This document shows positions 1-24,905 of a stretch of DNA of 24,905 nt, piece by piece. How positions within the stretch are numbered: the first letter of the stretch is position 1; each line of letters opens with the position of its first letter. This stretch comes from Geosiphon pyriformis uo1 (lineage: Eukaryota > Fungi > Glomeromycota): assembly GCA_016748015.1 (NCBI GenBank), contig JAAOMT010000706.1, positions 509,371 to 534,275 of the forward strand, in the 5' to 3' direction. A model generated the notes under the pieces. It did no database searches. It saw only the letters and a program-made list of their open reading frames with translations, and was not told where the DNA came from. The position numbers and the translations under genes were made by a program.

Positions 1-698
1 AGATTGAAGAAACCCAATCTTCTCTTATGTCCCTTATTGATAAAGATTGGAGTCGAAGCTTTTCAGAAACTCTTGAAGATATTATTTCCAAACACGAGCG
101 TTCCTCTCACTCAAATAATGTCCATCAGTATGTAGAAAACTTCCCCTTCGCTGGTTATTGTCGGGTAGATAGATCATCGCCAATCTGGGATGCACTCAAG
201 CGAGATCTAGCCAAAGAATTTAAGGAATTAGAAGCAAATTGGGAAAGAGGAACAAATTCTCGCCTTCAAACTTTCATTACAAATACAATTAACATAAACT
301 GGAGTAAAATAGAAGGCTGTACAGCACGTTGTCCTATTTGCAAAGCAAAATGTGAACTTCCCGAAGGTGATCATACTCATGAAACCTCAACACACATCTT
401 GGCTGCTTTCGGTGGATGTAATGATGTGAATACTCATGAGGCGGTTTTAATTGTTTGTTCTGAGGTAGATGCGCGTGATAAAGGAAAATGGCGGAGTCGT
501 TTTATGACATCCTTAGTTCCAATCAATGAATTAATGCAAGCAAATCAGCCAAAATGGAAACCGCTATCATTTGGTCAAGTTCAAGAAGAAAAAGCAAGAA
601 ATATGAAACATATGTGGTGGCATTTGAGAAAAGAGTTATGTGAAAAATATGATATGATAGACTCAACCCTAAATGATTGGGAGAGATATGTTCGGTAG
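1..698 (+). CDS. 3' end (partial, N-terminus upstream of window) of a GVIN1/VLIG-like very large GTPase, copy A
   Basis: Frame is open from the window edge (IEETQSSLMSLIDK...) to TAG at 696-698. It contains GCTARCPICKAKCELPEGDHTHETSTHILAAFGG...LIVC...W...WW, matching the GCxxxCPxCxxxC...H..H...H...G...C pattern I recall from the GVIN1/VLIG C-terminal region. The GTPase domain itself is not visible in this window. Confidence 0.7.
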   Translation, partial: IEETQSSLMSLIDKDWSRSFSETLEDIISKHERSSHSNNVHQYVENFPFAGYCRVDRSSPIWDALKRDLAKEFKELEANWERGTNSRLQTFITNTININWSKIEGCTARCPICKAKCELPEGDHTHETSTHILAAFGGCNDVNTHEAVLIVCSEVDARDKGKWRSRFMTSLVPINELMQANQPKWKPLSFGQVQEEKARNMKHMWWHLRKELCEKYDMIDSTLNDWERYVR

Positions 699-739
699 AT
701 TTCTCGCAGTGATATTCATTGAATTATAGCCACAGAATT
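1..739 (+). repeat. Left arm of long inverted repeat (pairs with 23344..24082)
   Basis: Ungapped manual alignment gives 27 mismatches in 739 nt (26 coding, 1 in the 3' UTR). Homology ends 41 nt after the stop at ...GCCACAGAATT. Confidence 0.95.
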
Positions 740-2505
740 CGAAATCAAACATTTTAGATATTCTTTTAATGTAGTTTTACACTTAGATTTTTACATAAAA
801 TATATTTTTAAAATTACGAAACTAAATATCAAAGGTTAGCTTTTTTCATAAATTGAAAACCGAATTAAATTCAAATAAAATATTTTGTAGCAAAAATATA
901 CTAAATATTTTTTGATTTAGTACTTTAAGCCCAAACAACTAGTAAAAAGAGAAAAAATTGGAACATAAGAATAATTCCGACAATTTTTTGAAGATAAAAA
1001 TTCCAATAATTAAACATGAAATACATTATAAATTTTAAAATTTGATGAAAGCTCTACTTTCCAACATTCATTTCCAAAAGTGTCTCTCTAAATTACAAGT
1101 CTGCGAATATGGGTTTTAAAATGAATCAATTCTAAAAAATATTACATTTTTAGGTTAGTTTTTGCAGTTAGATATAATCCTCAAGGAAAGGACCAAATTT
1201 AATAATTTGAAATGTACAATTTTAGAATCACCTGAAAATCTTAACCAAACGCAAATGAAAGTGAGAGGCAGAAGATCTTACAGATTGATGCAATTCATTT
1301 ATTGGGAATTTTTGAAGTTAATTCGTGCTCAAAAAGTTAGAGCGGTTTCTTGAATAATTATTTAGTTCGCGATATTAGTTGAACAATTATTTTGCTCTAA
1401 GCATTAATCGCGTGCTTGATGTTTGATTAGATGCTGCAAATTTGACTAAAGTCATATTTTCATTGAATTTCTAAACGGCATTCATTTAGAATGTCGGTTG
1501 AAAATTTTTAATCTAGTGTCATTTAAATTGGGGAGCTTGATCACTAATAAATAACCTGCTTTAAAACATTTATCAATACTTCATATAACACCCTCCATCA
1601 TATGATTGTTTGTGTTAAAATTATGCATAGGTCCTTTTTGATGAAATTTTAAAATTATCTATATCAATTGACCACAGACTATACCTAAGCAAAATATTAT
1701 ACCAAAAATCAAGTCAATTTAATTTGATGCAAGCAATCCCGATCTATAGCTATGAAAAAAAAAGTTTCGAGAATTCTTTGAAACATCAAAACCTTTAAGA
1801 TTCCATTAAAGAGTTTCATGTTAATCATATGCTCTGAATAATTAATTTAGATTGAAAGATAAATTGTTCGAATATGAATCGAATATGATGAATGAAATGG
1901 TCAAGTGTGCATAAGAAAATAAATCTGAAAAAAATGCTTTTCATCACATGCAATTGAATTATGAGCGCCATAATTTATAAATTAGATTTTCTGAACAAAG
2001 AATGAGAAATGAAACTCTAAGATATGCAATAATCTGAAACTTTTTTTGAGAGTCAATCTTAAATAATATCATCTTCCAAAAAATTTATAATTTTTGTAAT
2101 TGTAAACTTATCCTTGAATTTAGCAATTTTAACATCTAGAATTACTGGAATCATAATTGAAAATTCCTCAAGTCCTAAATTTTACGCGAATCATAATCGA
2201 AGAGATTTAAGAAATTTAAGATCGAGAAAACTTTGGAAACACATTAGCTTCTTCTCAACACAAATAAGGTAAAAATGAAGGGCGAAATCGTCAACGCTGA
2301 AGCACTTGACTGCAAAAATGTGATGAACCGAAAAACAGTAACTTTTCCTTGGCAATTTTTGGTCTATTCGAATAACTTACTAAAACTGCGCCATTTTACA
2401 ATTGAAGAATTCCAAAAAATTCTAAACTCGAAATAGTTCGAATATCCAATAGATAAGAAAACATAAAATAATATTAATACTATTGAATCCGGTATATTAA
2501 AATTT

Positions 2506-3120
2506 TCATTTAAAGACAAATCTTGATGCCACTATAAAAGATAAAATAAACAAAAGCCCATTATTGGCCGTCATTAATTTAGTGGCAACTGATTCATGAT
2601 TATCTTTTGTGGTAGCTGATGGCTGAACGTTTGAGGGCTTAGTAGTGGTCATAAGAGTGGCAGATGGGTGCATGGAAGTTGAATGAATACCAGCTCCAGT
2701 GGTTCCAGGCCGCCCGGCTGGTAATTGTTGAGCTGCAGCTAATGGTTGTTCATTGGTACCAGTAGACGAGAGACCTTCAACAGAGCTACCACTGACTCCA
2801 GCTGATGGCTTTGGTTCAGTCGGATTCGTTCCAAGGTTGCTATTAGAATTTTGACCGGGAATTTGGTAACCTTGTGGTACAGCAACAGGATTTTGAGCTG
2901 GTGCAGGACCAAAAGAAGAGGGATTTGAGCTACCAAATTGAGGTCGACCAAGTTTTGAGCCTCCTAACGAATTGGGTTGAGGACCACCGGCTTGAGGACT
3001 CGCAGCCACGGGCTGTGCAGTAACTGGCTGTTGAGGATATTGATGTTGTTGTGAAAATACCACTAAAGAGAAGGTAAGCACAACAAAGGAAGTAAAGATT
3101 GTGAATTTTTTAGGAGACAT
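2506..3120 (-). CDS. Secreted Pro/Gln/Ser/Thr/Gly-rich, probably GPI-anchored cell-surface protein (204 aa)
   Basis: Intronless ORF. Signal peptide MSPKKFTIFTSFVVLTFSLVVFS, low-complexity body, C-terminal NHESVATKLMTANNGLLFILSFIVASRFVFK (small residues, spacer, hydrophobic tail), typical of a GPI signal. Confidence 0.85.
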   Translation of the reverse strand: MSPKKFTIFTSFVVLTFSLVVFSQQHQYPQQPVTAQPVAASPQAGGPQPNSLGGSKLGRPQFGSSNPSSFGPAPAQNPVAVPQGYQIPGQNSNSNLGTNPTEPKPSAGVSGSSVEGLSSTGTNEQPLAAAQQLPAGRPGTTGAGIHSTSMHPSATLMTTTKPSNVQPSATTKDNHESVATKLMTANNGLLFILSFIVASRFVFK

Positions 3121-4258
3121 TTTATAATTAGTCCAATTAAATTTTTGTTTCTAGGTGTAAATTTTTCTGGAGCTCTTCTTTGGATTTGTCTTTTAGCAAA
3201 TTGGGACTGTTTTATCATAATAAGCGGGTCTTTCAAAGCTGATTTTATATTTTTTCTAAAAGATATTTTCCATCAATGATGATGAAATATTATCTTGAAT
3301 TCTCGTAGAAGTCAAAATATCATTCCTGCCATTAAGATGATTGATCAAGGCCCCTCAAAAGTATCATTTTTAGATTTGGTTATAGCAAAAAAAGTAAGTT
3401 AATTTTTAATGTTCCAAAGTAACAACTTATCAAGTGAAGTAGATATTTGACTTTCTTTCTTTTTTTAAATCCCTATCGCAATTGGATCAATTTATCATAT
3501 TTTGTATTAGGGATTCAAATCAGTGAGAGAACCGCTCAATGAATATGGTTTGGGTTTTGAGTGGAAGCAGAGGTCGCTACTGTTCACATTTTAATAAACA
3601 CAGTTTGACTATTAACGTTAATAACAAGAATGTCCTTTACAATGAAACTAAATTTTAATTTATGCTCTACACAACCAAAAAAATGTAAAAGCTCGAAATC
3701 TTATTTAAGGTTTGATACACTTGTAAATATATTTTTTCAATAACAAGTGTTATGTTATTTATATTAATAATTATTAATCTTCATCAAACTTAGCCTTAAT
3801 TAGAAATTTGATGTTTTTTAAAACAAAAATTATAATTCCTAAAATACAAACATTGAAGAAATCAGAAAGTAACTTTCTTGTCTATAAATGTTGAATCCAG
3901 TTAGAATCTTGGAAGCCCAATAATTGAGAAAAATTTGCTCTCGAAATTAAGGTATAGGAAAAAGTTTATAAATTTATATCAACACACAAATTAAGAGAGG
4001 TATAATAATCAAATTGAGAAACCGGGGGATTTTAAGAGATGCACTGGAGAATAAGAAAGAAGCAAAATTTTTTGCATTTGGGGACAATATACATGTATAT
4101 GTAAATTTGTTTAAAAAAAAAGAGGCCGTAGACGTATACGGAAAAAAATAGTCAGCTAAATTTCCAAATTCAAGAATTTTTAGTGTTTGTCAGACCTTTT
4201 GATGATGCTCTTCTCTATAAATTGGTGCATTCACAAATATCTTGAAAATCTAGGATGT

Positions 4259-4362
4259 GGTTCCAGCTTTAAATCCTGTTTTTACGCTTTTCTAGTTGAT
4301 CTGTTAAATGCGGTTTCAGCCTTAAATCCTGTTTCTACCTTTTCTTAATAAATTTATTAAAT
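4259..4362 (+). repeat. Two-copy degenerate tandem repeat, 53-nt period
   Basis: GGTTCCAGCTTTAAATCCTGTTTTTACGCTTTTCT at 4259 versus GGTTTCAGCCTTAAATCCTGTTTCTACCTTTTCT at 4312. Confidence 0.8.
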
Positions 4363-5244
4363 AAAGCTAGTAATTGGATAAAGCCCATTTTTTAACTTCT
4401 CAAGGATAAAAAACTTTTTTGCATAAAACCAAAATAAGGAATGAGGATCATGTTTACAAAATTTAACACGGATTCAGATTTGAATAATTATGTTAAATTA
4501 AATTGATAAACAATTTTATCATCGAAAAATGAAACGTAATCGTCATATTACATGATCAAAGATTACATAAATTAATTTATAATAATTTCAGTCTCATTGA
4601 TTTAGTGATCTGTGAGCTAGTCAAAAATATCAATGATTTTTAGAATTCTATTGGTTTTTCAAAATCTGAGAAATAAAAAATTTTAATCTCAACTTATTTC
4701 AATAGTTATTGTTGGTAGAATACATGTACTTAATAAAAAACCAAAACGGCGATTCAAGTGAAACAAGGAAATGAATTCCAGGATCCATTCCTAGAGGAGA
4801 AGCAATGTCCCTAATATTGGTAACCTGGAAAAAGGAGGGTTTGATTCATCAAAAAAATTCTGTGAGTACATATAAGAACACCAAATATCAATAGCAAAAT
4901 ATTTGACTCTAAATTTATGCTTAACAAAGGATGTAAGAGAACGATACTTCAGTCGGTACTAACTTCTAACAAAATTTCAAATTGAACAAAAAATAATGCT
5001 TCTTACAACGCCAGATATTTATCCTTTTCGGGGGACCTGTAAAAAGATGTGTTTTTGAAGAATTTGTTTCCTGCAGATTGGAAATTTGGACGTGAAATAA
5101 GGAGGGACTACCACTTTTTTCTCACAGAATATTTTAATCAGAAAACGTAAATGATTGATGATGCCAAGTATTTCATAATAAATACGAAGTAAATTAATCT
5201 TAATCATCATCATCATCATCATTAAGGAACTGGTTGTGAAAGCT

Positions 5245-5251
5245 TATAAAA
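5245..5251 (+). promoter_or_regulatory. Putative TATA box of the 5373 gene
   Basis: TATAAAA about 125 nt upstream of the ATG, inside a motif shared with the paralog's upstream region. Confidence 0.4.
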
Positions 5252-5372
5252 CCCGCCTTGCAAAGAAATTTTTCAAATTTAAAACCAGATCATTACTTTA
5301 AAGAAAATTTCAAAATAAACAAATTTAGTGGTGAACCATTATATCTCGAAATTCGATATATCTAAAAACACA

Positions 5373-5910
5373 ATGTCTTTCAAACAAATTATTTCTCTAA
5401 AAACTATTTTGATACTGACCTTTACAATTACAATAATTACTATATCACAAGCATATCAATTCCCACAACAATCAAAAACGCCTGATAACCAGATTGGAGG
5501 TGTCTCAAATATTCCGGGTGCTCAAAAGTTCGGACACCCGCAATCAGGGACACAGAATTCTGCTAAAAGAGGCGCACTAGGAAATCCTCCACAAGGTTCC
5601 GAAATGTCTGGACAACAGTTTCAGAATTCTTTAGCCAATTCTTCAAATGGCGGACCCTCTGGGGCTGTTTCTACCTCAAGGAGAAGATCCAGGCTTTGCC
5701 GCTGCATATCCAGGTGTGATCACTGGTGCTTCTACCTCTAATCGTTCAAATATCTCATCTCAAACGGCTGAGAGTAGGCCTTCTGGTACTAATGATTCGG
5801 CTGAATCAAGTGCAATTAATCATGATTCTTTAGCTAATATTTTGTTAGCTGCTGTTTTCAATGGACTTTTAGGAATAATTTTTTTCGGTTTGCTTCACAT
5901 TTTTGCATAG
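5373..5910 (+). pseudogene. Paralog of the 2506..3120 GPI-type protein with a +1 frameshift at 5668-5670 (pseudogene, truncated allele or sequencing error)
   Basis: ATG at 5373 starts signal peptide MSFKQIISLKTILILTFTITIITISQA. KFGHPQSG matches KLGRPQFG of the paralog. Removing one T from GTTTCTA joins the two ORFs as GAVLPQGEDPG (paralog VAVPQGYQIPG), and the joined protein ends NHDSLANILLAAVFNGLLGIIFFGLLHIFA. Confidence 0.8.
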
Positions 5911-6775
5911 CTTAATGATTTGAAATATTGAAAGCATAATTTTGAGTTGAATATACTAGTAAGATTAATTTTTAACAAACTAATTAAGCCTTATGATGAA
6001 TGTGCCACAACTATTCTACGAATCTGGACTACCTTTTATAAGGCTGTGATAGCTATATAGTTAATTTTCATTTCCCATTCCCAATATTTAAAAAAAATTT
6101 TAGAGGTAATTTTTGCAAGAAAAACTTGAATTACTTTTGACAAAGTCATTTCAAGAAATTCACTAATGTTGTGATTTTTTAAAGCGAAGATAAGTGTAAA
6201 GATTCTGTAAAGTGGGAATGAGTTTTTTGACACAATTTTGTGAAAAATGGAAAAGGTTAACAAGGTTCCCAGCTAATAATTAAATTTTATTATCATGAAA
6301 GAAATTTGGGTAAATTTTAGAGTGTTTAAAAATATTCTTCACCTAGTTTTTTTGTATGAACAATATAAAAGATAGTTCATGAAAGTTAATAGTCTAGAAA
6401 TATCCTTTTTATTACGCATTCTCAAAAGCTAATGAACTAAAAGAAACTAGATTCTAAATTCTCTGGTTTCGAAGATGGTTGATGGTGTGAAATATGACAG
6501 GTTATTTTAGTAACTGATTTTTTGGAAAACCTTGTCACTCAAGCTTTAAATAAAAATTCACTGAAGGGTGATTTCTTTAGGAAGTATGGCTCATTGTTGT
6601 AAATGTTATATTCGACATATACTTTTACCTCTTTTTCATTGGAATAAAAATATATATTTGGTTACATAGAAATTGACTAAAAGATTAAGAATTCCGGTAT
6701 TTTATACTCGATATTAAGTTTCTCTTTCCTACTATCCTTAAAAGCATTTTTGGGGGATATCAGTTTTAGATCTTT

Positions 6776-6777
<2 letters not shown>

Positions 6778-6814
<37 letters not shown>

Positions 6815-6834
6815 CAGAATCAGAATCAGAATCA
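6778..6834 (+). repeat. Compound microsatellite (TAA)12 followed by (TCAGAA)3
   Basis: Read directly from the sequence. Confidence 0.95.
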
Positions 6835-7749
6835 TAACTGTTTCATTTTAATGAAAAAAATCTTTTTAAATGATAAAACTTTTCTCATTGATAAGGATAT
6901 GCAATTCTTTTACCCAATTTACAGCACCATTTTTTATTCCCTCTTTATACATTTGAATTTATTGCTCACATTGTTCTCATTCTATTAACTGATCGTTTTA
7001 TAATTATTAATATGGAAGTGTGTTTTCAATTAAAAAGAATCTTGATGATATCGCAGCTAAAAAGACATGCCTAAACACTTGATTAAGAAAAAGATCCCAA
7101 AAGTTAACATTTTCATGTAAAGTACAGCAATTTCAGGAGCTTACTCTCCTTCTCATTCGTCACAGTAAATTTTACAGAATCCTCAACCGGTGAATAAATT
7201 TGTTTTTATTTGACGGACAGCCTTCAATCCTATTTACTCTAAAGCTTTTGAGATTAAAAAAATTGAAAATCGGCTTGGAAACAAATATTTTTTCAAGGAT
7301 ATTTTGCTTGCTTGCTCTCCAGTTAATTTTGAATGGGATAGAATATTGCACCTATATTCTTAACCACATCTTATATTAAAATTCAAGGACTACACTGATT
7401 TTTAAAATCTTTCCTTACAAAATTTTTAAACTATATCCCAGATCATAAAAACCTTGTTGTATTATAATTTATAAGCAATAATTGTGAAATTCTCATTGCC
7501 TTAAGGTTCAAATCAATGCGAATATATAAAAGTGATATAAAATTAGGAATCAGAAAAGATTTCATTCATAAACCAAGCTTACTTGTCATCAGCGACATCA
7601 TTTTCTTATGCTTTGCTCTTTATAATCCCAGTAAACTGGGGGATGGAAAATTTTAAAAAAAATCGGAAAAGCTATAACAAGATTCAGTTTAGGTAAAATT
7701 GATAACAGCTGATCAGATTATCGAAGATAATAACCCCCTAAGGCCATAC

Positions 7750-7756
7750 TATATAA
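7750..7756 (+). promoter_or_regulatory. Putative TATA box of the FAD oxidoreductase gene
   Basis: TATATAA 54-60 nt upstream of ATG 7810. Confidence 0.45.
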
Positions 7757-7809
7757 GTAGCATTGTTCACCTGTCTTTCATCTCAAATATTTAATACTTT
7801 ACAACCAAA

Positions 7810-9672
7810 ATGAAAAAAAATTTAGTGAAAGATATACCCAAAGATGCCATCAAAAATTTTAAAGCAAGTTTATCTGGCCAATCTGCCGTCTTGCTTCCTG
7901 AAGATGGTAAAAATTTTGAAAATACATTAATTTGGTGGGCTGATAATTCAGTCAAAAGACCGGGAGTAGTTGTTCAAGTATGTAAATTAGATTCTTGGAA
8001 AAAGTTGTTGTAGGCTAAAATAATTTTCTGAGAGAAGTGAGATTGCTCAAATATTTCATTCCTTATTGATTTTATACACAGGTGGCAGGGTTAAATGATC
8101 TTGTAGACACGGTAAGGAATTTCTAATTATTATTATTATTATTATTATTAAATTAGCCTTTAAAGATTGATTCTAAAAATGAATATTATAGATAAATTTC
8201 ATACGAACCAACAAACTTGACTTTGCAATTCGTTGCGGTGGTCATTCGACTTCGGGTGCATCGAGTACATTGGGTGGTGTTCTTCTCGACCTCCAAAAAC
8301 TTAATAATGTACGGGTTGATGTTGATTCAAAGTTAATTTACGTTCAAGCAGGTGCATTGGCACGAGATGTAGATAATGCTGCACATGCTCATGATTTGGC
8401 AGTCGTCACTGGCACGGTTAATTATACCGGAATCGGCGGGTTAACTTTGGGTAGATTCAATTATAAAAGTATTGGGCGGTGGCATAAGAATTAATTTAAT
8501 ATTATCTAACTTTTTGATTCTCAACTTAATTTTAGGGGGTGGATTTGGTTATCTCACAGGTGAGCCTTACAATTTTTTTAGTTTGGCAGGATATTTTGTC
8601 ATTCTTTTCTATTCATTGTAAACTCGAAATTTAAAAAGGACGCTACGGATTAATGATCGACAATCTCGTTAGCGCTACAATAGTTCTCGCCGACGGTACA
8701 GTCAAACAATTATCAGAAACCGAAAATAGCGACCTTTTCTGGGCGATCAGAGGAGCTGGTAGTAATTTTGGCGTGGCATACGAATTTGTCTTTAAGGCAC
8801 ATGAACAGAAAAACAAAATCTATGTTGGTAAGATGTTATTCGAACCAGAAAAATTGAATGCTGTGGTGGATGCGACTAATCAGTGGGCGGCGACTCAGCA
8901 TGAAGATGCAGCTGGTTTTTTTATCATTTCAAGACCGCCACCAGATTTCAAGGTATTGCTAAACTTTGAGAATTGGTTAAAAGCATTCCTCAAATTTTCT
9001 AGATAATAACACAAAATCCTTTAATCAAATATCAATTTCACTATAAAGCCTACATTGCTTTTCCTTTCATTCAATAATTCAGATTCAATCGAACTATTGA
9101 AAGAACGTTTTGCTCCTCTTTATGCTCTCTCTGCATTCCAAGAAGACATAAAAGCAATGTCATTCCCGAAAGTTAATACCATGCTGAACGAACAGAGCCC
9201 TCACGGAGGCCGTAAGGCGCACAAAAGCGCCTTTATTTCACGTCTCACCGCGCCGACTGTTCAAAAAGTATTTGACAAATTTGTGGAATTTACAGAAGAA
9301 AATCCAACTGTCCGTGACTCAGTAATTCTATTCCAATTTCATAATCTCGGAAAATTCTCACAAGTTCCACCTGACGCAATGGCATTTGGACATCGTCACA
9401 CATGTAACGCGTTCATCATAAACCAAAAATGGAAGCATGAACGAGATGATTCCAAAGTATATCAGTGGGCCAATGAAATGGCATCCATTTTGCAGGTTGA
9501 TAGTTATCAAAGTGAGTATCTCAATTATAATACTTATCGTACTCAAGATCCTGATGACAGACAAGGTTTAGCTCGACGGGTGTTTGGCCAGAATTTAGAA
9601 AGATTGAAAGAGATCAAAAGAAAATACGACCCTGAAGTATTTTTTGATAAGTGGGTAGTTGTTTATCCTTGA
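7810..9672 (+). CDS. FAD-linked oxidoreductase, berberine-bridge-enzyme-like / 6-hydroxy-D-nicotine oxidase-like (FAD_binding_4 + BBE), 6 exons, 472 aa
   Basis: Exons 7810-7977, 8082-8111, 8192-8450, 8536-8559, 8639-8952 and 9049-9672 total 1419 nt, all introns GT-AG, frame continuous. Motifs: IRCGGHS (covalent FAD His), [42 protein letters not shown], YLNY, and FGQNLERLKEIKRKYDPEVFF. No signal peptide. Confidence 0.95.
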
Positions 9673-10665
9673 ACAGTATTTTTTTATGTTCAAGATAATT
9701 TAAATATCTGATTTCGTTTTGCTAGCTATAAGCTTTAGCCGGATATATTTATGATTCTTTATTATAAGGAATTGAATGAAACATATTCGTAAATATATCT
9801 GATTCTCAACACAGTCAAATATCAATTAAATATTGGTAAAATTTGGGGGAAATATTCAAATCAATCATTTGCACAACTAAGAATTTGGTAGAACTAGATT
9901 AATTTCCAATCTTTGAAAAAATAAATAATTCTTATTCATGTTTTTTTGTCTCTGATAATTTATTAGCTTACGGGAAATTTGTTAAATAAATTATTAATTT
10001 CCTTTGGTTAAAAATGAAAGAAGAATTTACAATTTCTTGCATTATCCTTTTAATATTAAATTATGTGTAGTACTCTTTCAATAAGAATTTTTAAATTTAT
10101 TTATTAAATCAAATATAATTTACCTTTATATATTTTATTAAAAAGTAACAAAAAATGATATAGTTTTAATATATAATATTAATTTAAACTTAACTAAAAA
10201 CTTTCATTATTATTAGAAATTAGTTATTTCCAACTCAAATGGTGATTTTTTTTCATTACTGAAATGTTATTCTAGATATGGAATAAAGGCATCAACATCT
10301 AAGCCCCTTTTAACCAGTGTCTTTGGCAAGCTTCTTTAAAACTGTTAGGATTTTCAATTTTCACAAAGCAATTTGCTGCAGCCACTCACAGCATAAAAGC
10401 CACTTTAATCCAGATTTTTTTATTATAAGTTTATCCAATCAATGATAAGTAAATGGCGAGGCATAAAACGCGCCAAATTCAAGACATACTGAAGCCCGTT
10501 CTGTTTCAGCCATATTCAGGTACTTCATACCTTTTCAAAGTTTTTTTTACCTTTTTTATTTACTCTTCATGTTTTTTATTGAAAATTTAAGAATTTTTAT
10601 GGTTCAATTTAGCATGAACTGAATTCAAGAAAACTGGAATTAGAAAGAAATTACCCAAAAAAAAA

Positions 10666-11565
10666 ATGATTTTTCAATTATTAAATACAAAATATCTTTT
10701 TTTAAAACCGATACAAGGAGGAACCATTGGTGGGAAATATTTCTTGATAACTTTATTTTTTTTCTTTTATCCACAACTCGTCCTGTCAAAAGGCAGTAAA
10801 AAGAAGAGCAAAAAATTAAACGTTCGTGGACGCCGTCACCACTACAGGTACGATGGTGGTCCTAACAACAATCAAGGTCACTGTGGAAATCTATGTATCA
10901 TCTTATTATCGATCTCGGCCCTCATTCTCTGTATTAGTGTCGCCTTTCTAATATATTATATATGGATCAAAAGATGTAATAAAAACTATCGACGAAAGAA
11001 AGATGGAAGTCATCGATTGTCCAGTTCGGAACATGGATGGCGGCCAGGACATTATTATCATAATTCACAAATGATTGAGCCTCTAGATTACAATGATAAT
11101 TTCGGAGATTATTATTCGAACGTTTATCCCAGTGCACTCGATCAAAAATCAAAGCGTAGTTCTCCACCGATGAGTGGTCAACCCCCTGTTCCACCACCTG
11201 TTTATGATATAAAAATGGCAACAACTATTCAACTGCCAAAGCGTTTAAGAAGAGCTAGTGAGATAGAATCGCGCGTTATACGATCATGTACTGAATTAGG
11301 TTCTGATGAAAATAGTATTACGGGATCGAACGCTAGTGGTGGTGGGGATAATTCAGATGTTTCATCAGTTTTGTCTGATTCTATGGATCATCATAATGAG
11401 TTTTTTCGTGATGCATATGAGCAGGAGACGGAGCATTTAGTTGCGAGTGATTTGGCAAAAGTTTTGGCATATCGTGTTAGTCAAGAGAAGGTAGATAAGA
11501 GGATATCAGCGCCGAAGAAGGAAGAAATTAAAAGCAGGTCAAAATTGAAATTTTTTTTTATTTAA
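10666..11565 (+). CDS. Predicted single-pass (type I) membrane protein with a short basic ectodomain and a disordered cytoplasmic tail carrying a PPxY motif (299 aa)
   Basis: Hydrophobic FLITLFFFFYPQLVLS (signal-like), K/R/H-rich segment, TM helix LCIILLSISALILCISVAFLIYYIWI, basic stop-transfer KRCNKNYRRKK, then PPVPPPVY and a Ser-rich tail. The region is GC-elevated relative to its flanks. Confidence 0.8.
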   Translation: MIFQLLNTKYLFLKPIQGGTIGGKYFLITLFFFFYPQLVLSKGSKKKSKKLNVRGRRHHYRYDGGPNNNQGHCGNLCIILLSISALILCISVAFLIYYIWIKRCNKNYRRKKDGSHRLSSSEHGWRPGHYYHNSQMIEPLDYNDNFGDYYSNVYPSALDQKSKRSSPPMSGQPPVPPPVYDIKMATTIQLPKRLRRASEIESRVIRSCTELGSDENSITGSNASGGGDNSDVSSVLSDSMDHHNEFFRDAYEQETEHLVASDLAKVLAYRVSQEKVDKRISAPKKEEIKSRSKLKFFFI

Positions 11566-14500
11566 TGAATCATTGCGCTTTTTATGTATGTTCGTTAACA
11601 CAATACCCGAAAAATATAACGCACAGCGGCATATGGAAATATTTTCAGCTGAAAATAAATTTAGAGAAATGTTATAAGACGCTTAGTAGTAACTCAAAAT
11701 TTTTTGAAAGACATTTTAAAAATAGAAATTGTGAAATTCAAATTTCATTCAAAATTTCAAATTGAAAAAAATGGATTGTCTTCATAAAAAATTAGATTTG
11801 CTAGTTTAGATAGGTATCACGATCCTGCTATTTAAAATTATTTATTTATTTATTTATTTTGATTCCTCACTGTGTGCGTAATCCAAGTATCTTTTAGAAA
11901 TGGTTATATCCTTTTACAAAGATTTCTTAAAAAAACACAATTTAACTCGTCTATGTCTATGTCAATAAAATTTCTAAAGTAATTATAGTATTTATTTTCA
12001 GAGAATGAATAAATTTTGTAACCATTCTCTGTGCTTTTTTTTTTTTTAAGAATTACTAATGTTAGACTGGTTTTGCAAAACTTCAAAAAATCTAACTTTA
12101 CCGTTTTGAAATCTTTTTAGTGAAACTTTATCCCTTAAAAAAAGGATTTTGGTTGAAAGATTTTTATTGGGAAAGCATATAGCCATATGTAAAAAATAAT
12201 ATATAATTTAAATTATAGTGACACTGATTGGGCAAAATATTCTGCGGATCATATAATAATAATACTCCAAGAGTGCTATCATTTGAAGAAAAACCCACAT
12301 ACTGAATTTCTTGCTAGTTCAGATATAAAATATTTGTATAAAATTGAAATTCCAGCAACAAACCCATGAATTACTACAAAGAGTACAGTATGCTTTACCC
12401 TATTGCTTAGAATATATTCCTTTCAAGTAAAAAAAAAACATTATATTAATGTATTCATCTAACAAAAGGAAACAAATTAATTTTCACAAAATCCGCGGCT
12501 GTTCCCTAGGTCCAGGTCATGAGAAAGCATCCTAATTATTTTTACATCGATAAATGGAAATATCAGAATTTAGATAATTTTTTTCCCATAATCTGGCGCA
12601 AACAATAAACTGAAAGCCCGAATGACTAGAGCAAATTTATTTTAGCATGTGAAAGAAATTTTTACTGATTGAGAATTTTGCTAAATAGTAACCAAATTTG
12701 AGAAAGTCTAATTTTTAGCTTCGCGTGTGGCTTCTGAAATCATAATTTATAAATTATCAATATCTCGTCTTTTGATAATCTGCTCGCAACTTTTATTTCT
12801 AAGAGAATATGAAATTAATTCGTAACTTTTTAAAATAAAAACTTTTCATAATCATTTTATCTATTTTTTGGACATTAAATAAGTTAAACCTATGCGGCAT
12901 CTGATTGTGCTGGTGATAAACAAAAATCTTGAAATAATTAGCCGAATCCTCGATTATACTTACAATTCAAATTTTCTAACCTAATATGCCAGGCATTTTC
13001 TTAAAAGTGGGTAAAGTTGAAATCTTTTGAATTTTGATATAATTAACAATAGATGTTTGTTAAAGTGGAAAAAATTGGTGGCTTAGCTCAAAAAATGGTT
13101 TAAAGTTATTAAGCCACACATTAAAATAATGAAACAATACATAGATCATTAATTTGGCGGGGGGTTTGAGTCTATTTGATAAAAAAAAAGGGGGGGGGAA
13201 CTCATTTTCAAAATCTAATGGTTATAAAGAAGTCAAATACATTTAATTGGTCGGCTCTTATTTTTAAGTTAAACGATGAGGGATAGTGCATTAATTGTTA
13301 AAAATCTTTGATGAAATTTCTCTTCAGTCCTATTGTTTAATAAAAGTATTGAATATAATAGAAATTTGAATATCACTATCCTTTTTAAAATGACCTTTCA
13401 AAGTTTAATCCCAACAGTAAATGAATAACAGCCTCAAGACTATTCAAACTGAAAAAATTTTAAGAGGCAATTTGCTTAGTTTATTAAAATCTCTCAAGAC
13501 ATGTGATTTCTTTTAATATAAACTGAAGTAGGAAAGTCTTAAACTATATTATCTCATTATCGAAAGAAAATCAAGGTTAGTATCTAGAGCATGTTTTTCA
13601 CCAAAGCTTTCTTTACAAATTTAATATGGCAACCATAATTTTATGTAAATTTGCCAGATATTTAGACTAATTCCTCATTTGTTATTTTTAAAGAAAGGGT
13701 TCTGCACTATATATAAAGCATAATATATTGATTGAAAAATTGATTCAAGTAACATAAAAATTAATATATAAAAGAAGAAATAACAATAATAGTTGCAATA
13801 AATTTATTAAAATAGTTAGAATATTTTGATTATTAAAGTAGTTAAAATATTTTGAAAAATTTTATAAAAAAGTAAACATCATTCCATGAATTCTATTTAT
13901 TTCTCATAATTAGTCAAAAATTTAAAATTAATGAAAAAATATTTTAACTAAAATTATTTTTATTTGATTTATTAAAATTATTAAAATTATTTATATTCGA
14001 AATTTTTAAATTTAAAAAAATTGATTTATTAATAAAAAACTTTCTTTTCTTAGTATCTAAAAGTTTTATTTAAAAATTCTAAAATTAGTTTTTAAGAAGA
14101 AACTGGAAGTTAATAAAAACAAGAAAATAAAAACGGTCATTAATAAAACTTTTCTATTTTAGTGTTAGACATACTAAAAAAAAATTATCTTAATAAAAAA
14201 TATCTATTATTAGAGCATGGGTTTTTGGGGTTCGGTATAATTTTAAAAAGCAACCGTAATTCATGAATTAATTGATGCGTGGAATATAAAACATCATGGT
14301 GAAATGGAATATAAAAGAGAAAGAATAAATAGAAAAGTATCAATAAAATCTATAAAAAAGATTAAAAAATTGTTTAAAGAGGTAATAATTATTATTATTA
14401 TTTAATTGATATTTAGTTATTATTTATTATTTTAACTATTACTAAAGTTCTATTTTTATAGTTGTTATAGAATTTAAATCTTATTTTTGAAAAACAATAA

Positions 14501-14967
14501 ACATTAAGACAAAAAACCATTTATTTTAAAAAAAATTATAGTTAATAATTATTATCATTATTAGAAAAAAAAAAGATATTGCTTTAGTTTTTATAACATC
14601 ATCCCAACTTTTAAAATAAATAATAATACCATTTATTAATTGAAAAAAGATACATGTAAAAATATAACTTGCTTTGCTTTTTTTTAATAAACAATAATTT
14701 TTTAAAAATAACTACATTAGACAATACAATCAAATGTTTAATTTATTTCTATCTAATAGGTATATTGTTGCTACTGTTGTTAAAATTGTTAAGGACATTA
14801 TTGTTTACAACTAGATTAAAGTTGATAAAGCAAAACTGTTAAAAAAATCAAAAATAAATAAAGAGTATTTTAAATCTGTTTTACAACATTTTGTCTAACT
14901 GTTTCTATTACTAAAAAGTCTTTGCTTTCTTAATAATAATAATAACAAGAATATTGAATGCTAACAT

Positions 14968-15429
14968 CTAATGGTGTTTAACACCGTTTGCGTTACCGTT
15001 GTAGTTTCCATTATAGGAACCATAATTTTTGTTACCGTTGTAGTTTCCATTGTAGGAACCATAATTTTTGTTACCGTTGTAGTTTCCATTGTAGGAACCA
15101 TAGTTGTAGTTACCATTCAAGTTTCCATTGTAGGAACCATGGTTGTAGTTACCATTCAAGTTTCCATTGTAGGAACCATGGTTGTAGTTACCATTCAAGT
15201 TTCCGTTGTTGCTTCCAACGTTGTAGTTACCATTGTAGTTTCCGTTGTTGCTTCCAACGTTCCCGTTGCCATTGTAGTTTCCGTTGTTGCTTCCAACGTT
15301 CCCGTTGCCGTTTCCATTTCCATTTCCGCTACTTCCATATCCATTTGGCACGGCAGAGACGAAGAGGTAGGTGAGAAGAAGAGTTACCAAAAAGATGGTG
15401 GGCAAGCGAGCAAACGATTGGTAAGACAT
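14968..15429 (-). CDS. Small secreted Asn/Gly-rich tandem-repeat protein (153 aa)
   Basis: Signal peptide MSYQSFARLPTIFLVTLLLTYLFVSA, then eight 13-aa repeats N[VHY]GS[NY]NGN[YL]NGNx. TATAAAA lies on the minus strand at 15561-15567. Confidence 0.9.
   Translation of the reverse strand: MSYQSFARLPTIFLVTLLLTYLFVSAVPNGYGSSGNGNGNGNGNVGSNNGNYNGNGNVGSNNGNYNGNYNVGSNNGNLNGNYNHGSYNGNLNGNYNHGSYNGNLNGNYNYGSYNGNYNGNKNYGSYNGNYNGNKNYGSYNGNYNGNANGVKHH
14989..15300 (-). repeat. Coding tandem repeat, 8 x 39 nt
   Basis: Corresponds to aa 44-147 of the 153-aa ORF. Confidence 0.95.
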
Positions 15430-16849
15430 TTTGAATAAAGTAAAGCTTTTGCAAAGGGTGGTTAAAAGTTATTTTATTTGCAATTTTTTGTTTTCAAAGA
15501 ATTTGTTATTCGTTGAATAAACTTCAGAAGTGCATTGTTCTTGGAAGTTTCAAGATTCGTTTTTATAGCAAATTTTCCCGGTCTAATTCTAGGTCTAAAA
15601 TTTCGCCGTTCTTCTGATTAATTACAAATAATAGTTTTTTCAAAGAGATATTAGTCTCATTACAAGAAATTTCAAAGAATGATCGATCGATCTTTCAGAT
15701 AGTCTCTGTATTTTTTTAATGACATAGGATTATTATTATTAGTTTGGGAAATAAACTGATAGCATCAACTGGTTTTCTCTTTTGGTTTAAAAATGAAATC
15801 GATAGTAGAAACTTCTGTTTTAAAAGTAGACCTGAAAATCGCATCTTTCATACAAAATCTGGAGGCTTCAATGAAAACCAAAATGAAATGACATAGGTTT
15901 AACATTGAAATGAAGCAGCCATTGAAAAAAGTCCAAACAATTCAGAAGAAGAGTGTCAATGAATAATTGTCTTTTGGGTTCTTCAAAAGCAAAAATAAAT
16001 ACGCCGAATTTCTAATAAACAAAAAAACTTGATTTAAAAATTCTTTTAAATAAATTCCTTTTCTTTAATTCCGGCCTTCTGACGAGAAAAATTCATGCCG
16101 AAAAGTACATGATAAACCAACAGAAAAACTTGAGTGTCCATTTTTGCTTAGAGACATACAAAATATTTCTTTAGGATATTTCTCACGGTAGTTTTAATAT
16201 TTTATATAATTAAAGCGAAACATGTTTCTAAAGTTAGAGATAAATCTATTCCTAAATTTGTTGCCCGAAAACAAAGTAGAGTGATGAAAATTAATTAAAA
16301 ATTCAATAAAATGAAAGTCTTAAAAAGGATATGCTTTTTGACATTATGACGATCATAACAAAGAAATATCTTTTGTCTTGAATGGAACATTAAGCATTCA
16401 CCCACCCAAAAATACGTTCGATTATCTACCTCGTTTAGACTAATTGACCGCATCCATTTTCCTACGTTTGTTGTGGCCCAAAAAGGGTTTTCTAAAGTGT
16501 ACGAGATAGAATTTGAGTCAAATTTTGAATTATTTCTTTGTAAATGCTCTATAGCTATTCCGATTAAGAAGAAGCTTTAGAAATACAATGCCTTTTGAAA
16601 GTAAATTTTTAGCTGGATCAAAATTATTAAAAGGAAAATAAAAAAATATTTTGCGTATAAAAGGCTGAAATTTAATCCATAATTTGGGACAATGTTATTC
16701 GCTAATCGTGGGTAAAGAGAGATAATTCTTGGAATATTCTTATAAATATTCGATATAAATAGATTTTTACTCTATTTGGAGCTCTCACCGGAATCGATAT
16801 ATGCACTTTCCACATTTGATTGGTTTAATGACATGTACTACCAAGTTGT

Positions 16850-16985
16850 AGATTGAAAACGCAGAATAATTTCCTTTTAAATTGTTCCAAAAAGAGTATC
16901 CCTTTAAGATCAGATTTTCAAATGATGGGCGTTTGAGATTGAAAATGCTGAATAATGTACTTTTAAATTGTTCAAAAGAAAGATC
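16850..16985 (+). repeat. Two-copy degenerate direct repeat (about 45-50 nt core, 86-nt spacing)
   Basis: AGATTGAAAACGCAGAATAATTTCCTTTTAAATTGTTCCAAAA at 16850 versus AGATTGAAAATGCTGAATAATGTACTTTTAAATTGTTCAAAAG at 16936. Confidence 0.8.
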
Positions 16986-18667
16986 TTTCCAAAGTTTGAA
17001 TTTGAATTCAAAAAATAACGTAACTCTGATTTTTGCAAATACTCCCTCTTTTGAAGTTTAAAAAGCTAAAATTCTTTGAGTTACCATTTTTTGTTTATAA
17101 TTAAGAAACGTTTTAATATTTATATATTAGGTTTCAAATTTTTGTTATTTTCAAAAAGCATAAAATTTTGGCCTTAAAGTAAGCTCTATAGTTAACAAAG
17201 AAAAATGGGAAATTTTGGAATTTATACGACAATCTTCCTATCACTCTCAAGAGAATGGATCAATATCGAGGACCCTTTTAAGAAACGTAATGGTGTAGCA
17301 AGCATATGAATTCTTAATCTTATCAAAATGAAATTAATTAACCACCCCTTTTTTTTCCCCTCCAACTCCAATACTCGGAAAGAAGTCTGAATGAATCCTA
17401 AACTTTTTTTTCTCGTGGGACAAAGATATTAAAACCTTAAGCGATCATTGAGAGTTAATCTCCTACCACCCAACACAAAAAAAAGTTAAATAAGAAAGGT
17501 AACCATTAAGCTCGTTTTTCTTTATCATATTTCGTTGTTTGTCTCGAAGGTATCTAATAACGTTGAAAATCAAAATTTGCTAGCGATTTCAACTTTCTCA
17601 AGAAAAATATTTTTAATGATGGTGTGCTAGGTAACTTTTGAAAGAAGTAATTTTCCCAATGATAAATAATATTTCTAGGGAACCAATCGCTGATTTACTG
17701 GGGATTAATACAATAAGGGCCGTTCGCAATTTTTCATGCGGCCAATTTCAAATAGGAGCTTTTTTTATTACCCCTAGATTTTTCCATTACTCTTCTCTGT
17801 TTTATTTCTTTGGGATGAGATTAACTTTTTTTGAATTTTCCATTTTTTTGGCCCTAATTGGATATAGCAATAGATGATTTTATTTTTCAGAAAAGTCTAT
17901 TTCGATTCTCCCAAAAGAGTCAACAAGAGTAGGGAATTCTAGCAAAGGAAATTAAATTATTTGTTTTTTAAAGAATTTTATTATCAATAATGAATTCTAT
18001 TTCAGTCCAATTTATAAATAGGTTATTTAGTTTTTTGATCATTAAAAATAATGTTGATTGAAATTTTCTGCATCGATCCAAACTATGCTTTTCATGAGTA
18101 AAAAAGTCAAAAGGTAGGCTCGCTTGGTGTTGTAATATTTTCATGATTCATTTTGGTTCTACGCTTTAAATTATCTTCCAGAATCCTAATATCGTTGACG
18201 ACCTTCTTCAAAAACGTGACTCTTCTTTTTTATTATCCCGCTGACATCACTATTTGTTTACTCTTTCGTTGGGCAACAAGAGTTTTCTCGTTTCACTTTG
18301 TAATGAATGGTATATAAAATTAATGTCATTAAGTTAGGGAATGAATCTTTGCTTTTTAATAATATTTTCTGAGGTACTATTTAATTTTTACCTCGCTTTC
18401 AAGATTCTAAAAGGTACTAATAAGCCAGAAGGAATTAATCCTTTAAATCACCTTATTCGATATTATTATAAATGTTTTTTTTGCAATGTGAAAATTTATA
18501 CTTATTTATTTAAGCACTTTTCTCTAGATTTTTCTTACTTTAATTTCCTAATCCTTATAATATTCAAATTATTTCAAGACATCCCGAAATTGAGGCTCTA
18601 CTATTAAACAAACCATTTCCAAATCTAAAGTCCTGAATTTTTGGTACATTATCACCATCAAGTGAAA

Positions 18668-19325
18668 GGCTGCACACTCTAAATTTTTCATTTATTATTA
18701 AGACGTTTTTTAACCGGAGTTGTGTTACATGGAGGAATACTATGCTTAATATTGGCAACATCGTCACACTCTTCTTTTTGAATGATTAAATCACCACATC
18801 TGCCTATTTTTTTCTAATAACAAATAATGTGCTTTCCATTATTCAACTTTGATTCTTTCTTGCTTTGCTTACAAGACTATGTGATTCACCTTTGCAAAGA
18901 TGTGGTTATTAAAATTCACTGAACTGCTGTTAGCTTGGTAAGGCTATCGAATGATCAGTCAATAAAAGACCATACACCTCAAGATAATCCATTGCAAGTG
19001 ATCCTGCTTCATATTCAACTAATCTAAGTATTCAAGATACAACAGTTATTACCAATAAATTAACTTTTATCCTTGTTTATAATAAATGATACTAATACTC
19101 ACAGATTGTAAACTGACAGATGAATCCAGTCAAGATCAAAATGGTTGGCACCCATCTGCCTCTTGGAAGTAAAAGTGGTGGAGACAAATAATGAGTTTAT
19201 GAAACGTTTACAGTCAGCAGGATGTGACGATGTCGGCAATATTAAGCATAGCATTTCTCCACGCAACACAACTCGGCTTAAAAAACGTCGTAATAATAAA
19301 TAAAAAAATTTTTGCGTATGCAGCC
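18668..19325. mobile_element. Non-autonomous TIR DNA element (658 bp) with ~102-bp imperfect TIRs and a candidate 5-bp TSD TGAAA
   Basis: 18668-18768 is the reverse complement of 19223-19325 at roughly 85% identity; both ends read GGCTGCA. TGAAA is present at 18663-18667 and 19326-19330. Confidence 0.8.
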
Positions 19326-19451
19326 TGAAAAATTTTTATTTTTAAAAATAGGTTTGATTGTTATCATCATCATCGTCGTCGTTATCGTCGTCATCTATCA
19401 TGAATAAAATAAATGTGGGATAAAAACAAAAACAATAAACAAACGAAAATA

Positions 19452-20574
19452 CGAGAGGGTGAAATCTGAGATAACCAATAGTAAAATCTGCGATGAGATA
19501 GGGTAAAAACCTGTAAACCCCGTGATTGTATCAGGTGAAATCTGCGATAAATAGACATTTTTTAAGAGCAACGGCACCTTTTGAGGGCAGACTCAATTGA
19601 GAGTACTGTAAAGTCGACCAAACTAAGTGGCACAACTTTGAATGGAAAATTCAAACGAGTAATACTGTTATTACTGAAACAGGTAAGCTTAAAAATAGAG
19701 GTCCTTCTTCATTAGATATAACGATCAGTTTTTATTGCAAAAAACTTAAATCTTTCCATAGATGACAAAATTCATTGTATAACCACTTTTGGGAGTAGGA
19801 CGCGAACTTCTAATTGCCATTGCCCTTGCTTTGTAGGTTTTTGCAACCCATCGTATTGATACCAGCCAGAATCGTTGATATTTTCGAAACGAACATCGGC
19901 AATATGATGGATGCCGTTACAAAAAGAAACTTCCATGAGGCGAAATCTATATTAAAAATTAATAAATAAATACAAATTTACCTTTGTTTTGTAATTTGAT
20001 TTCCTTTAGGAAAATTAATTTCTTCCGGTAAATCTTTGTTCTGAAGAGACATTGATGGCAAGGATTAGAGGCAGTCGCTGGTCAATTTGTCTTTTTGATA
20101 TGGTATCACCTGTGCATCGGTAAAAATACCTAAGAAAAGGTTAGAATGCAAAGCGAAAATAGAGGAAAAAATATAGACACTTTACTCAAGCTTTCCAGTA
20201 TCCAATGATACGCATTTTTCAGTCATATAAGCATTTGTGGGAACGTTTTTTAGAGCCTCTCCGTCTGTCGATTTGAATTCTAATCTGCTCGCAATAATAT
20301 AAGGATTTTGCCAGTGTTCAAGGCAAGACTCGAAATAATCGTTTTCTGATAATACCGGAACCTGCGGTTTTCTACAAATTAAATTAGGTGCATTAATATA
20401 AATATATCGAACGAGCATGACGGTAGACTGTTTTTCATATAATATAGCCAATAAAATGCGATTTATCGCAGATTTCACCTGATACAATCACGGGGTTTAC
20501 AGGTTTTTACCCTATCACAGATTTTACCCAGGTTTTACATTACGTGACTGATCATCTCAGATTTCACCCTGTCG
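19452..20574. mobile_element. Non-autonomous TIR DNA element (about 1.12 kb), TA-flanked, with structured TIRs
   Basis: Ends read TA|CGAGAGGGTGAAATCTGAGAT and ATCTCAGATTTCACCCTGTCG|TA. There is a perfect 56-bp inverted block (19497-19552 / 20461-20516) and a repeated GT[GA]AAATCTG[ACT]GAT motif three times per end. Confidence 0.9.
19746..20450 (-). pseudogene. Spliced, frameshifted C-terminal half of a USP-like (peptidase C19 fold) cysteine protease inside the TIR element
   Basis: Proposed introns 20130-20185 (GTAAAG...CTAAC...TTAG) and 19947-19981 (GTAAAT...ATAG), with two frameshifts (about 20040 and 19838-19842). Reconstructed sequence: ...KLEYFYRCTGDTISKRQIDQRLPLILAINVS/KDLPEEINFPKGNQITKQRFRLMEVSFCNGIHHIADVRFENINDSGWYQYDGLQK/TYKARAMAIRSSRPTPKSGYTMNFVIYGKI*. 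Confidence 0.65.
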
Positions 20575-21085
20575 TATCATAATAAAATTAGATATTTTGC
20601 TAAGTCCTGGTAGGGCTGAGTTTTTGATAATTGATTCAAAAGTTCACTTCCTGTATTTATCCTTATGCAATTACATTTAAATTTTATTAATAATTTTTTG
20701 TGATTTTAAAACTCTAAATTGGCTTTTACTCTTTCAAAGAACAAATATCTTTTAGCGCTCATTAAATAGACAACTTTTGGTCATTATTTTTCAGGCTACA
20801 AGACGGTGTCTGGTAGTCATAATAAAATTAATATATATTTGTGTATATATTTAAAATAATTAAATTAAAATTTTAAACACAAATTAAAAACATTAATTAT
20901 TTTTACAAATATTTTTAGCACTTAAAATTATTTTAAATTGAAATTTGATAACTATTACTTACTAACAGCTAAAAAATAATTTTTTTATTTATTATATATA
21001 TAAATCATTAATGTTTTTAAACAGTTTTTGTGGTGTTTTGGATTTTGGGGTTAAATCTTGTGATTAAAATACCTTTTTCACTAAT

Positions 21086-21110
21086 CGTGCGTACCAAAAG
21101 CTATTCTTAT
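21086..21110 (+). mobile_element. Possible eroded left TIR of the Tc1-like element
   Basis: CGTGCGTACCAAAAG resembles the CAGTG...CAAAA start of Tc1 TIRs and lies about 280 nt upstream of the transposase. No matching right TIR was found. Confidence 0.3.
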
Positions 21111-21367
21111 CAAGATATTGCATCTCAACGCAATACGCAGCTCTGGAAAAATAATTGCTTATATTAATTTGGGAGCCGATAAAATTAGAAAGGTGATTAA
21201 CTTTTTTTTTAAAAAATACATTAATTTAAATTTGCTTACAACTGGATATAAATCAGAATATTTTAAAGATTAAAGTAATATTAAAAACTTTAAAATTGCT
21301 TATTTTAATAAAAAAAGATATTCCTTTTTGTTTATTATTGAGTTAAAGAGCGATTTGAAAATTCAAA

Positions 21368-21850
21368 ATGTATACACAAATGAATTGCCAAAAATATCTT
21401 GATAAAAATGGAGTTTATGTAGTAAAAATGCTCAAGAAAGAGGGCATGTCCGCCACAAAAATTGCGCGCATTATTGGACTCTGCTACTTGTGTAAAAATT
21501 ATCTTACACGATTAGAATCATTAAAAAATAGTGGTCAAAATTCTTTATCCTTAAACGCTCTGAACGTCGAATTCTTCAGGAAATTAAAAATAATTCTGCA
21601 ACAAGAAAGATCCCAAGACATCTGCTTACTACCGAAATCTCATGTAAAATCCAAATTACATATCAGTTGGAACTTAATGAAAATCCTAGTATTAATACTA
21701 TATAATGTTTAAAAAAACCAATGATTAATGAAGTAAACCGAATCAAACGGGTAAATCTCCAAGCATTAGACCAAAGAGGATTGGCAACGTTTTTTTTGGG
21801 CAGACAAATTATTTATAATCACTGATTCATATGAAAATTTCGTTTATAGT
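21368..21850 (+). pseudogene. Degenerate, truncated Tc1-family (IS630-Tc1-mariner) transposase
   Basis: Motifs occur in the expected order across frames: HTH KEGMSATKIARIIG, KRSERRILQEIKNN, linker KKPMINEVNRIKRVN (21712 onward) and EDWQRFFWADK (about 21776-21808), equivalent to DWxxVxWSDE with the first catalytic Asp. I did not find the rest of the DDE domain. Confidence 0.8.
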
Positions 21851-22469
21851 GACAGTCTTTACAGTATAGAATACTGTTCCATTAGAGAAAATTCTTCAAT
21901 TTATTGACTCGATGCCAAAACATGTTGAAGATGTAAAAAAGAAAGGGTTAATAAAAAAAATTACCTTATTATATGATGCATGTAATTTAAGGTATGTGTC
22001 TTTTTTTCTTTTGCTATTGTTGCAGACAATAAGCTTTACAAGACTAAGACTTTTTCAATAATATTTTTATAACAATTATTTATAATATAAAAATTAAATT
22101 TTAATTTTATTCAGTTTGTGGAAGTTTACTTTTAATGTGTTTGAAAAGACTGAATTAAATCTTATATATTCAATAATTTCACATTTTTTAATTTGAAATC
22201 TTTTTAATTCTTTAAATATGTTTTTCTCTTGAACTTTATAAATGAAAAATAAAAAATTTATTGCTTGAAAACTAAGTAATTTATTTTAATATATTGAAAT
22301 AATAAAATTTTTCCTTAATTTTAAGTATAAACTTGAATTCTCTCAACTAAAAAGATGTCTAAAATTTTTTAAAAAAACACTGTTATTGTTAAATATGTAT
22401 ATTGAACTATAGCCGCAAAGAAACCCCTTCCAAATTAATTGAAATGCAAAAAAATAGAAATAGAAATAA

Positions 22470-22712
22470 ACTGCAAATAAGAGATAAATATTATGGCTAA
22501 ATCTCAAAGTGTGTTTTCTACTATATTCACCATTAGGTGGAATATAGATTGGATTCTTGATTATTTCATTAACTACTTTATCAACACTTGAAAAGTTGCG
22601 GTAAGGTTTTTCCCAATTGGTTAGAATGCCTGATTGACACTCTTCACACATGAGTTTTTGGACGTGTTCTTTGAATTCAAGGGTTTCTATGTTGTGGATG
22701 AAGGATAAAATG
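22470..22712 (-). pseudogene. Isolated coding-like fragment of unknown family
   Basis: Open frame ILSFIHNIETLEFKEHVQKLMCEECQSGILTNWEKPYRNFSSVDKVVNEIIKNPIYIPPNGEYSRKHTLRFS with protein-like composition in very AT-rich flanks. It decays into low-complexity sequence afterwards. Confidence 0.35.
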
Positions 22713-23343
22713 TGAATAAGTTGTTATTCGAAGAGGTGTCTGTGAAAAGCTTTTATTAATAATACATTTTACAAATAATATTTTATCGAAAGAGCTTTTA
22801 TTATGTCGTTCTCTATATTCACATATTTAAACAAATTAATTTCTTAAAACATTCATTCCTTAAACTTAAAAATGACTTTATTCATCGAGCAACTATTCCC
22901 AAAAAATTTAAACTTGATAATTGTACTCAACAATAATAACCTTGCAACTTTAAAAACAAAATAGAATATTCCAATAATAGGTGAACTTAATTTTTAAATA
23001 TAATAATTTGTTAATGCCTGTAGTAATTTTAATTTAACATAAATTTGTTATAGATAAAATTTTTTTTAACCAATTCCTTTGTAAAAGTTCCGAATAAAAG
23101 ACTTGAATAAAATTCACTGAACCTAATTTATTCACACCATCAAAATCCTTGAACTTAAGTTTGACTAAAAATTTATGATTCCGACGAGTGTGAAGTGTTA
23201 ACGGAGCAATAAATACAAATAAACATTGGGTGTAAGAATGTCAGTTAGTTAACAATGATAAAAATCAAACCTTTCAAAAACAATTTATTTGTTGATTGTA
23301 GAAAATGCCAATTAGCAAAGCAAAAAGAATATGCTATTTAAAA

Positions 23344-24082
23344 AATTCTGTGGCTATAATTCAATGAATATCACTCCGAGAAATCTACCGAGCATATCTC
23401 TCCCAATTATTTGGGGTTGAGTCTATGATATTATATTTTTCACATAACTCTTTTCTCAAATGCCACCAAATATATCTCATATTTCTTGCTTTTTCTTCTT
23501 GAACTTGACCAAATGATAGCGGTTTCCATTTTGGCTGATTTGCTTGCATTAATTCATTGATTGGAACAAAGGATGTCACAAAACGACTCCACCAATTTCC
23601 TTTATCACGCGCATCTACCTCAGAACAAACAACTAAACAGGCCTCACGAGTACCCACGTAATAAAATCCACCGAAAGCGGCCAAGATGTGTGTTGGGGTT
23701 TCATGAGTATGATCACCTTCGGGAAGTTCACATTTTGCTTTGCAAATAGGACAACGTGCTGTACAGCCTTCTATTTTACTCCAGTTTATGTTAATTGTAC
23801 TTGTAATGAAAGTTTGAAGGCGAGAATTTGTTCCTCTTTCCCAATTTGCTTCTAATTCCTTAAATTCTTTGGCTAGATCTCGCTTGAGTGCATCCCAGAT
23901 TGGCGATGATCTATCTACCCGACAATAACCAGCGAAGGGGAAGTTTTCTACATACTGATGGACATTATTTGAGTGAGAGGAACGCTCGTGTTTGGAAATA
24001 ATATCTTCAAGAGTTTCTGAAAAGCTTCGACTCCAATCTTTATCAATAAGGGACATAAGAGAAGATTGGGTTTCTTCAATCT
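23344..24082 (-). repeat. Right arm of long inverted repeat (pairs with 1..739)
   Basis: Reverse complement of 1..739 at about 96% identity, no indels seen. Confidence 0.95.
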
Positions 24083-24905
24083 TTTCCATGATGTTTTTAA
24101 CTTTTTTCTCTTNNNNNNNNNNNNNNNNNNNNNNNNNNNNNNNNNNNNNNNNNNNNNNNNNNNNNNNNNNNNNNNNNNNNNNNNNNNNNNNNNNNNNNNN
24201 NNNNNNNNNNNNNNNNNNNNNNNNNNNNNNNNNNNNNNNNNNNNNNNNNNNNNNNNNNNNNNNNNNNNNNNNNNNNNNNNNNNNNNNNNNNNNNNNNNNN
24301 NNNNNNNNNNNNNNNNNNNNNNNNNNNNNNNNNNNNNNNNNNNNNNNNNNNNNNNNNNNNNNNNNNNNNNNNNNNNNNNNNNNNNNNNNNNNNNNNNNNN
24401 NNNNNNNNNNNNNNNNNNNNNNNNNNNNNNNNNNNNNNNNNNNNNNNNNNNNNNNNNNNNNNNNNNNNNNNNNNNNNNNNNNNNNNNNNNNNNNNNNNNN
24501 NNNNNNNNNNNNNNNNNNNNNNNNNNNNNNNNNNNNNNNNNNNNNNNNNNNNNNNNNNNNNNNNNNNNNNNNNNNNNNNNNNNNNNNNNNNNNNNNNNNN
24601 NNNNNNNNNNNNNNNNNNNNNNNNNNNNNNNNNNNNNNNNNNNNNNNNNNNNNNNNNNNNNNNNNNNNNNNNNNNNNNNNNNNNNNNNNNNNNNNNNNNN
24701 NNNNNNNNNNNNNNNNNNNNNNNNNNNNNNNNNNNNNNNNNNNNNNNNNNNNNNNNGATCATTGAATTGATTACTCATAAAAAGAAATAAATCGTCTGAA
24801 AACTTTTGAAGCCATTGAAAAGTTTCATCATACTCGTTTCTCAAGATCTTTTGATGGGAGATTTGGCTGCAAATTGTTGCGCATAGAAGAGAAATATGTT
24901 CAAGA
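23385..24905 (-). CDS. GVIN1/VLIG-like very large GTPase, copy B (partial, interrupted by an assembly gap, continues beyond window)
   Basis: Near-identical to copy A (position p pairs with 24083-p). An open minus-strand frame on the far side of the gap (LEHISLLCATICSQISHQKILRNEYDETFQWLQKFSDDLFLFMSNQFND) is plausibly the same gene. Stop TAG at 23385-23387. Confidence 0.7.
24113..24756. other. Assembly gap (644 N)
   Basis: Run of N. ORFs that span it in the track are artefacts. Confidence 0.99.

Follow-up and report, generated by a model that had tools for sequence, protein, structure and literature searches.

Patchy divergence among clustered paralogues of a GVIN1/VLIG-like large GTPase gene in Geosiphon pyriformis, probably through exchange of tracts

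Clustered paralogues of a gene for a GTPase of ~1600 aa in the fungus Geosiphon pyriformis most probably exchange sequence tracts with one another. When two of these copies are compared, one part of the alignment has a single difference and the next has 25; this step would then be a patchwork produced by gene conversion or recombination, and diversifying selection is not demonstrated. The relationships among three clustered copies change abruptly between two adjacent nucleotides (Fisher p=1.7e-7), and the gene carries more than one such breakpoint. The tail in which the differences accumulate had appeared to a first-pass annotation, made from the DNA letters, as a hypervariable Cys/His domain of a candidate immune or non-self recognition locus; it is instead a conserved domain that defines the family of these GTPases.

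Results

Copies of the gene and their assembly context

The window, by which we mean the whole stretch of 24,905 nucleotides analysed here, corresponds to C666:509371-534275 in a genome of 128 Mb with a G+C content of 30%. The organism is Geosiphon pyriformis, a member of the Glomeromycotina, in keeping with the fungal origin that the first-pass annotation had proposed. That annotation had also taken the gene to be duplicated, and it is indeed multi-copy: genome-wide searches with DNA, protein and profile queries found six copies of its tail, three clustered and three dispersed. We label them A, B and C (clustered on contig C666), D (on C335), E (on C453) and F (on C483), and number positions by window nt throughout. 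D, E and F, the last of which is truncated by its contig end, are more distant; KAG9306472.1, a homologue from G. pyriformis, is encoded on contig C483. The parts of the gene found in the window, and the tail of copy D, are as follows.

1..698, + strand: copy A, the last 231 codons (frame from nt 3) and the TAG stop (696-698) of a GVIN1/VLIG-like large GTPase gene
699..766, + strand: 3' UTR common to the copies, shared by A and B to nt 739 and by A and C to nt 766
23385..24112, - strand: copy B, the same last-exon segment, with its stop at 23387-23385, extending to an assembly gap
24113..24756: assembly gap within copy B, 644 N
24757..24905, - strand: copy B, a 149-nt piece of the preceding exon, 100% identical to copy C
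C335:37486-38268: tail of copy D (within L015, C335:29500-38500)

A (+) and B (-) are arranged tail to tail at a spacing of 22.6 kb; over 739 nt (1-739 and 23344-24082) they are inverted repeats of each other, with a complementarity of 96%. Their homology stops at nt 739, and the unique 3' flanks differ between A, B and C. Reading frame 3 is open through to the TAG in both A and B. The gap-free copy C (+) is located 26 kb upstream, at C666:478.6-483.9 kb. The first base of the window is also the first base past a gap of 3749 N, into which the remainder of copy A falls, although an N-terminal piece of it is visible at L007 5649-6222; copy B meets a second N run, of 2574 N, in addition to the one listed above. 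The sizes of these runs roughly match the lengths that A and B lack relative to copy C, and they have the appearance of assembly gaps left by near-identical paralogues that could not be told apart.

Gene structure and GTPase identity

Copy C was searched exon by exon, with colinearity judged by a reference protein. It is a gene for ~1600 aa. Its five open segments, at L013 2158-7362, are colinear with an Ambispora gerdemannii protein (P0002) over residues 26-1593. Exons 2 and 3 match the Pfam family PF25683 (URGCP_GTPase) with 38.9 and 22.5 bits (5.7e-10 and 5.3e-5), each below the cut-off of 55 bits because an intron splits the G domain of this copy; this copy also has a P-loop, GLESSGKS, and a DSEG motif. 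Against the same cut-off, full-length homologues reach 88-111 bits; they come from Ambispora, Funneliformis, a sponge and other eukaryotes. The G domains of A and B fall inside assembly gaps, and the evidence for this domain is carried by copy C and the homologues. A single G-domain region was recognised in copy C and in homologues of 1500-1870 aa, with no second LG domain found in them, and neither the exons of copy C nor the homologues gave a Pfam match to HET, NACHT or NB-ARC.

A library-wide HMMER search with the last exon of copy C yielded 91 representatives, many of them ~1600 aa long and matching at their extreme C-terminus. They stem from Glomeromycotina, a chytrid, homoscleromorph sponges and dinoflagellates, and some carry the automatic labels 'VLIG-type G domain-containing' or 'Interferon-induced very large GTPase 1'. 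The first-pass annotation had suspected a GVIN1/VLIG-like GTPase, and the matches of the copy C exons to PF25683, the full-length homologues above the cut-off and the GVIN1_C identity of the tail (described below) support, at the level of sequence, membership in the GVIN1/VLIG/URGCP large-GTPase family. The protein begins with an extended N-terminal region, followed by a single G domain of the URGCP/VLIG type and a helical region, and ends in a GVIN1_C domain built on invariant Cys and His residues; by homology, it may act as a dynamin-like GTPase that self-assembles in a GTP-driven manner.

The Cys/His tail is a GVIN1_C domain

The last 141 residues are alignable across 60 homologues and give rise to the following features.

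273..695, + strand: GVIN1_C domain of copy A, 141 aa, by alignment, AlphaFold2 model, fold match, language-model features and PF26772 on a 223-aa ORF
23388..23810, - strand: GVIN1_C domain of copy B, by a precomputed PF26772 match on a 234-aa ORF
318..458, + strand: Cys/His scaffold, C16 to C62 of the domain, presumed zinc-binding core, unchanged in A, B, C and E

The residues that are invariant in the GVIN1_C alignment are, in domain numbering, G15, C16, C20, C23, C27, H36, H41, C62 and W95; those that are near-invariant are P21, K26, F46, G48 and W115. AlphaFold2 modelled the tail on this alignment with a pLDDT of 92 and a pTM of 0.81. In the ESM Atlas, the tail model matches a cluster of chordate 'Interferon-induced very large GTPase 1' proteins with PF26772 at a TM score of 0.75 over 134 of its 141 residues, and language-model features assign the tail to GVIN1_C with a score of 0.94 and 189 shared features. 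Precomputed Pfam annotation likewise places PF26772.1 on the window ORFs P0124 (copy A) and P0127 (copy B); our own Pfam scan left the tail blank because the PF26772 model was missing from the scanned set. Sequence search, Foldseek and VIA-align (best Z 3.1) revealed no solved relatives of the tail in the PDB.

The tail is therefore a conserved, family-defining domain and not a lineage-specific hypervariable appendage. Nor is it the most divergent part of the gene in its DNA, since these copies are 15-21% different in N-terminal segments. The Cys and His residues presumably bind zinc, and the tail may be a zinc-stabilised module that binds a partner or target, as extrapolated from the family.

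The genealogy of the copies changes at nt 386/387

Base-by-base comparison of A and B gave the same counts as the first-pass annotation, namely one differing site (nt 283) in nt 1-386 and 25 sites in nt 387-698, and revealed one further difference at nt 707, in the 3' UTR. Nei-Gojobori counting returned the same 23 replacement and 3 silent changes, with 21 residue differences. The variable patches and the invariant CxxxCPxCxxxC...HxH motif are also as originally described; the variable residues avoid the conserved scaffold, whose Cys and His residues are the same in A, B, C and E. What we read differently is the cause of this pattern. The differences cluster far more than chance would allow, but their rise from 1 to 25 is due to a change of genealogy at nt 386/387 and does not simply follow a domain boundary.

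386..387: recombination or gene-conversion breakpoint, with A and B together upstream and A and C together downstream (Fisher p=1.7e-7)
417..452, + strand: dense variable patch, codons 139-150, in the loop after the F-x-G motif, with 12 nucleotide differences between A and B

With copy C as the third sequence, A and B agree against C at 12 sites in nt 1-386, where A and C never agree against B; in nt 387-739, A and B agree against C at 2 sites, and A and C against B at 20. Several of the states specific to B (nt 436, 450, 492, 607 and 609) also occur in E, the outgroup copy, indicating that B retains older states, while A and C have derived ones in common. Such a change of genealogy between adjacent positions points to gene conversion or recombination between paralogues. 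In this reconstruction, nt 1-386 would be a recently shared tract common to A and B; from nt 387 onwards, A would hold a tract shared with C, and B would keep an older lineage with several of the states seen in E. It is then the switch of A from a B-type to a C-type tract that raises the number of A/B differences from 1 to 25.

The breakpoint at nt 386/387 is one of several along the gene. In the visible pieces of the N-terminal exon, the first tract sets A apart at 54 sites (B and C diverge by 1.8%, A by 14.7%), and past an identical stretch of 70 nt it is C that stands apart, at 28 sites (A and B diverge by 0%, C by 20.7%). The DNA divergence between A and B in the tail, at 7%, is below that of the N-terminal tracts of the same copies. 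Copy D differs from A, B and C by ~4-5% in nt 1-386 and by ~20% in nt 387-506, and its UTR is similar to that of E. A, B and C had also been considered as simple recent duplicates, which the 15-21% difference between their N-terminal segments rules out.

This mosaic of the N-terminal exon, a second clean one besides that of the tail, is seen in the pieces at L007 5649-6222 (A), L009 2651-3158 reverse (B) and L008 5358-5990 (C). The breakpoint there lies directly before the HLIDLL motif. The Met of B and C is missing in A, which may place the true start in an exon further upstream. Copies E (C453:183829-184576) and F (C483:220098-220603) show the opposite patchwork, with 4.9% divergence in nt 1-386 and 0.8% in nt 387-506.

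The dense patch holds all three codons with multi-nucleotide differences (141, 143 and 148) and is variable also in D, E, F and the wider family. A search of the assembled genome for the donor of the patch in B returned nothing beyond the six known copies, of which the best reached 90%.

B and D both begin to diverge at about the same place, in nt 387-418. It could be that selection keeps diversity at the 3' part of the tail while conversion homogenises the remainder, and this shared onset of divergence is what such a combination would leave behind.

Selection and constraint in the tail

The first-pass annotation took the Cys/His domain to be a module for ligand specificity that selection diversifies, and on this view selection, not genealogy, clusters the replacements. 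We consider this doubtful. A and B differ in nt 387-695 by 22 replacement and 3 silent changes, and the resulting omega of 1.85 lies on the side of selection, but it is not significantly different from 1 (p=0.25), nor is omega in any other pair (p=0.17-0.81 across all pairs). Changes confined to a single copy among A, B and C amount to 35 replacement against 5 silent, matching the 22:4 of changes private to copy D (p=0.73). The 3' end of D is pseudogenic, with the invariant Cys62 changed to Tyr, two conserved Trp codons changed to TAG, and a tandem duplication of 36 nt. As the ratio in A, B and C is like that of this pseudogene, the 'excess of replacements' is what unconstrained sequence would yield.

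Comparisons with older divergence are more favourable to selection. The 35:5 ratio is more replacement-rich than the older divergence of C from E in the last exon (150:69, p=0.013), and the ratio in the tail is far more so than that of an old N-terminal tract (13:24, p=6e-5). Among recent differences, replacements predominate throughout (41:5, p=0.07), which, together with the site-model result below, leaves room for some positive selection. The variable residues also tend to avoid columns that are conserved in the family (3 of 25, p=0.05), as they leave the scaffold untouched, whereas the changes in D show no such avoidance.

Site models (M1a and M2a) were fitted with our own implementation, its code checked by bootstrap, to the five intact copies on segment-specific trees. 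The comparison of M2a with M1a gave an LRT of 5.5 (p=0.06) in the 5' part and of 7.04 (p=0.03) in the 3' part, where omega2 was 3.4 at 25% of sites; in a parametric bootstrap, the latter LRT was reached in 1 of 41 replicates. The candidate selected sites fall into two loops, at domain residues 49-58 and 71-83. The signal was lost, however, when the three multi-nucleotide codons of B (141, 143 and 148) were masked (LRT 2.6, p=0.28) or the 12-codon patch was dropped (LRT 2.2, p=0.34). Recombination and multi-nucleotide events are known to inflate tests of this kind, and the number of usable sequences is five. The abrupt boundary at nt 386/387, for its part, is explained by the change in topology.

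Between the clades, omega for C versus E is 0.27, 0.26, 0.03 (G domain), 0.32 and 0.47 (last exon) in the successive exons, and windows of 60 codons peak at 0.88, all remaining below 1. This profile indicates that the genes are functional and that the last exon is their least constrained part. The possibility that A, B and C are pseudogenes is ruled out by their open frames, their intact scaffold and an omega well below 1 outside the last exon. Taken together, the loops of the tail are under relaxed constraint with the scaffold preserved, and positive selection is possible; replacements build up in two loops of GVIN1_C, with the scaffold kept, in an otherwise purified gene.

Read evidence for the mosaic

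An assembly artefact, in which near-identical paralogues were collapsed, the contig end at window nt 1 joins reads from different copies and the A/B identity in nt 1-386 is unreal, is very improbable: the window does begin directly past the 3749-N gap, B is flanked by gaps, and Logan unitigs break at variant sites, with none of those listed spanning nt 386/387 for copy A, but the reads and the remaining copies speak against it. In the main DNA run, a unitig that covers nt 1-213 without differences has a depth of 253, compared to ~91-125 for single-copy flanks, and since it differs from copy C at nt 99, 116 and 144, two genomic copies must carry the A/B-type 5' tract. A unitig specific for A exists at nt 451-581, and the unique 3' flanks of A, B and C are distinct. 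Moreover, the same type of mosaic is found in gap-free sequence, in the comparison of C, D and E and in the N-terminal pieces. The B haplotype was rebuilt independently by Logan contigs of 458 nt and 434 nt from two other runs, covering nt 184-641 and 305-700. A chimeric contig end at copy A is thus unlikely. A read variant (328T, 337C, 362T) had raised the possibility of a fourth near-identical copy, which was ruled out, as the variant matches copy D.

Discussion

Exchange of tracts between paralogues, which we favour as the origin of the pattern, concerns a gene whose closest described counterparts are vertebrate. Like GVIN1/VLIG-1, it combines a PF25683 G domain with a PF26772 tail, occurs as clustered multi-copy genes and falls into the class of dynamin-like large GTPases; the tail is ~25-30% identical to non-fungal homologues. 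Human GVIN1, described with two LG domains and a mass of 209 kDa, coats cytosolic Burkholderia in a manner that requires interferon-induced cofactors (bioRxiv 10.1101/2025.03.24.645074). The fungal gene differs from it in its size of ~1600 aa and its one recognisable G domain, and is known from sequence alone. To our knowledge, the interferon system is absent from fungi.

Further comparisons help to delimit the family. URGCP (upregulator of cell proliferation), a single-copy vertebrate gene, has the G-domain family PF25683 in common with the fungal gene, and we know of no demonstrated link between URGCP and immunity. The GBP/atlastin/RHD3 proteins are reflected in weaker matches of the G domain to PF02263 and PF05879, below or near the respective cut-offs, and GTP-dependent dimerisation as in these proteins seems likely by analogy. 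They differ, however, in their helical and C-terminal domains, and the fungal tail has no CaaX box or membrane anchor. The nearest relatives with the same architecture and the same C-terminal domain are the Gigaspora rosea protein A0A397U7W1, a 'VLIG-type G domain-containing protein', and A0A9N8YM80 of Ambispora, with names that are automatic database labels. Fungal HET-domain and NLR-like STAND genes resemble the present locus in their clustered, multi-copy arrangement, in exchange between paralogues and in replacement-rich variable segments. Unlike these allorecognition genes, it lacks HET, NACHT and NB-ARC domains as well as hypervariable WD, ANK or TPR repeats, and its NTPase belongs to a different class.

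Part of this is already known, in that databases label glomeromycotan homologues as VLIG-type and Pfam models the tail; a literature search for papers on VLIG/GVIN1 genes in fungi or Rhizophagus found none that were relevant. The occurrence of complete genes, with the G domain and GVIN1_C together, in an early-diverging fungus, chytrids, sponges and dinoflagellates shows that the architecture predates interferon and the vertebrates. The coating of cytosolic bacteria by human GVIN1 is reportedly a recent discovery, and we know of no role described for the C-terminal domain. For the latter, the compact, high-confidence model of GVIN1_C, with its defined set of invariant Cys and His residues, offers a predicted structure that can be put to the test.

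A role of the gene in defence, or in the handling of the intracellular bacteria of Geosiphon, is a conjecture by analogy. One can go further and ask whether GVIN1-type GTPases might be an ancient, pre-animal module for cell-autonomous defence or symbiont control, kept in lineages that house intracellular microbes; in the Geosiphon cluster, conversion would shuffle tracts between paralogues while selection diversifies two target-recognising loops of a zinc-stabilised GVIN1_C tail. The lineages in question, which we take to be microbe-housing, are Glomeromycotina (Geosiphon with Nostoc), homoscleromorph sponges and Symbiodiniaceae. We regard this wider scenario as improbable as it stands, somewhat more so than selection on the tail taken by itself. 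More immediately, if the copies exchange tracts as we propose, the locus is a clear case of gene conversion between paralogues imitating a hypervariable domain in a comparison of two sequences.

Other features of the window

Between copies A and B, two adjacent open segments occupy window 8653-9672 (+), the second of which matches PF08031 (BBE; 2.2e-7); from this match, the region is probably a gene for an FAD-linked, berberine-bridge-like oxidase. At window 14953-15342, a 39-nt tandem repeat of ~8-10 units with 91-92% matches is open on both strands and, in the + frame, encodes a 13-residue repeat rich in Val, Thr, Ile and Ser. Two pairs of inverted repeats, of 95 nt (85%, 440 nt apart) at window 18681-19310 and of 70 nt (91%, 886 nt apart) at 19494-20519, may be the terminal repeats of small transposons.
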